Sequence record: NC_007023.1 | From: Escherichia phage RB43 | Length of the DNA: 64,000 nucleotides | Direction: 5' to 3' (one strand) | Shown: positions 1 through 64,000 of the stretch, piece after piece | How the letters are laid out: every line of letters starts with the position of its first letter | Position numbering within the stretch: position 1 is the stretch's first letter | The notes under the pieces: generated by a model | Told to the model about the DNA's origin: nothing | The model's input: only the letters and a program-made list of their open reading frames with translations | Databases searched by the model: none | Position numbers and translations under genes: made by a program

Positions 1-17
1 TTTCGTATCTTCTAATT

Positions 18-422
18 TCATTTCATATCCCATAATTCATATTGTGCGCGAAGGATAGCGTACAGGCTACCTATGTGGATCGTGTCTACCGGACACTGGA
101 ACATATCACTACGCATCATGTTAAACTCAATATCGTTCTGTTCAACGAAGTTGCCGATCATTGATGTCCAGCCCATCACCAGGTTATAGCCGTCCTCCGA
201 TAACCCGTAAGCCAGCTTAACCATGATACAGCGTTTATCAGCCAGTTCTACGCGCATATGGGTACTGCTATGCGTGACCTTGCTGGGGAATCTGCGGAAC
301 ATCTTGGTAAGGAGTTTAGCCGTTTCAATATTGAACGCCAGTTCTTGATCCTTACTAACCTGATTATCATGACGACGATCCAGGTATTTTTTCATCTTAG
401 GGTTAGTGTTCACATGTTGCAT
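18..422 (-). CDS. hypothetical protein (134 aa)
   Basis: ORF in co-oriented minus-strand early-gene block; no recognisable motif. Confidence 0.45.
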   Translation of the reverse strand: MQHVNTNPKMKKYLDRRHDNQVSKDQELAFNIETAKLLTKMFRRFPSKVTHSSTHMRVELADKRCIMVKLAYGLSEDGYNLVMGWTSMIGNFVEQNDIEFNMMRSDMFQCPVDTIHIGSLYAILRAQYELWDMK

Positions 423-595
423 AATGTATCCTTAAAACGTTCTTTTCCAGTGCCATTGCATGAACTGCATTTTGGCGATCCGTGGTTATCATACCGACCC
501 GAACCGTTACATGCAAGACATTTCCGTAATTTCCAACCATACACGAACCGCATATAGTAATCGGTTCGTGCGGCTTTGCGTTCGTGGAAGTTCAT
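410..595 (-). CDS. small Cys-rich zinc-ribbon-like protein (about 61 aa)
   Basis: Two CxxC pairs (CLACNGSG...CSSCNG); ATG at 595 overlaps upstream stop (ATGA); ORF-track N-extension trimmed. Confidence 0.4.
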   Translation of the reverse strand: MNFHERKAARTDYYMRFVYGWKLRKCLACNGSGRYDNHGSPKCSSCNGTGKERFKDTLCNM

Positions 596-798
596 ACTTT
601 GCTGTAAACCTGAACCAACCACATTTCGATGTTCGGCGCGTAAGTAACGTTTACCATCGGCATAGTGCGGTATTTGTAAGCGGCTTTGTATGCTTCCAGT
701 TCGGTCGCAACACAGAAAGAGAAACCGTTGTCATAACGTTCTGCGTTAGCAACTTCACAACCAACAACAGCAGCAATGTTTTTGTTCATGTTCATGAT
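592..798 (-). CDS. hypothetical small protein (about 68 aa)
   Basis: ATG at 798 preceded by AAGGAAAA; translation MNMNKNIAAVVG... Confidence 0.4.
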   Translation of the reverse strand: MMNMNKNIAAVVGCEVANAERYDNGFSFCVATELEAYKAAYKYRTMPMVNVTYAPNIEMWLVQVYSKV

Positions 799-842
799 GA
801 TTTTCCTTTCTCTGTTTCGTTTCGATGTGTGTAATATAACAA

Positions 843-868
843 AGACCCTGCACGGATGCAAGGGCTTT
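843..868 (-). terminator. terminator-like hairpin (CCCTGCA-CGGA-TGCAAGGG)
   Basis: GC hairpin just downstream of a minus-strand stop; near-identical hairpin at 4890-4911. Confidence 0.35.
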
Positions 869-875
869 AATGAAA

Positions 876-1176
876 TTATTTCGATTCTTTTGGCAATTGT
901 TCGATAATCGATTGAGTTTGTTTAAGTTCTTCACTCAAATTATTTCGATATGTAGCAAGTTCGCGGATTCTCGCGTTCGCATATGTGATGACCCTTTCCT
1001 CAGTCACCGCATAATGATAACCACCATTAGAAGTAAGTTCCAAACGGTAATTATCCCCCGTTAGGTACTTTGATATGCTGGTACTGTAAAAATACCTTTA
1101 CTGCTTCCAGAAGATTATAGTCTTCTTTACCGATAATAAACTGGTTCGGTTCCATTTCTTCAATATCAGGATTCAT
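876..1176 (-). pseudogene. hypothetical ~100-aa protein gene needing a 1-nt frame change at a C5/G5 run (1055-1059)
   Basis: ATG at 1176 (ATGA overlap with upstream stop) gives 41 codons then TAA; downstream frame stays open to 876 with no ATG; joining restores one ORF. Confidence 0.4.
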
Positions 1177-1709
1177 TTTGTAGCCTTATACATTTCAATT
1201 ACGCGTTTCATGTGCTCTTGTGATTGAGGCACACCAGCGAAGTTCAGTTTAATAAAGAATTCAAGACGATCTTTTTTATTGCATTCATCCAGCCCCAGGG
1301 CAGGTAATGACAGGTTTTCAAAGGCGCGTTGTTCGTGTCGCTGCATATCGTCCCAGAACAGACGGGAACCATCCGGCATAGGAATCCCTATCTCACCTTC
1401 ATAAACCTTGATGATCGTCGTCAATCGTTGTTTGCCGTCGATTACTTCGACCCAGTGAGATTCGTTAAACTCGCTATCAACAGCGATCGCGATAATACCG
1501 CAAGGGAACCCAGTGATCAAAGTTGTCAAGAATTCATCTTGTTCTTTCTGCGTCCACACATAAGGGCGCTGATAGGATGGATTCAGATCCAGATCCTTAT
1601 TTTTCCACCAGTGAATATAACTTCCAACAATGATCGCATGTTCACGGCTTCTGAAAGTTATCTGTTCGCGAATCCGGTTTCTTGCCGGAATATCATCTTT
1701 ATTAGACAT
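1173..1709 (-). CDS. DUF262 / ParB-like NTPase-domain protein (GmrSD N-terminal domain family), standalone
   Basis: Motifs SYQRPYVW...LITGFPCGIIAI...VIDGKQRLTT match the DUF262 signature; no nuclease domain follows. Confidence 0.6.
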   Translation of the reverse strand: MSNKDDIPARNRIREQITFRSREHAIIVGSYIHWWKNKDLDLNPSYQRPYVWTQKEQDEFLTTLITGFPCGIIAIAVDSEFNESHWVEVIDGKQRLTTIIKVYEGEIGIPMPDGSRLFWDDMQRHEQRAFENLSLPALGLDECNKKDRLEFFIKLNFAGVPQSQEHMKRVIEMYKATK

Positions 1710-2040
1710 GTTTGACTACCCACATCAATAAACCAGCATTGATAATAGCAAAAGTAGTACAAATCGCAGCATAAACACGCGCATTATGAACGTAGGTTTT
1801 CAGTTCTGCGATCTCTTGATCCTTTTCACTTTCGAACTCTTCACGGGTTCCGTAGTAACCAGGATCAGCAGGAGTAGCAACGCGCACAGCATCTTTTTCG
1901 AATAATGTCGATTTACCATGATCAGGCCCAACAACACCCAAAATGTCACCACGGTCGGTGTTAACGATTCCGTGTGTTCCGGCTTTGGCAAATTTACAAT
2001 CTTTGATTGTGACTACACGATCGCCAGCTTTGTAATTCAT
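1702..2040 (-). CDS. hypothetical protein with C-terminal hydrophobic helix (112 aa)
   Basis: ORF; C-terminus AAICTTFAIINAGLLMWVV is hydrophobic. Confidence 0.45.
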   Translation of the reverse strand: MNYKAGDRVVTIKDCKFAKAGTHGIVNTDRGDILGVVGPDHGKSTLFEKDAVRVATPADPGYYGTREEFESEKDQEIAELKTYVHNARVYAAICTTFAIINAGLLMWVVKHV

Positions 2041-2054
2041 AATATATCCTCAAA

Positions 2055-2068
2055 GGGGCCGAAGCCCC
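2055..2068 (-). other. intergenic GC hairpin (GGGGC-CGAA-GCCCC)
   Basis: Perfect 5-bp stem between two minus-strand ORFs; weak U-tract, so attenuator or processing site rather than strong terminator. Confidence 0.3.
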
Positions 2069-2325
2069 TATTTCGCTTTCTGTTGGAGGTACTCTAACAG
2101 TTTACCTTCTTCCTGCAAAGCAGAAACTTTATTCAGCTTTGCAATGTTCTGGAAATCAGATTGATCGGAATACTCCCAAACACCATCATCAGCAATAATT
2201 GCACCTGCTGATTCTCCGGTATGTGGATTGCGAGTCAATGCCAGCCCCAGGGGATGCAGGATCTCTTTATTGATTTTCCAGAGCAACCCCATTTCAGACA
2301 GAGTATTGAAATCGACGGTTTTCAT
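2068..2325 (-). CDS. hypothetical protein (85 aa)
   Basis: ORF in co-oriented block, overlapping stop/start with neighbours. Confidence 0.45.
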   Translation of the reverse strand: MKTVDFNTLSEMGLLWKINKEILHPLGLALTRNPHTGESAGAIIADDGVWEYSDQSDFQNIAKLNKVSALQEEGKLLEYLQQKAK

Positions 2326-2708
2326 TTTGCAATAATGCCGAAAGCAAGCAAACCACCGCGATGATCGTTATCCGCACTCTCCTGGAAGAAAAAGTATTCA
2401 TCACCGGAAATACTGGTAACACGAACACCTTCTTTCAGATACGGTAACAGATACAGAGGGATCAGCATGATTTCTAAATCATCGCTCCATTTACGGAACC
2501 CCAGATTTTTCATTTCTTCCATCGTCAGGTCATTAGGATCGACGGGTTCAAAATCAGGTGATGCCTGGAGTCGTCCAGGAAGTGAACGTATATGGTTGAG
2601 AGCAAATTCTTCTCCCCATGACTGATACGCGATAGGTTCAGCGGCACGGGTTGCAGTAGCCAACAGAATCATTTGGCAGATTTGGAAAGTCGTTGCTTTT
2701 GTTTTCAT
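2322..2708 (-). CDS. hypothetical protein with hydrophobic N-terminus (128 aa)
   Basis: N-terminus MKTKATTFQICQMILLATATRAA resembles a signal peptide. Confidence 0.45.
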   Translation of the reverse strand: MKTKATTFQICQMILLATATRAAEPIAYQSWGEEFALNHIRSLPGRLQASPDFEPVDPNDLTMEEMKNLGFRKWSDDLEIMLIPLYLLPYLKEGVRVTSISGDEYFFFQESADNDHRGGLLAFGIIAK

Positions 2709-3118
2709 GATGTATATCCCACAAGTTTAGTAAGGAGGTGTCCCATAGTCTTACGCGCATGATCGCGGATTTCGCTATAAGGAACATATTTGAAACCGTC
2801 CATTTCTGTAATGGTTCGACCGTTCTTCACGAACGTTGACGCACAGAAACATTTATCGGCTTCGGGGTAATTATCGCCTTTGTAGATGAACAATGCAAGT
2901 TTTTTCTTACTTGTATAATCCAAAACACCCAGGCTGATCAGTTGGTCAGGACGCACTTCGAAACCAGTTTCTTCGAAGCATTCGCGAATAGCAGCATCAT
3001 ATGGGCTTTCACCCTTTTCTACATGCCCCTTTGGAATATCCCAGTGGGGCGTTTCGGTAGCGTGACCCATTAGAATACTGCCGTTATTCAGAAAGAGAAT
3101 ACCAGCAGATAATTCCAT
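2705..3118 (-). CDS. nudE: NUDIX hydrolase
   Basis: Nudix box GHVEKGESPYDAAIRECFEETG (Gx5Ex7REUxEExGU). Confidence 0.8.
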   Translation of the reverse strand: MELSAGILFLNNGSILMGHATETPHWDIPKGHVEKGESPYDAAIRECFEETGFEVRPDQLISLGVLDYTSKKKLALFIYKGDNYPEADKCFCASTFVKNGRTITEMDGFKYVPYSEIRDHARKTMGHLLTKLVGYTS

Positions 3119-3354
3119 TATGCGTTTCCTGAACTAAATTTCTCGTCGTATGCGGAAAGCGCATTATCTGCACGTTTTTTCGCTTCTGTATGTCCACGGC
3201 TATCATTGATACCGCGACGATACATTTCGATCCAGAAAGAACGTCGAGTATCTTCGTTCATTTCGGTCAGTTTAATATCGCGAAATACGTTTTGTTCTTT
3301 GATCAGTCGTGCCAGTTCAGCATCTTGTTCAGTTCTTGATAGTACAGTGTTCAT
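3118..3354 (-). CDS. hypothetical protein (78 aa)
   Basis: ORF in co-oriented block. Confidence 0.4.
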   Translation of the reverse strand: MNTVLSRTEQDAELARLIKEQNVFRDIKLTEMNEDTRRSFWIEMYRRGINDSRGHTEAKKRADNALSAYDEKFSSGNA

Positions 3355-3375
3355 AGTTCACCTATTTCTTTCAGT

Positions 3376-3603
3376 TCAGTTTTCAGTTTTTCGAGGAGTG
3401 GATTGGTATTGGATTTGTGAATCACTCAACCGCGCATAGAACAGAGTACGGGTTTCGTTGATTTCAGACAATACCTCTTGATCGAGTTTTTCGATACCCG
3501 CACCGAATGCCATTTGAAACAGAGTTTCAGCAGTTTGCGCGAATCCGTGTTGAAACATTCGATCGAATTTTGGTTCGTATTGTATTAAACGGACACTAGC
3601 CAT
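3376..3603 (-). CDS. hypothetical protein (about 75 aa)
   Basis: Internal ATG chosen to avoid long overlap with 3596-3889 ORF. Confidence 0.35.
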   Translation of the reverse strand: MASVRLIQYEPKFDRMFQHGFAQTAETLFQMAFGAGIEKLDQEVLSEINETRTLFYARLSDSQIQYQSTPRKTEN

Positions 3604-3889
3604 AATATTCTTCGTAATCCTCACAATCTGGGAGGTATGTTTCGCAGAACATACAGAGTGTGAAAAATGCGGTTTGGCGAATGCCTGGGTTATCCGGTAG
3701 ATACATCCAGAATGTGTTTGCAAACACAATGAACGTTTTCAGATTTTCAACGGTTACTTCGCTGATACCATCATAACCAGATTGCGCGATCGCTCGCTCC
3801 AGAGGAACAGGATATTGCTGGCAGTAGTCAGCGTAATGTTCACTCGTTACAAGGTCATTAGCGACCTTCACTAAATTGGTGATTTTCAT
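3596..3889 (-). CDS. hypothetical protein (97 aa)
   Basis: ORF in co-oriented block. Confidence 0.4.
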   Translation of the reverse strand: MKITNLVKVANDLVTSEHYADYCQQYPVPLERAIAQSGYDGISEVTVENLKTFIVFANTFWMYLPDNPGIRQTAFFTLCMFCETYLPDCEDYEEYYG

Positions 3890-4152
3890 TCAATATACCC
3901 CCAGCGAATCATAATATTATTGTCATCGGCAGGACCGTATACCGAAGGGTACGGATAAACTTCTGCTTTATAAAGATACACGATAGAATGCTTACGCATT
4001 TCATTGATAATATCGCTAAACGTACCTACTGATGTTTTTAGAGGCAGTGCCATTGGATTATCGCTGGTTTCTACTGTTGCTATCGGTCCATCAACCAGGA
4101 TAACACGAACTATCGTATGTTCGGTCAAATAAGCATATATTTTGTTTTTCAT
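3886..4152 (-). CDS. hypothetical protein (88 aa)
   Basis: ORF in co-oriented block. Confidence 0.4.
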   Translation of the reverse strand: MKNKIYAYLTEHTIVRVILVDGPIATVETSDNPMALPLKTSVGTFSDIINEMRKHSIVYLYKAEVYPYPSVYGPADDNNIMIRWGYIE

Positions 4153-4469
4153 GCTTTTACGTATTCCACTTTAACAGGTTTTGCGACAAGGCGGTCTTTG
4201 GTGTAACCTTGCCCGTTACAGATATCACACACGTACTTGATATCTTCCATTTGGTCAACCCATCCAGAATCAGGCAAGCCAGAAGGATATGTGTTAACAC
4301 GGCGCACAACATATCCCTTACTTTCGCATTTCGGGCATTTGTGGGGATATTTTGATTTCAGTTCATTGGAGATCTGACGCAGCGTTTTCTCACCGCCGAG
4401 AACGGCGCACATGTGTTCGAGATCTGGAATTCTTAAATCAGCAGCCGTAACCAGGTTGAACTTTGACAT
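4149..4469 (-). CDS. zinc-ribbon protein (about 106 aa)
   Basis: CPKC...CDIC motifs; internal ATG (MSKFNLV...) preferred over ORF-track start. Confidence 0.4.
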   Translation of the reverse strand: MSKFNLVTAADLRIPDLEHMCAVLGGEKTLRQISNELKSKYPHKCPKCESKGYVVRRVNTYPSGLPDSGWVDQMEDIKYVCDICNGQGYTKDRLVAKPVKVEYVKA

Positions 4470-4479
4470 AATATATTTC

Positions 4480-4620
4480 TCACTTAAAGAATTTTTTGAT
4501 GAAAGATAGGAACAAGCCACCACCGAACATGATCCAGTAACCAGCACCATCGCCATGAAACAAGACATAGACGGCAACACCGTAACAAAATAGTTCTGCA
4601 ATGTTCAGTAAGTTTCTCAT
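4480..4620 (-). CDS. small hydrophobic membrane peptide (46 aa)
   Basis: Strong SD AAGGAGGAAGG before ATG; MRNLLNIAELFCYGVAVYVLFHGDGAGYWIMFGGGLFLSF; below ORF-track size cut-off. Confidence 0.4.
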   Translation of the reverse strand: MRNLLNIAELFCYGVAVYVLFHGDGAGYWIMFGGGLFLSFIKKFFK

Positions 4621-4709
4621 ACCTTCCTCCTTTGTCTACACCAGGTATTTTACCAGAATATAGACCATAGTCAACAACAAAGTTTTATCAACAATACGAT
4701 CGCCTGTCA

Positions 4710-4850
4710 TTAGTAGTCTCCCATAGGTTGAGAAGATGCGACACTCAGAACTTTGAAAGTGCATTTGTTCCACTCACAATAAGTTTTTGCACAGTGAACG
4801 CTACCTTTCATAACAAACCCATTTGAGAAAATAAGCCAGTACAGTTTCAT
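4710..4850 (-). CDS. small protein (about 46 aa)
   Basis: AAAGGAG SD before ATG at 4850. Confidence 0.3.
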   Translation of the reverse strand: MKLYWLIFSNGFVMKGSVHCAKTYCEWNKCTFKVLSVASSQPMGDY

Positions 4851-4885
4851 GATTGTCTCCTTTGTTTCAACACCCCCAATATAGC

Positions 4886-4917
4886 AAAAGCCCCTGCACG
4901 AATGCAAGGGCTTTTTT
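4886..4917. terminator. rho-independent terminator (GCCCCTGCACGAATGCAAGGGGC plus T-run)
   Basis: Hairpin 4890-4911 flanked by A-run and T6; follows stop of minus-strand gene 4917-5453. Confidence 0.45.
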
Positions 4918-5453
4918 CAAATACTTTTCAACATGCGTAGTTGAGGTGGACAATCTGGGGAAGCAATCAGGCGATCCAAGCGCGACATAACGCGACGGTA
5001 GCCGTCATACTCGAACTTGATTTTAGGCGGTACATAGTTAACGTTGATTGCGTTTCTCGCGTTAATGTTCGCCTCATACTCAGGGATCACGGTGCGCAAG
5101 CGTAACGCAATCACTGGCTTTTCTTCTTCGAACAATTGGACAGTACAAACACAGGCAAACACTTTACCGTTAACGCGACGGTATGCGATAAGCTCCCGTG
5201 CTCCACCACCTTTAGTTTGTACTGCGTGATACAGAACGTTACACGAATAATGTTTTGCAAGGCTATGCAAAATGTCACGGTACAACTCAAAATCTTTTTT
5301 GATTGATGCAGAGCGATCGATAAAACGGTCTGCAATATGATCTCGCGTTGCCGATACCTTGACGGTATAGAAATCGCCCAACACCATATTAAACAAGTCG
5401 TTTACTTCTTTGCGTACATCGTTGATACGTGACATTAATCGTGTTCTGTTCAT
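4917..5453 (-). CDS. hypothetical protein (178 aa)
   Basis: ORF immediately downstream of 57B homolog. Confidence 0.5.
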   Translation of the reverse strand: MNRTRLMSRINDVRKEVNDLFNMVLGDFYTVKVSATRDHIADRFIDRSASIKKDFELYRDILHSLAKHYSCNVLYHAVQTKGGGARELIAYRRVNGKVFACVCTVQLFEEEKPVIALRLRTVIPEYEANINARNAINVNYVPPKIKFEYDGYRRVMSRLDRLIASPDCPPQLRMLKSI

Positions 5454-5456
5454 AAA

Positions 5457-6080
5457 TCACCCATTATGTTTAAAGTATTCGATCTGACGCAGACGTTTTT
5501 CTGCTGCATCTTTCGAATCATATTCACCAAGTTCTTTCGTGCGGTCCTGATTGAGTATAACCCATTTATCGCCGCGCTGTTCGATGTGCTCCGTGATATC
5601 TTCAACAGTCTTATCGAGATCCAACGATTCAGCATCTTCCTCGATAATAGTCAAATCAACAGGCAGTGTCAACAGCCTTTTCACTCCGCTGATATCTTCT
5701 ATGCGGGAATCATACGCAAGCGTAACATGCGGTTTGTAATCGTCGAAATCATACGTTGCTCCGGCATCCATCGCATCTTTGAAACGGCTATGCAGATAAT
5801 CAGACTCCAGAACACCAACGATTGTATTACCATATTTCGTGTCCCACTTTTCGACATCAACCAAACGGGCAGGTTCAGAGATACCGGACGCAGGGAACAA
5901 ATCAACCGTTTTGCGGCTATACACAATCGTTGTATGCAGTTTTGCAGCAGAAACAGGATTCTCTACACCCAGAAGTTTTTGCACCTGTGCAAGCGCTTCA
6001 CAGGAAGCCTGATCGAACTTCGCACACATATACACACCTGGATCTTTCACAGGTTTTGCAACTTCAAGAAAACTTTTCAT
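5457..6080 (-). CDS. 57B: 2H phosphoesterase, T4 gene 57B / Acb1-like
   Basis: Two H-x-T/S-x motifs (HTTIVYS, HVTLAYD); position next to 57A and gene 1 as in T4; GGAG SD before ATG. Confidence 0.6.
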   Translation of the reverse strand: MKSFLEVAKPVKDPGVYMCAKFDQASCEALAQVQKLLGVENPVSAAKLHTTIVYSRKTVDLFPASGISEPARLVDVEKWDTKYGNTIVGVLESDYLHSRFKDAMDAGATYDFDDYKPHVTLAYDSRIEDISGVKRLLTLPVDLTIIEEDAESLDLDKTVEDITEHIEQRGDKWVILNQDRTKELGEYDSKDAAEKRLRQIEYFKHNG

Positions 6081-6091
6081 GTGTACTCCAA

Positions 6092-6116
6092 ATAAAAAAG
6101 GGGCTTTCGCCCCTGA
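6092..6116 (-). terminator. rho-independent terminator (GGGGC-TTTC-GCCCC)
   Basis: Hairpin 6100-6114 followed on minus strand by U-run; between 57A and 57B. Confidence 0.5.
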
Positions 6117-6138
6117 TGGTTAAACGCCTAAGCGTTAA

Positions 6139-6420
6139 TTATGCCTTTGAGCGGTCGATCGCTTCGTCGTCTGCTTTCGCTTCATCAGCTTCTGGAAGCA
6201 GTGCTTTGATAGCACCGATCAGAGCATCAGCGGATACGCCCTGGGAACCGTCGATTTCCAACAGTTGACAAATCTGGCCTACCAGTTGGCGATGATTGGT
6301 CAGCTCTTGTTCTTTACCCTGAATGATTTCATTCAGATCGAAAACACGCGCTTTCAGGATCAGTACATCGTTTTGCAGTTGCTGGGTTTGATTTTGGGTT
6401 TGTTCAGTCATTTTATACAC
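6139..6420 (-). CDS. 57A: gp57A-like tail fibre assembly chaperone
   Basis: Small coiled-coil protein (MTEQTQNQTQQLQNDVLILKARVFDL...) beside gene 1 as in T4. Confidence 0.5.
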   Translation of the reverse strand: MYKMTEQTQNQTQQLQNDVLILKARVFDLNEIIQGKEQELTNHRQLVGQICQLLEIDGSQGVSADALIGAIKALLPEADEAKADDEAIDRSKA

Positions 6421-6422
6421 TC

Positions 6423-7085
6423 TTAAAAGTTAATTACACTAAGCACGTTAGCTTTCAATTCACTAAGCGTACCATTATTTAGGATGATAATATCAGTTGG
6501 TTGAGGGTTCAAACCTTTCTCAGTTGAATGGCTGTCATCCTCTCCGGTTTTCTCGTTCGATGAATACGAACTTAGGCCCCGAACTTGCTCAGGTATTTTA
6601 TATTCATGTTTTTGTCGAACATCCGTAATGATAAAGTTATCTTTATCGGAACGCAACATTTTCTTCAATACAATATCGACCCATACAATATCGTTATGAT
6701 TACACACGATATCAGTACCGAAAACCTGCATCAGTCGGCGTATTGTCCAGGGCTGTGTATTGGTTCTACAGATTTCATATACTGCTGTATCAACAGCACC
6801 AAGCCAATAGCCCCGCTTCTCTAACCGCTTAACCCCGAAGTCGAAGACTTTTAGTGCATCTTCGTTAGACATCAACAGGGGCGCTTCTCGATCGCCTGTA
6901 TAGAATGGGTTGGTTTTAGTCAGTTCACGCAAGTAACGGTTTCCCGATTCCTTCATCCCGTCCGACAGAATACTTTTGATCTCGTCAGCGAGCGCGAACG
7001 CTTCGACGTTTTGATAGTCATCTAAAACGAACTGGGTAGCGGTGTCTTTACCCGTTCGTTTTTTACCACAAATGCAATAAATCAT
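6423..7085 (-). CDS. 1: deoxynucleoside monophosphate kinase
   Basis: P-loop GKKRTGKDT; RRLMQVFGTD, ITDVRQKHE, NNGTLSEL match T4 gp1. Confidence 0.85.
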   Translation of the reverse strand: MIYCICGKKRTGKDTATQFVLDDYQNVEAFALADEIKSILSDGMKESGNRYLRELTKTNPFYTGDREAPLLMSNEDALKVFDFGVKRLEKRGYWLGAVDTAVYEICRTNTQPWTIRRLMQVFGTDIVCNHNDIVWVDIVLKKMLRSDKDNFIITDVRQKHEYKIPEQVRGLSSYSSNEKTGEDDSHSTEKGLNPQPTDIIILNNGTLSELKANVLSVINF

Positions 7086-7087
7086 TG

Positions 7088-7621
7088 TTATTTTTTCCGT
7101 GGAGTCGGCACGATTACCTTTCCGTCAATTTCAATCTCCATATATGCGAAGTTGAACATAGCCATACAGGAAACGGCTTCATCCGAATCATTAGTGTACA
7201 TAAGCTCAAGCTCTCCCAGGTTGGAGGGCCAAGCACCATAAAAGCGAAATGTCGCCACAGTTTTTGATTGCGAGTTATCCAGGATATGCAAAGCCATTGC
7301 CTGTTGTGATTCACTCCATCGAATAGATTCGAAGGTGTTAAAATCGACGGTTCCAAGCATCCATAGGTAAACACCAAGATAGGATCGCAATTCTTCATCA
7401 ACAGCAAACCGAATAGTTAACGGATCGAACTCCATTGCTGAACCAGGGATCTTACTACGGATCATTGGGTTCAAGGGTGCATCCGTAATCGGTATTTTGA
7501 TAGATGGTAGTGTAACACCCTGAACCTGTAGTTTCAACCCTTTCATGTAATCATTATCAGGAATGTCTAAAAGAAAGTTGGTTGGTGAAATTTGGTTCAG
7601 GATCATAGCAGTTGTATTCAT
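7088..7621 (-). CDS. 3: tail completion / sheath stabiliser protein gp3
   Basis: 177 aa; tube-like fold pattern paralogous to gp19; T4 synteny (1-3-2-4-53-5). Confidence 0.65.
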   Translation of the reverse strand: MNTTAMILNQISPTNFLLDIPDNDYMKGLKLQVQGVTLPSIKIPITDAPLNPMIRSKIPGSAMEFDPLTIRFAVDEELRSYLGVYLWMLGTVDFNTFESIRWSESQQAMALHILDNSQSKTVATFRFYGAWPSNLGELELMYTNDSDEAVSCMAMFNFAYMEIEIDGKVIVPTPRKK

Positions 7622-7661
7622 AACATGATCTCCGTTTATAGATATTTATAACCAAGACCGT

Positions 7662-7829
7662 GAGCGAAGCGAACACACGAACGAAGTGAGTGTTTGGTAA
7701 CTCAACTACAGAACTACATAATTATATTTTAATATTTTATATATAGAGAAAAATGTAGTTTTTGGTATACTTTTTGTACAGATGTTAACTATCCGTCTTC
7801 GCTTCGCTTGACGGAACTCGCTTCGCTCG
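7662..7829. repeat. dyad-symmetric intergenic element, copy A
   Basis: Arms GAGCGAAGCGAA...CGAACGAAGTGAGTG / CTCGCTTCGCTCG around a 57-bp core (7712-7768) identical to 42423-42479; core is itself palindromic (AACTACAT...ATGTAGTT). Confidence 0.75.
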
Positions 7830-7903
7830 TAACCTTGAAAAAGTTATTGATCAATTCAATAAATAGGTATATCATACCCATACTTTCAAAAGAGATTGAA
7901 AAC

Positions 7904-8512
7904 ATGAAATCATTCAAAGAACTTATTTCTGAATCTGTTCAGAACAAAAAATTTGCAAAGACAGTTGATCTGGTTGACCGTGGTAATGCTTCAAAAGGTC
8001 AGATCGGTTTCTTACACTTCGCACATGGTGCTGACTACGATGTGTATGCTCCTGATTCTCACGATCTGGCTTACTTCGGTAAAGGCGTTGTTCGTTTGAA
8101 AGGTAAAACCACTGGCAAAACTCAGGCTGCTTATGTTGACTGGGCGAAAGGCACGGTTTCATTCTACAGCGGTGATCCTGCTGATGACCTGAAATTTGAC
8201 AAGCCAGCAAAATTCAAAGGTGCTTCCCTGTACAAAGAAGCGGAAGAGAACATTGATCTGTATAACCAGTTAGCGGAAGATTTCGAAATCGATCTTCCTC
8301 TGGATGAAGCGCTGGTGAAAGGCGGGATCTATAAACTGCCGAGTAACGATATGCACTTGCTGTATACCGGACGCACCAAAACCAAACCAACTGGGGAATA
8401 TGCGGTATTCACTGTTGTTGATGCTTCTGGTAAACCTCGTCTGGTATCCGGCGCACGATTCACCCAGGAATACAAAGGCGACGTAGTAGCCAAACTGGAA
8501 AAAGTCAAATAA
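7904..8512 (+). CDS. internal-protein-like protein with capsid targeting sequence (about 203 aa)
   Basis: N-terminus MKSFKELISE matches T4 CTS consensus MKTYQEFIAE; + gene inside minus-strand block; ATG at 7904 preferred over ORF-track start 7808. Confidence 0.6.
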   Translation: MKSFKELISESVQNKKFAKTVDLVDRGNASKGQIGFLHFAHGADYDVYAPDSHDLAYFGKGVVRLKGKTTGKTQAAYVDWAKGTVSFYSGDPADDLKFDKPAKFKGASLYKEAEENIDLYNQLAEDFEIDLPLDEALVKGGIYKLPSNDMHLLYTGRTKTKPTGEYAVFTVVDASGKPRLVSGARFTQEYKGDVVAKLEKVK

Positions 8513-8516
8513 AAAT

Positions 8517-8547
8517 AAAGCCCCTTCCTTTCGGTTGGGGCTTTTTG
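8517..8547. terminator. bidirectional rho-independent terminator
   Basis: AAAGCCCCTTCCTTTCGGTTGGGGCTTTTT; identical hairpin at 43536-43557. Confidence 0.6.
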
Positions 8548-9402
8548 TTAATATCTGTTCCAGACTTTTTTTGCCGAGAACGGTTTTCCTTTCGACACAA
8601 ACGCCTGTGTAGGCAACCAGACAGCTTTAGCCCAATCTTTCGGGGCTATTTCTGCAAGTGGTGAACGCAAATGGGCTGGTAGGTAGACTTTGATCATTTG
8701 ATCAGCCCCGCGCATTCCTTTTACGTTGTTCCAGTTGATTTTCAATCTGGTTTTGTTTGAAAGGCGATCCGTAGATCCGTAACCGCGTTTCAAGAGTTCT
8801 TCTAAGAATTCCTGTCGTGCTTTCGGTGGCGCATAGTGCAAGTTCAATCCATATAGAACCACGTTACCCGCTTTAGAACGTCCTGAACCCAGGAAGATGA
8901 TTAGCGGGAACCGATCCCAGTACGGTAGGGTGTCTTTATACTTCGCGTCATACACGAACGTATACAGGCGACCTGTTGCTGGTTTCGCTACCCTGTGCGT
9001 CTTGATACTGGTTTTGATGAAGTCACCAAACCATTCAGTCGATTCTTTCTGACGTTTCGCAGCGGGAACACCAACTGTAATTTTCCTTAAACTGTTTCGG
9101 AAATCGTTGATGATGTCAACCGTATGTTTTTTGCGATAGTCGTTACGTTTTCGTCGGGCTTCGGTTTCTGCCGTGCGTCGTGCGATTTCGTCATCAATTT
9201 GCTGTTTGTAACGGTGCATCGACTTCGTGAACGTCGCATATGCAATTCCGTTATCGTCTGCGAATTTTTTGGCTGTCATGCCTTTTAATTTTGCGCGTCG
9301 GAATTTAATACCAATCTCAACCCATTCCCCCAGCTTTCGCTTCGGTGGCGGTTTTGGCTTATCTTCTTCTGCGATGATCTCGAATTCAAATATAAAGCTC
9401 AT
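8548..9402 (-). CDS. 2: DNA end protector protein gp2
   Basis: 284 aa, basic; position between gp3 and gp4 as in T4. Confidence 0.6.
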   Translation of the reverse strand: MSFIFEFEIIAEEDKPKPPPKRKLGEWVEIGIKFRRAKLKGMTAKKFADDNGIAYATFTKSMHRYKQQIDDEIARRTAETEARRKRNDYRKKHTVDIINDFRNSLRKITVGVPAAKRQKESTEWFGDFIKTSIKTHRVAKPATGRLYTFVYDAKYKDTLPYWDRFPLIIFLGSGRSKAGNVVLYGLNLHYAPPKARQEFLEELLKRGYGSTDRLSNKTRLKINWNNVKGMRGADQMIKVYLPAHLRSPLAEIAPKDWAKAVWLPTQAFVSKGKPFSAKKVWNRY

Positions 9403-9423
9403 AATTCCCTCCGTTTAGGGTAT

Positions 9424-9891
9424 TTATTGCCCTTTCCATCCGAACACACGTTTTAACGTATCTTCTGTGATGATTTTAAATTCCCAGCCCTTTTGCTTCG
9501 CTGCTGTGTTCGCTGCTTTCCATTTGTCAATGTTCACTGCATAAGTATACAGGGCATCGACAAATTTCTTTTTGTTGTGAACATTATTGTTCGCTGGTTT
9601 AGGCGGGGGCAATGTTTCTTTCATTGGCTTGACTTCCCATAGGTAAGTAACGCCATTATCCATTTCAACATAAAAATCCATGAAGTAACGCCGTCTTTTA
9701 CCGTCTGCGTTGCTGAAATATGGGATCACTACCTCTTCACTGTTCCAGCGTTTTACATGCGGGTTTCTATCAAGCCAGTTCATGATGTATTTTTCCCAGC
9801 TTGAACGATACGTTATCTTTCGCGGATCGCCTTTATATTTTGATATGTTCTGGGGCATAAAAGACCCCTTGTACGTCTGTCTTCCAGCCAT
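9424..9891 (-). CDS. 4: head completion protein gp4
   Basis: 155 aa; MAGRQTYKGSFMPQNISKYKGDP...SEEVVIPY resembles T4 gp4; synteny. Confidence 0.65.
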   Translation of the reverse strand: MAGRQTYKGSFMPQNISKYKGDPRKITYRSSWEKYIMNWLDRNPHVKRWNSEEVVIPYFSNADGKRRRYFMDFYVEMDNGVTYLWEVKPMKETLPPPKPANNNVHNKKKFVDALYTYAVNIDKWKAANTAAKQKGWEFKIITEDTLKRVFGWKGQ

Positions 9892-9935
9892 TATAGATCC
9901 TAAATATAGTAAACATTAGATAGGGGAAATTACAA

Positions 9936-10490
9936 ATGTTATTTTCGTTCTTTCCACCAGTTGATTACAACGGTACACCAACTACTGATATCTTTCGTGA
10001 TTATCGTTTTTACTTTAATCGTGTGATCAGGAATTATAAGCCGCGTACATATCAACTGACAGGTTCATTAAGACCTGAACAATTAGCTGAAACGCTATAC
10101 GGAAACCAACAATATTATTGGGTTATCCTGATGCTCAATGACAACTATGACCCGTTTTATGGTTGGATCACAGATCAGGAAACAGCTTATCAATGCGCTG
10201 TTCAACGTTATTCAAAAGTAGGTGGTGAGCAGGTTCTTTATCACATGGATGGGAAAAACAACCGATATTACAATCTGGTTGAAGATCCTAACAACCCTGG
10301 TCATTGGTATGACAAAGGTGATAAAGACATGCGTTATTTGCAGTATCAGGGAACATTAGTCCCTATTGATATTTATGAAGACGCAGTGTTGAAAAATGAA
10401 TCAATGCGAACCATTAAGATTATTAACCCTTCGGATATTCAATCGTTTGTAAGCGATTATATCAAGGAAATGGAAAAGGCAAACACATGA
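9936..10490 (+). CDS. 53: baseplate wedge protein gp53
   Basis: MLFSFFPP...TDIFRDY...NDNYDPFYGWIT...WYDKGDK...IKII matches T4 gp53. Confidence 0.85.
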   Translation: MLFSFFPPVDYNGTPTTDIFRDYRFYFNRVIRNYKPRTYQLTGSLRPEQLAETLYGNQQYYWVILMLNDNYDPFYGWITDQETAYQCAVQRYSKVGGEQVLYHMDGKNNRYYNLVEDPNNPGHWYDKGDKDMRYLQYQGTLVPIDIYEDAVLKNESMRTIKIINPSDIQSFVSDYIKEMEKANT

Positions 10491-12256
10491 AATACGGTGG
10501 AAACCCATATTCCCCTTTCTTCGAAGGGGTGGTCGAAAATGTCGATGATCCTCGTTATCTGGGGCGCGTACAAGTTCGTGTGTTCGGTGAACATCCGGCA
10601 CAGAAACAAAAATCTGAAACTATCGGTATTCCGGTAGAAGAATTGCCGTGGATGATCCCTATCCAGGACATCACAAGCGCTGCTGTATCGGGTGTGGGTT
10701 TCTCTCCTACTGGTATCGTAAGGGGTAGCTTCGTTGTAGGTTACTGGCGTGATAAATGGCATCAGGACGGGGTTATATTAGGAACCTATGCAGGACAGTA
10801 CACAGAAAAGCCGGATACGCAGAAAGGCTTCTGTGACCCTCTGGGTGAATATCCACGTTATGTGGGTAACGATGTCAACGTTCTGGCTCGTGGTGGTTTA
10901 GACGGTAAAACATCGTCAAGTGTTGTTATCCGTGATGCAAACAGCACACTCGCTGTTAATCCAGACGATAGGCCGTTAGATGAAATTCCAGAAGATAACC
11001 GACCGGATACTGGGGGCTTTACAATTGAAAAAATGATCCGTGGTGATGAAGGTATTCGATTGACATGGTATTATGATGTCAAAGGGTATACCATCGGGAT
11101 TGGACACTTTTTCTTAACCGCTCCACAAGGTACAGATCCAGCAGTTGTTAACGCAGCGTTATCTAAACAAATTGGTAGAACTGTTACGGGTGTTCCTGGA
11201 TCAATCACAGCAGAAGAAGCGGGTGTTTTATTCCAGCAAGATTTGGCTAAAGTTCGTAACGATATTCAGAATAACAGCAAAGTTCGTGAAGTTTATGTTG
11301 GGTTAAATCGCCCACGTCAAATGGCGATCGAAAACATGTGCTTCCAGATGGGTGTTGGTGGTGTCGCCAAATTTACGAATGCTCTTGCAGCAATGAAAGC
11401 ACAGGATTGGAAGACAGCCTATAATGAGTTGCGAAATTCAACATGGGCTAATCAAACTCCTGGGCGTTCTTCGCGCGTATCTAAAATCGTGTTGACAGGA
11501 AACCTTGAATCATATGGTGTTATGGTTCCAGATCCAGAAGGACGCAGTTTAAGTGCTGCTTTTTCTGGTGTTGTTTTGCAAACTGATTCAAACCCAGAAG
11601 ATCCGTTTGTTCCTGGCGATACTCGCGTAATGTTCGAAGAACCGAAATCATCGTATAACGCATCATATCCATATAACATGGTATTTGAATCACGTTCAGG
11701 GCATATTCAGGAATTCGATGATACACCAGGTTATGAACGATATAACCGAGTACACCCAGCAGGAACATATGAAGAAATTCGACCTGATGGAACCCGCGTT
11801 GTTAAAATAGTTGGTGATGATTATCTTATTGTTCAACAGGGCAGAAAGGTAAACATCAAAGGCAATTTACAAGTGGTAATTGAAGGTGACGCGTTCATTT
11901 ACAATATGGGTAACGTTCAACAGACTGTTGACGGAAACGTGACTGAGTTTGTACGCGGAAATGTTAACCAGACTGTCGAAGGTGAATACGTTGGACGCAT
12001 TAAGGGCAACGCTGAATTGACTGTTGAAAAAGATGCTACCGTAAACGTTGACCAGAATTTAATGGCTAACGTTAAACAAAACGCAACTGTTCACGTCACA
12101 GAGGATGCACTTGTTACCGCGAAAAACGCAATGATGGATATTGAGCAAGATTTCGATCTTAACGCAGAAAATATCACAATGGTTGCGCGAACAAATACAT
12201 TCATCGATTCCGGTTCTCTGACTAAGATAACTGGTGGAACGGTTCAGGTGGGTTAA
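10487..12256 (+). CDS. 5: baseplate hub subunit and tail lysozyme gp5
   Basis: N-terminal OB region, lysozyme motif GYTIGIGHF, C-terminal beta-helix VxGxxxxx repeats. Confidence 0.9.
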   Translation: MKYGGNPYSPFFEGVVENVDDPRYLGRVQVRVFGEHPAQKQKSETIGIPVEELPWMIPIQDITSAAVSGVGFSPTGIVRGSFVVGYWRDKWHQDGVILGTYAGQYTEKPDTQKGFCDPLGEYPRYVGNDVNVLARGGLDGKTSSSVVIRDANSTLAVNPDDRPLDEIPEDNRPDTGGFTIEKMIRGDEGIRLTWYYDVKGYTIGIGHFFLTAPQGTDPAVVNAALSKQIGRTVTGVPGSITAEEAGVLFQQDLAKVRNDIQNNSKVREVYVGLNRPRQMAIENMCFQMGVGGVAKFTNALAAMKAQDWKTAYNELRNSTWANQTPGRSSRVSKIVLTGNLESYGVMVPDPEGRSLSAAFSGVVLQTDSNPEDPFVPGDTRVMFEEPKSSYNASYPYNMVFESRSGHIQEFDDTPGYERYNRVHPAGTYEEIRPDGTRVVKIVGDDYLIVQQGRKVNIKGNLQVVIEGDAFIYNMGNVQQTVDGNVTEFVRGNVNQTVEGEYVGRIKGNAELTVEKDATVNVDQNLMANVKQNATVHVTEDALVTAKNAMMDIEQDFDLNAENITMVARTNTFIDSGSLTKITGGTVQVG

Positions 12257-12258
12257 TC

Positions 12259-14331
12259 ATGATCATGGATTATGAATCAATAATTGATGGTATTATGCAA
12301 GATTTTCAGCATCCGTGTGATGCTGAAATACCTGCTGGATCGTACAGGCGTATTATCTGGCAGGGACACACAGAAGATTACCCCGCTGTTGGGGTAGAAT
12401 GGGATACAGAAATCATTCCGATCGGGACGCATCTTTACACGCAATCCCCGTTTGGACAGAAAAGCGATCCGCTTCCGGTTGTCAACTCCCCAGGTACAGA
12501 TCCGGGTACTGGGGAAGCAACAGGGATTCTCGTTGCTAAAATTGGTTATTATTTCGCTACTCAACAAGAAATTGATGACTATATCACCTCTATCGGGGCT
12601 ACTAAGCTCGCAGGTAATGATTGGTATGGTGCGGATCTGACAAAAGCGAACCTGTTCAAAAACCCAGGCGAACTTGCAATGTACAAGGTCGAGAACTCAG
12701 GCGGTTATCTACTGACTTCTGGCCCACAATGCGATCAGCGTATCAGACAGGCGTATAATAGCGACACAGGCGCGTTTACAAGCGTTGATTACTATTGGAA
12801 TGGTAATCGTATTGCCTACATGAAACATGACGACACAGGGGCGCACAATTGCAAATACGTGGGTATGGTGGTTAACACCAACGCAGACACAAGCATTCCC
12901 CCTGTACCTCCGGCTATGCCGTCAATTTACGGGGCATTGCCTAGCGAAATTTCAATGATGCGCTCCGGTTTGGGTTGTCTTCCTGCAACGGTAGGTTTTG
13001 CGTACACGAATATCAGTGATGCAATGCTATCCGCATGGAACGAAACGCGCAAGTCGTTTAAGCTCGTGTTTGATATGCTTACGGGTATCACTAAAACGGG
13101 TTCCGGTGGTATCTCCACGATGTACGATGGTTTGTCTATCGCAATGGAGGAAATCACAGCGGGTGCTCTTGCGTTGTCACAGCAAGCATGGCAAGCCGCA
13201 ATTAAGGTGTTCAAAGATATTATGTCTTCTGCGTTAAACATCGTAGGTGGTGCGTGGAACATGATAATGAGTTTTTTACCAACTGTTACGATTCTGGGTG
13301 TTTCAATAAACATCTATGATCTGATTTTCGGTGATAACTCAGTGCAGACACTGAAAGATTCATTCCAGGCGATCATTGATGCTGGTACAGAAACCTATGA
13401 GAACGTCATAAACGCAATATACAGCGCTATAGGCAGTGCATACAATTATACCGTTGAATATGTCAAGGCTGGCGCTCGCGACCTCGTGGATGCTTGCAGT
13501 ACGCTTTTTGACTGGTGTATTACCATGTTTCAAAATGGTTGTGTTGCTCTGGTGGATCTGTATGGGCGAATAATGCAAATCTGGGCTATGCCTCCAACGG
13601 TTCCAAACCCTTTATGGGCTGCTGTTCTGGCTATCCGTAACATTATGATGCAGATCAAGCCGCTTGATGTGATCCTGGGTGGAAACTTCCCTGGGTTTAC
13701 GGCAATGGATTTGTACCAAATGGCACAGGAGAAGGTGAAAGAGTTTATCGATCAGTCGTATGCGCAAATACGCGTGTATTATGAACAGGTGAAGGATCTG
13801 ACTAGCACGTTGACTACACAGACACAAGAAAGGGATGCGATTAAACGCAAGTTCGATCAATACCTTAACTGGATGTGGGGCGCTGTTACAGATGCTGCTA
13901 CCGCTGCATATCAGGCTGCATTAGATGCTGCAAACGAGGCAATCGAGCAAACCAAAGCGCTTATCGCTGGCGTTAAAGCACAGATAGCCGCTCTACAGGA
14001 CGCGATGAAAGATACGTACAGCCTTGCGATGGAAGAACTTAAAAAACTTCCTTTGATGCAGCAGATTAATGAATTCTTAGGCTTCTGTGGGATTGCTTTT
14101 GATGATCTGCTGAAAACCTATGATAACGCGGTTACTGGGGCGAAATCATTATATAAAAACTTTGTTGACAGTTCCCGATCGTTTAAGGATACATGCAAAG
14201 TCATATATAACCAGATATGCACACTTGCTCTAAGTAAGGTGACTCAATACGTGAATAAACTGTTGTCTTTAATCGGACTCGCGATCACTTTTGCGTCAAT
14301 TAATATCTGCGTCCCTATGATTCAACTATAA
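12259..14331 (+). CDS. hypothetical 690-aa protein at the gp5-gp6 junction (helical, coiled-coil, hydrophobic segments)
   Basis: Long ORF tightly coupled to gp5 stop; no PAAR-like or other recognised motif. Confidence 0.6.
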   Translation: MIMDYESIIDGIMQDFQHPCDAEIPAGSYRRIIWQGHTEDYPAVGVEWDTEIIPIGTHLYTQSPFGQKSDPLPVVNSPGTDPGTGEATGILVAKIGYYFATQQEIDDYITSIGATKLAGNDWYGADLTKANLFKNPGELAMYKVENSGGYLLTSGPQCDQRIRQAYNSDTGAFTSVDYYWNGNRIAYMKHDDTGAHNCKYVGMVVNTNADTSIPPVPPAMPSIYGALPSEISMMRSGLGCLPATVGFAYTNISDAMLSAWNETRKSFKLVFDMLTGITKTGSGGISTMYDGLSIAMEEITAGALALSQQAWQAAIKVFKDIMSSALNIVGGAWNMIMSFLPTVTILGVSINIYDLIFGDNSVQTLKDSFQAIIDAGTETYENVINAIYSAIGSAYNYTVEYVKAGARDLVDACSTLFDWCITMFQNGCVALVDLYGRIMQIWAMPPTVPNPLWAAVLAIRNIMMQIKPLDVILGGNFPGFTAMDLYQMAQEKVKEFIDQSYAQIRVYYEQVKDLTSTLTTQTQERDAIKRKFDQYLNWMWGAVTDAATAAYQAALDAANEAIEQTKALIAGVKAQIAALQDAMKDTYSLAMEELKKLPLMQQINEFLGFCGIAFDDLLKTYDNAVTGAKSLYKNFVDSSRSFKDTCKVIYNQICTLALSKVTQYVNKLLSLIGLAITFASINICVPMIQL

Positions 14332-14334
14332 ATA
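14327..14334 (+). promoter_or_regulatory. T4-type late promoter box TATAAATA
   Basis: Exact TATAAATA about 20 nt upstream of gp6 ATG. Confidence 0.4.
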
Positions 14335-14354
14335 CCCGATAAAGAGGGGTAATA

Positions 14355-16269
14355 ATGGCTACCGTAAAGAAACAAATTAATCAGATCCCCGATATTTTTG
14401 TCGGGGCTACTTTTGATGAAATCAAATCGGAGTTTGATTAACTGGCTCCGAGGTCAGGACGAATTCAAAGATTATGATTTCTCTGGCTCGCGTATGAACG
14501 TGCTTGTTGACCTGCTGTCTTACGCGACATTGTATATTCAACAGATGGGTAACAGTGCTCTATTCGAATCATTTATTCGAACTGCGGCGCTTCGTAGTTC
14601 TGTTGTGCAACATGCTCAGGATTTTGGTTATATGCCGGATTCCCGTACTGCTGCAAACACTTCGATTCTGATTACAGCAAATAACCCACTGAACCCAACT
14701 TCAATTCGTATTCCTCGTGGTACGAAATTCATTGGTACAGTAAAAGATACGAACAGCTTCCCGTTTGTTGTGTCTGATGACGTTGTAATCGTTCGTGATA
14801 AAGATAACAACTATGTGTCGATGCTGAATATCGTACAGGGGCGTTTGGTTCGTACCGAAGTAATCTATGATGGTTCTACTATCCTGATCCGAGATCCGAA
14901 CATTGACCGTAGTCAGGTTCGAGTGACGATCAACGGCGCACAGTGGGACGATTGGACAAACGAAAGTATCGTTAACGCAACGGGCGCAAGTACCGTTTTC
15001 TATATGCGTGAAACGGTAGACGGACATACAGAGGTTTATTTCGGTGAAGGTGAGACAAGTCAACAGGTCGCGGGTGGTGCTCTTACCGCTGACTATATCG
15101 GGGGCTTGAAACCTGCAAACGGTTCTGTCGTTGTTATTGAATACATTTCAACCAACGGCGAAGAAGCAAACGGTGCTGAAAACTTTGTTTACGTGGATAC
15201 GTTGACAAACATCAGCATTACAAGTATTGTTGAGAACCCGACCAACTCTGCTGATTATGTCGGTGCTGATGGTGGTGGTGAACCGGAAGACATTGAACGA
15301 ATTCGAGAATTAGCCCCGATCATGCGTGAAACGCAGCGTCGTTGTGTTACTGCATCGGATTACGAATCATTCCTGTCGCATCGTTTCGGCTCTGTGATTC
15401 AGGCGGTTCAGTGCTTTACCGATAGTGAAAAACCTGGATATGCGTTCATCGCGGTTAAACCGAAATCAGGGTTGCGCCTAACCTCAGTACAGAAAGAGGA
15501 TATGCAAAACTATCTGGCTAAGTATAACCTTGCGACAATTACGCCGTCGATTCTCGACCCTAACTATCTGTATATCGTACAAAGCATTAAAGTCACGTAT
15601 GATATCAGTAAGTTAATCGAGTCAGAAGAATGGCTACGTGGTCAGGTTATCAATGAAATTGACAAGTATTACACTGATAACGTTGAAATTTTCAACAGAT
15701 CATTCAGTAAATCGAAGATGTTGACTTATGTCGATAACGCTGATGTGTCAATCATTGGTTCCTCTGCGACGATTAGCCTGTTGCGTGAACTGGATAACTA
15801 TTACAGTGCGCCGATGTCTGGTATTCACTTCTTAAACCAGGTTGCGTCAAGATCTGTTATTTCTAACGGGTTCAAATATACCAACGCAGATGATGATTCA
15901 TATGATGTGCGCTATGCGTCAACTGATATGGATACATCGACCGGACGTGCTAAGATTGTAATTGGCCCGTTTAAAGATGGTGATATTGCGATAACTCCGT
16001 ATGCTGGTAACGATTTTGATAAATACCCAGGGGTGACAGACAGAACGAAATACTATGAGGTTGGCTATATCGAACATTATAGCGATTTCATCAGCTTCGA
16101 TCTGGGTGTGCTTAACGTCCCAGCAGAACGCTTTAGCGCTGCATATATCGAACTGACTGCAAAACCATTGGAAGAAACCATTTTTACTCGTGATGGTTCT
16201 CTGATTGTATTTGAAAATGACCTTCGTCCTCAGTATACCACGCTGACGATGAATCCAATCAGTCAATAA
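14355..16269 (+). CDS. 6: baseplate wedge protein gp6 (needs +1 frame change near codon 26)
   Basis: ATG 14355 with AGAGGGG SD encodes MATVKKQINQIPDIFVGATFDEIK (matches T4 gp6 N-terminus) then TAA at 14439; rest of gp6 is in +1 frame from about 14434. Confidence 0.85.
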
Positions 16270-16274
16270 TTTTA

Positions 16275-16302
16275 ACCCCTGTCTTATGGCAGGGGTTTTT
16301 TG
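16275..16302 (+). terminator. terminator-like hairpin (CCCCTG...CAGGGG plus T-run) between gp6 and gp7
   Basis: 6-bp GC stem followed by TTTTTTGTTT. Confidence 0.45.
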
Positions 16303-16347
16303 TTTGCTAAATATGGGATATAAGTAACGCAAATTTGGAGAAACATA

Positions 16348-19300
16348 ATGATTAAAGCGCCATCAATTACCAGTTTGCGCGTTGATAAACTGGCTGCTAA
16401 CTTCGTTTATTTGAAGTGGGATAGCGTCGGCATGGATTTTTACTATGTCGTAGAAATGGCTGAAACTCGCGGCGCGGGTGGTGCAGTGATTCCAGATGCG
16501 GATTTAACATGGTTTCAGTTAGGCTATGCTTATGCGAACGAATGGTTCTCTACTGCTGTGCAGCCTAATAGCTTCTATAAATTCCGTATTAAGGTTACGC
16601 ATCAGGGCTTTGAACCGTCTGATTGGGTTTACAGTGATGAACTCTGGACATTCACTCTCAACGCCTACGCATATTCAACCATGCGAGAATTTACACCGAG
16701 TGACGCATTTATAAACGAAAAATTCGCTAAAAACAATCAGAACTATGTGAACTTTAACAATGATGTGATCATGGCAGCGCTGATGAAAGAAGACTTTGTT
16801 TTCTCTCCGCTGTATACGGACGTATCCCAGATCAGTGATAAAATTCTTACTCAGGAAAACTATCACGAGATACAGGATCATATTGAACACGTTTGTAATG
16901 ACATTAACAGAACGTTTCTGGTTGCGTCAAATGGTTTGTTATACCTGTTCGAACGTTTTCAGAACATGGCTAAGGTATCCAATGACAAGGGCCAAACATG
17001 GCATTACTACAAAGCGTTTAACGACCGCGTAGGAAACCCTGTAGCGCGTTCTATCGCGTACCAAAGCACAAACACAACTTACGTATTGGGTTACGATCGT
17101 ATCTTCTACGGGCGCACCTCAACGGATATTCGCTGGTCTGCTGACGATGTGCGATTCTCTGCTGACGATATCACCTTTACAAAACTGGGGAACCAGACAG
17201 GGTTAGATTTTGATGTTGACTCATACAATACCTTTGCAAAACTTCCTGGTGATGTATCGAAATATGCAGAAGCAATGGCATGTTCCGACGATTGGCTTTA
17301 TGTTGCAGCGAAAAACATAGTTCGTCGTATTGCTCTGAAACAAACACCGATCGACACCGATCCGAGTTCTCCAACTTTTGGGGAAAAGATTTTCGACGAA
17401 ACAAGCTATACCATTGTTCCAGGCAATGATAAAATTGTTGTTAAGAAAATGGATGTGATGGACAGCAAACTTTACGTGCTCGTTACAGGCGAAGTTAAAG
17501 TTGCTCTGCAAGATCCAACAAAACCGGAAAACGTAGTTCCTTCTGTTGATTCTGGTGTGTATCAGTGGCAAGAAGACACTAAAACCTTTGTGCGCCTGTA
17601 TGGGAACACTGAGGAAGAACGTTTCTTCATTGAACATGAATACACCAATATGTCAACAAACGGAAAAGAAATTTATATTTCTGTTGCCAACTACAAATAC
17701 CCAGGAACTTTGCCAGATCCTGAACTGCTGATAACTAATCCTGAATTGGTTGCTGCTGTTAAGTATGATTTGCGTCCTGGCTATACTGCTAGTCTGTCTA
17801 TCAACTTTGCTACTATTCGAGCAAATATTGATGATCCGACCGTGTGGAAATTCGGCGCACAGGAATACTACAACGAGGCAAATTATAGCTGGTTCTTCCG
17901 TGATTCTGTTCGTACATGGATCACGAATGATAACCGTCCGTTGGTTGTGTATCCGAAAATTGTATATGAAATGGTAACTGATACCGCTGGACCTTCTTCT
18001 ACGTTGCGCGTCAACAAAGAGGTGTGGGATCGTGGACATGTTACAATTTACATTAACAACATTAAATTTACCGGATTTACCAAATACACTAACGGTGTGT
18101 TGTTGTATAAAAGTTCTGGTGAAATTATCGGGTTCTTTGAACTGAGTTACCGCGCTCGTGATAGCCTTACGATTTTCTGGAAACCAGATAACACATTACT
18201 GATTGCGGATCTTATTCAGCAGGAAAGGGAACAACCTTATGTACCGGATTTGTCGCCCGGTTTGATTGATCCTGATTTAAGCCATATGATTACTCGCTTT
18301 GCACCACAAAGCTATCTGGATCAGGAATATTTCGAGAAGTTTGGTGAATATTATTTGCAGTTCGTTTCGTTGGGTGAAAACACCTACTATAACAAATTGC
18401 TGAACCTTATCAGGAACAAATATCCACGCGAGAAGAACTGTGTTGAATATTTGTGGTCGGAAGTAAACCGACGCAATATCTATCTGGATAAAACGAAGCG
18501 TGATCAAGTTGTGCGATTCTTTGAATCCCGTGCGAGTGATTTTTACTCCACGAAAGGTATCGAGGCAAGTTATAAATTCCTGTTCAAACTGCTGTACAAC
18601 GAAGACGTATCCGTAGAAATCGAGAGTTCAAACACTCTGGAATATGATATACTGGTTTCTTCGACTAACATCAGTCAGGACATTGTAGGGCGCACGATTT
18701 ATACACCAACAGCAAGAGCAAACGTGACATATATCGAACGTGATTATGAAGACGGGCAATTGCGATGGTCTATGACTCTGCATAACGTGATCGGTAACTT
18801 CCTTGAAGGACAGGTTGTTAAGTCAGAAAAGACTAATTTCACGGGTAGTATTCTGCGTGGTGTTCGTGGTAAGCAAATGGCGAACAACTCGATCGACTAT
18901 TTCAACCGTGGGCGTTCATACTACGTGATGAAAATCCGTTCAAACCTTCCGGCTTCTCGTTATAAAGATGACGTGTTGCGGTTTGTGCATCCGGTAGGTT
19001 TTGGCTTTATCGGGATCACTATGCTGACGGTGTTCATTAACTCCGGTTTGTCGATGACCCATAGTGAAACAATCATTGATATCCTCCGAAACTATCGCTT
19101 TGATAGCGGATATCCTAAGTATTGGCCCGATCGTGTTGCACGTCTTGACGGTAACGGAAACCAGACATTTGACCTTGTAACAGGTGAAGCATTATATGAA
19201 CCACACCCTAAAGCGGGGCAACCGTTCGATGTTCCACCACAATATGACATTGATGAACAACCGTTAAACGGTGTTTTGCCGTCTGCGCGTCGATTCGATC

Positions 19301-19431
19301 AAAGTCCTCTGTTCGATAGTTCAGCGGTTAAATACTCTCAGTTCCGTAACTTAGTGGAAAAACGATTGAAAGACGATGCGGGTAATCCTCGTGATCCGAA
19401 TCCACCGACTCAGAGAAAGGTAGGAAAATAA
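16348..19431 (+). CDS. 7: baseplate wedge protein gp7
   Basis: 1027 aa; size and synteny with T4 gp7. Confidence 0.9.
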   Translation: MIKAPSITSLRVDKLAANFVYLKWDSVGMDFYYVVEMAETRGAGGAVIPDADLTWFQLGYAYANEWFSTAVQPNSFYKFRIKVTHQGFEPSDWVYSDELWTFTLNAYAYSTMREFTPSDAFINEKFAKNNQNYVNFNNDVIMAALMKEDFVFSPLYTDVSQISDKILTQENYHEIQDHIEHVCNDINRTFLVASNGLLYLFERFQNMAKVSNDKGQTWHYYKAFNDRVGNPVARSIAYQSTNTTYVLGYDRIFYGRTSTDIRWSADDVRFSADDITFTKLGNQTGLDFDVDSYNTFAKLPGDVSKYAEAMACSDDWLYVAAKNIVRRIALKQTPIDTDPSSPTFGEKIFDETSYTIVPGNDKIVVKKMDVMDSKLYVLVTGEVKVALQDPTKPENVVPSVDSGVYQWQEDTKTFVRLYGNTEEERFFIEHEYTNMSTNGKEIYISVANYKYPGTLPDPELLITNPELVAAVKYDLRPGYTASLSINFATIRANIDDPTVWKFGAQEYYNEANYSWFFRDSVRTWITNDNRPLVVYPKIVYEMVTDTAGPSSTLRVNKEVWDRGHVTIYINNIKFTGFTKYTNGVLLYKSSGEIIGFFELSYRARDSLTIFWKPDNTLLIADLIQQEREQPYVPDLSPGLIDPDLSHMITRFAPQSYLDQEYFEKFGEYYLQFVSLGENTYYNKLLNLIRNKYPREKNCVEYLWSEVNRRNIYLDKTKRDQVVRFFESRASDFYSTKGIEASYKFLFKLLYNEDVSVEIESSNTLEYDILVSSTNISQDIVGRTIYTPTARANVTYIERDYEDGQLRWSMTLHNVIGNFLEGQVVKSEKTNFTGSILRGVRGKQMANNSIDYFNRGRSYYVMKIRSNLPASRYKDDVLRFVHPVGFGFIGITMLTVFINSGLSMTHSETIIDILRNYRFDSGYPKYWPDRVARLDGNGNQTFDLVTGEALYEPHPKAGQPFDVPPQYDIDEQPLNGVLPSARRFDQSPLFDSSAVKYSQFRNLVEKRLKDDAGNPRDPNPPTQRKVGK

Positions 19432-20423
19432 TGGCTCAACAAAACATCTACCGTGCGGTAGTAACAGGAAAATTCCGCACGGAAAACATGATGAACTTTC
19501 GTGATATGATCGGGGATGACCCCGATCACAACTCGATTTATATGTCAATCGGGAGAACTGAACAATGGGCTGATAACGAATCAGATCCTGAATTCGCTCC
19601 CCCGTATCCAAACGATGATACAGATGGTATTGTTGATATGTGGACGCATATGATCGGGGCGACAAAAGTTCCTGGCGAAATGATTGATGCAATCGTTCCG
19701 CGTAAAGATTGGGGCGATACTCGCTATCCAAACCCTAAAATATTCTATGTGAATGATATCGTGGTTGTCAACTCCGCACCTTACAACCGTACTGACTACG
19801 GGAAAGGATGGATGATTTACCGCGTTGTAGACGTTCCTGATATTGGTTCTTGTTCTATTTCCAGTATCACAGGTAAAGTCGAATGTGTGCGCATTGGTGG
19901 TATCTGGACACCGACCCATGAATCTGTTGAACCTCCACGCGGAGAAGCAAACGGAATTGATATGGGCGACGGGTACAAGTGGGAATATCTTTATACGATC
20001 CCGCCTGATGTCGTTATCAACCGATGCACAAACGAACATATCGTTGTTCCGTTCCCTGATGAACTGGAAGAAGATCCGGTACGCTGGGGTTATGACAACG
20101 TGATCAAATGGTATCCAGATATGTATGATCTGGTGTTCCGTATGAAAGTTCATTCAATGCGATTCCGTGCGTATATGGATTCTCTATTTTTCCCGCAAGC
20201 CTCGCTACCTGGCAACCGTGGATTCCGTCAAATCAGCGTGATTGTTAACCCGCTGTTGAAAAAGGCGCAACCAACAGACCCAGAAGTGAAAGCAACCGGA
20301 CAATTCTATACAAAGGATCAATTCGAACTGGATTCTGGACAGATGATCTATATGGAAAACAGACAACCGATTATTCGATCCCCAGATCAGACCGAAGAAG
20401 TCAGTATTATTTTCGAATTCTAA
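19431..20423 (+). CDS. 8: baseplate wedge protein gp8
   Basis: Extensive match to T4 gp8 (YRAVVTGKFRTE..., IVPRKDWGDTRYP, GYKWEYL, MIYMENRQPII). Confidence 0.9.
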   Translation: MAQQNIYRAVVTGKFRTENMMNFRDMIGDDPDHNSIYMSIGRTEQWADNESDPEFAPPYPNDDTDGIVDMWTHMIGATKVPGEMIDAIVPRKDWGDTRYPNPKIFYVNDIVVVNSAPYNRTDYGKGWMIYRVVDVPDIGSCSISSITGKVECVRIGGIWTPTHESVEPPRGEANGIDMGDGYKWEYLYTIPPDVVINRCTNEHIVVPFPDELEEDPVRWGYDNVIKWYPDMYDLVFRMKVHSMRFRAYMDSLFFPQASLPGNRGFRQISVIVNPLLKKAQPTDPEVKATGQFYTKDQFELDSGQMIYMENRQPIIRSPDQTEEVSIIFEF

Positions 20424-20433
20424 GGAAACCATA

Positions 20434-21297
20434 ATGGCATATCAAACAGGTAAAAAATTAATTGACGTGGGGCAGATCGGCAACCCGTCAACTGGTGACC
20501 CGCTGTATGACGGCGGTGTTAAACTTAACGAAATCATCACCAACGTGTATAATGCGTTCGGTGATGTGCGTTTGCTGACTGCAAATGATGGTGTTGGTAC
20601 AATGCTGCTTCATGCAACTGGATATTTCCAGAAGTTGCCAAGAACGTATTATTCAGCAAACCCGATCGAACTGGGTTCATTGCATGATATGGATACAGCA
20701 ACAGGGCCAATTACGGTTGTTCTTCCGTCTGGTAAGGCTGGCGAAGGGTGCTATTTCATAAATAGTAACGGTAGTATTTCTGTTGATCGTCCTGTTGTAT
20801 TTCGTCCTCAAGTAGGCGATAACATCAAAGGGGTTAAGGATCAGCTTTATATCACTTCTCCTTACACCCAGATTAAATTATGGTGTGTGAAGAAAGAAGG
20901 TTCAGTAACCACATGGGATTATTCAGTCGAATCTATGTTCGGCTCTAAAACAATGCCCGTGGATACTACCAAACTAATTTTGAAAGCATCACCGACCGCA
21001 ATTCCTTTATTCGGTTACAGTGAATTCAGCGGGGCTAAGTTGCTAGTATATGCTGAAAATATGACAGGTACAGTCAACAAAATGGCTGAACTTCTCCTGT
21101 CTGTGGATCGTATCGCAAGGGGCGTATATTCTACGGAATATGCTGTACTGAAAAATAGCGATGATGACATGTATTCACTTACTTTCACTGTCGGTGCTGG
21201 TGACATTGTATATGCAAACGTCCAATCGGTACTCGAAGATCGAATTAAGTTCTCGATTAAAGCGGTTGACACCATTAAATCAGGGATCGCAGCATGA
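20434..21297 (+). CDS. 9: baseplate wedge tail fibre connector gp9
   Basis: 287 aa; synteny and size. Confidence 0.85.
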   Translation: MAYQTGKKLIDVGQIGNPSTGDPLYDGGVKLNEIITNVYNAFGDVRLLTANDGVGTMLLHATGYFQKLPRTYYSANPIELGSLHDMDTATGPITVVLPSGKAGEGCYFINSNGSISVDRPVVFRPQVGDNIKGVKDQLYITSPYTQIKLWCVKKEGSVTTWDYSVESMFGSKTMPVDTTKLILKASPTAIPLFGYSEFSGAKLLVYAENMTGTVNKMAELLLSVDRIARGVYSTEYAVLKNSDDDMYSLTFTVGAGDIVYANVQSVLEDRIKFSIKAVDTIKSGIAA

Positions 21298-23111
21298 AAC
21301 AAGAAATTATTATTGGTAACGTGGTTGATGATGGCGCTGGCGATTACTTACGCCGTGGTGGTCAGAAAACAAACGCGAACTTTACCGAACTATACGAAAA
21401 GCTGGGTGATGGGGAGATCCCACACCCAGCGGGTGCATGGAAAACACATTCAGCACCGACTCTGAACCCGATTTTCGGTGATTCATGGGCGCTGAATACC
21501 AGCAACAACCGTATTACTGTAAACCTCCCTAAAGGCGGCGTAGGCGATTATAACAAGGTTATTCGTCTGCGTGACGTATGGAGTAAATGGGCTGTAAACA
21601 ACGTCCGTATTGTTCCTGCAACTGGTGATACCATCAAAGGATCACCAACTTACAAAGAACTGTACAAAGATTTCATGGATGTTGAGTTAGTTTATTGTGC
21701 GCCTGGTCGTTGGGAATATGTCGAAAACAAACAGGTTGACAAAATCACAACTTCCGATCTGGCTACTGTAGCAAAAGAAACATATATTGCTACACAAGGA
21801 CAGACAGATTTCCCGAATGTGTTTGGCCCTGGTAACTCGTACAACGTCCGTGCTCTGGAAGTTTACTATCGTGGTAACTTGCTGTACATCGACGACAAAA
21901 ACGGATTTGTTGAAGCAAACAGCGATTATGGTTCACCTGGTACAAACCCTGGAGAATTGATTGACCTTGATGGTACTAACATACGCCTTAAACGTCCGTG
22001 TAACGCTGGAGACACGCTTCAATTCGTAACCTATATGGATGGTATAGCGACATGGCGATCGACGTATGAGGCGCATACTATGCGCGTATACAACACGGGT
22101 GATACTGAACTGGTAAGCGTACCTGGTGAAATCTGGGTTGGCAACCTTGCAACCAAAAAAGAATTTACCACTGCTGAATTCGGGATCAGTTCTCGTGTAT
22201 TGATTAATCCGAACTCTTTCGAACTGCTGTTGAACGGTCGCCAACTTGTTAAAGCAGGTGACGCGGATCTTCCTACATTCGTGTGTGAAGGGGCAGAAGG
22301 TTATGATGAAGATAGCTGTTTAGCTAACTCCGGTGCGTGGGTTCCTTCTGGACAGGACTACAGTTTGATCTTTGTTGATTCCATTGTAACAGGTATCAAA
22401 TTCAGTCAACCTCTTGAAAGTCGCGATGTTGTTACGATCCGTTGGTTCAATAACGATATCGGAACTGTAATGGAATGGGAAGGTGTTGGCGGTATTAAAG
22501 AGCATACCGATAAAATCTATCTGAACAACGAAGAAGAGTTAACCCTAGTTGGACGGATTGAATATACCGACTATAACAACCCGTCGCAGAAAACGATGCG
22601 TAAAATTACGGAACCTTTCAGCGGTCGATTGCTGGATCTGCAAGCGTTTTTTGATGTGATTCATCCGATCGGGACGATCTACGAAAACGCGCATAACGAC
22701 GCAAACCCAGGCGAATACATGGGCTTCGGTATCTGGAAACGGTACGCAGAAGGTCAATTTATCGCTGGTTGGACAACTGATGCAGCAGATAGCGATTTTG
22801 GTTTAAACAACAACGATTTGGATGGTTCTGGACAGCCTACACACACAGCAGGTGGTTCTGGTGGTGAACGTGGTTATGAAATTCATCCGATCAACGTTCC
22901 ACAAATTGAATCAACCGATAAAGTTCTGATTAAGGACGACAACGGGATCATTATCATTGGTGGCTGTCAGGTTGACCCAGATGCAACAGGGCCAGGATAC
23001 ACTAAATACCGTGAGGATGTATTGAAAGTAAATCAGGGTAACACTACCCCAGATAAACTTAAAACGCTCCCTCCGTATATTACTGCACATCGCTGGATAA
23101 GGGTAGCATAA
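21294..23111 (+). CDS. 10: baseplate wedge subunit and tail pin gp10
   Basis: 605 aa; synteny and size. Confidence 0.85.
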   Translation: MKQEIIIGNVVDDGAGDYLRRGGQKTNANFTELYEKLGDGEIPHPAGAWKTHSAPTLNPIFGDSWALNTSNNRITVNLPKGGVGDYNKVIRLRDVWSKWAVNNVRIVPATGDTIKGSPTYKELYKDFMDVELVYCAPGRWEYVENKQVDKITTSDLATVAKETYIATQGQTDFPNVFGPGNSYNVRALEVYYRGNLLYIDDKNGFVEANSDYGSPGTNPGELIDLDGTNIRLKRPCNAGDTLQFVTYMDGIATWRSTYEAHTMRVYNTGDTELVSVPGEIWVGNLATKKEFTTAEFGISSRVLINPNSFELLLNGRQLVKAGDADLPTFVCEGAEGYDEDSCLANSGAWVPSGQDYSLIFVDSIVTGIKFSQPLESRDVVTIRWFNNDIGTVMEWEGVGGIKEHTDKIYLNNEEELTLVGRIEYTDYNNPSQKTMRKITEPFSGRLLDLQAFFDVIHPIGTIYENAHNDANPGEYMGFGIWKRYAEGQFIAGWTTDAADSDFGLNNNDLDGSGQPTHTAGGSGGERGYEIHPINVPQIESTDKVLIKDDNGIIIIGGCQVDPDATGPGYTKYREDVLKVNQGNTTPDKLKTLPPYITAHRWIRVA

Positions 23112-23773
23112 TGACACAATTTATTTCAAAGACAAGGGAGGGGGCGAAAGTCCCTTCCCGTGAAGCAGACTTTTTGCAATATGAAATGGGTACTAAAGAC
23201 CCTCTTATCGGTGGTAAACGTACTATCGGTGGTGCAAACGTCGATCAGCTTCGTAAAGGGGTAGATTATCCCAACGTGCAATCAGCAATCGATGACCTGT
23301 ATACTCTGTCTCAACAGATCCCGATCAACGGGGTTATCATGATGACAGAAGACAGTCCTCCGACCGCTGTTCAGCAGGTAGAGACTATAACTTTTGATGG
23401 TACTGTACAAAACACAGATCCAGACCAGACAAAAGCAACAATTCATGTTTATGGATTCCCGTTCGTGTTCGATAACACAACGAACGCATCAACCGTATGC
23501 GAAACAGTCTACAACAAGTTTACTGAATTTGTCAATGACGAAAAATATTTCGATCTGGTAACTCGCAAGGGCTTGAACGGTGAAATTCTGGAAGTTCGGT
23601 TTATTGATTGTGTTCCGCATCCGGTAACAAATACTACTGAAAACGGAATATCTATGGTAGGAACAATCGATGTACAGGCACGATCTGGTTACGGTACGTG
23701 GTCGAAACTGGGTGAGGTGGATCTTGCTGTAACTCCGGCAGTTCCAATTTTCTACTTTAAACGTATTGCGTAA
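23111..23773 (+). CDS. 11: baseplate wedge subunit and tail pin gp11
   Basis: 220 aa; synteny and size. Confidence 0.85.
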   Translation: MTQFISKTREGAKVPSREADFLQYEMGTKDPLIGGKRTIGGANVDQLRKGVDYPNVQSAIDDLYTLSQQIPINGVIMMTEDSPPTAVQQVETITFDGTVQNTDPDQTKATIHVYGFPFVFDNTTNASTVCETVYNKFTEFVNDEKYFDLVTRKGLNGEILEVRFIDCVPHPVTNTTENGISMVGTIDVQARSGYGTWSKLGEVDLAVTPAVPIFYFKRIA

Positions 23774-23782
23774 GGATAACCA

Positions 23783-25174
23783 ATGAGTAACAACACAATT
23801 AACCACGTAAGCGATGCGTCCGTTTACGTGACTTTTGATCCGGCAGGTACGCAATGGCCCTCGACTTTCGTCAACGTACAGCAAGCATTAGCCTCTATAG
23901 GCCCGTGGGCGCGTACTGATGTTGGTTTGCCTAACGCGGCTCCTGGTATGCGTGGTATTGCTGCTATTGCTACCGAGGCGATGATTGACGCAGGGACAGA
24001 CAACGAAACGATCGTTACTCCTGCATTGCTGGCATATCGTTTACAAAATCCTCATGCGTCACAAACCGTTTGGGGATATACCAAATACGCAACTGATGCG
24101 GAAGCGGTTGATGTCGCAAACGATCTGGTTTCATTAACTCCGCGTTCGATCAATGTGGTTTTCAATACCAGACACGCATCAGAAACCGTGTGGGGTTCTT
24201 CTAAACTGTCAACGACAGCACAGGCAACAGCGGGTACTGATGATACAACCTCAATGACACCATTGAAGGTAAAACAAGCAATCTCTGCTCTGGTTCCGGT
24301 ACAATCCAACGCAACAGAAAGCGCGTTCGGTTTGGTTCAGTTGGCTACGGTTTCAGAAGTCCGCGCGGGTACTATTCGCGACGGTTTCGCAATTTCACCG
24401 TATACGTTTATTCGTCTGAATGCAACAGAAAGCGATCTGGGTATTGTTCGCCTAGCAAGTCAGGCAGAAGTAAACGCAGGAACTGATGATACCAAAGCCG
24501 TTACCCCGTTAAAACTGGCTAACCTTAAAGGCTCCGGTGGTTCTTTCGGTTTGGTTAAATTATCAACAGAAGTAAACGCAGGGCTGGCTAACACTGCTCT
24601 TTCTGCGGGTGCTAACGTAGTACCGAGCAACCGTGACAGCGCTATCACTGGTGGTGCATTGTATCAGGGTTCAGTTGCTGCTGCTAATAAATACCAGACA
24701 CATAGCGATATCGAAGCATCGTTACCGATTGGCTGTATGATGATGGCTGCATTTAACTCCGATTACGGAAACCTGTGTATTGCCAACGGTCGCGGGATGT
24801 ATACATACGAATACCCTGAACTGTTTGCACTTATAGGTTATACGTATGGCGGTAGTGGTAACATTTTCAACCTTCCCGATATGCGAGGCGTGGTTGCTCG
24901 TGGATTTGATGCGGGACGTGGTTTAGACCCAGGTCGCGGTTTTGGTACATACCAGCATCACGAAGTACAGTCACATGAACACCCTCTGCAAATGATCTAT
25001 CAGTCTGGTGGTAACTTACCATCATGGCAGTGTGTTTATGAACTGCGTACTGCGGAGAAAAACGACCAGCAATTATACTGGCCTGATCCTTCACTCAGTA
25101 AAGCAATGGCTGTTGGCGGCAACGAAACGCGAATGAAGAACCTTGCGATCAACTATGTAATTCGAGTACGATAA
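23783..25174 (+). CDS. 12: short tail fibre protein gp12
   Basis: Repeats (SQTVWGYTKYATDAEA, SETVWGSSKLSTTAQATAGTDDT, SAFGLVQLAT, GSFGLVKLST) and C-terminal His-rich site HHEVQSHEH. Confidence 0.85.
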   Translation: MSNNTINHVSDASVYVTFDPAGTQWPSTFVNVQQALASIGPWARTDVGLPNAAPGMRGIAAIATEAMIDAGTDNETIVTPALLAYRLQNPHASQTVWGYTKYATDAEAVDVANDLVSLTPRSINVVFNTRHASETVWGSSKLSTTAQATAGTDDTTSMTPLKVKQAISALVPVQSNATESAFGLVQLATVSEVRAGTIRDGFAISPYTFIRLNATESDLGIVRLASQAEVNAGTDDTKAVTPLKLANLKGSGGSFGLVKLSTEVNAGLANTALSAGANVVPSNRDSAITGGALYQGSVAAANKYQTHSDIEASLPIGCMMMAAFNSDYGNLCIANGRGMYTYEYPELFALIGYTYGGSGNIFNLPDMRGVVARGFDAGRGLDPGRGFGTYQHHEVQSHEHPLQMIYQSGGNLPSWQCVYELRTAEKNDQQLYWPDPSLSKAMAVGGNETRMKNLAINYVIRVR

Positions 25175-25186
25175 AGGGGTTAATCC

Positions 25187-27475
25187 ATGATTTCAAAACT
25201 TAACCCGTTACCAAAGATCCCGTTTGTTGATGGTGTCCCTTCGGACACCACACAAACCCCGATCAACTGGATAATTAACGGCGAAACTCTCGATGGTGCT
25301 AAAACCAAAGTCACTAACGAGGGTTCTTTAAACAGGTGCGGTGTTCTGGTACAAAAGAACGCGGTGCAATTAGAAACCAACACCATTACACAGACTGCAA
25401 AAATCAACGAAGTTATCGATCAGGTTAACCTCATTAGTGAAAACCTCGCGGCTATTTCTGATGAAAGCGTGATTGACAAACTGGATCAGGTTGTTGCTGA
25501 TGTAGAAGTGTTGAAAGTTGATATGACTGCGGTTCAAGGTTCTACTGCAAGCAATACCCTGAAAATCCAGGATCTCGATAAAGAGATCGGGACGTGGGAC
25601 GCTTCAACAGATCCTAAACACCGTACCATTCGAAAAGATATTATTTTCCTGAAAGGGGAAATGGGTGCGTACCCTGGGTTTAACGAAAACGGCGACGTAG
25701 ATCCGACATCAACGGGTTCCGGCATGAAATACAAAATCATGACGAACGCGCAAGCGATTTCGATTCATGAAGGACGTATTACGCGCCTTGAAGATGATTG
25801 GGCTAACTCAGACGTAGGTCATTTAACTGATGAAGTAACCGATCTGCGTAACGAAATGGGGCCAAAACATTTAGCGACATTTGAATCTGTATATGTTCGC
25901 CTGAACACTATCGGTACTGAGATCACTGGTATCAATTCCGAACTAACCAGCATCAACCAATATATCGGTCGTACTGGCACGGGTGGAACTGGTAGTATTT
26001 CTGCGCGTATGACTACGGCAGAATCGAATATCGCAACCCTGCAAACGCAGATGAATGATTCTGCTACTGGTGTATTACCTCGCGTAATTTCTTTGGAAAA
26101 TGCTGTCGGTAACTCTCAGATCCCTGGTAGTATTCGTTACGACATCAGCGCAATCAAACGTGACATCGGTGATATCAACATGATCGTCGGTGAATCAAGC
26201 GATGATGGTCTTCGTGGGGAAATGGCTCAGGTTATGACCGATATCGGTACTGATTCACAGCCTACGAGCATCAAAGGCCGTTTGCTGAACGTTGAGAACA
26301 CCCAACGTGACGATCATCAGAAACTGATTGACGTTGAATCTGTTGTTGGTAATACTTCAAGTGGACTCGTTGCGGCTAATATCGCGATGGGTAAAGCTGT
26401 TTACGGTGATGCAACGAGTTCTGATCCATTCCTGAAAGACGGTATTCAGAAAACAGCGCGTGACAGTAAAGCGGCTATCGGTGTAAACACAACCGGATCT
26501 GAAACAGGGATCTATAAACTGATTTCGGATTTGACTGCTCGTGTTGCTGCACTTGAAAGCGGTACTGGTGGCGAACTTGAACAACGTGTTTCTGATTTGG
26601 AAACCAATAAAGCATCGCATCAGGACGTTGCAAACGCATTGGTTCCGTATATTACCGAAGCGGAAGCAGATGTTAAGTACGAACCGAAGAAAATTCCGTT
26701 ATCGTTTACGCAAAACCTTGTTGGGCGTGGCGATTATATCGAAGGTGATGACATTTCTTTCATGGTTACGGTAACAGGTGGTAAACTGCCTTATGTCTAC
26801 CAGTGGAAGAAAGGAACCGCTGATGTAGGTACTAACGCATCGAGCATTCTGATCCAAAGCATTACCTCTGCCGACGCTGGCGTGTATAAAGTTGTTGTTA
26901 CCGATGCAGACAACACCGTAATTACTTCTGACGAAGTGACGGTTGCTGTTTATCCGGTTCCTCAGTTTGATACTAACCTGGCTGACAAATCGGTGGTTGA
27001 CGGTGATCCTCTGACTCTGGAAGTTGTATACAGCGGTGGTAAACCTCCGTACACTTACGAATGGTTCAAAGATAACTCTGTTATCTCTGGGGAAACATCA
27101 GCAACATTTACCAAATCTGCTGTTACAAGCGCTGATGCTGGTGAATACTATGTTTCTGTAACTGACGCAATGAACAACCAAAACGATTCAGTGAAAGCAA
27201 CCGTGACTGTAACACCTCGTCCGGCTCTTGCATTCACTACGGATCTGAGTGCTACTAAATCATACAGCACAGGTGCTAACATGGATCTTGCTGTTGTCGT
27301 GACTGGTGGTAAAACACCATATACGTATAAATGGTTTAAAGACACTGCGGAAATTTCCGGTCAGACAGGTGCAAGCCTTACCACTGTAGCAGAAGATGGG
27401 GTGTATAAAGTCGAAGTGACGGATGCACTAACGACTAAAATCACATCAACTGAATGCACGGTAACTGTGGCATAA
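25187..27475 (+). CDS. wac: fibritin (neck whisker) with C-terminal triple Ig-like domain array
   Basis: N-terminus LPKIPFVDGVP...NEGSLNR like T4 wac; coiled-coil middle; C-terminus has three repeats with PYxYxWxKD...SADAGxYxVxVTD; no foldon. Confidence 0.8.
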   Translation: MISKLNPLPKIPFVDGVPSDTTQTPINWIINGETLDGAKTKVTNEGSLNRCGVLVQKNAVQLETNTITQTAKINEVIDQVNLISENLAAISDESVIDKLDQVVADVEVLKVDMTAVQGSTASNTLKIQDLDKEIGTWDASTDPKHRTIRKDIIFLKGEMGAYPGFNENGDVDPTSTGSGMKYKIMTNAQAISIHEGRITRLEDDWANSDVGHLTDEVTDLRNEMGPKHLATFESVYVRLNTIGTEITGINSELTSINQYIGRTGTGGTGSISARMTTAESNIATLQTQMNDSATGVLPRVISLENAVGNSQIPGSIRYDISAIKRDIGDINMIVGESSDDGLRGEMAQVMTDIGTDSQPTSIKGRLLNVENTQRDDHQKLIDVESVVGNTSSGLVAANIAMGKAVYGDATSSDPFLKDGIQKTARDSKAAIGVNTTGSETGIYKLISDLTARVAALESGTGGELEQRVSDLETNKASHQDVANALVPYITEAEADVKYEPKKIPLSFTQNLVGRGDYIEGDDISFMVTVTGGKLPYVYQWKKGTADVGTNASSILIQSITSADAGVYKVVVTDADNTVITSDEVTVAVYPVPQFDTNLADKSVVDGDPLTLEVVYSGGKPPYTYEWFKDNSVISGETSATFTKSAVTSADAGEYYVSVTDAMNNQNDSVKATVTVTPRPALAFTTDLSATKSYSTGANMDLAVVVTGGKTPYTYKWFKDTAEISGQTGASLTTVAEDGVYKVEVTDALTTKITSTECTVTVA

Positions 27476-27481
27476 TTTAAC

Positions 27482-27503
27482 AAGGGGCGCAAGCCCCTTT
27501 TGA
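27482..27503 (+). terminator. rho-independent terminator (GGGGCGCAAGCCCC plus T4)
   Basis: Hairpin after wac stop; same hairpin at 63675-63688. Confidence 0.5.
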
Positions 27504-27510
27504 GGATCAT

Positions 27511-28434
27511 ATGATTACGAACAATCCTGAACAATTGAAGGATGAAATTCTTCGTCGTCTGGGCGCACCAATCATCAAAATCGAAATCACACAAGACCAG
27601 ATTTACGATTGCATTCAACGCGCACTGGATCTGTATGCGGAATATCACTACAACGGAACAAACAAAAGTTACATTATCCTTACGTTAGGCGAAGACAACC
27701 CGCGAAACGTATTTGATTTGAGTAAAGAACATATTTTCGCGGTTACAAAAGTATTGCGTACAAATATCGGTTCATTGGTTTCTATGGACGGTACAGCGGT
27801 TTATCCGTGGTTTACTGATTTCCTGATGGGGCTTACTGGTGGTTCTCTGGGCGGTCGCTGTGCATCAAGCGTGTACGGTATGAATGCATATGGCGCGGAT
27901 CTGGGGTATTTTACACAGATGATGTCATATCAACGTTCAATGCAAGAGTTGCTGGCTCCATTACCTGATTACTGGTACAACGATGACACTGGTCAGTTTT
28001 GTGTATGGGGTAAAGTCAACAACGGTGATATTATTGTCATTGAAGTGATGGTAAGATCCTTTGTCGATGTTCCTAGTGCCGTAGGAAGCGTTGCAGGATA
28101 CGCTACAGCGGGTTCTAACGCAGTAGAAGACCAATCCATAGCCGACATCTACGATAACCCGTATAACGCGGTTGTGGGCGGTGTACGAGCGGGACAGGGT
28201 ACAACTGTTACTGGTGGAACCTCTGCATATAACAACCGTTGGGTAAAAGACTACTCAACCGCGCTGGTAAAAGAAATCAACGGGCAAATTCTGGCTAAGT
28301 TTCAGGGTATGCAATTGCCTGGTGGTGTTGCTCCAGATGGAACACGACTGATTCAGGAAGCGGAAACCAAATTACAAGGATTGCGCGACGAACTGATTTC
28401 TATGTCTGACGCAGTTCCTATTATTATGGTGTAG
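27511..28434 (+). CDS. 13: neck protein gp13
   Basis: 307 aa; synteny after wac. Confidence 0.85.
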   Translation: MITNNPEQLKDEILRRLGAPIIKIEITQDQIYDCIQRALDLYAEYHYNGTNKSYIILTLGEDNPRNVFDLSKEHIFAVTKVLRTNIGSLVSMDGTAVYPWFTDFLMGLTGGSLGGRCASSVYGMNAYGADLGYFTQMMSYQRSMQELLAPLPDYWYNDDTGQFCVWGKVNNGDIIVIEVMVRSFVDVPSAVGSVAGYATAGSNAVEDQSIADIYDNPYNAVVGGVRAGQGTTVTGGTSAYNNRWVKDYSTALVKEINGQILAKFQGMQLPGGVAPDGTRLIQEAETKLQGLRDELISMSDAVPIIMV

Positions 28435-28442
28435 GGGGAATA

Positions 28443-29189
28443 ATGCAAAACTGGGATGAAAGTTTATTCGCTCAGTTGTCAACGGGGGAGGGAGTCGATC
28501 GCAACTTAAAGGATCAAGTCACTAACCCGTATGTAAACTGGTACAAATATAACCCAACACAACAGCTACATGATTCACTTACAGCAGAATCAATCCAGAT
28601 GAAATCACCTGATATGTATTATGTCAGACGTGAATTTGTGAATATAGATAAAATTCTGGGTGAAGACCGAGAGTCTAAATTCACGAAATCGTGGAAGATC
28701 GCTGCATATATTGAATCATATGCTAACTATGAAGGACAGCGGGACTTCTTTAGCAAATTCGGGTTGAGTTCTAACGACGAAATGACGCTGGTACTAAATC
28801 CGCGTTTATTTGCACATCAAACTGATGGTGGTATTCCGGTGCTGGGGGATTTGGTTTATTTCCCAATGGATAACAGCTTGTTTGAAATTACATGGGTGGA
28901 AGCAGATCCGTTCTATCAGTTCGGTGATCGTCCTCAACGTAAAATCAACCTGGCTAAATTCATCTACACGGGCGAAGAATTGGCTCCTGAATTGCAGCGA
29001 AACGAAGGAATCCATATCGAACCTGATGCAGAACTGGATCTTGAACCTATTCGAAATCTTGACGGGCTGGCAGATATTAACATTGAACAGTACGAAGAAG
29101 ACAAAGAATTTGAAAGAGAAGGTGACGAGTTTATCGAATCTTTTGATGTTGTCAACGGTCGCGGTTCTCCGTTTGCTACACTGCCCTAA
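28443..29189 (+). CDS. 14: neck protein gp14
   Basis: 248 aa; synteny. Confidence 0.8.
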   Translation: MQNWDESLFAQLSTGEGVDRNLKDQVTNPYVNWYKYNPTQQLHDSLTAESIQMKSPDMYYVRREFVNIDKILGEDRESKFTKSWKIAAYIESYANYEGQRDFFSKFGLSSNDEMTLVLNPRLFAHQTDGGIPVLGDLVYFPMDNSLFEITWVEADPFYQFGDRPQRKINLAKFIYTGEELAPELQRNEGIHIEPDAELDLEPIRNLDGLADINIEQYEEDKEFEREGDEFIESFDVVNGRGSPFATLP

Positions 29190-29261
29190 ATACAAATAGG
29201 GGAAACCCTATATATGTTGGGGTGTATGGTGAAAACCTGCACCCGATTCAAAGAGGATCTT

Positions 29262-29876
29262 ATGATATACACAAAACTTAAAGAATGGTTGCCTCATGAT
29301 CTATACGTTGAGTATGTTGATATCATAACGGCTTCACCAAAAACAGAATACACAGAAAAACATCATATATTACCACGATCGCTATTTCCTGAATTTGAAA
29401 ACGACCCAGACAACTTAGTAGAACTTGATGTGATGAAGCATTTGATGGCTCATAGGACATTAGCAAAAACCAATGACCATAAAATGATTCTCGCGTTTTT
29501 CATGATGTTCACCTACGAACATAAACGTTATTCTACATTGTCAGAACAGGAACAACAATTTATTCTTGAAGAAAAGACAAAAGCCCGTGAAGCAATGCGT
29601 GTTGTTAAAAAAGAACAGATGAAAGGTAAATATGATGGTGAAAACAACCCATTTTACGGAAAACGACATACTGATGAATTTAAGAAAATGATGGGTTCTG
29701 TGCATAAAGGTAAGAAGTTATCACCAGAACATTTAGCAAATCTCGTTGCCGCACACAAAGGCAAAAAACGAGAAAAAGTAAAATGCCCCCATTGTGGGAT
29801 AATGTGCGCCGCTAATACAGCAAAGCGCTGGCACTTCGATAACTGTAAGTCTGGACTTGTCCAGCAGGGGGATTAG
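29262..29876 (+). CDS. free-standing HNH homing endonuclease (NUMOD3-type repeats)
   Basis: EKHHILPRS HNH core; NPFYGKRHTDEFKKMM and HKGKKLSPEH repeats; C-terminal CPHC; inserted between gp14 and gp15; ATG 29262 with AAGAGGA SD. Confidence 0.7.
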   Translation: MIYTKLKEWLPHDLYVEYVDIITASPKTEYTEKHHILPRSLFPEFENDPDNLVELDVMKHLMAHRTLAKTNDHKMILAFFMMFTYEHKRYSTLSEQEQQFILEEKTKAREAMRVVKKEQMKGKYDGENNPFYGKRHTDEFKKMMGSVHKGKKLSPEHLANLVAAHKGKKREKVKCPHCGIMCAANTAKRWHFDNCKSGLVQQGD

Positions 29877-29927
29877 AAAATTTTCGGATATTGGTATAAT
29901 AGTTCGCTGCGTAACTATATCGTTCTT

Positions 29928-30703
29928 ATGGGACAATTGTTTAACCATGTTCAAGTTAAACGAGTGCGTGGCGAACAAGAAAAATTCATTAAGGTTCCGA
30001 TTACCTATGCTTCAAAAGAGAAGTTTCTCGCTTCCATGAACAAACTCAACTACACGTTGAGTCAGGAAAACGTAGCGAAAACGGAAACCATTTTACCGCG
30101 AATGAATCTATCACTGGTGGACCTGCAATATAACGCAATTCGTAAAACCAGTATCGCGGTTAACCAGAAAATGTCGCAGTTACAAGCACCGCGTAAAACG
30201 ATCACACAGTTTAACCCTGTGCCATATCGTCTAATCTTTGAACTGGGTGTGTACACTCGTTACGAAGACGATATGTTTCAGATCGCAGAACAGATTTTGC
30301 CTTATTTTCAACCGCATTTCAACTGCAAGATTACCGAACTGCATAAGAACGAAATCAAAGTTGACCGAGACATCAAAATTAGTCTCCAATCGGTTGCACC
30401 AGATACAACGTTTGAAGGTGATGTTACCCAGCGCCGACACGTTGAATGGTCTTTCATGTTTGAATTACAGGGTTATCTGTACCCGCCTGTGACTGATGTC
30501 AAAGGTGAAATCAGAACAGTATACACGGATTTCTTTGCAAATATGAACCCACTGGACAAGGATAACTTTGAATCAGTGGACAGTCAAGCAGATCCGGTTG
30601 ATTTACCGCTTCAAGATTATACAGGCGAAGAATACATTCAGACTTATTCGCGCAACACGCCGATCCCGTCTGGTGATGAACCTCCGAAGCCGAGGGGAAC
30701 ATA

Positions 30704-30704
<1 letters not shown>
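29928..30704 (+). CDS. 15: tail sheath stabiliser / tail terminator gp15
   Basis: KFIKVPITYASKE, TILPRMNL, YTRYEDDMFQIAEQILPYFQPHFN match T4 gp15. Confidence 0.85.
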
Positions 30705-33038
<2,334 letters not shown>

Positions 33039-33055
33039 ATTAGAGGAAATCTATA

Positions 33056-35050
33056 ATGGCTTTACAATCTCCAGGTATTGAAACCAAAGAAACATCGGTA
33101 CAATCTACCGTTGTTCGAAATTCAACTGGTCGCGCTGCCATTGTTGGTAAATTTTCATGGGGGCCAGCTTATCAGATCCGTCAGATTTCTAATGAAGTCG
33201 AACTGGTAAACTATTTTGGTGCTCCAGACAACCTAACCGCTGACTATTTCATGAGTGCTGTTAACTTCTTGCAGTACGGTAATGATCTCCGTCTGGTTCG
33301 TGTTGTTGATAAAGATGCCGCAAAAAACGCAAGCGCAATTTTTAACCAGATTAAAACAACTATCGCATCACAGGGTTCTAACTATAACGTTGGCGACGTG
33401 ATCAAGGTAAAATATAGCAACACCGTAGTAGAAGAAAACGGTAAAGTAACTCAGGTTGACAGTAACGGTAAGATCCTTGCGGTAACTATCCCCAAGCGAA
33501 AAAAATCGTTGCTCGTGCTAAACAGATCGGTACTTACCCAGATATTTCTACTGGTTGGAACTACTGAAATTGTTTCTCAGTCTTCCGGTGTATCTGCGTC
33601 AATCACGATCGATGGTATCGAAAGCGATTCTGGGATCACTCTGTTGAACCTGGACATTGCAAAAGAAACCATTCAGGGAACTTCGTTCCAGACGCTGACC
33701 CAGAAATATCAGATCCCGTCTGTTGTGGCTCTGTATCCTGGTGAACTGGGTTCTACTGTACAGGTAGAGATCATTTCCAAAGCTGCTTACGACACTGGCG
33801 CTATGATTTCCGGCTATCCTTCTGGGATCTCCGTTAAAAACAGCGGTCGTTCTGTGATGACCTATGGTCCACAAACCGATAATCAGTACGCTTTTGTTGT
33901 GCGTCGTGGTGGTATTGTACAAGAATCTTTCATCGTGTCAACCGATAAAACCGATAAAGATATCTATGGCGTAAATATCTACATGGATGACTTTTTCGCG
34001 AACGGTGGTTCTCAGTACGTATTCGGTACTTCTATGAACTGGCCTAAAGGTTTCTCCGGTATTCTGGAATTTGGCGGCGGTCTGTCTTCAAACGACACCG
34101 TAGGCGCTGATGAACTGATGACGGGTTGGGATATGTTCGCAGACCGCGAAGCCTTACACGTTCCGCTGCTGATTGCAGGTGGCTGTGCTGGTGAAAGCGT
34201 GGAAATCGCTTCTACTGTTCAGAAACATGTTATTTCAATCGGTGATGAACGTCAAGACTGTACGGTTTTCGTATCGCCTCCGCGCTCTCTTCTGGTTAAT
34301 ATTCCGCTGGCAACTGCGGTTGATAACATCGTTGAATGGCGTACTGGTTATAAAATCAGTGGTGGTACTCCGGTAGACAATAACCTGAACGTAAGTTCAA
34401 GCTATGGCTTCCTGGATGGTAACTATAAATATCAGTATGATAAATACAATGACGTGAACCGTTGGGTTCCGCTGGCAGGTGATATCGCTGGCCTGTGTGT
34501 TTACACTGATAGCGTTGCTAACCCGTGGATGTCTCCGGCTGGTTATAACCGTGGTCAGATCCGTAACTGTATTAAACTGGCTATTGAACCGCGCACAGCA
34601 CACCGTGACGCGATGTATCAGGTTCAGATTAACCCGGTAACTGGTTTTGCAGGTGGCTCTGGTTTCGTTCTGTACGGTGATAAAACACTGACTAGCGTTC
34701 CAAGTCCGTTCGATCGCATAAACGTTCGTCGCTTGTTCAACATGATCAAGAAAGACATTGGCGATAATGCGAAATACAAACTGTTCGAAAACAACGACGA
34801 TTTCACCCGTGCTTCGTTCCGTATGGATACTGGTCAGTACATGACGAATATTCGTGCGCTGGGTGGTTGCTATGATTACCGTGTAATCTGCGACACCACG
34901 AACAACACACCAGACGTAATCGATCGTAACGAGTTTGTAGCGACTGTTTACGTGAAACCGCCTCGTTCTATCAACTACATCACTCTGAACTTCGTAGCAA
35001 CGTCTACAGGTGCGGATTTCGATGAATTGGTAGGCCCACAAGCCGTATAA
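33056..35050 (+). CDS. 18: tail sheath protein gp18 (about 22-codon segment out of frame relative to T4)
   Basis: Strong match to T4 gp18 throughout except codons at 33494-33562, where the alternative frame gives the conserved AKKIVARAKQIGTYPDISTGW. Confidence 0.9.
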   Translation: MALQSPGIETKETSVQSTVVRNSTGRAAIVGKFSWGPAYQIRQISNEVELVNYFGAPDNLTADYFMSAVNFLQYGNDLRLVRVVDKDAAKNASAIFNQIKTTIASQGSNYNVGDVIKVKYSNTVVEENGKVTQVDSNGKILAVTIPKRKKSLLVLNRSVLTQIFLLVGTTEIVSQSSGVSASITIDGIESDSGITLLNLDIAKETIQGTSFQTLTQKYQIPSVVALYPGELGSTVQVEIISKAAYDTGAMISGYPSGISVKNSGRSVMTYGPQTDNQYAFVVRRGGIVQESFIVSTDKTDKDIYGVNIYMDDFFANGGSQYVFGTSMNWPKGFSGILEFGGGLSSNDTVGADELMTGWDMFADREALHVPLLIAGGCAGESVEIASTVQKHVISIGDERQDCTVFVSPPRSLLVNIPLATAVDNIVEWRTGYKISGGTPVDNNLNVSSSYGFLDGNYKYQYDKYNDVNRWVPLAGDIAGLCVYTDSVANPWMSPAGYNRGQIRNCIKLAIEPRTAHRDAMYQVQINPVTGFAGGSGFVLYGDKTLTSVPSPFDRINVRRLFNMIKKDIGDNAKYKLFENNDDFTRASFRMDTGQYMTNIRALGGCYDYRVICDTTNNTPDVIDRNEFVATVYVKPPRSINYITLNFVATSTGADFDELVGPQAV

Positions 35051-35096
35051 CGTCAAGGGGGCTGAAAAGCCCCCATAAATAATCCGAGGTTAAAAA

Positions 35097-35582
35097 ATGC
35101 TTACTGACATTTTACGTGCCTTTGAATCCGGCGATTTCGCACGTCCGAACTTGTTCGAAGTAGAGATCCCGTATCTGGGCAAAAATTTTAGATTCAAATG
35201 TAAAGCGGCAACCATGCCAGCGGCTACAGTTGAAAAAGTTCCCGTAGGCTACCAGAACCGCAAAATAAACGTTGCTGGCGACCGTACCTATGACGATTGG
35301 ACAATCACAATCTATAACGATGACGCGCATAATACGCGTGATGCCCTGGTAGCATGGTCAAACATGATGCACGGAATGGGTGATCAGATTAGTGGTGATA
35401 TTCCAGCGAACTACAAGAAAACCGCTACGGTTAAACAGAAAAACCGTAACGATGAAATTACCGCTGAACATACCATTCATGGCCTTTTCCCGACCAACGT
35501 TGGTGAAGTAACCCTTGATTGGGACAGCAACAACGAAATCTCAACCTTTGAGTGTACGTTTGCGCTGGATTGGTGGGAATAA
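35097..35582 (+). CDS. 19: tail tube protein gp19
   Basis: 161 aa; synteny after gp18. Confidence 0.9.
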   Translation: MLTDILRAFESGDFARPNLFEVEIPYLGKNFRFKCKAATMPAATVEKVPVGYQNRKINVAGDRTYDDWTITIYNDDAHNTRDALVAWSNMMHGMGDQISGDIPANYKKTATVKQKNRNDEITAEHTIHGLFPTNVGEVTLDWDSNNEISTFECTFALDWWE

Positions 35583-35587
35583 AGAGT

Positions 35588-35595
35588 TATAAATA
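35588..35595 (+). promoter_or_regulatory. T4-type late promoter box TATAAATA
   Basis: Exact TATAAATA upstream of gp20, followed by a hairpin. Confidence 0.45.
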
Positions 35596-35636
35596 CAGGG
35601 GTAGCAATACCCCTATCATTATTTTTCGGAGTTACT

Positions 35637-37211
35637 ATGAACTTTTTGGGCTTTGGCAATGTACTTAGCTTTTTCAAGAATTTCGCCCGTGAGGATGAAA
35701 TTGAACTTGAACAGCAATTAAAAAATGATACAGGTTCGGTCGCGCCTCCTAAAAATAATGATGGTGCATATGAAATTGAAACCGACCTGAATAACCAGAA
35801 ATATGCTGGTGTATTTCAGCAGTTTTATTCTGGACAAGATCCGGCGATTCAGAACAAAGAACAATTAATCAATACCTATCGCGGTATCATGTCTTATCCA
35901 GAAGTTGAAAACGCTGTTTCAGAAATTATTGACGATGCGATCGTTAATGAACAGGGTAAAGATATCATTACAATGGATTTGGCTAAGACTAATTTTAGTA
36001 AAGCAATCCAGGATAAGATCGTTGAAGAGTTTGACAACGTTCTAAATATCTATGACTTTGATAACATGGGCGCTCGCTTGTTCCGTGATTGGTATGTGGA
36101 TTCTCGAATCTACTTCCATAAAATCATGCACAAAGACGAGTCCAAAGGTATCCGTGAATTGCGCCAACTTGATCCGCGCTGCATGGAACTGATCCGCGAA
36201 TCTATCACAGAAACCCTTGACGGTGGCGTGAAAGTATTCCGTGGTTATCGCGAATTTTTTGTGTATAGCGCACCGAAAGCGGGCTATACATACAACGGGC
36301 AGATCTACCAGGCTAACCAGAAAATTAAAATCCCGCGTTCCGCTATCGTGTACGCACATTCTGGTCTGGAAGATTGCAGCAACAACATTATCGGATATCT
36401 GCACCGCGCTGTCAAGCCAGCAAACCAATTACGTTTGTTGGAGGATGCGATGGTCATTTACCGCATCACCCGCGCACCTGAACGCCGTGTGTTCTATATC
36501 GACGTAGGTCAGATGGGTGGCAACAAAGCTACACAGTATGTAAATAACATTGCACAGGGGCTTAAAAACCGCGTTGTGTACGATGCTCGCACGGGTACTG
36601 TGAAGAACCAGCAAAACAACCTGTCTATGACAGAAGATTACTGGTTGATGCGTCGTGACGGTAAAGCGATCACAGAAGTTTCTACACTGCCTGGCGGTCA
36701 GAACTTCTCTGATATGGACGATATCAAATGGTTTAACCGTAAGCTCTATGAAGCACTGCGTGTGCCGTTAAGCCGTATGCCTCGCGATGATGGGGGTATG
36801 CAAATTGGTGGGGGTGGTGAAATCACCCGTGATGAACTGAAATTTAGTAAGTTTATCCGCACACTGCAAATTCAGTTCAGCCCTGTGCTTTCCGATCCGT
36901 TAAAAACTAACCTGATCGCGAAGAAAATTATCACAGAGGATGAATGGGAAGAAAACGTAAGTAAAATTTCGTTTGTATTCCAGCAAGATTCATATTATGC
37001 CGAAGTTAAAGACATCGAAATACTTGAGCGTCGTCTGAATCTAATGTCTCAGGTTGAAGGTGTGGTCGGGAAATATGTCTCCCATAAATACATTATGAAA
37101 GAGATTCTTCGAATGTCCGACGAGGATATTGATGAACAGGCGAAACTGATCGAAGAAGAATCTAAAGAAGAACGTTTTAAAAATCCAGAAGCGGAAGAGG
37201 AAAACTTTTGA
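35637..37211 (+). CDS. 20: portal vertex protein gp20
   Basis: 524 aa; SGLEDC..IIGYLHRAVKPANQLRLLEDA, RITRAPERRV, TEDYWLMRRDGKA match T4 gp20. Confidence 0.9.
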   Translation: MNFLGFGNVLSFFKNFAREDEIELEQQLKNDTGSVAPPKNNDGAYEIETDLNNQKYAGVFQQFYSGQDPAIQNKEQLINTYRGIMSYPEVENAVSEIIDDAIVNEQGKDIITMDLAKTNFSKAIQDKIVEEFDNVLNIYDFDNMGARLFRDWYVDSRIYFHKIMHKDESKGIRELRQLDPRCMELIRESITETLDGGVKVFRGYREFFVYSAPKAGYTYNGQIYQANQKIKIPRSAIVYAHSGLEDCSNNIIGYLHRAVKPANQLRLLEDAMVIYRITRAPERRVFYIDVGQMGGNKATQYVNNIAQGLKNRVVYDARTGTVKNQQNNLSMTEDYWLMRRDGKAITEVSTLPGGQNFSDMDDIKWFNRKLYEALRVPLSRMPRDDGGMQIGGGGEITRDELKFSKFIRTLQIQFSPVLSDPLKTNLIAKKIITEDEWEENVSKISFVFQQDSYYAEVKDIEILERRLNLMSQVEGVVGKYVSHKYIMKEILRMSDEDIDEQAKLIEEESKEERFKNPEAEEENF

Positions 37212-37459
37212 TGAAAGAATTTATCGAAGCAATCAAAAGCGGCGATCTGGTGGAGGCTAAAAAGCAATTTTACTCCATCATGGAAGACCGTACCGAAGCC
37301 CTTCGCCAAGAAATGCGCGTTGAAATTGCAGAAGCAGTACGAATCGAAGGTGAAACCGACGAAGACGACAGCGACGACGACAAAGACGACAAAGAAAATG
37401 GCGACGGCGACAAAGAAAAAGACAAAAAGCCGTCTGATAAAGACGACAAAGACGAATAA
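37208..37459 (+). CDS. 67: prohead core protein gp67
   Basis: 83 aa, acidic tail; position after portal. Confidence 0.75.
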   Translation: MMKEFIEAIKSGDLVEAKKQFYSIMEDRTEALRQEMRVEIAEAVRIEGETDEDDSDDDKDDKENGDGDKEKDKKPSDKDDKDE

Positions 37460-37471
37460 GAGGTGTAAATA

Positions 37472-37879
37472 ATGCAACTCGAACTCGAAGAAATTAGTGT
37501 TGAAGAACTCGAACCCCATTTAACCGAAGCGAAAGCCCGTGTTGATATTCTGGGGATCGATGAAGCCACTATTAAGATCATCGAAAATTTGGCGGTCGAT
37601 GAACCTCATTTAGCACTTGCGATGATGTCCATTGTCGAGGGTTTGAGTTTAGATGAAGTCATTGTTAAACACGTTGATTCTCGTGGTAATGTTGAGCGTC
37701 GAAAAGACCGCAAAACCCGTGAACGTAACGCGTATCAAACAACTGGCCTTACTAAGTCTCAACGTCGCCAAATCGCGCGTCGTGCTATGAAAACGAAACG
37801 TGCAAATCCTTCTATTACAACCCGCGCACAACGTAAGCGCAAAAAAGCGCTCCGTAAACGCGCCGCATTGGGGCTATAA
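37472..37879 (+). CDS. 68: prohead core protein gp68
   Basis: 135 aa, basic C-terminus; synteny. Confidence 0.75.
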   Translation: MQLELEEISVEELEPHLTEAKARVDILGIDEATIKIIENLAVDEPHLALAMMSIVEGLSLDEVIVKHVDSRGNVERRKDRKTRERNAYQTTGLTKSQRRQIARRAMKTKRANPSITTRAQRKRKKALRKRAALGL

Positions 37880-37881
37880 AT

Positions 37882-38529
37882 ATGAATGAATCCCAACTCA
37901 ATGAAAACGGCGATATGCTGCTAATCGAGGAATGGGGTTTACCTTGTGCGGATATTTCTGATTCTATTTTGGAATCGGTCGGAACGTCGAAAGACGGTAA
38001 ACTTAGGATTGAAGGTATTTTCCTGCAAGCCGAAAAAGTTAACCGAAATAAACGACTGTATCCGAAAAAAGTATTAGAAGAAGCAGTAAATGACTATATC
38101 AGAACTCAGGTTAATACCCGTCAAGCTCTGGGTGAAATGAATCACCCGCCGCGACCGAACGTCGATCCGCGTAATGCTTGCATCCTCATTGAAAAAATGT
38201 GGTGGAAGGGTAATGACGTTTGGGGCCGTGCTGTTGTTGTCGAAGGTGACAATGGTGATGGTGATAAACTTGCAGCGTTAATTCGTGCTGGTTGGGTTCC
38301 TGGTGTTTCTTCTCGCGGATTAGGTAAACTTGCCGATTCTGGTAAAGGTTACGGTATCGTACAAGAAGGTTTTAAATTGGCAGTAGGTGTTGATGTTGTT
38401 TGGGGGCCAAGCGCTCCAGATGCTTACGTTAAGCCAATTACCGAATCTCAGCAGACAAAACCGCTTGTTGAGAATATTAGTGCTGATGACGCTTTCAGAA
38501 AACTTTCTGAACGTTTGAAAGGTCTATAA
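37882..38529 (+). CDS. 21: prohead core protease gp21
   Basis: NRNKRLYPK, NHPPRPNVDP, MWWKGNDVWGRA, GWVPGVSSRGLG match T4 gp21. Confidence 0.9.
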   Translation: MNESQLNENGDMLLIEEWGLPCADISDSILESVGTSKDGKLRIEGIFLQAEKVNRNKRLYPKKVLEEAVNDYIRTQVNTRQALGEMNHPPRPNVDPRNACILIEKMWWKGNDVWGRAVVVEGDNGDGDKLAALIRAGWVPGVSSRGLGKLADSGKGYGIVQEGFKLAVGVDVVWGPSAPDAYVKPITESQQTKPLVENISADDAFRKLSERLKGL

Positions 38530-38532
38530 ATA
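38525..38532 (+). promoter_or_regulatory. T4-type late promoter box TATAAATA
   Basis: Exact TATAAATA about 28 nt upstream of gp22 ATG. Confidence 0.45.
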
Positions 38533-38559
38533 ATATCATATCAAACAGGAAACTTAGAA

Positions 38560-39348
38560 ATGCTAAAAGAACAACTGTTGGCAGAAGCCCAGAACCTGGA
38601 TACCCCAGTTGAGTTAGACAGCATTTTCGAATCAGTTGAACTTTCTGATGAAGTGAAAGCGAATTTCACCACTGTATTCGAACAAGCTGTAAAAGCAAAC
38701 GCTGTTAAACTCGCTGAATCCCATATCAATCAGATCGCGGAACGTTCCGACGAATTGGTTGAAGCCCAGGTTGCCGAAAAAGCTGGCGAAATCGAAACAC
38801 GACTGTACGAAGATGCAAATAAATACTTCGACCACATCGCGCAAGAATGGCTCTCTGAAAATAAAGAAGCCGTATCCCGCGATATTAAGGCCGACCTATT
38901 CGAATCTCTGGTTACTGGCATGAAAGAATTGTTCGTTGATCACAACGTAATTATTCCAGAAGCCCAGGTTGATGTTGTTGCAGAACTCGAAGATGAACTG
39001 ACCGAAAATCAGCAGGAAGTTAAACGCCTGTTCGAAGCAAATCAGGCTCAGGCTAAAGAGATCGCCAACATGAAACGCGATACCATCGTTTCAGAAAAAA
39101 CCAAAGATTTAACTGAATCTCAGGTTGAGAAAGTTCACAATCTGATCGAAGGTTTGGAATATTCCGACAAGTTCGAATCCAAACTGACCGCAATTGTCGA
39201 AATGGTAGCGACTAAAGCGGAAAAACAGGTTGACGAGAGTACCACTACTCAGACAACCAAAGACGATTTTGTTCCGGTGAATGAAAACACTCCGGCAGAG
39301 AAATCGAAGATCAATAAATATGTTGAAGCGGCTAAACGCCTTTCCTAA
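38560..39348 (+). CDS. 22: prohead core scaffold protein gp22
   Basis: 262 aa acidic coiled-coil; synteny. Confidence 0.8.
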   Translation: MLKEQLLAEAQNLDTPVELDSIFESVELSDEVKANFTTVFEQAVKANAVKLAESHINQIAERSDELVEAQVAEKAGEIETRLYEDANKYFDHIAQEWLSENKEAVSRDIKADLFESLVTGMKELFVDHNVIIPEAQVDVVAELEDELTENQQEVKRLFEANQAQAKEIANMKRDTIVSEKTKDLTESQVEKVHNLIEGLEYSDKFESKLTAIVEMVATKAEKQVDESTTTQTTKDDFVPVNENTPAEKSKINKYVEAAKRLS

Positions 39349-39369
39349 TCTTTTATAAGGTAAGAAACA

Positions 39370-40944
39370 ATGTCTAAGAAAAACGAATTGATGGAAAAAT
39401 GGAACGATCTTCTGGAATCTCAGGAAGGTTTACCGGATATCGCTACCAAATCCAAAAAACAACTGGTTGCTGCCATTCTGGAAGCCCAGGAAAAAGACGC
39501 TGAAACCGATCCGGTTTATCGCGACGAAAAAATCGTGGAATCCTTCGGTGGTTTCCTGGCCGAAGCAGAAATTGCTGGCGACCACAACTATGACCAGACT
39601 AACATCGCGTCTGGTAAATCCAGCGGTGCTATCACCAACATCGGTCCTGCTGTAATCGGTATGGTTCGCCGTGCGATCCCTAACCTGATTGCATTCGACA
39701 TTTGCGGTGTTCAGCCTATGACTGGCCCTACTGGTCAGGTGTTCGCTCTCCGTGCTGTCTACGGTAAAGATCCTCTGGCTGGCGGTACTCCGGCAGATGT
39801 TCGTGAAGCGTTCCATCCGATGTTTGCCCCGGATACCATGTATTCTGGTGAAGGTGCTCACACCGCATTCGCGAAAATCACCACTGGTACAGCGATCGCT
39901 ACTGGCGCTATCGTATACCACATTTTCCAGGAAACTGGTATTGCATACTTCCAGAACGTTACCTCCGGCAACGTGACTGTAACTGGTGCTGATCCGGCTG
40001 CTCTGGATGCTGCTGTAATCGCAGAGAACGAAAAAGGTACTCTGGCTGAAATCTCTGTTGGTATGGCTACCAGTGTAGCAGAACTGCAAGAGAACTTCAA
40101 CGGTTCTAGCGCTAACCCGTGGAACGAAATGGCTTTCCGTATCGACAAACAGGTTATCGAAGCCCGTAGCCGCCAACTGAAAGCACAGTATTCTGTTGAA
40201 CTGGCACAGGATCTTCGCGCTGTTCACGGTATGGATGCTGACGCAGAACTGTCTGCAATTCTGGCAACTGAAATCATGCTGGAAATCAACCGCGAAATCG
40301 TTGATCTGATCAACTATACCGCTCAGGTTGGTAAATCTGGTTTCACCCAGACCGTAGGCTCTAAAGCTGGTTCCTTCGACTTCCAAGATCCGGTAGATAT
40401 TCGCGGCGCTCGTTGGGCTGGTGAAAGCTACAAGGCTCTGCTGATTCAGATCGACAAAGAAGCAAACGAAATCGCACGTCAGACAGGCCGTGGTGCTGGT
40501 AACTTCATCATCGCTTCCCGTAACGTGGTTTCCGCTCTGGCTCGTATCGACAGCGGCATCACTCCGGCAAGTCAAGGTCTCCAGAAGACTCTGAACGTTG
40601 ATACCACGAAAGCAGTATTCGCTGGTGTTCTGGGTGGCACTTACAAAGTGTACATTGACCAGTACGCACGTCAGGATTACTTCACCGTTGGCTTCAAGGG
40701 CGACAACGAAATGGATGCTGGTATCTACTACGCGCCATACGTTGCACTGACCCCGCTGCGTGGTTCTGATCCGAAGAACTTCCAGCCAGTAATGGGCTTC
40801 AAAACTCGTTACGGTATCGGTATCAACCCGTTTGCGAACTCTCGCTCTCAGGCTCCGGCAGATCGTATCACCTCTGGTATGATCAGCAAAGAAATGTGCG
40901 GTAAAAACGCATACTTCCGTAAGGTCTGGGTTAAAGGTCTGTAA
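39370..40944 (+). CDS. 23: major capsid protein gp23
   Basis: Near-colinear with T4 gp23 (GPAVIGMVRRAIPNLIAFDICGVQPM, DAGIYYAPYVALTPLRGSDPKNFQPVMGFKTRYGIGINPFA). Confidence 0.95.
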   Translation: MSKKNELMEKWNDLLESQEGLPDIATKSKKQLVAAILEAQEKDAETDPVYRDEKIVESFGGFLAEAEIAGDHNYDQTNIASGKSSGAITNIGPAVIGMVRRAIPNLIAFDICGVQPMTGPTGQVFALRAVYGKDPLAGGTPADVREAFHPMFAPDTMYSGEGAHTAFAKITTGTAIATGAIVYHIFQETGIAYFQNVTSGNVTVTGADPAALDAAVIAENEKGTLAEISVGMATSVAELQENFNGSSANPWNEMAFRIDKQVIEARSRQLKAQYSVELAQDLRAVHGMDADAELSAILATEIMLEINREIVDLINYTAQVGKSGFTQTVGSKAGSFDFQDPVDIRGARWAGESYKALLIQIDKEANEIARQTGRGAGNFIIASRNVVSALARIDSGITPASQGLQKTLNVDTTKAVFAGVLGGTYKVYIDQYARQDYFTVGFKGDNEMDAGIYYAPYVALTPLRGSDPKNFQPVMGFKTRYGIGINPFANSRSQAPADRITSGMISKEMCGKNAYFRKVWVKGL

Positions 40945-40957
40945 TCGACTTTACACT

Positions 40958-40990
40958 AAAAGGCAACCTACGGGTTGCCTTTTTTGTTTG
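40958..40990 (+). terminator. rho-independent terminator (GGCAACC-TACG-GGTTGCC plus T-run)
   Basis: Perfect 7-bp stem and TTTTTTGTTT after gp23 stop. Confidence 0.7.
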
Positions 40991-41037
40991 TGTAAATAGA
41001 TACAGGTAAAACACCATATAATTCAGGAACCATAGAA

Positions 41038-42360
41038 ATGAGTGATAAACACTACACAATTCACAAGTTGATGCGTCAGTCTACGCTTCCGTCTGGTAAA
41101 CGCGAAAAGGTTATCAACGAAGCAACAGGCACGACAGATATCAACGTACAGAACACGCGCCCAGAACTGGTTTCTTTAACTCGCGCCGTGAACAACCTGA
41201 TCTATCATGAACTGGTTGCAGTACAAGAAACTGATTTACCAGTAGCAACGCTTTTTGGTGTTCGTTATCGTAACCCTAACGGCGATATGACTTTCTCCAG
41301 CGCTGCAACCTATTCAGGCCGAATTTCAGGGCGTACAGGCATCGATGATATCGATCTGGCTAAAGCATACGTTAAGGGTGATTTATTCAAGCACGATGTC
41401 ACTGACGTTGTTTATGAGGTTATCGCACCGATTACGCTAAACACCCTGGATACTGACAAAGACACCGCACTGATGAAAGGTGTTTTCCAAAGTAAAATTC
41501 GTCTGGTGAGTGAAGCCGCTGATACATCGAAATACGAAACAAGCGAAGATATCGCATCAACTTCGTTCCAGATGGATCGCTGGAATATTCCGGTACGCTC
41601 TCGTAAGTTTAAAACCGAAATGACGGTTGAACTTATACAGGATCTGGAAGCAAACCAGTTTGAAGCAGATGGGGTTATCGAGGATATTCTGGGTACTGTT
41701 GCCAGTGAAGAAGTTAACAAAGATATCATCCAGACTCTGATCACCGTATCTAAGCGTTATAACGTTAACGGTGTTGTGACTGACGGTATTTTTGATGCTA
41801 CCACGTCTTACACTGCTGCTGATGCTCCGGCATTAGGCCGTATGCTGTATCAATTAGCGTGTGAAATGGGGCAGGAAATGAATAAAACCACTTCATTTGA
41901 TGCTACCTACGTCCTTTGCTCTGCTCGCGTCACAGGCATTCTGGCTGCGTCTGGTTGGATGACCGAAACTGACGAACAACACCCGCTGGCAACTGGTAAG
42001 CTACAGAACGGTTATTATGTCTATACAGACACGAACACCCCGTTTGATTATCTGCTGACAGGCTGTAAGTACGATCTGGGTGATATGGACCATGTTGGTT
42101 CTCTGTTCTTCACTCCGTACACCGAAGCCGACGAAGCAGGTTCAATCAAGGTATCCGTAGATCCGGCATCACTGCAACCGAAAGTAGCAATTCTGATGCG
42201 TTACGGTTTGTCTGTGAACCCGTATACAACTGAAACCGATTCTGATCGCCTGATCAAAGGTGACGATTGGTCTAACCTCGCAGGTAAATCTAAATTGAGT
42301 CAGATCGTAGGTGTTAAATTACCTACCTGGGTTAATCATGTTTTGAGAAGACCATTATAG
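41038..42360 (+). CDS. 24: head vertex protein gp24
   Basis: 440 aa; gp23-like fold motifs (VELIQDLEANQFEA, SLQPKVAILMRYGLSVNPYT). Confidence 0.9.
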   Translation: MSDKHYTIHKLMRQSTLPSGKREKVINEATGTTDINVQNTRPELVSLTRAVNNLIYHELVAVQETDLPVATLFGVRYRNPNGDMTFSSAATYSGRISGRTGIDDIDLAKAYVKGDLFKHDVTDVVYEVIAPITLNTLDTDKDTALMKGVFQSKIRLVSEAADTSKYETSEDIASTSFQMDRWNIPVRSRKFKTEMTVELIQDLEANQFEADGVIEDILGTVASEEVNKDIIQTLITVSKRYNVNGVVTDGIFDATTSYTAADAPALGRMLYQLACEMGQEMNKTTSFDATYVLCSARVTGILAASGWMTETDEQHPLATGKLQNGYYVYTDTNTPFDYLLTGCKYDLGDMDHVGSLFFTPYTEADEAGSIKVSVDPASLQPKVAILMRYGLSVNPYTTETDSDRLIKGDDWSNLAGKSKLSQIVGVKLPTWVNHVLRRPL

Positions 42361-42384
42361 TAATAAAGATCAACAAGGTCAAAT

Positions 42385-42543
42385 GAGCGAAGCGAATTTT
42401 CACGAACGAAGTGAGTGATAGGAACTACATAATTATATTTTAATATTTTATATATAGAGAAAAATGTAGTTTTTGGTATGGTTTTTAACCAGATGTAAAC
42501 TAACATTCACTCACTACGTTCGTTCATGTACTCGCTTCGCTCG
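42385..42543. repeat. dyad-symmetric intergenic element, copy B
   Basis: Same arms and identical 57-bp core (42423-42479) as copy A; arms form an imperfect ~34-bp inverted repeat. Confidence 0.75.
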
Positions 42544-42548
42544 TAAAT

Positions 42549-42576
42549 TTGACTTCTTGATCATAGTGGTTATAAT
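42549..42576 (+). promoter_or_regulatory. sigma70-like promoter (TTGACT-16-TATAAT) upstream of uvsY
   Basis: -35 TTGACT 42549-42554, -10 TATAAT 42571-42576. Confidence 0.4.
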
Positions 42577-42599
42577 GATTCTTTGTTTTGAGGTGATAC

Positions 42600-43022
42600 A
42601 TGACTGAACTAAAACTTGAAGATTTACAGGCTGAACTCGAACAGGATATGTTGATTGATCCTCTGAAACTACAGAGTGAATCAGCAGACATTCCGAAGAT
42701 TTGGTCAAAATGGCTTCGATATCATTCGAATGCTAAGAAAAAACTGATCCAGCTACAGGCCAGGAAAGAAGCAGATGTTAAAGAACGTCTTCTGTATTAC
42801 ACTGGACGGCATGAGACTGAAATGACTGATGTCATTTACACAGGTTCAGGTGAAATTAAGATTGCGATCAATGGTGATCCGAAAATTGTTGAGGTTAACA
42901 AGCTGATCCAGTATTTCGAATTGATTGCAGAATTCACCAGCAAAGCGCTGGACATTGTTAAGAACAAAGGATATTCTATCAAAAATATGTTGGAAATCCG
43001 AAAACTTGAGAGTGGTGCATAA
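42600..43022 (+). CDS. uvsY: recombination mediator UvsY
   Basis: LEDLQAELEQDMLIDPLKLQ, YSKWLRYHS, RLLYYTGR, AFEAG-like C-terminus match T4 UvsY. Confidence 0.85.
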   Translation: MTELKLEDLQAELEQDMLIDPLKLQSESADIPKIWSKWLRYHSNAKKKLIQLQARKEADVKERLLYYTGRHETEMTDVIYTGSGEIKIAINGDPKIVEVNKLIQYFELIAEFTSKALDIVKNKGYSIKNMLEIRKLESGA

Positions 43023-43023
43023 A

Positions 43024-43215
43024 ATGTCAAATCAATTTGAAAGCCAGCACGACGCTAAATGCGTGGTGTGCAAACGTCCAATGGTAACAGCTACTGGGTT
43101 TGTTACCGAATCCGGTCCCGTTTGTGGTCCTATCTGTGCTCAGTATCTGATTGAGCGTGATAAATCTGGACTGAACGAAGCCGACGATCTGAACGAAGTT
43201 CAAATGTTGCTGTAG
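43024..43215 (+). CDS. uvsY.-2-like small Cys-containing protein (63 aa)
   Basis: ATG 43024 just after uvsY stop; CVVCKRP...CGPIC. Confidence 0.5.
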   Translation: MSNQFESQHDAKCVVCKRPMVTATGFVTESGPVCGPICAQYLIERDKSGLNEADDLNEVQMLL

Positions 43216-43532
43216 GTGGGAATATGAACACGGAAGATGTTGACTTTTTCGACGAAAGGCCGGATCTGATTGATTCCGGTTGTTTCGAAGATGAACACCC
43301 AGATTTTTAATCAGTAAATAGATGTGTACCCCTTGTTGGGCTTGGGCTTGCCGTATGGCGTACCCATTTGCGCCGTCCGATAGAATTTACTTTCGGCGGG
43401 GTGATTGGTAAAATACCTTCGAGTAAAGGCCAGTGAATAGTAATTCGGAATAGTACCGCACCGAAATAAATAAATGTACTTCCTCGCGGTTCTGTTATGC
43501 CGCTGTTTATATGACTGCGGTTATATAAAATT

Positions 43533-43566
43533 AAAGCCCCTTCCTTTCGGTTGGGGCTTCTTTTTT
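43533..43566. terminator. bidirectional rho-independent terminator
   Basis: AAAGCCCCTTCCTTTCGGTTGGGGCTTCTTTTTT; hairpin identical to 8520-8541. Confidence 0.6.
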
Positions 43567-43795
43567 AGAACTTCTCTTCTTCTCCGGTTTCAAGTTCGGC
43601 TTTGAGTTCTTCACGCCGTCCCTTGATCGCGTCACGCATTGAAATGTCATCGGATGCTGCAACTTCAACTTCCTTGACCCGCGTATTGTAATACTTTTCC
43701 AACTCTTTCAAACCGTCCAATGTACGGCACGAAGCAACTTTATTCATGAAATCATCAATTGCGGCTTCGTTAACGAATTCAGTAAAACTTTTCAT
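43565..43795 (-). CDS. small capsid-targeting-sequence protein (76 aa)
   Basis: N-terminus MKSFTEFVNEA matches T4 CTS; GAGG SD; co-transcribed downstream of uvsW. Confidence 0.55.
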   Translation of the reverse strand: MKSFTEFVNEAAIDDFMNKVASCRTLDGLKELEKYYNTRVKEVEVAASDDISMRDAIKGRREELKAELETGEEEKF

Positions 43796-43804
43796 CTTAA
43801 CCTC

Positions 43805-45304
43805 TTAAATTTCTACCTGTTTGATCACGTAGTCGAATCGTTCTTCATTGTAGATCCGCACACGTTCCATAGCATGTTTCATGCCGTAGTTAGTTGCACT
43901 ATATTTATTTTTGGCTGTCTTCGACTTCGCCAGCGTTGCCAGGTTATCGACGATATCCCATACAGTAGCCAGCGCTTTCGAACCATGCTTACGCAACACG
44001 CGCCCGATCGACTGCTTAACAACAACGGCAGATTTGCAAGGGTGTGCAAAAATGATGTGATGCAGGTTCTTGATTGAAATACCTGTACTCAGTACCCCGA
44101 TCGAACCGATTACAATCAAACCCTTTGTTGATTCCGCAATCTTTTTCATTTCGTTGCGGTCGTCAATGTCCGTATCGCCGTTGATCAACACAACGTTGTC
44201 ATAAACCTTGCTCAACTTCTCGTACAGCCATTTTCCGTGTTCTTTATACCGGAACATCACGAATGTGTTTTCGTTCTTCTCACGGGCTAATTTAAGCGCT
44301 AATTTTAGAATCCATGCGTTGCGCCGTGTATGGCTTGTAACGTACTTGATTTCTGTCTGGTAGTCCGCACCTTTTAACTTCTTAACCTCTTCTTCTTTGT
44401 ATCGAAGAAAGATTGTGTTAATTTTCAGGTTGGTGACTTGTCCATCATCCATCAAACGACGCGTATCAACTGGTTTAAAGACTTTACCGAACGCACCGAT
44501 GTATTGCATCATGTTCGTTTTCCCTTCTTTCAGGGAACCGGATAACCCCAGTTTGAAAATGCACTGATCCATTGTGTCGATAATCTTTTTGATGCTCAAC
44601 CCTGTTGAGAGGTGGCATTCATCAACCATCAGGCACATGAACTGCTGGAACCACTCAGCAGGCATTTTAACCGCTGATTGCCAGGTTGAAACATAGATTA
44701 GCGCGTTGCTGTTCTTAGCAGTACCGGAACGAATACCCAGCATTGCCGATTTCGGAAACAGTCGATAGTTTGCGATGTCCTCGATCATTTGGTCAACCAG
44801 CGCCGTAGTTGGAACGATAATCAGCACTTTACCGCTGTAATGTTCCAGACACCAACGGGAGATAAGACCCTGAATCAGTGATTTACCCGCTGACGTTGGC
44901 AGGTTCAGAACACCTCGACGGTTTTTGATACCGTGGAATACGGATTCGCGTTGATACCAGTAAGGATCGATCTTTTTGTCGCCGTCATAAACTGGATGCT
45001 CGTTTACCCACTTGTCAAAATCTTCTTGCGTGATATCCTCTGTCTCGTGGATCTTCGGATCTACCCAGATTGAATACCCGCGCGATTCTGCGAATTTTGC
45101 TACCAGATAGGCTAATCCATACGGGAGTTTTCCGTTGTAGTCCATCAGGTAAATGTACCCGTTCCATCCACCATATTTGTACTTGTTTTGGTACTGATAG
45201 CCTGGAGGCTGGAATGAAAAATAGTCACGCAGTTCATAGACAATGTTTGCTTCTGCCTGAATCTGTACGTGGCTTGTGTTTAAATATTTGACTTCAATAT
45301 CCAC
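43805..45304 (-). CDS. uvsW: DNA/RNA helicase UvsW
   Basis: LNLPTSAGKSLIQ (Walker A), MVDECHL (DECH box), GRVLRKHGSKALATVWD; near-colinear with T4 UvsW. Confidence 0.9.
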   Translation of the reverse strand: MDIEVKYLNTSHVQIQAEANIVYELRDYFSFQPPGYQYQNKYKYGGWNGYIYLMDYNGKLPYGLAYLVAKFAESRGYSIWVDPKIHETEDITQEDFDKWVNEHPVYDGDKKIDPYWYQRESVFHGIKNRRGVLNLPTSAGKSLIQGLISRWCLEHYSGKVLIIVPTTALVDQMIEDIANYRLFPKSAMLGIRSGTAKNSNALIYVSTWQSAVKMPAEWFQQFMCLMVDECHLSTGLSIKKIIDTMDQCIFKLGLSGSLKEGKTNMMQYIGAFGKVFKPVDTRRLMDDGQVTNLKINTIFLRYKEEEVKKLKGADYQTEIKYVTSHTRRNAWILKLALKLAREKNENTFVMFRYKEHGKWLYEKLSKVYDNVVLINGDTDIDDRNEMKKIAESTKGLIVIGSIGVLSTGISIKNLHHIIFAHPCKSAVVVKQSIGRVLRKHGSKALATVWDIVDNLATLAKSKTAKNKYSATNYGMKHAMERVRIYNEERFDYVIKQVEI

Positions 45305-45375
45305 TATGATTACCCTATGTACAAAGTATATAGGTATTTATTGCCTAAATATTGAATAAACACTGGAGATAGACA

Positions 45376-46296
45376 ATGAAAATTGATTACGAATTGGTAG
45401 AAGGGTTCCGTGCTCTGCCTACTAAAGAACAGAAAGGCGCACTGGCTGACTACGCTCAAAGCACCTTTGAAGTAAAATTGAACAAACAAAAATCATTCGA
45501 TAACATGCTGGCTGATCTGGAAGCTGCTGTACCAGCGGAAGAAGAAAAACCGGAACTGCTGATTGATTCCCCAGAATCCGCGATCGTTTCGTACACTGGT
45601 AGCGTTGCAATGGATGAACCTGTTGTTAACGCTCCGAACATTCCTGATGTTGTTGTCGATGTGTCGCAGGACTTTATGGATTACGTCAAAGACGTTGCGC
45701 CGGAAGTGGCTGATCAGATTAAATTAGTCCCTGATGTTGTTGTCGATGTGTCGCAGGACTTTATGGATTACGTCAAAGACGTTGCGCCGGAAGTGGCTGA
45801 TCAGATTAAATTAGTCCCTGATGTTGTTGTCGATGTGTCGCAGGACTTTATGGATTACGTCAAAGACGTTGCGCCGGAAGTGGCTGATCAGATTAAATTA
45901 GTCCCTGATGTTGTTGTCGATGTGTCGCAGGACTTTATGGATTACGTCAAAGACGTTGCGCCGGAAGTGGCTGATCAGATTAAATTAGTCCCTGATGTTG
46001 TAGAAGCGTCTGTAACCGCTTCTGACGAGTCCAAAGCTGATATGGCATGGTTGGACGGGTTTAGCCCTACAATCGTTCTGATGGGGCGTAGCGCTCGTTC
46101 TAACGGCTATTATACGTGTCCCTGGTGGATCTACGATTGGATTAAGAAAAATCCAGATTGGTACAAAGATCCTGACCAGTGTCCACACTACAGCGCACGG
46201 GATACCCTGAAATCGCTGGTGTACTACATCAAACGTGATGGTCAAGTTACTGTGCGTGAAACGCGCAACAGCAGTTTCGATACCTTCAAATTTTAG
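45376..46296 (+). CDS. hypothetical protein with 4 identical 29-aa repeats and C-terminal PWWIYD domain
   Basis: 306-aa ORF; repeat PDVVVDVSQDFMDYVKDVAPEVADQIKLV x4; C-terminal YYTCPWWIYDWIKKNPDWY. Confidence 0.6.
   Translation: MKIDYELVEGFRALPTKEQKGALADYAQSTFEVKLNKQKSFDNMLADLEAAVPAEEEKPELLIDSPESAIVSYTGSVAMDEPVVNAPNIPDVVVDVSQDFMDYVKDVAPEVADQIKLVPDVVVDVSQDFMDYVKDVAPEVADQIKLVPDVVVDVSQDFMDYVKDVAPEVADQIKLVPDVVVDVSQDFMDYVKDVAPEVADQIKLVPDVVEASVTASDESKADMAWLDGFSPTIVLMGRSARSNGYYTCPWWIYDWIKKNPDWYKDPDQCPHYSARDTLKSLVYYIKRDGQVTVRETRNSSFDTFKF
45643..45990 (+). repeat. perfect tandem repeat, 4 x 87 bp (plus 11-bp partial fifth unit)
   Basis: Units at 45643, 45730, 45817, 45904 identical by eye; in-frame inside CDS. 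Confidence 0.9.
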
Positions 46297-46317
46297 CACT
46301 TTTTGCTAAAAATCTGG

Positions 46318-46346
46318 TTGACTCGTACCCCGCTTTAAAGTATATT
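46318..46346 (+). promoter_or_regulatory. sigma70-like promoter (TTGACT-17-TATATT)
   Basis: Upstream of ORF 46397. Confidence 0.35.
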
Positions 46347-46396
46347 TGTACTCGAAGGCGGGGGAAAGGCTCTCGCAGTGAAAGAAGGAAAGCAAA

Positions 46397-46714
46397 ATGA
46401 AAAACGAAATGATGAAAAATGCTTATTATCCGGTTTTGTTTGTTTGGGGCGGGGAAAAAGTTAAAACTATCGTTAATTCACAAGCTCCGTATTACACTGT
46501 AGGTGAAGCACTTCGTCACGCCGCCGAAGCTGATTATCCGGTATCATTTGAACCTGGTTATGCTCGTTGGAACGGTTCTAAGTGGGTTGCTGATAGCTGG
46601 GACAACTACGAAGAATCAAGAATGGAACATGATCCTGATTATGTTTCTCGCCAGATGGAAGCGCACATGATTGCAGACCGTCGCCTCGATAATGAAGCTC
46701 GCGGATTCTGGTAA
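46397..46714 (+). CDS. hypothetical protein (105 aa)
   Basis: ORF with GAAGGAAAG SD. Confidence 0.5.
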   Translation: MKNEMMKNAYYPVLFVWGGEKVKTIVNSQAPYYTVGEALRHAAEADYPVSFEPGYARWNGSKWVADSWDNYEESRMEHDPDYVSRQMEAHMIADRRLDNEARGFW

Positions 46715-46720
46715 AATTTA

Positions 46721-46745
46721 AGGGGGCGAAAGCCTCCTTTTTTAT
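46721..46745 (+). terminator. terminator-like hairpin (GGGGGCGAAAGCCTCC plus T-run)
   Basis: Imperfect GC stem followed by TTTTTTAT. Confidence 0.4.
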
Positions 46746-46787
46746 AGGTGAATAATGAATAAATAAAATCATGAATGTCTGAAAGAT

Positions 46788-47324
46788 TTGTCAGATGGTA
46801 AAGAAATCGAGAACGTTATATTCCTCGATATTGACGGCGTGTTAAATAATATGCGCTCTATGAAATTCGGTGAACATATGGACATCGAATGTGCGCGACA
46901 TCTACGCCGGATCGTCAACCATGCAAATTGTGATATCGTTGTTTCTTCAACGTGGCGCATTGGGAACACGACACACACCCTACGCGAAATCCTGTACCCC
47001 TGGGGCTTGTATCGCGTTATCGGTCGAACCTGTAGCAACATGGTTGGTAATTGTGTGCGTGGTGATGAAATAAAGGCGTGGATCGATACGTTCGGATGTA
47101 AGAACTACATGATCCTTGATGATGATTGTGATATGTTGCCAGAACAAAAAGATCACTTCGTCAGAACAGATCCTGAAATCGGGCTTACCGAAGAACAATC
47201 AACCTTTGCGATCCGCAATATATTTGGAGTAACAACCCCGTTTTGTCCTGAATGCAACGGCTATGGGCGCGTGAACCAATACGATAAATGCGGTAGCTGT
47301 AACGGTAAAAAATTGCGTCTATAA
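46788..47324 (+). CDS. HAD-superfamily phosphatase-like protein with C-terminal zinc ribbon
   Basis: FLDIDGVLNN (motif I), ILDDD, CPECNGYG...CGSCNG; start ambiguous (TTG 46788, or ATG 46775 if A3 run 46782-46784 is read as A2). Confidence 0.5.
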   Translation: MSDGKEIENVIFLDIDGVLNNMRSMKFGEHMDIECARHLRRIVNHANCDIVVSSTWRIGNTTHTLREILYPWGLYRVIGRTCSNMVGNCVRGDEIKAWIDTFGCKNYMILDDDCDMLPEQKDHFVRTDPEIGLTEEQSTFAIRNIFGVTTPFCPECNGYGRVNQYDKCGSCNGKKLRL

Positions 47325-47327
47325 ATA
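47320..47327 (+). promoter_or_regulatory. T4-type late promoter box TATAAATA
   Basis: Exact TATAAATA about 19 nt upstream of ATG 47346. Confidence 0.4.
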
Positions 47328-47345
47328 CAGAAAAACTAAGAGGTT

Positions 47346-47855
47346 TCAATAATGGCTACTGAAAAATGGACTACGGTTCACCCTATCCCGTGGCGTAACA
47401 CCAGCTTTACCTATCTTCCGTGGTGGATCTATGATATCATCGTTGCTGCTAATACGGCAGGTGGAGATTGGCGTGATTACGCAGAAGAAAAATATGCGAA
47501 AGAATTCGTCACGCTGAAACAAGCATACATCGACTAGACCGATGTTGATTTCATCGAATCTCGCAACGGCTACCTGTACAAACTCAGTGATTTTACTCCG
47601 GCTGATCCGGTTGTTACTATCACCCCGAAAACTGCCCCTGCTGATTTTAAAGTAGGCGATCCTGACCTTGCTGCAACCGATCTGTTTACTATCGATCCGA
47701 GCGGTACGGCTATGACTCTGACTGTGGATTCCTCTGGTCATGCGTCGATCGTTGGCGGTAAACTCCATGCTATAAGCGCTGGTGATGTTGTTGTAACGGC
47801 GACCTCCGGTTCTGTTACTGCAAACCTGACTGTAAATGTTAAAGTTGCTCCATAA
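47346..47855 (+). CDS. late gene: PWWIYD N-domain plus Big_2-type Ig-like domain, interrupted by in-frame TAG (47535-47537)
   Basis: 61-codon ORF ends at TAG; same frame continues 106 codons with ...TVDSSGHASIVGGKLHAISAGDVVVTATSGSVTANLTVNV and no start codon of its own. Confidence 0.5.
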
Positions 47856-47870
47856 CTAAGAAGGTAAAAC

Positions 47871-48371
47871 ATGCTTCTATTCGAATTCAATGATGTATTC
47901 GCGAAGTTTAGTGATGCAATTCAGGCAAAATTCGGCAAACGTCCCGAAAACATGACAGAAACAGAATACAATACTGCTGTTTCGTCCCTGGTTCGTACAG
48001 ATTTCTATGAAAAGCTGGCGATCGAGGTGTTGGGCTGGGACATGATGAAATGGGGTATGACTTATCGCGATCGCGAAGTTGGTTTCATTCTCGTCAATGA
48101 GGTTAAAAGCCCTCTGTGGGTAAACAACCAAAAAGTTGCATACATGGATAAGGTGTGTGCGGAAATGGGTATTGTGCGTCTGGATTTCTGGACGTGTAAG
48201 GATCTGAATGAACTGAAAGGTCATGCTTATCGTTGCCCTCTGATTTCTCGCAATGAGAAACATCGTCAAGCATGGGATAGCGCTGGCAAGTATCGCAGTG
48301 TATATCTGAATGATGACATGAACATCACTATTCAGGATGTGAACCGCGCCTTTGCGGATTACACACCATAA
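47871..48371 (+). CDS. hypothetical protein (166 aa)
   Basis: ORF with GAAGG SD. Confidence 0.5.
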   Translation: MLLFEFNDVFAKFSDAIQAKFGKRPENMTETEYNTAVSSLVRTDFYEKLAIEVLGWDMMKWGMTYRDREVGFILVNEVKSPLWVNNQKVAYMDKVCAEMGIVRLDFWTCKDLNELKGHAYRCPLISRNEKHRQAWDSAGKYRSVYLNDDMNITIQDVNRAFADYTP

Positions 48372-48379
48372 ACAAAAAA

Positions 48380-48408
48380 GGGAACCGCAATGGTTCCCTT
48401 TCTTTTTA
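48380..48408. terminator. bidirectional terminator (GGGAACCGCAATGGTTCCC plus T-run)
   Basis: 8-bp stem between convergent genes. Confidence 0.5.
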
Positions 48409-48867
48409 CAGCTTTCTAACTTCTTTCAACGCTTCTTCTTTGCTACCAACGAAGAGGATCGCTTTTCCTCCCGCTTTCCTGAAAGGTAGTACCGCTTTCG
48501 CTCTGTCATCGAACAGTACACCCTGACCTGCATAGGCTGCTTTTTCGCCGCTGCTTTTGGTGTAGTGGAATTCAGGCAGATATCCTAACAGTTTAACAAG
48601 CGCTTTGCGTTTTTGTTCTGCAACTTCTTCGGAATTGTATTTACCGACACTGGTCAAGATCGCAACCTCGCCTAATGTTCTCATATGGCAGAACAGCGCA
48701 ACACCTTCTTCAATCGGTTTTAAATTTTCGTAGAAGTCGGTTTTAGATATTGCCTCTTTTGCCTTTTTGAGTTCATCCTGTGGCATTCTTGCTGGATCAC
48801 CATACATCGGTATGAAAGAACCTTCCCAATCAAACAGTACACCATCCATATCAAAGAAAAATTTCAT
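48406..48867 (-). CDS. HAD-superfamily 5'-nucleotidase-like protein
   Basis: FDMDGVLFDW motif I; internal ATG (MKFFFDMDG...) preferred to avoid overlap with 48917-49750. Confidence 0.55.
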   Translation of the reverse strand: MKFFFDMDGVLFDWEGSFIPMYGDPARMPQDELKKAKEAISKTDFYENLKPIEEGVALFCHMRTLGEVAILTSVGKYNSEEVAEQKRKALVKLLGYLPEFHYTKSSGEKAAYAGQGVLFDDRAKAVLPFRKAGGKAILFVGSKEEALKEVRKL

Positions 48868-48916
48868 ATCAATTCCTCGCTTTGTGTGTGCATCATATTC
48901 ATATATGTTCTCATTG

Positions 48917-49750
48917 TCAACCCCATGTATCGGTTTTGGGTGCGTATGCTGCAACTTTAGCAACCAATTCCTTATCAAGCTGGTCAATAGATTTCTGTGC
49001 TTTACCTTTTGACTTAACTTTGATGTAGTTAGACTTGACAACAAACATACCGCCTTTGTCAGATTTTTTGATCTCGCTATCGATACCAACTTTGTTAAAG
49101 CTGATCCAGATATCACCATCCATATACTGTTTCAGTGAATCGCCCATGTTCAGGATCTTAGCCATAGTAAGAGCGGCCCCTTCGTGGGTATCCATGAGGA
49201 TCTCTTTAGGAACCACACGGTCACGTTTCAGGTTCTGCTGCATAGCAATATGAACATCGTTCATTACCCAAACGATATGGATGTTTTCTTTATGGTATCC
49301 CAGCGTTTCAACGTCACGGGCAATGCTTGCCAGCTTGCTCATGCTTTTTAGGGTAACGTCGAAAATCAGGTTTGGTTTGCGGTCTTCTGGTGCTGCTGCA
49401 ATACCAGCATAAACACGCGCCTGGTTTTTGTTGGATACGTTGAAAACGTCTGCGATCACATGATGCAGGGTTGCCACGTTATCCGGGTTTTTCAGGTTCA
49501 TGGTTTTAACATCATGACCAGTTTTAGCTTTGATTTCTGCCGCCAGTTTGGTGCTACCCATTACCAGCTTTTTCAGTGCGTCAACGTCCAGTGTGATTCC
49601 TTCGATACCTAACAGTTTTTCGAGGGTAAAACCTTTACCGGAACCCGCACCGCCAGCCAGGATCACAACCTGACCAAATTTAGGATATGCCTTGCCGCCA
49701 AACGTAATCAACGCTTCGTCAAGGGATACAAAGTCTTTGAATGATTTCAT
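48917..49750 (-). CDS. capsid-targeting-sequence protein with P-loop kinase-like domain
   Basis: N-terminus MKSFKDFVSLDEA (CTS-like) followed by Walker A VVILAGGAGSGKGFT. Confidence 0.6.
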   Translation of the reverse strand: MKSFKDFVSLDEALITFGGKAYPKFGQVVILAGGAGSGKGFTLEKLLGIEGITLDVDALKKLVMGSTKLAAEIKAKTGHDVKTMNLKNPDNVATLHHVIADVFNVSNKNQARVYAGIAAAPEDRKPNLIFDVTLKSMSKLASIARDVETLGYHKENIHIVWVMNDVHIAMQQNLKRDRVVPKEILMDTHEGAALTMAKILNMGDSLKQYMDGDIWISFNKVGIDSEIKKSDKGGMFVVKSNYIKVKSKGKAQKSIDQLDKELVAKVAAYAPKTDTWG

Positions 49751-49782
49751 CTTAGAACTCCAGGGTTATTTTAATATATTTA

Positions 49783-49812
49783 TTGACACCGTTTATTGGT
49801 TGGGTTTATAGT
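49783..49812 (+). promoter_or_regulatory. sigma70-like promoter (TTGACA-18-TATAGT)
   Basis: In divergent intergenic region upstream of ORF 49863. Confidence 0.4.
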
Positions 49813-49862
49813 GAAGTTGTTCGACGGATAAGCCGGAAGAACTTAACCATAAGGTAAACATC

Positions 49863-50783
49863 ATGAAACTTGAATTAAACCGCTTCATCAAAGCCGCTGC
49901 TGCTGGCGACCAGTCAAAATACAAATCCCGTCGCGATACCCTGATTGACGATTTCTGTAATCTGCTGGGGTTCAAGCGCTGGCATACTCCGTCTATGCGT
50001 CCAGACTGTGATCCAAAATGGGATTACTTCAAATGGACTCCCCGCGATCGTGGTTATGTCGATAACGTCCGCGTAATGACATTCACTCATATGTACGCAA
50101 ATGCAATAATAGAAGTTGCCAAACGTAATAATTCTACGTACCCGAACGGGTGGAAGGTTGCAGAAGTCATTGAAACCCTGATGCAACTGCGCCGTGAATA
50201 TAAAGCTGGAATGATGATGCAACTGCGCCGTGAATATAAAGCTGGAATGATACGTAAATTGGAAGAACAATCCGAAAGACATGAATATAAAGAATGGTCT
50301 ATCGTCGCAAAATATCTGCTGAACATCACCTATTCGGTTTTCTGTCGCTTCGGAACAAAAGAAATCGGGTTCGGTTCTCATGATATCATTGCAGAAGCCC
50401 GTCATCGCCTGACATACGCGATCCTGAAAATTCAAAATTCCGGTGGTCTTGTTCTGGCTGCATTCTGTGATGAAATTGTGTACTACGGCGATCAGGTTGA
50501 AGTTGAAGGTGTTCACCACGAAAAATTCAACAAACTTGTGTTCGGACAATATAACAGCTATTCATACGGAAACGATATCCGCGTGATGATGCACCCGCGT
50601 ATTATGCTGGATATGGAAGGGTGGGAACCTGGACACGGGATCGGTGATATCGAAAGCCAGCGTGAACGCCGTGTTCGTTCTGTCGCAAAAGCTCGCGAAT
50701 TGATGACGGGTAGCCTTACTGATTACCTGTTCAGAACAAAAGAAGACGTTGAAAAAGAATTTGTTGACTTGTCGGGCGAATAG
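49863..50783 (+). CDS. hypothetical protein (306 aa) containing a 36-bp tandem duplication
   Basis: ORF; MQLRREYKAGMM / MQLRREYKAGMI duplicated in frame. Confidence 0.55.
   Translation: MKLELNRFIKAAAAGDQSKYKSRRDTLIDDFCNLLGFKRWHTPSMRPDCDPKWDYFKWTPRDRGYVDNVRVMTFTHMYANAIIEVAKRNNSTYPNGWKVAEVIETLMQLRREYKAGMMMQLRREYKAGMIRKLEEQSERHEYKEWSIVAKYLLNITYSVFCRFGTKEIGFGSHDIIAEARHRLTYAILKIQNSGGLVLAAFCDEIVYYGDQVEVEGVHHEKFNKLVFGQYNSYSYGNDIRVMMHPRIMLDMEGWEPGHGIGDIESQRERRVRSVAKARELMTGSLTDYLFRTKEDVEKEFVDLSGE
50181..50252 (+). repeat. tandem duplication, 2 x 36 bp (35/36 identical)
   Basis: ATGCAACTGCGCCGTGAATATAAAGCTGGAATGAT(G/A) repeated head to tail. Confidence 0.85.
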
Positions 50784-50819
50784 CGATAAGCTGTAATCAC
50801 TGAAAACAAGGAGATAACC

Positions 50820-51138
50820 ATGAATACCATTCACTGCCGCAAAGAGTTCGTTGAGTTCTATCACGGATCATGTACTGCTGCCGGAATCGAAAGGCATGTT
50901 GTTACCTCCTTGTGCGTCTGAAACTCTGTCAGAGAAAGGCAGAAAGAAAAACTTAGACCGTGTTTTCTTCACCGCTGATATAGGTTTAGCCCGTATCTAT
51001 GCTGGAAGGGCTGCACGGTCAATCGGTGGTGATCCGGTACTGTATCGGGTTGTGTGTCCAGTTGACGCGGTATGTATGAACGACGACAAAGGCGCGAGTG
51101 TTTATCATGCTGCATGGGCTTTTTGTGAGGAAATATAA
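50820..51138 (+). pseudogene. small Arr-like (F-Y-H-G motif) ADP-ribosyltransferase-fold candidate; needs +1 frame change
   Basis: ATG 50820 with strong SD AAGGAGATAACC gives MNTIHCRKEFVEFYHGS... then TGA after 33 codons; +1 frame continues ...RVFFTADIGLARIYAG...LYRVVCPVD to 51138; A3 run at 50890-50892. Confidence 0.4.
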
Positions 51139-51275
51139 TGGAAATTTTGGTTCCTTTACTTGTTATTATGTTTATCGTGGTTTGGGTTATTGGTCCACTC
51201 ATTTTCATAGGTTATATCCTTTCAGAACACCAAAAATTTAACGAATGTTTGCGAAAAGGAATAAAATATGAATGA
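51138..51275 (+). CDS. small hydrophobic membrane peptide (45 aa)
   Basis: ATG overlaps upstream stop (TAATG); MEILVPLLVIMFIVVWVIGPLIFIGYIL. Confidence 0.35.
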   Translation: MEILVPLLVIMFIVVWVIGPLIFIGYILSEHQKFNECLRKGIKYE

Positions 51276-51435
51276 TCGTGTTTTAGCAATTCTCGTTTTC
51301 CTTCTGGGGTATCGGGTTGAGGTGTTCGGTGGACACATGATGCTTAATGGTGACTTGACCGCAATTTGGATGGTTGCTGTTGGTGTTATGTTCACTTTCT
51401 TATCATTTGCGATTGTCAACGAGGCTACCCAATGA
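51268..51435 (+). CDS. small hydrophobic membrane peptide (55 aa)
   Basis: MNDRVLAILVFLLGY...IWMVAVGVMFTFLSFAIV; overlaps neighbours. Confidence 0.35.
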   Translation: MNDRVLAILVFLLGYRVEVFGGHMMLNGDLTAIWMVAVGVMFTFLSFAIVNEATQ

Positions 51436-51758
51436 AACTATTTCATGTAGTGTATAGCGGTATGGTTAATGTTGATGTTCCCTTGCTTTCCGTCGAAACG
51501 ATTGATACACTCGAAGGGAAGATCGGAAAACGTTTTAAAACTACCGTATCCGAAATCAGTACGGTGTTTGTTGACCATCCGTCAGATCTGGAAAATTTAA
51601 TCAACACTCTCGATGATTTACAAATCCCGTTTGCGGAAATTTTTCATCATCAATCGGGGCTGTATCTGATTGTGACATTTGTTCTAAAAAATGTTGACAG
51701 CAGAAATCCAGAAGTGCTAGATTTTATCCGTAACATTGATTCAAACAAAGGAAAGTGA
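51432..51758 (+). CDS. hypothetical protein (about 108 aa)
   Basis: ATG 51432 (ATGA overlap) preferred over ORF-track start. Confidence 0.45.
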   Translation: MKLFHVVYSGMVNVDVPLLSVETIDTLEGKIGKRFKTTVSEISTVFVDHPSDLENLINTLDDLQIPFAEIFHHQSGLYLIVTFVLKNVDSRNPEVLDFIRNIDSNKGK

Positions 51759-52099
51759 TTATGAAAATCGTTCAGCGTAATATCAGCGAAGTTAGCCAGG
51801 AAGAAAAAGTTCAGATCCATTTCAAATTCAATGATCTGAAACGTGGTTATGCAGAAATTGCCCGTGTTCATAAGTTGGACAATGGCGACATTTATATGAT
51901 TGTCCAAGAAATTGAACGAATCCGCGCTTTCCGTGCCGAAAACCCGAAAGTAAAACGTGTTCTTCGTCGTGTGTATGTGAATAAACATCGTAAGGCTGCG
52001 AAACCAGTTAAACCAAAACGCGAACCGCGTCCAGACAACAAACGCAAAGCAATTAACGGTGCTATGGCGCTGGCTTTCCAGGAAGCAGGTTTAGTGTAA
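51755..52099 (+). CDS. hypothetical basic protein (114 aa)
   Basis: Lys/Arg-rich C-terminus; possible nucleic-acid binding. Confidence 0.5.
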   Translation: MIMKIVQRNISEVSQEEKVQIHFKFNDLKRGYAEIARVHKLDNGDIYMIVQEIERIRAFRAENPKVKRVLRRVYVNKHRKAAKPVKPKREPRPDNKRKAINGAMALAFQEAGLV

Positions 52100-52108
52100 G
52101 GGGTTAAC

Positions 52109-52636
52109 ATGAGTCGTAGAAATATGGAACGCTGGAATACTATTGTAACCAGCAGTATCAAACCAGTTGCGCCAGCGTTCAAGGAAGTTGTAGAAGAAAC
52201 TCCAGTTAAAACACAGACTGTTGTATCTTTGTGTGAAGAAGATTTAGAGCACCGTCGCCGTGCGAATCAAATTGAATTCGATCTGCGTATTGCCCGTTCA
52301 TACAACAGTAAAAACGATGATGCGCGTAGCCGTAACCTGCAATTTGCTCTTACGTTGAGCGATTGGACTGTGTTAATGAGTCAAACTACTTGTGCGTATT
52401 CCGGTAAGGTGTTTAGCACTCGCGGAGACAGCCCGAACTCTCGAACGATGGAACGTATTAACCCGATGTTGGGTTATACCCCAGAAAACACGATCGCAGT
52501 GACAAAAGCCGCTAACAGTGAAAAATCATCACTTGATGCGTTCATGAAGGGTTCTGTAATCCTTCCTGAAGTAAAACTGAAATTGTTACGCAAAGCCGCG
52601 TACCAAATTGAAAAACAATTGAAAATTAAAGGTTAA
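52109..52636 (+). CDS. hypothetical protein (175 aa)
   Basis: ORF upstream of rnlB. Confidence 0.5.
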   Translation: MSRRNMERWNTIVTSSIKPVAPAFKEVVEETPVKTQTVVSLCEEDLEHRRRANQIEFDLRIARSYNSKNDDARSRNLQFALTLSDWTVLMSQTTCAYSGKVFSTRGDSPNSRTMERINPMLGYTPENTIAVTKAANSEKSSLDAFMKGSVILPEVKLKLLRKAAYQIEKQLKIKG

Positions 52637-52640
52637 TATT

Positions 52641-53684
52641 ATGTTTGTGAAATATTCTTCTCTTACGAACCATTATGAAGGTAAATTCATCAATGGTGTG
52701 ATCATGAATGGTTTGACGGGCGGTGTGTGGGTTGCTCGTGAAAAGATCCACGGTGCTAACTTTAGTCTGATTACTTCTGACGGCGAAAGGGTTATTCCGG
52801 CAAAGCGTAGCGGTGAAATCCTTCCTACTGAACAGTTTTACGGTTGCGAACCTGTTGTTGCCCGATATGCCCCAGCAATCCGCAAACTGTGGGATGTCAT
52901 CAATACCGCACAACAGGTTAGCGGGATTTACGTTGATTCTCTGGTAATTCAGGTGTATGGTGAATTTGCGGGGCGCGGTGTTCAGAAAGATGTTGATTAC
53001 GGTGAAAAAGATTTCTACGTGTTCGATATCCGCGTAAATGGTAAATTCCTGCATGATAACATCGTTGCGGTGTATGCAAAAACTGTTGGCTTGAAAATGG
53101 CCCCGCTGTTAGCATACGGTACTTTTGACGAGATCCGAGCACTTCCGATCACGTTTGATTCAGTGGTTAACCTGGCGAACTCCGGCGCGATTCCTGCACA
53201 TAACGGGGTTGAACCTGAATTCAAAAACTTCATGACGCTGAAAGATGGTGAAGGTGAGAACATCGCAGAAGGTTTTGTTATGAAGCCCGTACACCCTGCT
53301 TTCATGCCGAACGGTGAACGTGTTGCAATTAAATGCAAAACGACGAAGTTTAGCGAGAAGAAAAACAAACAAGCGAACCGCTTCAATGCTCCGGCTGAAC
53401 TGTCGGAAAATGATAAAGTTAAACTGGATGTGTTCACCTGCTACCTGACAGAAAACCGCGTTAAAAACGTCCTGTCTAAAATTGACAGCACGAACCTTAC
53501 CGCGAAAGACTTCGGTCGCGTCATGGGGCTGACTGTACAGGATGCTCTTGAAGAAATCGAACGCAACTACGGACCGTTTATCGAACAGTTTGAAAACCCG
53601 ACGCTGGCGAAGAAAACTTTCACCAACGAAGCCTCAAGCCTGATTCGTACAAACTGGGGCGCAATCCTGAACAATGAATTTTAA
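52641..53684 (+). CDS. rnlB: RNA ligase 2
   Basis: VAREKIHGANFSL (ligase KxHG motif), VAIKCKTTKFSEKK, GRVMGLTVQDALEE match T4 Rnl2. Confidence 0.85.
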   Translation: MFVKYSSLTNHYEGKFINGVIMNGLTGGVWVAREKIHGANFSLITSDGERVIPAKRSGEILPTEQFYGCEPVVARYAPAIRKLWDVINTAQQVSGIYVDSLVIQVYGEFAGRGVQKDVDYGEKDFYVFDIRVNGKFLHDNIVAVYAKTVGLKMAPLLAYGTFDEIRALPITFDSVVNLANSGAIPAHNGVEPEFKNFMTLKDGEGENIAEGFVMKPVHPAFMPNGERVAIKCKTTKFSEKKNKQANRFNAPAELSENDKVKLDVFTCYLTENRVKNVLSKIDSTNLTAKDFGRVMGLTVQDALEEIERNYGPFIEQFENPTLAKKTFTNEASSLIRTNWGAILNNEF

Positions 53685-54257
53685 AACTGTTCTCGAAAAC
53701 GCAAAAACGGCTACCCTGATCGGTAGCCGTGAACCCCCCGAACGTATAGCAAACATCGCTATCAAGATCGGACGGCATTAAGTGATCGAGACATTTTAGC
53801 TTATTCTGGTGGTGCTCCTGGAATGGATAGCCATTTCTTGTTTGACTACGCACCAGAAAGACGGCGCATAATTCTCCCTGAAAACGGTTTTAACGGGCTT
53901 TACTCGAATGGTATGGATATCATCGACTATAACGAGTTAGACACGTACAAAGCCGCTGACGAAGCGAGAAAGGTAGCTGGGAACTTCGATTACCAAAATG
54001 AATGGACACAAAGGCGTTATGCGAGAAATGCAGTTCAGATATTGCGCGAAAATTTAGACAGCCCGACTGACTTCGTGTTATTTTGGGCTATCGAAAAGGA
54101 TTTTTGTGTCAAGGGCGGTACGGCTATCGCAACACGCCTTGCACGATTATACGGTGTTCCCAGTTTCAACCTGTGGAAAGAAAACGTATTGAATGATGTT
54201 TGTGATACTTTGGGGATTAATATCAAACCTCCAACTTTGGATTTTCTCTGGTGCTAA
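53674..54257 (+). pseudogene. DprA/SLOG-like (Rossmann) protein candidate; needs 1-nt frame change near C6 run 53734-53739
   Basis: ATG 53674 gives MNFKTVLENAKTATLIGSREPP... then TAA; adjacent frame continues ...DILAYSGGAPGMDSHFL... to 54257. Confidence 0.4.
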
Positions 54258-54323
54258 CTCCCGAACAATCACGTAATTACGAACGCCTCTCAGTTGAAGA
54301 GGCACTTAAAAAGGTTAAGAACA

Positions 54324-54527
54324 ATGGTAGAGATCAACGGAATCGGGGTGAACCCGAACGCATTAATTTCAAAGAACGATCCTCGTTGCGGTCGTAGTCC
54401 TACGCTGGCAGAACGTGCGCGTAAGCTGGTAGAGGAAACAAACGGCAAGATGTTTGAAACATGCCGTGAAGAAATCACCCGCAACATTCTAAGTTTTCCA
54501 ACAAAACAATCATACACGTTGATATGA
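54324..54527 (+). CDS. hypothetical protein (about 67 aa)
   Basis: Internal ATG with AAGG SD preferred over ORF-track start. Confidence 0.35.
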   Translation: MVEINGIGVNPNALISKNDPRCGRSPTLAERARKLVEETNGKMFETCREEITRNILSFPTKQSYTLI

Positions 54528-54745
54528 AACGTTTTGTTGGTACGACGATGGGGCAAGAATGCACCAAACGTGCGTTTGATATGATCGGGGAATGGCTGAC
54601 CGAAGAAGGTTTAACCTATGAAACCCAAGCGGTAAGAACGTCTGCCGCAATACAATATGCAATGAGTAACCGCCGTATTTCAGGAAACGCCCCTGTAACT
54701 GAAAGAACTGGGTATAGCGAATACACGTATTTCATCACCTGGTAA
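54524..54745 (+). CDS. hypothetical protein (73 aa)
   Basis: ORF with overlapping start/stop. Confidence 0.4.
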   Translation: MKRFVGTTMGQECTKRAFDMIGEWLTEEGLTYETQAVRTSAAIQYAMSNRRISGNAPVTERTGYSEYTYFITW

Positions 54746-54832
54746 AAAAGTTTGAAATAGTTGTTGACGGGAGTTCTGATTATGATAAGATAGCTCCCGT
54801 AGACAAGACAACTAACCCAGAAGGAAAACATC

Positions 54833-55090
54833 ATGGAAATCAAATTAATCCCTACTTGCGCTGGTTACTGCTTGGCACTGAACGGTGTAGCAAACAACGG
54901 CAAAGGCTTACGGGCTAACGTTGAAGCAATGCTGAATGAACTGGCGTTGCGGAGTGAACCTGGGATGCAGTATGAGTATGATGACGTTGCAACCAGCGTT
55001 AAAATCTCTAATCTGGTGATGAATGGTGTTGACTGTGCGGGTGGTGGGATTGCTACATCGACTATGCAGACAATCGGGTTTTCTTACTGA
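54833..55090 (+). CDS. hypothetical protein (85 aa)
   Basis: ORF with GAAGGAAAA SD. Confidence 0.4.
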   Translation: MEIKLIPTCAGYCLALNGVANNGKGLRANVEAMLNELALRSEPGMQYEYDDVATSVKISNLVMNGVDCAGGGIATSTMQTIGFSY

Positions 55091-55109
55091 CCAGCAACTA
55101 AGGAATGTT

Positions 55110-55520
55110 ATGAAAGATTATATTTCAGAAGCAGAAGCGCTTGAAGAAAGCGGTTTTCAAGTCACCATTGACGATGAAGAAGATGGTGGCTATGATGGCG
55201 GTGTTATGTGGGGGCTTAAACGTCCACAACGTAAAACCCCTGTTCAATATTCTGATGGTTCAGTAAGATACGAAACGGTTGTTAAAGAAGTAAACGGGCG
55301 CGTCATTACGTCCGAACGGCAGAAGGACATTAAACAATTGTATGATGTCGCAAAAGCCGCTAAAGTAGGAACCGAGATTGTTTGTCCGGTGTGCAAAGAG
55401 AAACACAAGAAGACGACCTATCATAAGGTGTTCTGCTCTAATGGCAAAAAATCCAGGAAAGACTGCAAGAGTAAATACTGGAACACGATTCATCCTGAAC
55501 GTTTGGATCGTATCTTTTAA
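55110..55520 (+). CDS. hypothetical protein with C-terminal Cys/His cluster (about 136 aa)
   Basis: ATG 55110 with AAGGA SD; CPVCKEKHKK...HKVFCSNGKKSRKDC. Confidence 0.45.
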   Translation: MKDYISEAEALEESGFQVTIDDEEDGGYDGGVMWGLKRPQRKTPVQYSDGSVRYETVVKEVNGRVITSERQKDIKQLYDVAKAAKVGTEIVCPVCKEKHKKTTYHKVFCSNGKKSRKDCKSKYWNTIHPERLDRIF

Positions 55521-55542
55521 TCAAAACGTGGAGTACGTTTAA

Positions 55543-56973
55543 ATGCAAACTTTTAATGAACTGAATAGCATCATCACCTCAACCGATTCCTACAAAGTGT
55601 CTCACTGGATGCAGTATCCGCAAGGCACTGATGCAGCGATGTTCTATATCGAATCTCGCGGTGGTAAATTTGATGAAGTAGTAACCGCTGGCGTTAACTA
55701 CGTTGCGCGGGTTCTCGCTGAACCAATTACCATGAAGCAGGTTGAGTTAGCGCGGGTACTTTACCGTAAACACTTCGGAAAAGAGATCTTTAACTACGAA
55801 GGGTGGAAAAAGATTGCTGAACTGGGTTACACCCCTGTAATTTTCCGTGCGATCCCAGAAGGTACGGTGTTCCGGGAAAAATGCCGTGCGACTGTGTACG
55901 CCGAAAACGAATTCTCGTGGCTGGCTGGGTGGCTGGAGACAATGACGATTCGCGGTATTTGGTATCCGTCATCTGTAGCAACGCTATCGCGTGAGTGTAA
56001 AAAGGTTCTGGCACACTACCTGGATATGACTTCTGACCTTACTGGCGAAGCATATAACATCACACTGGGTACACGTCTGCATGATTTTGGGGCGCGGGGC
56101 GCGACCTCTGCTGAATCTGCTGGCATTGGTGGGCTGGCACACCTTTATAACTTCATCGGCACTGATACCGTAGAAGGGATGATTATGGCAATCAGCCTCT
56201 TTGCGGATTATCAAACACTGTTTGATGAAGTTGAAAACGTAGAAGTAGCTGGGGTTTCCATCCCTGCTCGTGAGCATTCAACTACGATTTCCTACGGTAA
56301 AGAAAACGAAGACGAAGCATATAAAAACAGCATTGAAATGTTCGGTGATGGGTTCTACGCTTGCGTATACGATTCATGGGACTACAAAGCCGCTGTTGAC
56401 CGGATCGATAGTTATAAAGAGAAAATCATTGCATCTGGCGGTGTGTTGGTAGTGCGTCCAGACTCAGGGGATATGATAGACAACATCATGTACACCTTGC
56501 GCAAACTGGGGCAAATCTTCGGATATACTGTCAACTCCAAAGGGTACAAAGTTCTTCATAACTCTGTTCGTATCATCCAGGGTGACGAGATCCACGGGCC
56601 TGAAACAATCAACCGTGTATTAAGCTGGATGGAAGCGAACAAATGGTCGAGCGAAAACATTGCGTTCGGTATGGGTGGCGGTTTGCTGCAAGAAGTTACC
56701 CGCGATACCCAGAAATATGCTGAAAAACTTTGCGCTATCCGTATCAACGGTGTGTGGAAAGGCGTTTACAAATGCCCGAAAGGTTCGGAATGGAAAAAGA
56801 GCAAGAAAGGTTTATTGATGACCATCACTAACGGGATGGAATTCAAGACAATCGATTCTCTCGAAGAATCTATTCCTGCTGGGTGGTTTGATGCGATGGT
56901 AACTTATTATGACAATGGTTATCTGAACAAAACTGACACTTTAGGGGAAATTCGTGAGCGTAGCCGGATTTAA
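55543..56973 (+). CDS. nadV: nicotinamide phosphoribosyltransferase (NAMPT)
   Basis: TDSYKVSHW, GTRLHDFGARGATS, VVRPDSGD, IQGDEI, FGMGGGLLQ are NAMPT signatures. Confidence 0.85.
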   Translation: MQTFNELNSIITSTDSYKVSHWMQYPQGTDAAMFYIESRGGKFDEVVTAGVNYVARVLAEPITMKQVELARVLYRKHFGKEIFNYEGWKKIAELGYTPVIFRAIPEGTVFREKCRATVYAENEFSWLAGWLETMTIRGIWYPSSVATLSRECKKVLAHYLDMTSDLTGEAYNITLGTRLHDFGARGATSAESAGIGGLAHLYNFIGTDTVEGMIMAISLFADYQTLFDEVENVEVAGVSIPAREHSTTISYGKENEDEAYKNSIEMFGDGFYACVYDSWDYKAAVDRIDSYKEKIIASGGVLVVRPDSGDMIDNIMYTLRKLGQIFGYTVNSKGYKVLHNSVRIIQGDEIHGPETINRVLSWMEANKWSSENIAFGMGGGLLQEVTRDTQKYAEKLCAIRINGVWKGVYKCPKGSEWKKSKKGLLMTITNGMEFKTIDSLEESIPAGWFDAMVTYYDNGYLNKTDTLGEIRERSRI

Positions 56974-57262
56974 TATCCGCGCCAACGATAACGGATCTGT
57001 AATCTTCTATAACAATCAGCCCCTTGTTGCTCGCAAGGGGCTTTTTTGTAAGTTAGTTGGGTATGGGTTCAAGTTGGAACAGGTGGATAATGCAACACTA
57101 AAAGAGATCGTGCGCATAGCCTATCTCCTGAAAGATAAGAAAGATGAACATAAGGCGGTTGCAATGCTGGAGAAATTGGGAGAAAATCATTGCTTCATCA
57201 TAAATCGTGGATACAAATACGATACAATCGCTTTATTTGAAAAAGGGCTTAGTGAACTATGA
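56954..57262 (+). CDS. hypothetical protein (102 aa)
   Basis: ORF between nadV and dam; start codon uncertain (GTG). Confidence 0.35.
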   Translation: MSVAGFNIRANDNGSVIFYNNQPLVARKGLFCKLVGYGFKLEQVDNATLKEIVRIAYLLKDKKDEHKAVAMLEKLGENHCFIINRGYKYDTIALFEKGLSEL

Positions 57263-58110
57263 ATTATTTGGGTGTGATACCTTACACGGGCAACAAACAG
57301 GATCTATTGCATAAGTTGTTTGAACTGTTTCCCGACCACCGACACTATCGTAGATTTGTCGATTGCTTCTGTGGTGGATTGAGCGTGTCGTTAAACGTTC
57401 CCAAACCAGTTCTAAGCAACGATTTCGATAAGACACTGATTGATGTATATAAGGTTCTTAAACGCGCTCCTGATCTCTCAGAGGTGCGAGAATTGATTGC
57501 TAAGAAGGGACTGAACAAAGAAAACAAAGATGCGTACCTGGCTTTTCGTGAAGAATACAACCAGCATCGCGATCCGCTGTGGCTGTACGTTCTGATCCTT
57601 CATTCATTCAGCAATGTCAACCGCACCAATGAGAAGGGAGAGTTTAACGCGCATTTTGGATACCGGACGATAAACGCATCAACGGTTAAGCGCTTTGAAC
57701 ACTTCAAGGCAAACGTAGCCGGAATTGAATTCACTTCTGGTTCTTACTCTGATATTGAAATCAGGGACACCGATTTTGTATACTGCGATCCTCCGTACCT
57801 GATTACGGATGCGGTGTATAATAAATTCTGGAATGCTGATCGCGAACGCGAGTTATACGCATTTCTTGACTCGCTTAACGAGCGGGGCATTTGGTTTGGA
57901 TTGTCCAACGTGACACACCATGCCGGAAAACAAAACGATATCCTGATTGAATGGATGAAGAAATACACCGTTCACAACCTGGATAAAAAGTATCTGTTAG
58001 GCCAGCATACAGAATCCTATGAGCAAAACAAAACTCAGGAGGTGTACGTGTGCAACTATCAGAAACGTGATGTAAATACATTCCCCTTAACACTCGATGA
58101 TTTAATGTAG
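57259..58110 (+). CDS. dam: DNA adenine methyltransferase
   Basis: Motif I DCFCGGLSV and motif IV DPPY. Confidence 0.85.
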   Translation: MNYLGVIPYTGNKQDLLHKLFELFPDHRHYRRFVDCFCGGLSVSLNVPKPVLSNDFDKTLIDVYKVLKRAPDLSEVRELIAKKGLNKENKDAYLAFREEYNQHRDPLWLYVLILHSFSNVNRTNEKGEFNAHFGYRTINASTVKRFEHFKANVAGIEFTSGSYSDIEIRDTDFVYCDPPYLITDAVYNKFWNADRERELYAFLDSLNERGIWFGLSNVTHHAGKQNDILIEWMKKYTVHNLDKKYLLGQHTESYEQNKTQEVYVCNYQKRDVNTFPLTLDDLM

Positions 58111-58116
58111 GTTAAC

Positions 58117-58389
58117 ATGTTTAAAATTTATGGTTATATTCCATCCGTTTATAATTGCGCTCCATGCCTGAACTGTAAGCGACTGCTGGACGCGAAAAAA
58201 CATGAATATGAATTCGTATCCGTTGCCGATTCCAAAGGCGAAGACGGGAAGCCGATCCTGAATGAATCGGTGATTGACGAACTCGAAGGACTGTTAGGAA
58301 CACGCCGGATGACCATGCCTCAGATTTTCCATGACGGGAAACACATTGGCGGGTTTGACCAACTTCGGGATTACGTTCGCACCCTGTGA
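58117..58389 (+). CDS. nrdC: thioredoxin/glutaredoxin
   Basis: MFKIYGY, TMPQIF, HIGGFDQLRDY match T4 NrdC. Confidence 0.8.
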   Translation: MFKIYGYIPSVYNCAPCLNCKRLLDAKKHEYEFVSVADSKGEDGKPILNESVIDELEGLLGTRRMTMPQIFHDGKHIGGFDQLRDYVRTL

Positions 58390-58408
58390 TAAATAATGAC
58401 ACCTTACT

Positions 58409-58906
58409 TTGAATGGTGTTATTATGCTGACGAAACGAATTACCAAAAAAGATTACCCCTCAATCAAGCAAGCTCTCTTTGACAAACAAGGGGGCTGCTG
58501 TGCTTTATGCAAGCGTCCTTTAGAGGGAGACATTGAAAAACATCACCTCGATCATGACCATGCTTTAGACGGCGAAAACGCCGGACGTGTGCGCGGCCTA
58601 CTGTGTAACCTATGCAACGGTACAGAAGGTATTGTAAAGCACAAATTTAACCGATCCGGTCTTGTGTCTCGTGATGTTGATTATATTGTCTGGTTGGAAA
58701 ACCTGCTTGCATATCTGAAACAAGATTATTCCGAAAACCGTATTCATGACAAATTCATACCAGATAAGGTAAAATGGTTTTCAAGACTTACCAAACCTGA
58801 TATGATTGCCGAAATGGTTTCTATGGGCTTCGAGTACGCCGAAAAAGACGAACGCAAAGCCTTAACCGCAAAATATAGAAAGCAATTAATGAAGGCAACG
58901 AAATGA
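58409..58906 (+). CDS. 49: endonuclease VII (Holliday junction resolvase)
   Basis: CALCKRPLEGDIEKHHLDHDHALDGENAGRVRGLLCNLCNGTEGIVKHKFNRSG near-identical to T4 gp49 motifs. Confidence 0.85.
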   Translation: MNGVIMLTKRITKKDYPSIKQALFDKQGGCCALCKRPLEGDIEKHHLDHDHALDGENAGRVRGLLCNLCNGTEGIVKHKFNRSGLVSRDVDYIVWLENLLAYLKQDYSENRIHDKFIPDKVKWFSRLTKPDMIAEMVSMGFEYAEKDERKALTAKYRKQLMKATK

Positions 58907-59409
58907 ATGAAAAATATACGGAACTTGATGAACTTCTCAAGTGCGTAAGTGTAGACATTTGTAGCGGTGTTGTTACGTGGACTAAGCCAACAAACCGAAA
59001 AATTTGTATAGGCCAATCTGCTGGTGTTGTTGATAAAAACGGGTATACTGTTATCGGGTTCAAAGGGAAGAAATTCTTCCGACACCACGTTATATGGTAT
59101 GCGATTCATGGTACACTACCAGAAAAACCGTATGTTATTGATCATGTTCACGGAGTTGAACGTGGCGATGGGGTTTCGAACCTACAAAAGATTACACAAC
59201 AACAAAACATCATGAAGAAAAAGGTTCAGAGAAATAATAAATCTGGACATAAAGGCGTACATTGGTGCAACACATACAACAAATGGGTTGCAAAAATAAA
59301 GTTCAATGGAAAATCAATTTATATCGGAGAGTATGACGATTTGAATGATGCTATCAACGCAAGAATTCGCAAATCTCAAGAACTCTTTGGTGAGTTTGGA
59401 GAAATATAA
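58903..59409 (+). CDS. HNH homing endonuclease with AP2-type DNA-binding domain
   Basis: HNH core IDHVHGVERGDGVSNLQKIT; AP2-like SGHKGVHWCNTYNKWVAKIKFNGKSIYIGEYDDLNDAINA; inserted between gene 49 and nrdD. Confidence 0.7.
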   Translation: MNEKYTELDELLKCVSVDICSGVVTWTKPTNRKICIGQSAGVVDKNGYTVIGFKGKKFFRHHVIWYAIHGTLPEKPYVIDHVHGVERGDGVSNLQKITQQQNIMKKKVQRNNKSGHKGVHWCNTYNKWVAKIKFNGKSIYIGEYDDLNDAINARIRKSQELFGEFGEI

Positions 59410-61532
59410 TGCTTGTAGAAAAACGCGACGGCAAAACCGTTGATTTTGATAAAGAAAAAATCCGTATTGCTGTAGAAAAAGCTGGCGGGACTATGACGGA
59501 TGCTGATGCCGCAATCATGCTGGTTCAGTACAATCAGATCCGCGATGGTAGCGCAATGAAGATCGCCCGTATCCAGGAACTCGTTGAAGAATCCCTGATG
59601 AAAACGAACCCAGCGGTCGCCCGTGCATACATCGAATATCGTCACGATCGCGATATTGCCCGTGAACAGAAAAGTAAGCTGTTCAAAGATATCTCCGGTA
59701 TGGTGAATCTGTCCAACAAAGAGATCACCAACGAGAACGCGAACAAACACGCAAGGGTATTCCCGACACAGCGCAATTTGCTGGCGGGTATTGTAGCGAA
59801 GCATTTCGCCCGTAATCATATCCTTCCGAAACATATCGTAGAAGCGCATGACTCCGGCGACATCCACTATCATGATCTGGATTACAGCCCGTTCACGCCA
59901 TACACAAACTGCTGTCTGGTGGATTTGAAAGGTATGCTGGCTAATGGCTTCAAGATGGGTAACGCAGACATCGAACCCCCGAAATCAATCGGTGTTGCGA
60001 CTGCTCTTATGGCACAGATCACCGCACAGATTGCTTCTCACCAGTACGGCGGGACAACCTTTGCAAACGTGGATAAAGTGCTGGCTCCGTATGCAGAAAT
60101 GACATATGAAAAGCATGTTAAGGATGCTAAAAAGTATAAAATTTCGTTAGATCGTACATATGCGATGGAAAAGACTGAAAAAGATGTGTTTGATGCTTTC
60201 CAATCGTATGAATACGAAGTTAACACGCTGCATACTGCCAACGGACAAACACCTTTCGTTACTATTACTTTCGGTACTGGTACGGGAATGTTTGAACGGA
60301 TGATCCAGAAAGCTATTCTGAAAAACCGTATCCGTGGCCTGGGTAAAAAAGGTATTACTCCGGTATTCCCTAAACTGGTTATGTTCATGGAAAAAGGCAT
60401 TAACCTTGATCCAGAGGATCGCAACTATGACATCAAACAACTGGCTCTGGAATGCGCTTCAAAACGTATGTACCCAGATATCATTAGTGCATATAATAAC
60501 CGTCGCATCACTGGTTCTAGCGTTCCTGTATCTCCTATGGGTTGTCGCAGTTTCCTTAGTGTGTGGCATGATGATAACGGTAATGAAGTTCTGGATGGAC
60601 GTAATAACCTGGGTGTGGTGACAATCAACCTCCCGCGTATTGCTCTTGAAGCACAATCGCAGGAAGATGAAGACGCACATGACGCATTCTGGCGTATCCT
60701 TGATGAACGTCTGGAACTGTGCTTTGAAGCCCTGATGACTCGCATCGATAGCCTACGCGGTGTTAAAGCCAGTGTAGCCCCGATCCTGTACACGGAAGGT
60801 GCATTCGGTGTTCGTCTGAATCCTGATGATGAAATCCTGGAACTGTTCAAAAATGGGCGTAGCTCTATCAGTCTGGGTTATATCGGATTGCATGAAACGC
60901 TGTTAATGTTCGGCTCCGGTCAACATCCGTTCGATCGTATTGGCTCTCAAAATGTGGGTAAACTGATTCTGGAATATCTACGCGCCGCGACCGAGGCATG
61001 GAAAAAGAAAACTGGATTTGGTTTCAGTCTGTATTCAACCCCTGCCGAATCTCTCTGCCATCGCTTCTGTAAGCTGGACTTTGAGAAGTTCGGGAGTGTG
61101 AAAGGGATCACGGATAAAGGCTGGTACACAAACAGTTTCCATCTGGACGTAGACCGCACAGTGACACCGTTCGAGAAAATCGACTATGAAGCCGATTATC
61201 ATTACATTGCATCTGCTGGTCATATCAGTTATGTCGAATTCCCTGATATGAAAAACAACCTGCAAGCCCTGGAAAAAGTCTGGGATTATGCAATGGAAAA
61301 ACTGGACTATTTCGGAACTAACCTTCCGGTCGATAAGTGCTTTGAATGTGGTGCTGATGATGAATTCACTCCTACAGAAGACGGTTTCCACTGTAAACAT
61401 TGTGGTAATCACGATCCGGCAAAAATGAGCGTTACACGCCGTACATGCGGTTATCTGGGTGCTCCTGCTGTCCGTGGTTTCAACGAAGGTAAGAACAAAG
61501 AAATGATGCACCGCACTAAGCATCAAAATTAA
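59409..61532 (+). CDS. nrdD: anaerobic ribonucleoside-triphosphate reductase
   Basis: ATP-cone N-terminus, C-terminal CxxC pairs and glycyl-radical motif RRTCGYLG; uninterrupted. Confidence 0.9.
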   Translation: MLVEKRDGKTVDFDKEKIRIAVEKAGGTMTDADAAIMLVQYNQIRDGSAMKIARIQELVEESLMKTNPAVARAYIEYRHDRDIAREQKSKLFKDISGMVNLSNKEITNENANKHARVFPTQRNLLAGIVAKHFARNHILPKHIVEAHDSGDIHYHDLDYSPFTPYTNCCLVDLKGMLANGFKMGNADIEPPKSIGVATALMAQITAQIASHQYGGTTFANVDKVLAPYAEMTYEKHVKDAKKYKISLDRTYAMEKTEKDVFDAFQSYEYEVNTLHTANGQTPFVTITFGTGTGMFERMIQKAILKNRIRGLGKKGITPVFPKLVMFMEKGINLDPEDRNYDIKQLALECASKRMYPDIISAYNNRRITGSSVPVSPMGCRSFLSVWHDDNGNEVLDGRNNLGVVTINLPRIALEAQSQEDEDAHDAFWRILDERLELCFEALMTRIDSLRGVKASVAPILYTEGAFGVRLNPDDEILELFKNGRSSISLGYIGLHETLLMFGSGQHPFDRIGSQNVGKLILEYLRAATEAWKKKTGFGFSLYSTPAESLCHRFCKLDFEKFGSVKGITDKGWYTNSFHLDVDRTVTPFEKIDYEADYHYIASAGHISYVEFPDMKNNLQALEKVWDYAMEKLDYFGTNLPVDKCFECGADDEFTPTEDGFHCKHCGNHDPAKMSVTRRTCGYLGAPAVRGFNEGKNKEMMHRTKHQN

Positions 61533-61539
61533 TCAAAAA

Positions 61540-61568
61540 GCCCCTTGCGAAAGTGAGGGGCTTTTGTT
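61540..61568 (+). terminator. rho-independent terminator
   Basis: GCCCCT...AGGGGC hairpin plus TTTTGTT after nrdD. Confidence 0.6.
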
Positions 61569-61603
61569 ATATTACACATACCGAAACGATGGAGGATGAA
61601 AAG

Positions 61604-61837
61604 ATGAAACTGACAAGAAAAATGACTGATGTTGTTGGGTGTGCATTCGCTTTGGGTTATGAAGTGAAAAATCATCCTACTCGTATTGAGATCATCAACC
61701 CTATCAAGGGTCGCGCGGGGTTGGTTCTGTGTGAAGATGGTACAGCATATCGTAATGATGTTCAGTTGGATCTGGCTATCGCTCTGCGTACCGCAAAACA
61801 AATGAAAGACGTGCTTATAGCAGGTGCTAAAAAATAA
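61604..61837 (+). CDS. hypothetical protein (about 78 aa)
   Basis: ATG 61604 with GGAGGA SD preferred over ORF-track start. Confidence 0.4.
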   Translation: MKLTRKMTDVVGCAFALGYEVKNHPTRIEIINPIKGRAGLVLCEDGTAYRNDVQLDLAIALRTAKQMKDVLIAGAKK

Positions 61838-61847
61838 GGGTTATATT

Positions 61848-62325
61848 ATGTACTGGACAAAAGACAAATTCGTGTTTCGTGATGATGAAAGTTTTGGCAC
61901 GGTATACCGAAATTTAGCTTTGCGTGGTAGTGCTTTATCACCAAATCAACTATCGTCTGTTGTAATGCCGATAAAGGTTACTCACTGTGACCGTTTTGGT
62001 GTCAATGGTCTTGTTGATTCCGCTGGCACTTCCTGGTATTCGAACTGTTCTTATCTGTTAGACAACAACGATCGTGATCTCTTCAAGAAAGCTGTCCCAG
62101 TTGTTAAGAAGTCAAGAATCTGGATGTTCAAAACTTCTGGACTGTGCGCATCTTCTGGGACGAGTTTACGTTAATGGAAAACTGGTCACAAAACAGGGTG
62201 ATCTTGAAAAATATCTTCGTAAACAACGTGAAGTTGCGTTGAAAGAAACAGAAAAAACAGTCAATCGGTTGACCAAATCGTTAGCCGAAGAAACAAAAAA
62301 TCTGAAACTGTTACGGGGTGAATGA
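61848..62325 (+). CDS. hypothetical protein; two overlapping frames joinable at A4 run 62130-62133
   Basis: Frame 1 from ATG 61848 ends 62174; frame 2 (62074-62325, coiled-coil-like) overlaps. Confidence 0.3.
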
Positions 62326-62564
62326 TGTTTCCATTAAAAGCGCGTGTTCGCAACAAAACAGGAACACAGGAATGGATGGAATGTATACGGGAAACAAAAC
62401 ATTTCTACATTTCTCAGGCAGTGGACAACAACGGAAAGAACATCCGTTATAATAAAGTTGGTGGTAAACGTGTGGGTATGGATCAATATCTCCAGGTTGG
62501 TACTGTTCGGCCTGTCAACGTTCCATTTGATTTAAGAATTCCTAACGGTAAACCTGTGATATGA
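62322..62564 (+). CDS. hypothetical protein (80 aa)
   Basis: ORF with overlapping start/stop. Confidence 0.4.
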   Translation: MMFPLKARVRNKTGTQEWMECIRETKHFYISQAVDNNGKNIRYNKVGGKRVGMDQYLQVGTVRPVNVPFDLRIPNGKPVI

Positions 62565-63070
62565 TCGGGAAAATCCTTGATATCCTGTTTCCCTCCCGTG
62601 TACGTGAGCGGGAGAAACAACAACAATTCGACGACATGTTAGAAGAAGTTATGTTCAATTCTTTTATGATGTGGAAGAAAAAACGCGAAGACGAGAAGCA
62701 CCCAAACGCACAAATGGCAAAGGGTGTTTCTAAATGCGCGGTTGGTCGTTACTGGGTTGAAAAAGATTATATTGATCTGATAGGCGCTATAGCTCCTGGG
62801 GTAACGCTGGAAGACTTTTCCCGTGCAACGGGGCGTTCGTATACTGGCTGCATCAATCGTCTGCGTATGCTGTCTATAGTGGTGCGTAGCAAGAATTACG
62901 GATATCGTGATGTTATCCGTCCGGTGATTCCGGTAAGCCGATTAAAAATTCACACGGCTAACGGAAAAAGACTTGACCTGACGGATGAAATGTGTAGAAT
63001 AGGCTATATCAGAGAGGGGAAAGTGTTAAAAGCCCCTGAATGGCTCACTAAACAATTTGAAATAAGGTAA
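62561..63070 (+). CDS. hypothetical protein (169 aa)
   Basis: ORF. Confidence 0.5.
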   Translation: MIGKILDILFPSRVREREKQQQFDDMLEEVMFNSFMMWKKKREDEKHPNAQMAKGVSKCAVGRYWVEKDYIDLIGAIAPGVTLEDFSRATGRSYTGCINRLRMLSIVVRSKNYGYRDVIRPVIPVSRLKIHTANGKRLDLTDEMCRIGYIREGKVLKAPEWLTKQFEIR

Positions 63071-63074
63071 TCAC

Positions 63075-63667
63075 ATGATTAAGAAAATATTTTCGTTCCT
63101 CAACAACAAAGTAGAAACCGTCATCGAGCAAAACACCTCCCCAGAGGACGCATGGCGTAGCGCTGCACGTATCCTGATCAAGAGATTGACCGTCTGCAAC
63201 ATACCCGCATCACGGCTGCTCATGAGATCGCGAAACTAAGCAAAAAAGTTGTTGAGCACAAAGCTCTGCATGAAAGCAAAGAAGCAGAAATCAAAAAACT
63301 GCTGGCTGCTTCTCAGGAAGTTTCAAACAGTCATTACATTCTGGCACTGCAACACCGCAATATCTGGCAGGGGTTGAAAGAAAAGATCAATGAACTGGCA
63401 GAAATGAACAAACAGATCGATCTGTCTGTTGTTGAACTCGATAAAAAACTGGCTGATGTCAAAATGAACCTGGAAATTATCGAACTGAACAAACAGACTG
63501 AAAGCCTGGGTCTGACTGTGCCGGAAGATGTGATTGCAAGCGTGGGTCATACCTCCGTGAACGTCGATACTATCGTAACGAAGATTGATGTTCTGCTGGG
63601 TGGTAAGAACGCCGCCTCCGTGACTTCCGCTGATGTAAGTGCATACATCGAAGCCCTGAAAGCATAA
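63075..63667 (+). pseudogene. hypothetical coiled-coil protein; needs frame change between 63161 and 63237
   Basis: ATG 63075 frame stops at 63237; long downstream coiled-coil frame is open from 63161 with no ATG. Confidence 0.35.
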
Positions 63668-63672
63668 TGAGG

Positions 63673-63694
63673 AAGGGGCGCAAGCCCCTTTTTG
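63673..63694 (+). terminator. rho-independent terminator (GGGGCGCAAGCCCC plus T5)
   Basis: Same hairpin as after wac. Confidence 0.5.
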
Positions 63695-63697
63695 CCT

Positions 63698-63895
63698 ATG
63701 TATTATATTGAGCGTGATGAATTCGATAATTACTTTGTTGTTGATACTGTCCGTATGATTCATGAACCTCTGCCGTTGACTTGGTACTATTTGACCGAAT
63801 CTAAAAGGAAGAGATCGCGAATCAAGTTTACAGAGATGCGCTGTATGCGAAAACCGATATCAAAAGCGCGGCAATACAATCCAAATGTGAATTGA
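63698..63895 (+). CDS. hypothetical protein (about 65 aa)
   Basis: ORF; no clear SD. Confidence 0.3.
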   Translation: MYYIERDEFDNYFVVDTVRMIHEPLPLTWYYLTESKRKRSRIKFTEMRCMRKPISKARQYNPNVN

Positions 63896-64000
63896 TGAAA
63901 GCCCAAACAACAATCAATGTTAGTAGACTTCTTGTTGATGGCAATCAACCGTTTGGTTATAATTGTATAGAAGATGCTTATACAAAAGAGGATGAAAAAA

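What the first reader, a model, noticed from the sequence alone, without database searches (positions are those of the whole stretch)
43565..43795. Third CTS-bearing small protein co-transcribed with uvsW
The 76-aa protein starts MKSFTEFVNEA, the closest of the three to the T4 CTS. It is acidic and helical and has its own SD just after the uvsW stop. It may be a small packaged cargo.
Basis: partly seen in the sequence, partly recalled or inferred. Interest (0 to 1): 0.45.

Follow-up and report, generated by a model that had tools for sequence, protein, structure and literature searches.

The report
UvsW.1, helicase partner with CTS-like start
The 76-residue gene is the already described uvsW.1 of phage RB43, a small helical partner of the UvsW repair helicase; its first ten residues do look like the tag that T4-type phages use to load proteins into the capsid, but nothing yet shows that it is loaded.

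Summary
The ORF at 43565..43795 (-) is real. It is uvsW.1 of phage RB43. The window is 100% identical to RB43, and the protein matches T4 UvsW.1 (PDB 2JPN, E=5e-21) and Pfam UvsW-1 (64 bits against a cut-off of 25). RB16 annotates the same gene, and a 2006 paper described it for RB43. It starts 9 nt after the uvsW stop, has a GAGG Shine-Dalgarno and ends at a bidirectional terminator.

A profile built only from T-even capsid targeting sequences (CTS) ranks this N-terminus 2nd of 2031 candidate starts in the RB16 genome. It matches the CTS at positions 4, 7, 8 and 10, the positions that matter experimentally. The motif F-x-x-Φ-Φ-x-E-A is conserved across the UvsW.1 family. The same leader heads hundreds of unrelated proteins in environmental T4-like phages.

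Several points argue against packaging. The register shifts in T4 itself. The motif is the first half of predicted helix 1. The gene is translationally coupled to uvsW in most T4-like phages. No virion evidence was found.

Best reading: a cytoplasmic UvsW accessory protein (about 0.8). Packaged cargo: about 0.12. The gene is already known.

The parts
43565..43795 (-). uvsW.1 coding sequence (76 aa plus TAA stop)
   Evidence: ORF list. PDB 2JPN, E=4.8e-21. Pfam PF11637, 64.4 bits against a cut-off of 25. PHROG 1143, full length, E=3.9e-36. RB16 annotates the same gene as uvsW.1.
43763..43795 (-). Codons 1-11, MKSFTEFVNEA: the CTS-like N-terminal motif (F4, F7, V8, E10, A11)
   Evidence: Regular-expression and profile scans. 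Family alignment with F4 at least 90% conserved. Predicted to be the first half of helix 4-22.
43589..43738 (-). UvsW-1 domain core (residues 20-69 by Pfam; conservation starts at about residue 12)
   Evidence: Pfam match. Invariant F16, T25, G28, E31, Y36, D50, I51, R54, D55, G59. The model superposes on 2JPN with TM 0.70 and rmsd 2.5 A.
43568..43600 (-). Acidic C-terminal tail AELETGEEEKF ending in Phe
   Evidence: pLDDT drops below 50 at residues 74-76. The last residue is F in 62 of 74 distinct family members.
43801..43804 (-). Shine-Dalgarno GAGG, directly after the uvsW stop (TAA at 43805-43807) and 5 nt before the ATG
   Evidence: Read from the sequence. In 48 of 64 related loci a long upstream ORF ends between -4 and +25 nt of the uvsW.1 start.
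43805..45304 (-). uvsW helicase gene (499 aa, GTG start), upstream gene of the same operon
   Evidence: Pfam UvsW_N (E=5.6e-31), ResIII and Helicase_C. RB16 annotation.
45335..45343 (-). CAATAAATA, a late-promoter-like motif 30 nt upstream of the uvsW start
   Evidence: There are 5 copies in the window against 1.2 expected, and none of 100 shuffles reaches 5. One copy lies before gp23 at 39312. A or T at -13 is common in late promoters of T4 relatives (PMC1524935). T4 uvsW is expressed from a late promoter (PMC3016281).
43533..43560 (.). Bidirectional terminator hairpin between the convergent uvsW.1 and uvsY-side transcripts
   Evidence: Folds at -18.2 kcal/mol (minus strand) and -17.8 kcal/mol (plus strand), z = -4.4 and -3.7, with no shuffle folding as well. 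A conserved bidirectional terminator downstream of uvsW.1 is reported for T4 and five relatives including RB43 (PMC1524935).

Best explanation
This is uvsW.1 of phage RB43, a small three/four-helix protein made together with the UvsW SF2 helicase. Both genes are read from one late transcript by translational coupling. The protein most likely works in the infected cell as an accessory subunit of UvsW, which unwinds R-loops and branched DNA, migrates branches and anneals strands. It has three parts: an N-terminal amphipathic segment (residues 1-11), the conserved UvsW-1 helical core (about residues 12-70), and an acidic tail ending in Phe. The N-terminal segment is most likely the start of helix 1 and/or a docking helix for UvsW. 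On this reading, its likeness to the capsid targeting sequence comes from a conserved amphipathic helix that begins with Met-Lys, and it is not a working packaging signal. What is shown: identity, fold, gene order, coupling signals, the terminator and conservation of the motif. What is inferred: late transcription (motif only), binding to UvsW (from T4 biochemistry recalled from the literature, not tested here) and the role of the N-terminal segment.
For: Identity:
- The window is 100% identical to RB43.
- The protein matches PDB 2JPN at E=4.8e-21, Pfam UvsW-1 at 64.4 bits and PHROG 1143 over its full length.
- The AlphaFold model superposes only on 2JPN (TM 0.70).
- RB16 annotates the gene as uvsW.1, and PMC1524935 describes uvsW.1 and its bidirectional terminator in RB43 and four other phages.

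Link to the helicase:
- The gap to uvsW is 9 nt and contains a GAGG.
- In 48 of 64 related loci the helicase ORF ends between -4 and +25 nt of the start, often as overlapping ATGA or TAATG.
- 1336 phage records hold a homologue.
- PMC7824862 calls UvsW.1 the potential DNA-binding partner of UvsW.

The motif as a structural element:
- Helix 4-22 is predicted as one continuous helix with pLDDT above 80.
- F4, F7, V8, A11, F16, M17 and V20 follow the spacing of one hydrophobic face.
- The motif is conserved in T4, Mosigvirus and relatives in other registers: aromatic at position 3 in 6 proteins, at 5 in 7, and at 4 in 45 of 74 distinct proteins.
- T4's own UvsW.1 scores -22 (rank 1895 of 2031) against the T-even CTS profile in its native register. 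Some constraint other than capsid targeting therefore keeps the motif in those phages, and that constraint is enough to explain it in RB43.

From my own knowledge, not checked here: Nelson and Benkovic 2007 (PMID 17092935) reported that UvsW.1 forms a complex with UvsW and inhibits its annealing activity.
Against: - The N-terminus is the second most CTS-like start in the whole RB16 genome. It agrees with the CTS at the positions reported to matter: 4 and 7 for targeting, 8 and 10 for processing (PMC9026906).
- It also agrees with the broad leader class at positions that were not used to select that class.
- In distant family members a charged linker of 10-70 aa separates the motif from the core. 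Remote homologues of the core fused to another domain lack the motif. The motif therefore behaves as a separable add-on and not only as part of the fold.
- The gene is probably expressed late, when proheads assemble.
- The UvsW interaction was not tested here, and the primary papers could not be read.
Confidence: 0.8

Rival explanations
1. Packaged cargo. The N-terminal decapeptide acts as a capsid targeting sequence. It binds the gp22 scaffolding core during prohead assembly. The gp21 protease cuts after E10 (V-N-E|A). The 66-residue acidic product stays in the head and enters the next host with the DNA.
For: - F4, F7, V8 and E10 match the CTS positions that matter.
- The start ranks 2nd of 2031 in the genome by a T-even CTS profile. 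The only other strict match in the genome is a probable internal protein.
- RB43's own probable internal proteins start MKSFKELISE and MKSFKDFVSLDE, sharing MKSF with UvsW.1.
- The leader M-K-[ST]-F-K-[EQ]-F-[LI]-x-E-[AS] heads more than 240 unrelated ORFs in IMG/VR. About 90% of the pattern matches sit at ORF starts, and of the 120 loci of the first scan that were checked, 103 carry T4-like genes.
- UvsW.1 family members fit that class at the free positions and show the 'leader plus linker plus domain' layout.
- Close relatives read I-N-E|A, the same site as the predicted gp24 cleavage site V-I-N-E|A in this window.
- Late expression is likely.
- T4 RefSeq still fuses uvsW and uvsW.1. Earlier searches for CTS-like N-termini, and proteomics searches against that record, could have missed the protein.
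Against: - In T4, Mosigvirus and relatives the motif is shifted by one residue in either direction and lacks Lys2 (MLLEFKQFLYEA, MDFKQFLYEA). In contrast, all eight internal-protein N-termini read from T4 and the Mosigvirus TH58 keep the aromatic at position 4.
- V at P3 is outside the reported L/I-x-E motif.
- The gene is translationally coupled to a helicase gene and is not in a variable internal-protein locus with its own promoter.
- The free-position agreement rests largely on helix-favouring residues (K, E, Q, A), so any N-terminal amphipathic helix would score well.
- The papers I could search or read gave no virion detection.
- Reported UvsW binding gives the protein a sufficient cytoplasmic role.
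Confidence: 0.12
2. Relic leader. The 5' end of uvsW.1 and the internal-protein leaders share ancestry through module shuffling, for example recombination at conserved leader DNA, but the leader on UvsW.1 no longer has any targeting role.
For: The same peptide class heads many unrelated genes in T4-like phages. Remote UvsW.1-domain homologues lack the leader.
Against: The 5' regions of uvsW.1 and the 7904 gene show no DNA-level similarity beyond the shared codons. The motif is conserved across the whole UvsW.1 family, which a relic without function would not be.
Confidence: 0.05
3. Wrong start or non-coding ORF: the real product begins at Met17, or the ORF is not expressed.
For: Some database entries start at the internal Met (P0032, P0033).
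Against: A GAGG lies 5 nt before the first ATG. Residues 1-16 are conserved at the protein level in dozens of phages. In the phmmer alignment the deposited 2JPN chain covers residues corresponding to 3-69 of this protein.
Confidence: 0.01

Closest known systems
T4 UvsW.1 (PDB 2JPN; Kerr et al. 2007, PMID 17878153; Pfam PF11637)
   Same: Same length (76 aa), about 57-60% identity, same position directly after uvsW and before a bidirectional terminator, same predicted fold (TM 0.70), and an acidic tail ending in F.
   Different: The RB43 protein starts MKSF-TEFVNEA, which puts the aromatic at position 4 as in the CTS. T4 starts MLLEFKQFLYEA, one residue longer and without Lys2.
RB16 uvsW.1 (ADJ55523.1) and the RB43 uvsW.1 described in Nolan et al. 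2006 (PMC1524935)
   Same: RB16 encodes an identical 76-residue protein in the same operon layout. The 2006 paper reports uvsW split into uvsW and uvsW.1 in RB43 and a conserved bidirectional terminator.
   Different: Nothing of substance. That paper lists the function as unknown and does not mention the N-terminal motif.
Capsid targeting sequence of T4 internal proteins IPI, IPII and IPIII (Mullaney and Black 1996, as reviewed in PMC9026906)
   Same: An N-terminal decapeptide with aromatic 4, Phe 7, aliphatic 8, Glu 10 and Ala 11. Probable late expression. A small product.
   Different: No evidence of packaging or cleavage. V, not I or L, at position 8. Coupled to a helicase gene. Acidic and not basic. 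Orthologues in T-even phages lose the register.
HRDC domain of RecQ helicases (the homology proposed by Kerr et al. 2007, recalled from memory)
   Same: A small helical module associated with an SF2 helicase.
   Different: A Foldseek search of the model against the PDB gave no HRDC chain among the listed matches. Only 2JPN was significant.
Acidic C-terminal tails ending in Phe of single-stranded DNA-binding proteins (E. coli SSB, T7 gp2.5; from memory)
   Same: A run of acidic residues closed by an aromatic residue. The last residue is F in 62 of 74 UvsW.1 proteins.
   Different: A resemblance only. No binding partner for the tail was tested here.

Membership tests
UvsW.1 (Pfam PF11637, PDB 2JPN) | Sequence match above the curated Pfam threshold and to the solved T4 protein | tested here: met
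   64.4 bits against a cut-off of 25. 2JPN at E=4.8e-21 over residues 3-69. PHROG 1143 full length.
UvsW.1 (Pfam PF11637, PDB 2JPN) | Small all-helical bundle fold | tested here: met
   AlphaFold2 pLDDT 83.5 with three helices. Foldseek gives TM 0.70 and rmsd 2.5 A to 2JPN, the only significant hit.
UvsW.1 (Pfam PF11637, PDB 2JPN) | Gene directly downstream of uvsW on the same strand, followed by a bidirectional terminator and a convergent gene | tested here: met
   9-nt gap. Hairpin at 43533-43560. uvsY and uvsY.-2 converge on it. The same layout is seen in 48 of 64 related loci.
UvsW.1 (Pfam PF11637, PDB 2JPN) | Physical complex with UvsW and modulation of its annealing activity | not testable with these tools
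   Known for T4 only from the literature as I recall it (PMID 17092935). That paper was not readable here.
T4-type CTS-bearing internal head proteins | N-terminal decapeptide with targeting determinants at positions 4 and 7 | tested here: met
   F4 and F7. T4 IPI also has F4. The T-even CTS profile gives 14.5, rank 2 of 2031.
T4-type CTS-bearing internal head proteins | gp21 processing site L/I-x-E at positions 8-10 | tested here: inconclusive
   The site is V-N-E|A, with V and not L or I. Close relatives read I-N-E|A. The motif definition comes from PMC9026906.
T4-type CTS-bearing internal head proteins | The leader keeps a fixed register across orthologues and paralogues | tested here: not met
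   All eight internal-protein N-termini read from T4 and TH58, and the two RB43 candidates, keep the aromatic at position 4. In UvsW.1 proteins it lies at position 2, 3, 4, 5 or 7. T4 UvsW.1 scores -22 in its native register.
T4-type CTS-bearing internal head proteins | Late expression at the time of prohead assembly | tested here: inconclusive
   There is only a consensus motif, CAATAAATA, 30 nt before uvsW, the same motif as before gp23. T4 uvsW is late (PMC3016281).
T4-type CTS-bearing internal head proteins | Presence in proheads or virions and removal of the propeptide | not testable with these tools
   This needs proteomics. No report was found in the papers reachable here.
HRDC domain | Fold similarity to RecQ or RNase D HRDC modules | tested here: inconclusive

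The most novel reading that the evidence does not exclude
UvsW.1 is a prohead-targeted protein. Its conserved N-terminal F-x-x-Φ-Φ-x-E-A segment belongs to the widespread leader class of T4-like phages. On this reading the segment carries part of the UvsW.1 pool into the scaffolding core. gp21 removes it there, and the helical core domain with its acidic tail is injected with the DNA. A recombination-helicase accessory conserved across the T4-like phages examined here would then also be a virion component. It could have been overlooked because the gene was hidden inside a mis-sequenced uvsW until 2006 and still is in the T4 RefSeq record.
Probability: 0.12. Interest if true: 0.7.

Novelty: already known. 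Interest (0 to 1): 0.33.

Why it matters
As a gene call this adds nothing. uvsW.1 of RB43 was described in 2006, and the T4 protein has a solved structure.

What may be worth a specialist's hour is the side result. The N-terminus of UvsW.1 proteins falls in the same sequence class as the capsid targeting leader. That class turns out to head hundreds of unrelated proteins in environmental T4-like phages, including an adenylate kinase, a member of the S-adenosylmethionine lyase family and an ADP-ribosyltransferase.

If UvsW.1 were really loaded into heads, the view of a gene conserved across T4-like phages whose function is still vague would change. The test is cheap: re-search existing virion mass-spectrometry data against a database in which UvsW.1 is a separate entry. 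If it is not loaded, UvsW.1 is a useful negative control for what a working targeting sequence needs beyond residues 4, 7, 8 and 10.

Tried and rejected
- Recent recombination. I aligned the 5' regions of uvsW.1 and the 7904 gene and found no DNA similarity beyond the shared codons. Recent transfer of the leader is rejected.
- Position 6 as a discriminator. It is E in all T-even CTSs, but E, T or K in near-identical RB43-group UvsW.1 proteins. An unbiased leader set shows Q 38%, E 36% and some T and K at that position, so I dropped the argument.
- Virion proteomics. Searches for UvsW.1 in virions of T4 or RB43-like phages led nowhere. 'UvsW.1' gave 10 papers, none on virions. The T4 mass-spectrometry supplements of PMC5694885 hold no UvsW entry. 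The KP15/KP27 and phiEap-3 papers contain no mass spectrometry.
- Primary papers. Kerr 2007, Nelson and Benkovic 2007, Perumal 2013 and Webb 2007 are not held.
- HRDC similarity. It was not recovered by Foldseek.
- Terminator scan. The simple scan missed the hairpin after uvsW.1. Folding showed it.
- Whole T4 genome. I scanned only 36 kb of T4 and used the unannotated Mosigvirus TH58 genome as the complete T-even control.
- UvsW plus UvsW.1 complex model. The structure tool takes single window sequences and returns no contacts, so whether residues 1-11 touch UvsW or pack on the bundle could not be decided.

Full report
WHAT IS THERE

The window is phage RB43. Region 42500-46400 is 100% identical to two RB43 records and 95.5% identical to RB16. 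On the minus strand an ATG-started ORF of 76 codons runs from 43795 to 43565. It starts 9 nt after the stop of a 499-residue ORF (43805..45304). That ORF carries the UvsW_N, ResIII and Helicase_C domains and is the UvsW helicase. The intergenic bases read TAA-GAGG-TTAAG-ATG, so a Shine-Dalgarno lies right after the uvsW stop.

Downstream of the small ORF, a hairpin at 43533-43560 folds well on both strands (-18.2 and -17.8 kcal/mol, z about -4). It separates this operon from the convergent uvsY and uvsY.-2 genes. Thirty bases upstream of uvsW lies CAATAAATA. This motif occurs five times in the window against 1.2 expected, and one copy sits in front of the major capsid gene 23. Late promoters of T4 relatives often have A or T at -13 (PMC1524935), and T4 uvsW is a late gene (PMC3016281). 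Late co-transcription of uvsW and the small ORF is therefore likely, but it rests on motifs only.

IDENTITY

The protein is UvsW.1.
- It matches the NMR structure of T4 UvsW.1 (2JPN) at E=4.8e-21.
- It passes the Pfam UvsW-1 threshold (64.4 against 25 bits) and matches PHROG 1143 end to end.
- An AlphaFold2 model (pLDDT 83.5; helices 4-22, 26-39 and 47-70) superposes on 2JPN with TM 0.70. It matches nothing else in the PDB significantly.
- RB16 annotates the identical gene as uvsW.1.
- Nolan et al. 2006 reported that uvsW is split into uvsW and uvsW.1 in RB43 and four other phages. They also reported that a bidirectional terminator follows uvsW.1 in all of them.
- Homologues occur in 1336 phage records.
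- In 48 of 64 related loci the helicase ORF ends between -4 and +25 nt of the uvsW.1 start, often with overlapping stop and start codons.

The gene is thus a fixed, translationally coupled companion of uvsW. A review calls it the potential DNA-binding partner of UvsW (PMC7824862). From memory, Nelson and Benkovic 2007 showed that it forms a complex with UvsW and inhibits strand annealing. I could not open that paper.

THE CTS RESEMBLANCE IS REAL

The T4 sequences were read from the genome. IPII and IPIII start MKTYQEFIAEA, and IPI starts MKTFKEF. According to PMC9026906, residues 4 and 7 of the CTS matter for targeting and residues 8 and 10 for processing. That review also gives the gp21 cleavage motif as L/I-x-E. 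RB43 UvsW.1 has F4, F7, V8, E10 and A11.

Three tests show that this likeness is unusual.
- A regular expression for the pattern, run over every start codon with at least 40 codons downstream, found only two real genes in the whole RB16 genome. One is UvsW.1. The other is RB16p185, whose RB43 counterpart is window 7904..8512 (MKSFKELISES), lying between genes 3 and 2.
- In the complete Mosigvirus genome TH58 the same expression found five genes. All lie in the internal-protein region, and three belong to PHROGs named internal head or virion protein.
- A profile made from six T-even CTS decapeptides ranked RB16p185 first and UvsW.1 second among 2031 candidate starts (score 14.5, z 5.5). A Zeta-toxin-like protein (window 48917..49750, MKSFKDFVSLDE) came third.

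From the tail of that distribution I estimate roughly a one-in-ten chance that some non-packaged protein in a genome would score this high. The match is unusual but not overwhelming.

THE MOTIF BELONGS TO THE FAMILY, NOT ONLY TO RB43

Among 74 distinct UvsW.1 proteins, 61 begin with [aromatic or Leu]-x-x-Φ-Φ-x-[E/D], and in 60 the next residue is A, S or T. In distant members a charged linker of 10 to 70 residues lies between this segment and the conserved core. Two remote homologues whose core is fused to another domain lack the segment. The segment therefore behaves as a separable module. The C-terminus is acidic and ends in Phe in 62 of 74 proteins.

THE LEADER CLASS IS MUCH WIDER THAN EXPECTED

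I estimated about three by chance from the pattern's roughly 36 bits and an assumed collection size. Of 122 matches, 107 sit at ORF starts of many unrelated proteins. Of the 120 loci, 103 carry genes with BLASTP matches to T4-like phages, often genes that flank the internal-protein loci.

A second pattern left positions 5 and 6 free. It gave 152 of 162 matches at ORF starts, from 141 distinct proteins. Their consensus is M-K-T-F-K-[Q/E]-F-[L/I]-x-E-[A/S]. Examples include an adenylate kinase (E=4e-39), a member of the S-adenosylmethionine lyase family (E=3e-19) and an ART-PolyVal ADP-ribosyltransferase (E=1e-23).

I then scored UvsW.1 N-termini only at the positions that were free in that search. 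They score like genuine CTSs: T4 IPIII 8.1, T4 UvsW.1 in shifted register 8.7, RB43 UvsW.1 3.5, against a background mean of -7.2. One caveat applies. The favoured residues are K, E, Q and A, which any amphipathic helix would favour, and the background consisted mostly of non-genes.

WHY I STILL PREFER THE ORDINARY READING

- Register. In all eight internal-protein N-termini read from T4 and TH58, and in both RB43 candidates, the aromatic residue is at position 4. In UvsW.1 proteins it lies at position 2, 3, 4, 5 or 7. In the T-even phages, where the CTS was defined by experiment, the protein starts MLLEFKQFLYEA, MVLEFKQFLYEA or MDFKQFLYEA. T4 UvsW.1 scores -22 in its native register. Something other than capsid targeting must keep the motif there, and the same constraint is enough for RB43.
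- Structure. The segment is predicted as the first half of a continuous helix 4-22. Its hydrophobic residues continue the face formed by F16, M17 and V20.
- Genetics. The gene is tied to a helicase gene by translational coupling across the family. This fits a stoichiometric partner better than a cargo gene.
- Processing site. V at position 8 is outside the reported L/I-x-E rule, although close relatives read I-N-E.
- Literature. None of the papers I could reach reports UvsW.1 in virions. This is weak evidence, because small proteins are easily missed. The T4 RefSeq record also still merges UvsW.1 into a 587-residue UvsW.

JUDGEMENT

The best explanation is a cytoplasmic accessory of UvsW, with an N-terminal segment that is structural or a docking helix (about 0.8). 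Packaging through a working CTS remains possible (about 0.12). It is cheap to test by re-searching virion mass-spectrometry data for AAIDDFMNK (RB43) or ASIDEFMGK (T4). A relic leader (about 0.05) and a wrong start (about 0.01) are minor options.

The gene itself is already known. To my knowledge the CTS-likeness of UvsW.1 has not been remarked on. The breadth of the leader class in environmental T4-like phages is the more interesting by-product.

Noticed in passing
window 7904..8512 (+); CAATAAATA at 7857..7865: A 202-aa protein (PHROG 7322, unknown function, no Pfam hit) starts MKSFKELISES. It is the best CTS match in the genome, sits between genes 3 and 2, and has a late-promoter-like motif 39 nt upstream. 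It is probably an internal head protein of RB43. The RB16 orthologue is 261 aa, with a different, longer C-terminus.
   Followed up: partly
window 48917..49750 (-); CAATAAATA at 49777..49785 (-): A 277-aa P-loop protein (GGAGSGKG) matches Pfam Zeta_toxin (E=2.7e-7). It has a CTS-like start, MKSFKDFVSLDE, and a late-promoter-like motif just upstream. It could be a packaged kinase-type effector. Nolan et al. 2006 listed it as RB43ORF241c with a weak Zeta toxin hit.
   Followed up: partly
IMG/VR loci L082-L288: The leader M-K-[ST]-F-K-[EQ]-F-[LI]-x-E-[AS] heads more than 240 unrelated ORFs in environmental phage contigs; 103 of the 120 loci checked carry T4-like genes. They include an adenylate kinase, a member of the S-adenosylmethionine lyase family and an ART-PolyVal ADP-ribosyltransferase. 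Several contigs carry two such genes side by side. This looks like a large, unexplored set of candidate capsid-delivered proteins.
   Followed up: partly
window 45643..46001, inside inh (45376..46296, +): The Inh homologue contains 4.1 perfect tandem copies of an 87-bp unit (29 aa, PDVVVDVSQDFMDYVKDVAPEVADQIKLV). The matched span in the deposited RB43 records is 261 bp (three units) shorter than the window region, and the RB16 gene is much shorter. The copy number therefore varies between isolates or assemblies.
   Followed up: partly
window 39535..39570, within gene 23 (39370..40944, +): The end of the gp23 propeptide, ESFGGFLAE|AEIAGD, has the same aromatic-x-x-F-L-x-E|A core as the CTS. A 53-aa ORF in two T4-like contigs (L115, L121) joins a CTS-like start to a stretch resembling the gp23 residues just after the cleavage site.
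   Followed up: no
L007 14678..16441 (T4 NC_000866.4, 112677..114440): The T4 RefSeq record still annotates uvsW as a fused 587-residue protein that includes UvsW.1, with a note about sequence discrepancies. Proteomics or motif searches based on that record cannot see UvsW.1 as a separate protein.
   Followed up: no
proteins P0036 and P0037: Two metagenomic proteins of about 290 aa carry a UvsW.1-like core at the N-terminus, without the N-terminal motif. The core is followed by a domain containing FARMNPPT-AH. I did not run a family search on it.
   Followed up: no
window 49863..50783 (+): This 306-aa ORF contains an immediate internal duplication (QLRREYKAGM twice in a row).
   Followed up: no

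What the first reader, a model, noticed from the sequence alone, without database searches (positions are those of the whole stretch)
45643..45990. Perfect 4 x 87-bp in-frame tandem repeat inside a protein that shares a PWWIYD domain with the next late gene
Four units are identical by eye (period 87 bp, 29 aa each), which implies very recent expansion or an assembly artefact. The host protein (45376-46296) ends with YYTCPWWIYDWIKKNPDWY, closely matching FTYLPWWIYDIIVAANTAGGDW at the start of ORF 47346, so the two are paralogous modules. Repeat number may vary between isolates.
Basis: seen in the sequence. Interest (0 to 1): 0.6.

Follow-up and report, generated by a model that had tools for sequence, protein, structure and literature searches.

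The report
Fourfold repeat in phage RB43 Inh
The published genome of phage RB43 carries four identical in-frame copies of an 87-bp segment in the floppy linker of the minor head protein Inh, where every relative has one; this is an ordinary recent duplication (or possibly an assembly error), but Inh's C-terminal domain turns out to be the same capsid-binding module as in the head-decoration protein Hoc.

Summary
Positions 45643-45990 hold four 100% identical 87-bp units plus an 11-bp start of a fifth (to 46001). They are in frame in the 306-aa ORF 45376-46296.

The window is the 2005 Sanger record of phage RB43, and the ORF is Inh ("minor head protein, inhibitor of prohead protease"). All relatives examined have one unit (Inh 176-279 aa): RB43-GVA, GuL6, IME-CF2, RB16, about 60 phage genomes and 94 family representatives.

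The unit lies in a hypervariable, acidic linker predicted to be disordered, between Phage_Inh_N and Phage_Inh_C. In single-copy RB43-GVA it is bracketed by a perfect 11-bp direct repeat, which gives a simple slippage or unequal-recombination origin.

Caveat: this record holds many private, clustered, frame-breaking differences typical of sequencing errors. RB43-GVA was assembled from Illumina reads, which can collapse such arrays. The true copy number therefore needs reads or PCR.

Best reading: a real, recent and probably neutral linker expansion (about 0.6). The main rival is an artefact (about 0.27). Interest is modest.

The parts
45376..46296 (+). inh gene (306 aa in this record): minor head protein annotated as inhibitor of the gp21 prohead protease
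   Evidence: Exact match to AAX78756.1/YP_239210.1 of phage RB43. phrog_1051 E 1.4e-74. Precomputed Pfam PF26097 Phage_Inh_N + PF26098 Phage_Inh_C. Lies next to uvsW, as in T4.
45376..45540 (+). Inh N-terminal three-helix domain (aa 1-55)
   Evidence: Conserved block in alignments A1/A6. AF2 pLDDT about 97 in the 219-aa model.
45541..46032 (+). Acidic, hypervariable linker predicted to be disordered (aa 56-219; 78 aa in single-unit relatives)
   Evidence: Indel-rich, poorly conserved columns. pLDDT below 50 in the 306-aa model and 48-70 with no secondary structure in the 219-aa model.
45643..45990 (+). Four perfect 87-bp (29-aa) tandem units: 45643-45729, 45730-45816, 45817-45903, 45904-45990
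45643..45653 (+). Upstream copy of the 11-bp direct repeat CCTGATGTTGT (encodes P-D-V-V)
   Evidence: Present in single-copy RB43-GVA, one mismatch in RB16.
45991..46001 (+). Downstream (exit) copy of the 11-bp direct repeat, i.e. the start of a fifth unit
   Evidence: Perfect in RB43-GVA; CCCGATGTTGT in GuL6 and Logan contig L004.
46033..46293 (+). Inh C-terminal domain (aa 220-306), homologous to the Hoc capsid-binding domain; holds CPWWIYDWI and RETRNS
47352..47855 (+). hoc (167 aa in relatives), interrupted in this record by an in-frame TAG; aa 8-76 form the capsid-binding domain (PWWIYD, ESRNG), followed by one Ig-like domain
   Evidence: YP_239213.1 'Hoc' 61 aa. Full-length 504-bp CDS in RB43-GVA, GuL6 and RB16. 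phmmer to T4 Hoc 293-362, E 9.9e-10.
47535..47537 (+). TAG stop private to this record (TAT Tyr in RB43-GVA and GuL6)

Best explanation
The array is a very recent in-frame tandem amplification (1 to 4 copies) of an 87-bp segment of the inh gene. It is private to the RB43 stock or clone behind the 2005 GenBank record.

Origin (inferred). The ancestral single unit is bracketed by a perfect 11-bp direct repeat, CCTGATGTTGT. Slipped-strand mispairing or illegitimate recombination between these repeats would make the first duplication. That creates 98 bp of perfect homology, on which the very active recombination of T4-type phages can add or remove units by unequal crossing-over.

Context in the protein. 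Inh has two folded domains: an N-terminal three-helix domain, and a C-terminal domain homologous to the Hoc capsid-binding domain (the homology is shown; actual binding to the major capsid protein is inferred). An acidic, disordered, fast-evolving tether joins them.

Consequence. The amplification lies wholly in this tether. It lengthens the tether from about 78 to about 165 residues, raises the mass from 24.7 to 34.4 kDa and doubles the net charge from -15 to -30, without touching either folded domain. It is therefore most likely tolerated and close to neutral rather than a new function (inferred).
For: - The array is perfect and in frame.
- A single unit is the ancestral state. RB43-GVA, GuL6, IME-CF2, Sanger-sequenced RB16 and all 40 listed phage genomes span about 936-940 bp against 1201 bp of query. 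The other 119 of the 120 best protein homologues are 176-234 aa. The exhaustive search of 1.84 billion representatives gives 94 family members, and the Inh-like ones are at most 279 aa. The 306-aa protein is a singleton cluster.
- The 11-bp flanking repeat is perfect in single-copy RB43-GVA but imperfect in GuL6, L004 and RB16.
- The unit sits in indel-rich, unconserved columns between two conserved blocks. That region is predicted to be disordered.
- Small tandem peptide duplications occur in the same linker in other Inh proteins, P0198 and P0207 and P0190.
- This lineage does fix perfect in-frame tandem duplications. The 36-bp x 2 repeat at 50179-50251 is in both the Sanger and the Illumina RB43 records and is absent from GuL6.
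- An 11-bp repeat is too short to make a Sanger assembler invent copies from a single-copy template, and a 348-bp array fits inside one Sanger read (inference).
Against: - The array exists in only one record. That record is demonstrably error-rich. Of 37 differences from RB43-GVA in 64 kb, the outgroup GuL6 sides with GVA at 32 and with the window at 1. 21 of the 37 lie within 70 bp of another, against 2.8 expected. They include frame breaks in a baseplate wedge gene and scrambled stretches in the tail sheath gene.
- Four private substitutions lie within 2.8 kb downstream of the array.
- The genome was finished with PCR gap closure.
- The only other RB43 genome shows one copy.
- No reads are available to verify the copy number.
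Confidence: 0.6

Rival explanations
1. Artefact of the 2005 record. The phage has one copy (or fewer than four), and the extra copies arose during plasmid cloning, PCR gap closure or staggered assembly of reads ending inside the repeat.
For: The record carries many private, clustered, frame-breaking differences of the sequencing-error type. The array is unique among all sequences searched. RB43-GVA has one copy. The project used PCR-based gap closure for under-represented regions.
Against: Base-calling errors and copy-number inflation are different failure modes. Assemblers usually collapse tandem repeats rather than expand them. From a truly single-copy template, an 11-bp repeat gives no reason for misjoining. 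348 bp is shorter than a Sanger read, so spanning reads probably existed. The natural slippage substrate is present, and this lineage has another verified tandem duplication.
Confidence: 0.27
2. The array is real and is also present in RB43-GVA, and perhaps in other close relatives. It was collapsed to one unit by short-read de novo assembly, so it would be a feature of the RB43 lineage rather than of one stock.
For: RB43-GVA was sequenced by Illumina in 2012 (PMC3486835). A perfect 87-bp period repeated four times exceeds typical k-mer sizes and is prone to collapse (established knowledge of de Bruijn assembly).
Against: Sanger-sequenced RB16 has one unit. Logan contig L004 runs through the locus with one unit and without a break. 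Relatives at 81-98% identity all have one unit. There is no positive evidence of extra depth.
Confidence: 0.2
3. The expansion is real and selected. With hoc knocked out by the amber codon in the same stock, a longer and more acidic Inh bound through the same type of capsid-binding domain would partly replace the Hoc fibre, or would change the reach of the Inh N-domain.
For: Inh_C is homologous to the Hoc capsid-binding domain. The hoc TAG and the inh expansion are both private to this record. Hoc homologues are characteristically acidic, which has been proposed to aid particle dispersion (PMC10385173). The expansion doubles Inh's negative charge.
Against: The hoc TAG lies 28 bp from another private substitution, in the pattern typical of this record's sequencing errors, so hoc may be intact in the phage. 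There is no evidence that Inh sits on the outer capsid surface. Several Hoc contact residues (T4 Tyr293, His295, Trp306) are not conserved in Inh. There is no sign of selection on the linker, which is the least conserved part of the protein.
Confidence: 0.06

Closest known systems
T4 Inh (gene inh; Pfam Phage_Inh_N PF26097 + Phage_Inh_C PF26098; PHROG 1051)
   Same: Same two conserved domains, same position beside uvsW and upstream of hoc, and late-gene orientation. The C-domain is 53% identical to T4's.
   Different: The linker is 87 residues longer through four identical 29-aa units. At 306 aa it is the longest Inh-like family member seen; the others are at most 279 aa.
Capsid-binding domain of Hoc (T4 Hoc residues about 281-376; PDB 8t1x, 5vf3)
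   Different: Inh has no Ig-like domains. Several Hoc residues that contact gp23* (Tyr293, His295, Trp306) are not conserved. Pairwise BLASTP of T4 Inh against T4 Hoc finds nothing. Binding of Inh to gp23* has not been shown.
Tandem duplications between short direct repeats in T-even phages, and in-frame variable-number repeats in linkers of phage structural proteins (general knowledge, from memory)
   Same: Head-to-tail copies bounded by microhomology, in frame, in a region that tolerates length change. Expected to be unstable through homologous recombination.
   Different: Here the copy-number difference rests on two records made with different technologies, not on demonstrated polymorphism.
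Domain-number variation in Pseudotevenvirus Hoc (one Ig-like domain in the 167-aa form, two in the 245-247-aa form)
   Same: Length change of a capsid-anchored protein by duplication of an internal module in close relatives.
   Different: Those duplicated modules are folded Ig-like domains and have diverged. The Inh units are unstructured and identical.

Membership tests
Inh (minor head protein / prohead protease inhibitor family) | Phage_Inh_N domain at the N-terminus | tested here: met
   Precomputed PF26097 on P0001 and relatives. Invariant N-terminal block in A1. phrog_1051 E 1.4e-74.
Inh (minor head protein / prohead protease inhibitor family) | Phage_Inh_C domain at the C-terminus | tested here: met
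   Precomputed PF26098. Invariant C-terminal block. tblastn finds it under inh genes in 1,470 phage records, including T4.
Inh (minor head protein / prohead protease inhibitor family) | Conserved position between uvsW and hoc in T4-type genomes | tested here: met
Inh (minor head protein / prohead protease inhibitor family) | Inhibits the gp21 prohead protease and is present in heads | not testable with these tools
   This is only an annotation carried by database names. No primary paper was found in the searchable library.
Hoc capsid-binding domain superfamily | Significant sequence-profile similarity to Hoc capsid-binding domains | tested here: met
   hhalign of A6 against A2: 95.6%, E 1.3e-8. 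hmmsearch of PDB: T4 Hoc is the only significant hit, E 6.2e-5. phrog_1149 E 1.6e-5. Hoc homologue P0155 carries a PF26098 hit.
Hoc capsid-binding domain superfamily | Same fold as the solved T4 Hoc C-terminal domain | tested here: met
Hoc capsid-binding domain superfamily | Conserved Trp-Trp pair and E-S-R-N-G stretch | tested here: met
   WW, E, R and N are invariant in the four-way alignment. Inh has ETRNS where Hoc has ESRNG. The role of these residues in T4 is described in PMC10385173.
Hoc capsid-binding domain superfamily | Binds the centre of gp23* hexamers on the expanded capsid | not testable with these tools
   Needs binding assays or cryo-EM. The other conserved Hoc contact residues (Tyr293, His295) are not kept in Inh.
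Variable-number tandem repeat | Two or more head-to-tail copies of one unit | tested here: met
   4.1 copies, 100% identical.
Variable-number tandem repeat | Copy number differs between isolates of the same phage | tested here: inconclusive
   4 copies in the Sanger RB43 record against 1 in the two RB43-GVA records. The first record is error-rich and the second is a short-read assembly.
Assembly artefact | No individual read or amplicon supports four copies | not testable with these tools

The most novel reading that the evidence does not exclude
Inh is a second Hoc-like protein that docks on gp23 hexamers through a Hoc-type capsid-binding domain and holds its small N-terminal domain on a long acidic tether. 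In the Tulane RB43 stock, loss of Hoc (amber codon) and quadruplication of the Inh tether are linked, with the lengthened Inh taking over vacant Hoc sites or functions. This would recast the 'protease inhibitor' Inh as a capsid-surface decoration whose reach is tuned by repeat number.
Probability: 0.06. Interest if true: 0.6.

Novelty: new member of a known kind. Interest (0 to 1): 0.3.

Why it matters
By itself the repeat matters little. It is a recent in-frame duplication in a tolerant linker of a non-essential-looking head protein, and it may not even survive re-sequencing.

It has practical value as a flag that the reference RB43 record (NC_007023) contains a questionable copy number, a probably spurious stop in hoc and about two dozen frame-shifting errors in this 64-kb stretch alone. 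Annotation and comparative work should therefore prefer the RB43-GVA records or a new sequence.

The more useful by-product is that the C-terminal domain of the poorly understood Inh protein is a homologue of the Hoc capsid-binding domain. Inh is found in about 1,470 T4-type phage genomes. The homology gives a concrete, testable idea of where Inh sits, namely on gp23 hexamers. It also suggests that T4-type phages use this anchor module for more than Ig-domain fibres.

Tried and rejected
- **Junction scans.** I scanned IMG/VR, JGI metagenomes and GTDB genomes for the unit-to-unit junction and found 0 hits. The single-copy control junction is also absent from IMG/VR. These collections lack close RB43 relatives, so the negatives say nothing.
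- **Literature.** Searches for experimental work on Inh, for an Inh/Hoc relationship, or for any mention of the RB43 repeat found nothing relevant. The 2023 Hoc structure paper does not mention Inh.
- **Curated libraries.** The local Pfam and NCBIfam libraries give no family for Inh or for the Hoc capsid-binding domain. The weak Pfam hits to the repeat region (HHH_2 and others, all below cut-off) were rejected as repeat-inflated noise.
- **Pairwise BLASTP.** T4 Inh against T4 Hoc shows no similarity. RB43 Inh against Hoc is only marginal (E 0.001). Profiles and structure were needed.
- **Single-sequence exhaustive phmmer.** The Inh search did not reach Hoc proteins.
- **gp21 cleavage sites.** I considered whether the units add prohead-protease cleavage sites (Leu/Ile-x-Glu, from memory). 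By eye the unit has none. The V-V-E just after the array is not conserved across the family. I did not pursue this.

Full report
**1. The observation**

The sequence at 45643-45990 consists of four 87-bp units, each identical at 87 of 87 positions. The first 11 bases of a fifth unit follow (45991-46001) before the sequence diverges. Tandem Repeats Finder reports period 87, 4.1 copies, 100% matches and score 718. It is the only strong array in the 64-kb window apart from a 36-bp x 2 repeat at 50179-50251.

The array is in frame in ORF 45376-46296 (306 aa). It encodes four copies of PDVVVDVSQDFMDYVKDVAPEVADQIKLV at residues 90-205.

**2. What the locus is**

The window is phage RB43 (Pseudotevenvirus). 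The 306-aa protein is identical to AAX78756.1/YP_239210.1, "Inh minor capsid protein inhibitor of 21 protease", from the 180,500-bp published RB43 genome.

The surrounding genes are uvsY, uvsW.1 and uvsW (minus strand), then inh, two small ORFs, hoc and a deoxyribonucleotidase. This is the arrangement seen in RB16, GuL6 and T4. Inh matches phrog_1051 (E 1.4e-74). In the large protein collection it carries Pfam Phage_Inh_N plus Phage_Inh_C.

**3. Comparison with relatives**

| Comparison | Result |
|---|---|
| Two RB43-GVA records, GuL6, IME-CF2, RB16 and every other listed phage genome | Locus spans 933-940 bp against 1201 bp in the window. For RB43-GVA, GuL6 and IME-CF2 the 261-bp shortfall equals 3 x 87; their Inh is 213-219 aa |
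| 120 best protein homologues | All but this one are 176-234 aa |
| Exhaustive search of 1.84 billion cluster representatives | 94 family members; Inh-like lengths at most 279 aa |
| Cluster of the 306-aa form | Singleton |

One unit is therefore the ancestral state, and the four-copy form is known from this record alone.

**4. Where the unit lies in the protein**

An alignment of diverse Inh proteins shows two strongly conserved blocks, residues 1-65 and the last 82 or so. The segment between them varies freely in sequence and length, and the repeat unit lies inside it.

AlphaFold models agree:
- In the 219-aa form with an 89-sequence alignment, the N-domain (1-55) and C-domain (131-219) have pLDDT of about 96-97. 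Residues 56-130 have pLDDT 48-70 and no secondary structure.
- In the 306-aa form, residues 55-219 are below 50, with only one short low-confidence helix per unit.

The expansion changes the mass from 24.7 to 34.4 kDa and the net charge from about -15 to -30. Small tandem peptide duplications occur in the same linker in other lineages (P0198, P0207, P0190). The linker is therefore a recurrent site of such events, though nothing else approaches 29 aa x 4.

**5. How it arose (inferred)**

In single-copy RB43-GVA the unit is bracketed by a perfect 11-bp direct repeat, CCTGATGTTGT. This repeat is imperfect in GuL6, in Logan contig L004 and in RB16. Slippage or illegitimate recombination between these repeats gives the first duplication. 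The resulting 98 bp of identity then allows unequal homologous exchange to add copies.

The frame is kept automatically, because both 11-mers encode P-D-V-V in the same frame.

The lineage does fix such events. The perfect 36-bp x 2 in-frame duplication at 50179-50251 is present in both the Sanger and the Illumina RB43 genomes but is absent from GuL6.

**6. Real or artefact?**

This cannot be settled without reads, and the evidence points both ways.

*Evidence that raises doubt about the record.*
- The window differs from wild-type RB43-GVA at 14 substitutions and 23 single-base indels in 64 kb.
- The outgroup GuL6 agrees with GVA at 32 of these 37 sites and with the window at only one.
- 21 of the 37 lie within 70 bp of another. 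The expectation is 2.8, and the maximum was 15 in 20,000 simulations.
- They break the frame of a baseplate wedge gene. They also produce short scrambled stretches in the tail sheath, dNMP kinase and a phosphoribosyltransferase-like gene.
- These are base-calling errors in the 2005 record, which was built from plasmid shotgun reads with PCR gap closure.

*Evidence that the array is real.*
- Copy-number inflation is a different kind of fault from base-calling error, and assemblers tend to collapse repeats rather than expand them.
- An 11-bp repeat would not mislead an assembler working from a single-copy template.
- 348 bp fits within one Sanger read.

*The comparison genome is not decisive either.* RB43-GVA was sequenced with Illumina reads (PMC3486835), a method that can collapse a perfect 87-bp x 4 array. 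Its single copy is therefore not firm evidence.

*My estimates.*
- Real in the sequenced DNA: about 0.6 to 0.7. This total includes the small chance that the expansion was selected.
- Artefact: about 0.27.
- Given that it is real, roughly a one-in-five chance that the array is also present but collapsed in the GVA assembly.

**7. The "PWWIYD" partner**

The ORF 47352-47537 is the first 61 codons of hoc. In RB43-GVA, GuL6 and RB16, hoc is 167 aa. In the window it is cut by TAG at 47535-47537, where the others have TAT. A second private change lies 28 bp upstream. This fits the pattern of the record's error clusters, so the stop may not be real.

[quoted passage not shown] In the T4 capsid structure this domain docks on gp23* hexamers using, among others, Trp309 and Trp310 at the start of helix 1, and it has a conserved ESRNG stretch (PMC10385173).

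**8. Is Inh_C the same module?**

| Test | Result |
|---|---|
| BLASTP, RB43 Inh vs RB43 Hoc | E 0.001 (weak) |
| BLASTP, T4 Inh vs T4 Hoc | No similarity |
| 89-sequence Inh profile vs all PDB sequences | T4 Hoc is the only significant hit, E 6.2e-5 |
| hhalign, Inh profile vs 167-aa Hoc family | 95.6% probability, E 1.3e-8, 61 columns |
| PHROG Hoc family 1149 vs Inh | Hits residues 240-298, E 1.6e-5 |
| Precomputed Pfam on Hoc homologue P0155 | Carries a Phage_Inh_C hit |
| Foldseek, both Inh models vs PDB | 8t1x_X ranked first |

The Trp-Trp pair, D-W, T-L and E-x-R-N are invariant across Inh and Hoc of both phages. Hoc residues Tyr293, His295 and Trp306 are not kept in Inh.

Whether Inh binds the same capsid site remains an inference. 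I found no paper that states this relationship.

**9. Verdict**

This is a confirmed, perfect, in-frame tandem array. It is best explained as a very recent and probably neutral amplification in the disordered tether of a known two-domain head protein. The real possibility remains that the copy number is an artefact of an error-rich record.

It is a new instance of a familiar phenomenon, so its interest is modest. The by-products with lasting value are the link between Inh_C and the Hoc capsid-binding domain, and the quality warning on the reference RB43 sequence.

Noticed in passing
window 47352-47855 (TAG at 47535-47537; second change at 47509): hoc is split by an in-frame TAG that is private to this record, with a second private substitution 28 bp upstream (Val in place of a conserved Asp). 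The published annotation lists only a 61-aa 'Hoc'. RB43-GVA, GuL6 and RB16 encode the full 167 aa. This is probably a low-quality read stretch rather than a true amber mutant. A perfect late-promoter motif TATAAATA lies at 47320-47327.
   Followed up: partly
window 50179-50251, in ORF 49863-50783: A perfect in-frame 36-bp x 2 tandem duplication (MQLRREYKAGMM / MQLRREYKAGMI). It is present in both the Sanger and the Illumina RB43 genomes and absent from GuL6, so it is a genuine RB43-lineage duplication in a protein of unknown function.
   Followed up: yes
window-wide, e.g. 14432; 6548-6596; 33493-33559; 55869-55887; 53775; 54519; 55042; 62106-62130; 63180; 63803: There are 23 single-base indels and 14 substitutions relative to RB43-GVA. 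Nearly all are private to this record (GuL6 agrees with GVA at 32 of 37 sites) and they are strongly clustered. They break or scramble a baseplate wedge gene, the tail sheath gene, dNMP kinase, a nicotinate-phosphoribosyltransferase-like gene and several small ORFs. The reference RB43 record needs correction.
   Followed up: yes
relatives of window 47352-47855 (proteins P0143, P0144, P0146 against P0010): Pseudotevenvirus Hoc has its capsid-binding domain at the N-terminus, the reverse of T4. It is followed by one Ig-like domain (167 aa) or two (245-247 aa) in close relatives, so the number of Ig modules varies within the genus.
   Followed up: partly
window 46788-47324: The ORF between inh and hoc combines a HAD_SAK_2 domain (E 1e-28), found in 'Swiss Army Knife' RNA repair proteins, with a DnaJ-type CxxCxGxG zinc-finger tail. 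Its function is unknown.
   Followed up: no
window 45424-45531 (Inh residues 17-52): The Inh N-terminal helical module matches the C-terminal end of an unrelated PHROG of unknown function (phrog_3259, E 1.9e-12). This suggests the small domain is itself a mobile module used in other phage proteins.
   Followed up: no

What the first reader, a model, noticed from the sequence alone, without database searches (positions are those of the whole stretch)
47346..47855. Late-promoter gene with an Ig-like (Big_2-type) domain split by an in-frame TAG
TATAAATA lies 19 nt upstream and a good SD precedes ATG 47346. After 61 codons there is TAG (47535-47537), and the same frame continues for 106 codons encoding a Big_2-like Ig domain with no start codon of its own. 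Options are an amber nonsense allele, a substitution error, or stop-codon readthrough giving a minor extended decoration protein. It may be the functional counterpart of the missing Hoc.
Basis: seen in the sequence. Interest (0 to 1): 0.6.

Follow-up and report, generated by a model that had tools for sequence, protein, structure and literature searches.

The report
Broken hoc gene in RB43 record
This is the head-decoration (Hoc) gene of coliphage RB43, interrupted in this one deposited sequence by a single-base change (TAT to TAG) that no relative shares, so it is most likely a sequencing error or a lab-stock null mutation and not a programmed readthrough signal.

Summary
TATAAATA lies at 47320-47327, GAGG at 47340-47343 and the ATG at 47352 (not 47346). 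TAG is codon 62 (47535-47537), followed by 105 in-frame sense codons and TAA at 47853-47855.

The window is the phage RB43 reference record. There the 61-aa product is already named "Hoc large outer capsid" and a 47-aa downstream remnant is RB43ORF238w.

The intact gene encodes a 167-aa Hoc-like protein. Residues 8-76 match the T4 Hoc capsid-binding domain, and a Big_2-like Ig domain follows it.

The resequenced isolate RB43-GVA, RB16 and IME-CF2 have TAT (Tyr) at codon 62. So do 24 of 25 database homologues and every related viral locus where the codon could be placed. The Tyr is conserved in T4 Hoc. The TAG removes the ESRNG capsid-contact loop.

The record looks error-rich. It differs from RB43-GVA at 37 small sites in 64 kb, and the window is the odd one at 28 of 30 sites that RB16 can polarise. 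The differences are mostly single-base indels, they cluster, and one splits the gene for baseplate protein gp6. RB43-GVA encodes only tRNA-Met, and no RNA structure flanks the stop.

Verdict: a private lesion, either a base-call error (about 0.6) or a real nonsense mutation (about 0.33). Programmed readthrough is not supported. Interest is low.

The parts
47320..47327 (+). T4-type late promoter motif TATAAATA, ending 24 nt before the ATG
   Evidence: Read directly. Invariant in RB43-GVA, RB16 and IME-CF2. There are 7 copies in the window against 3.0 expected. Function as a promoter is inferred from T4 knowledge and was not tested.
47340..47343 (+). Shine-Dalgarno GAGG, 8 nt before the ATG
   Evidence: Read directly. 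Invariant in the three closest relatives.
47352..47855 (+). hoc-like head-decoration gene: 167 codons plus TAA, interrupted at codon 62 in this record
   Evidence: Translation. phrog_11091 'Hoc-like head decoration' matches at E 3.6e-111 over 1-167. Orthologues are annotated as an uninterrupted 504-bp CDS in RB43-GVA, RB16 (hoc, RB16p224) and IME-CF2.
47373..47579 (+). Capsid-binding (anchor) domain, residues 8-76, homologous to T4 Hoc residues 293-362. Here it is N-terminal.
   Evidence: phmmer against PDB hits T4 Hoc 5vf3_Z/8t1x at E 5e-10. Foldseek of the homologue model hits 8t1x_X at E 3e-5, TM(target) 0.66. tblastn with T4 Hoc 293-362 gives E 4e-12. H10, R15, W24, W25 and D28 align with T4 H295, R300, W309, W310 and D313, which are the contact residues in PMC10385173.
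47508..47510 (+). Codon 53 GTC (Val). It is GAC (Asp) in all three close relatives. This is a second private transversion, 28 nt before the TAG change.
   Evidence: Asp (or Glu) at this column in most homologues.
47535..47537 (+). In-frame TAG (codon 62). It is TAT (Tyr) in RB43-GVA, RB16 and IME-CF2, and it aligns with Tyr348 of T4 Hoc.
   Evidence: Tyr in 24 of 25 homologues. TAT or TAC in every related viral locus where the codon could be placed. No phage record or viral contig carries the TAG allele.
47556..47570 (+). Codons 69-73, the ESRNG loop that touches all six gp23 subunits in T4. It lies downstream of the TAG, so the 61-aa product lacks it.
   Evidence: Alignment to T4 E355-G359. 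The role of the loop is taken from PMC10385173. E69, R71, N72 and G73 are invariant and S70 nearly so (24 of 25) in homologues.
47601..47852 (+). C-terminal Big_2-like Ig domain, about residues 84-167
   Evidence: AlphaFold model of the 89%-identical P0004 is all-beta from residue 85, with pLDDT above 90. Foldseek hits Big_2 domains 7quz, LigA, LigB and the lambda gpV Ig domain. Pfam HMMs do not detect it.
47712..47855 (+). 47-aa remnant ORF, annotated RB43ORF238w in the public record. It is the second half of the Ig domain.
   Evidence: Exact look-up gives AAX78760.1 / YP_239214.1.

Best explanation
The locus is the hoc orthologue of coliphage RB43. It is a late gene for a 167-aa capsid-decoration protein. 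The N-terminal ~80 residues are the Hoc capsid-anchor domain, and the C-terminal ~85 residues form one Big_2-like Ig domain that would project from the centre of gp23 hexamers.

In this deposited sequence, and nowhere else, codon 62 reads TAG instead of the conserved TAT (Tyr). The change is not a programmed signal. It is most likely a base-call or assembly error in an error-rich Sanger-era record, so the real phage probably makes the full-length protein.

If the sequence is taken at face value, translation stops after 61 residues. That fragment lacks the beta-strands and the ESRNG loop needed to bind the capsid, and it carries no Ig domain, so the allele would be null.

Shown: the homology, the domain order, the private and derived nature of the TAG, the record-wide error signature, and the absence of a suppressor tRNA in the resequenced RB43-GVA genome. 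Inferred: late transcription, capsid binding, and the choice of error over mutation.
For: Identity of the record:
- The window matches RB43-GVA at 99.9-99.97%.
- Exact look-up of the 61-aa product returns AAX78759.1/YP_239213.1, 'Hoc large outer capsid [Escherichia phage RB43]', on a 180,500-bp contig.

The TAG is derived and private:
- RB43-GVA, RB16 and IME-CF2 have TAT.
- Tyr is present in 24 of 25 database homologues, and every related IMG/VR locus where the codon could be placed has TAT or TAC.
- It aligns with a Tyr of T4 Hoc.
- None of 62 matching phage records is identical across the site.
- No viral contig carries the allele.

The record is error-rich:
- Against RB43-GVA over 64 kb there are 14 substitutions and 23 single-base indels.
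- With RB16 as outgroup, the window is the odd one at 28 of 30 polarisable sites.
- The indels shift or break more than 10 ORFs that are intact in GVA. One splits baseplate gp6, essential in T4, into 28-aa and 623-aa ORFs.
- 11 of 36 gaps between differences are 50 nt or less, against 1.0 expected (P = 3e-9). The TAG change lies 28 nt from another private transversion (D53V).
- The private spectrum is 3 transitions to 8 transversions and 11 substitutions to 17 indels. Natural GVA-RB16 divergence is 1087:677 and 1764:59 (P = 0.03 and 6e-18).
- Of the 11 private substitutions, 8 are missense, 2 are nonsense and 1 is synonymous.

No readthrough machinery:
- No tRNA in the window.
- Only tRNA-Met in the whole RB43-GVA genome.
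- The flanking RNA has z = -0.67.
Against: No reads or trace files are available, so a real mutation in the sequenced stock cannot be excluded. Hoc is dispensable in T4 (established knowledge), so a nonsense allele would be tolerated in a laboratory stock.

The error argument is statistical. It shows that most private differences are technical, not that this one is. The depositors annotated the two fragments separately and did not correct the site.

The tRNA survey covered the resequenced RB43-GVA genome, not the rest of this record. RB43-GVA and the sequenced stock have separate propagation histories (PMC3157838), so some true differences must exist.
Confidence: 0.6

Rival explanations
1. Genuine nonsense (amber) mutation. 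The RB43 stock that was sequenced really carries TAT->TAG at hoc codon 62. This would be a spontaneous loss-of-function allele of a dispensable decoration gene, fixed during laboratory passage. On a non-suppressor host the capsids would lack Hoc.
For: - The TAG is one base away from the ancestral TAT.
- Hoc is non-essential in T4 (established knowledge; hoc- soc- phage is used in PMC10385173).
- RB43 stocks were kept apart for about 20 years and differ by real mutations such as gp38 Q100R (PMC3157838).
- The 315 nt downstream are identical to RB43-GVA, which fits a very recent event.
- The perfect 87-bp x4 repeat expansion in the neighbouring inh gene may be another real stock-specific difference. 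This is an inference and was not verified.
Against: The record's private differences carry a technical signature. They are mostly indels, they cluster, they are biased to transversions, and they break an essential gene. GVA has only 2 private substitutions against 11 in the window, so on a symmetric-divergence assumption only about 2 of the 11 would be real. The TAG change also lies 28 nt from another private radical change (D53V), which is the pattern of a poor read.
Confidence: 0.33
2. Programmed stop-codon readthrough or suppression. The TAG is functional and is decoded at low frequency, giving a major 61-aa product and a minor 167-aa extended decoration protein, in the manner of the Q-beta A1 readthrough protein.
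For: - The downstream frame is open for 105 codons and encodes a complete, well-folded Ig domain.
- It has no start codon of its own before 47712.
- The base after the stop is A. In E. coli this context favours suppression (my own knowledge, not tested here).
Against: - The stop is absent from every relative, including a second isolate of the same phage.
- The replaced residue is a conserved Tyr inside the anchor domain, not a domain boundary.
- The 61-aa product would lack the ESRNG loop and half the beta-sheet, so it has no plausible function as a 'major' product.
- No suppressor tRNA was found.
- No stimulatory RNA structure was found.
Confidence: 0.02
3. A functional split. The 61-aa N-terminal peptide is a stand-alone anchor-only capsid protein, like the 91-111-aa anchor-only relatives, and the downstream part is vestigial.
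For: Natural relatives exist that consist of the anchor domain alone (P0022-P0024, 91-111 aa).
Against: Those relatives keep the complete anchor, including ESRNG and the following strand. The window product ends 7 residues before that loop. The downstream Ig-coding sequence shows no decay at all relative to RB43-GVA.
Confidence: 0.02

Closest known systems
Hoc-like head decoration protein of RB43-GVA (CCK74081.1), RB16 (hoc, ADJ55528.1) and IME-CF2 (AKR16083.1); PHROG 11091
   Same: Same gene at the same position (uvsW - inh - orf - HAD phosphatase - hoc - deoxyribonucleotidase), with the same promoter, SD and start. Nucleotide identity is 98-99.6% over the gene, and the 167-codon frame is the same.
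   Different: Those records have TAT at codon 62 and GAC at codon 53. The window has TAG and GTC. Nothing else separates it from RB43-GVA in this gene.
Bacteriophage T4 Hoc (376 aa; PDB 5vf3, 8t1x)
   Same: The capsid-binding domain is homologous (residues 8-76 against T4 293-362, E 5e-10), with the ESRNG loop, the WW pair, and conserved His, Arg and Asp. It is a late gene next to inh and uvsW, and it carries an Ig-like displayed domain.
   Different: The domain order is reversed. The anchor is N-terminal here and C-terminal in T4. There is one Big_2-like Ig domain instead of three Ig-like domains, and 167 aa against 376 aa. T4 Tyr293 is Thr8 here.
Hoc-like proteins with an N-terminal anchor, such as the 511-aa protein of Enterobacter phage PG7 described by Fokine et al. 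2023 (PMC10385173)
   Same: The anchor domain is at the N-terminus with a variable displayed module after it. 511-aa relatives with the same N-terminal anchor were recovered here (L015-L018).
   Different: The displayed module there is a GDSL-type lipase/acylhydrolase, per the paper. Here it is a single Ig domain.
Classical amber (UAG) nonsense alleles of T4-type phage genes
   Same: A single-base change from a sense codon (here Tyr TAT) to TAG. It would be conditionally suppressible on supF (Tyr) hosts.
   Different: Those were selected in essential genes by mutagenesis. This one, if real, is spontaneous and sits in a dispensable gene. It may not exist outside the database record.
Programmed readthrough coat extensions, such as the Q-beta A1 protein (my own knowledge)
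   Same: The formal layout is the same: a structural ORF, an in-frame stop, then an extension with no start of its own.
   Different: In Q-beta the stop is conserved and lies at the end of a complete coat domain. Here it is unique to one record and cuts a domain in two.

Membership tests
Hoc (highly immunogenic outer capsid protein) family of T4-like phages | Capsid-binding domain homologous to T4 Hoc residues ~281-376 | tested here: met
   phmmer E 5e-10, residues 8-76 against T4 293-362. tblastn E 4e-12. Foldseek hits 8t1x_X at E 3e-5 with TM(target) 0.66, using an 89%-identical proxy model. phrog_1149 C-terminal end matches at E 2.8e-23.
Hoc (highly immunogenic outer capsid protein) family of T4-like phages | Conserved Glu-Ser-Arg-Asn-Gly loop and the Trp-Trp, His, Arg and Asp capsid-contact residues | tested here: met
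   ESRNG is at codons 69-73, with W24 W25, H10, R15 and D28 aligned to T4 W309 W310, H295, R300 and D313. Caveat: ESRNG lies downstream of the TAG, so it is encoded in frame but is not part of the 61-aa product as deposited.
Hoc (highly immunogenic outer capsid protein) family of T4-like phages | One or more Ig-like domains displayed from the anchor | tested here: met
   One Big_2-like Ig fold at residues ~84-167, by structure prediction and Foldseek. Pfam HMMs give no hit.
Hoc (highly immunogenic outer capsid protein) family of T4-like phages | T4 architecture: Ig domains N-terminal, anchor C-terminal | tested here: not met
   The anchor is N-terminal and the Ig domain C-terminal. The reversed order is already described for some Hoc-like proteins (PMC10385173). 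It therefore marks a known sub-architecture, not an exclusion from the family.
Hoc (highly immunogenic outer capsid protein) family of T4-like phages | Uninterrupted reading frame giving a full-length product | tested here: not met
   TAG at codon 62 in this record only. The frame is intact in RB43-GVA, RB16, IME-CF2 and all other relatives examined.
Hoc (highly immunogenic outer capsid protein) family of T4-like phages | Physical presence at the centre of gp23 hexamers on the mature capsid; dispensable for growth | not testable with these tools
   This needs virion proteomics or cryo-EM. No proteomic report for this clade was found in the paper library.
Programmed stop-codon readthrough genes | Stop codon conserved among relatives, with the extension under selection | tested here: not met
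   No TAG in any relative. Tyr codons TAT or TAC in 3 close genomes, 24 of 25 proteins, the related viral loci and 62 phage records.
Programmed stop-codon readthrough genes | Dedicated decoding means: a suppressor tRNA or a stimulatory RNA structure | tested here: not met
   ARAGORN finds 0 tRNAs in the window and 1 (Met, CAT) in the whole RB43-GVA genome. A 121-nt fold around the stop gives z = -0.67. The rest of this record itself was not available.

The most novel reading that the evidence does not exclude
The TAG is real in the sequenced RB43 stock, and near-cognate decoding of UAG-A by host tRNA-Tyr or tRNA-Gln yields a trace of full-length Hoc. The capsids would then carry a few Hoc-like fibres instead of a full complement. 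This would be an accidental 'dimmer switch' on head decoration that was tolerated or even favoured during laboratory passage.
Probability: 0.03. Interest if true: 0.35.

Novelty: already known. Interest (0 to 1): 0.1.

Why it matters
It matters mainly as a curation point. The RB43 reference record annotates Hoc as a 61-aa fragment plus a 47-aa orphan ORF, while an independent isolate of the same phage and all relatives encode an intact 167-aa protein. Anyone who uses this record for gene-content comparisons ("RB43 lacks Hoc"), for protein-family seeds, or as evidence of recoding would be misled. The same record also appears to carry about 20 single-base indels in this 64-kb stretch that break other genes. 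No new biology follows from the TAG itself.

Tried and rejected
- Pfam scan of the repaired protein gave no family at E<=1, so the Big_2 label could not be confirmed by HMM. It was confirmed only by fold.
I modelled the 89%-identical homologue P0004 instead.
- The look-up of encoding contigs found no contig for the 61-aa product. The listing of cluster members did find it.
- A scan for a suppressor tRNA found none.
- An RNA fold around the stop was not different from shuffles. A 6-bp hairpin, ACATCG...CGATGT, brackets the TAG. It is equally present with TAT and I give it no role.
- A degenerate scan of viral contigs for any anchor domain with TAG in place of the Tyr gave one hit. Its translation shows no Hoc-like sequence, so I treat it as an unrelated chance match. 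The matching TAY pattern recovered 10 loci.
- Literature searches for virion proteomics of this clade and for a published comparison of RB43 with RB43-GVA found nothing useful.
- Re-initiation after the TAG was rejected. The first in-frame start is ATG 47712, inside the Ig domain, and its product would have no anchor.
- A second Hoc elsewhere in the genome was rejected. The T4 anchor domain finds only this gene and the Inh C-terminus in the whole RB43-GVA genome.

Full report
**1. What is in the sequence**

Reading 47100-48100 and the ORF table gives this layout:
- TATAAATA at 47320-47327
- GAGG at 47340-47343
- ATG at 47352
- 61 sense codons, then TAG at 47535-47537
- 105 further in-frame sense codons (47538-47852)
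- TAA at 47853-47855 (translation)

The next in-frame start after the TAG is ATG 47712. TATAAATA occurs 7 times in the window against 3.0 expected.

**2. Where the window comes from**

Megablast against phage records gives 99.8% identity to two records of Pseudotevenvirus RB43 isolate RB43-GVA. RB16, IME-CF2 and GuL6 match at 97.7-98.4%.

An exact look-up of the 61-aa product returns AAX78759.1/YP_239213.1, "Hoc large outer capsid [Escherichia phage RB43]", on a 180,500-bp contig. The 47-aa ORF at 47712 is AAX78760.1, "RB43ORF238w", re-named "Hoc-like head decoration" by RefSeq.

The window is therefore the RB43 reference record, and its depositors already called this gene Hoc.

**3. What the gene is**

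With Tyr restored at codon 62, the 167-aa protein matches phrog_11091 "Hoc-like head decoration" end to end (E 3.6e-111). Residues 6-82 match the C-terminal end of the large Hoc family phrog_1149.

Against PDB sequences, residues 8-76 align to T4 Hoc 293-362 (E 5e-10). The following residues align to residues that Fokine et al. 2023 (PMC10385173) describe as capsid contacts or as the loop whose mutation impairs binding:

| This protein | T4 Hoc |
|---|---|
| H10 | H295 |
| R15 | R300 |
| W24 W25 | W309 W310 |
| D28 | D313 |
| E69-G73 (ESRNG) | E355-G359 |

An AlphaFold model of the 89%-identical homologue P0004 (pLDDT 88.4) has an alpha/beta N-domain and an all-beta C-domain. [quoted passage not shown] It matches the second to Big_2 Ig domains: 7quz, LigA/LigB and lambda gpV. 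Pfam HMMs see nothing.

In RB16 the gene order is uvsW, inh, two ORFs, hoc, so the gene lies in an inh-uvsW neighbourhood. From memory, T4 hoc is in a similar neighbourhood.

In the whole RB43-GVA genome, the T4 anchor domain finds only this gene (E 1e-12) and the C-terminus of Inh (E 6e-5). This is the phage's only Hoc candidate.

The domain order (anchor first, Ig second) is the reverse of T4. N-terminal anchors are already described in the Hoc literature.

**4. Is the TAG ancestral, conserved or private?**

An alignment of 551 nt with RB43-GVA, RB16 and IME-CF2 shows TAT in all three where the window has TAG. It also shows GAC (Asp53) in all three where the window has GTC (Val). These are the only two differences from RB43-GVA in the gene.

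Further evidence that the TAG is private:
- Tyr62 is present in 24 of 25 database homologues (one has Asn) and aligns with a Tyr of T4 Hoc.
- In related IMG/VR loci the codon is TAT or TAC wherever it could be placed.
- None of 62 matching phage records is identical over a 55-nt probe centred on the TAG.
- No viral contig contains the TAG allele.
- A degenerate scan for TAG in this position of any anchor domain gave one hit, which I treat as an unrelated chance match because its translation shows no Hoc-like sequence. The TAY version recovered ten loci.

The stop is thus a derived, private, single-base (T->G) change in a conserved codon. It sits inside a folded domain: at the end of helix 46-62, just before the two strands that flank ESRNG.

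**5. Error or mutation?**

Over the whole 64 kb, the window differs from RB43-GVA by 14 substitutions, 23 single-base indels and one 261-nt repeat expansion.

*Polarity.* Using RB16 as outgroup, 30 differences could be polarised. The window is the odd one at 28 of them (11 substitutions, 17 indels) and GVA at 2.

*Broken genes.* The indels shift or break more than ten ORFs that are intact in GVA. The clearest case is gp6, the baseplate wedge protein that is essential in T4. An extra G at 14432 leaves a 28-aa ORF behind the late promoter and a 623-aa TTG-start ORF. A viable phage should not carry that.

*Clustering.* Eleven of 36 gaps between differences are 50 nt or less, against 1.0 expected (P = 3e-9). 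The TAG change and D53V are one such pair, 28 nt apart.

*Spectrum.* The private differences do not look like natural divergence between GVA and RB16:

| | Window-private | GVA vs RB16 | P |
|---|---|---|---|
| Transitions : transversions | 3 : 8 | 1087 : 677 | 0.03 |
| Substitutions : indels | 11 : 17 | 1764 : 59 | 6e-18 |

*Coding effect.* Of the 11 private substitutions, 8 are missense, 2 are nonsense and 1 is synonymous. The second nonsense change is TTA->TAA at 46765, at codon 4 of the gene immediately upstream.

This is the signature of local low-quality sequence. It makes a base-call error the most likely origin of the TAG (about 0.6).

It is not proof. Hoc is dispensable in T4, and RB43 stocks have been kept apart for about 20 years and differ by real mutations (PMC3157838). 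The 315 nt downstream of the TAG are identical to RB43-GVA, which fits either an error or a very recent event. I put a genuine amber allele at about 0.33.

**6. Readthrough**

Nothing supports a programmed event:
- The stop is not conserved (section 4).
- It cuts the anchor domain seven residues before its key loop, so the "major" 61-aa product would be non-functional.
- ARAGORN finds no tRNA in the window and only tRNA-Met(CAT) in the entire RB43-GVA genome.
- A 121-nt fold around the stop does not differ from shuffles (z = -0.67).

If the TAG is real, basal near-cognate decoding would give at most traces of full-length protein. That is an inference and was not tested.

**7. Comparison with what is known, and verdict**

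The gene is a member of the Hoc family. Its anchor domain, contact residues and displayed Ig domain all pass the tests. It has the already-described reversed domain order. It is identical, apart from two bases, to the intact orthologue of RB43-GVA.

The interruption is either an artefact of the record or an ordinary null mutation. It is already visible in public annotation as two fragment ORFs.

Novelty is "already known" and interest is low (0.1). The practical value is as a warning about this reference record.

Noticed in passing
window 45376-46296 (repeat 45643-46001): The inh gene (prohead-protease inhibitor / minor capsid protein) carries a perfect 87-bp tandem repeat in 4.1 copies, giving a 306-aa protein. 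RB43-GVA and RB16 have about one copy (219 and 218 aa). This may be a real stock-specific expansion or a cloning or assembly artefact.
   Followed up: partly
window 46096-46272: The C-terminus of Inh is a second, weaker copy of the Hoc capsid-binding domain (PWWIYD ... ETRN). tblastn with T4 Hoc 293-362 gives E 4e-5, phmmer against T4 Hoc gives E 0.005, and phrog_1149 gives E 1.6e-5. Inh and Hoc therefore appear to share an anchor module.
   Followed up: partly
window 46755-47324 (change at 46765): A second window-private stop. In the HAD-phosphatase-like gene just upstream of hoc, codon 4 is TAA here but TTA in RB43-GVA and RB16. Only a TTG-start ORF from 46788 remains.
   Followed up: partly
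window 14355-16269 (extra G at 14432): Baseplate wedge gene 6 is split by a single extra G relative to RB43-GVA and RB16. A 28-aa ORF sits behind TATAAATA 14327, followed by a 623-aa TTG-start ORF. This is almost certainly a record error, because gp6 is essential in T4.
   Followed up: yes
window 1055, 3000/3007, 3395, 6548/6575/6596, 33493/33499/33559, 42326, 50893, 53775, 54519, 55042, 55869/55876/55887, 62106/62130, 63180, 63803: Further single-base indels relative to RB43-GVA. Several occur in tight clusters of three that restore the frame (gp1 dNMP kinase, gp18 sheath, the NAPRTase-like ORF). Others frameshift small ORFs and the last codons of gp24. Wherever RB16 can polarise them, the window is the odd one.
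   Followed up: partly
window 29807: This is one of only two polarisable sites where RB43-GVA, not the window, looks derived (the other is 20377, gp8 Q316R). GVA has TGA, which ends a 197-aa ORF upstream of gene 15. The window and RB16 have TGC and read on.
   Followed up: no
window 7711-7832 and 42422-42546: A ~125-nt AT-rich intergenic repeat with two copies, one in the intergenic region downstream of the gene 3 end (~7.7 kb) and one after gene 24. A ~60-nt core is identical and contains the inverted repeat CTACAT...ATGTAG. It may be one of the mobile promoter/stem-loop cassettes described for T4-type phages.
   Followed up: no
relatives: P0001-P0025, L008-L023: Relatives keep the N-terminal anchor but swap what follows it. 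Variants are one Big_2-like Ig domain (162-172 aa), two (245-247 aa), a different Ig_3-type domain (~185 aa), nothing (91-111 aa), or a large C-terminal module (509-511 aa). This is modular display on a common capsid anchor.
   Followed up: partly
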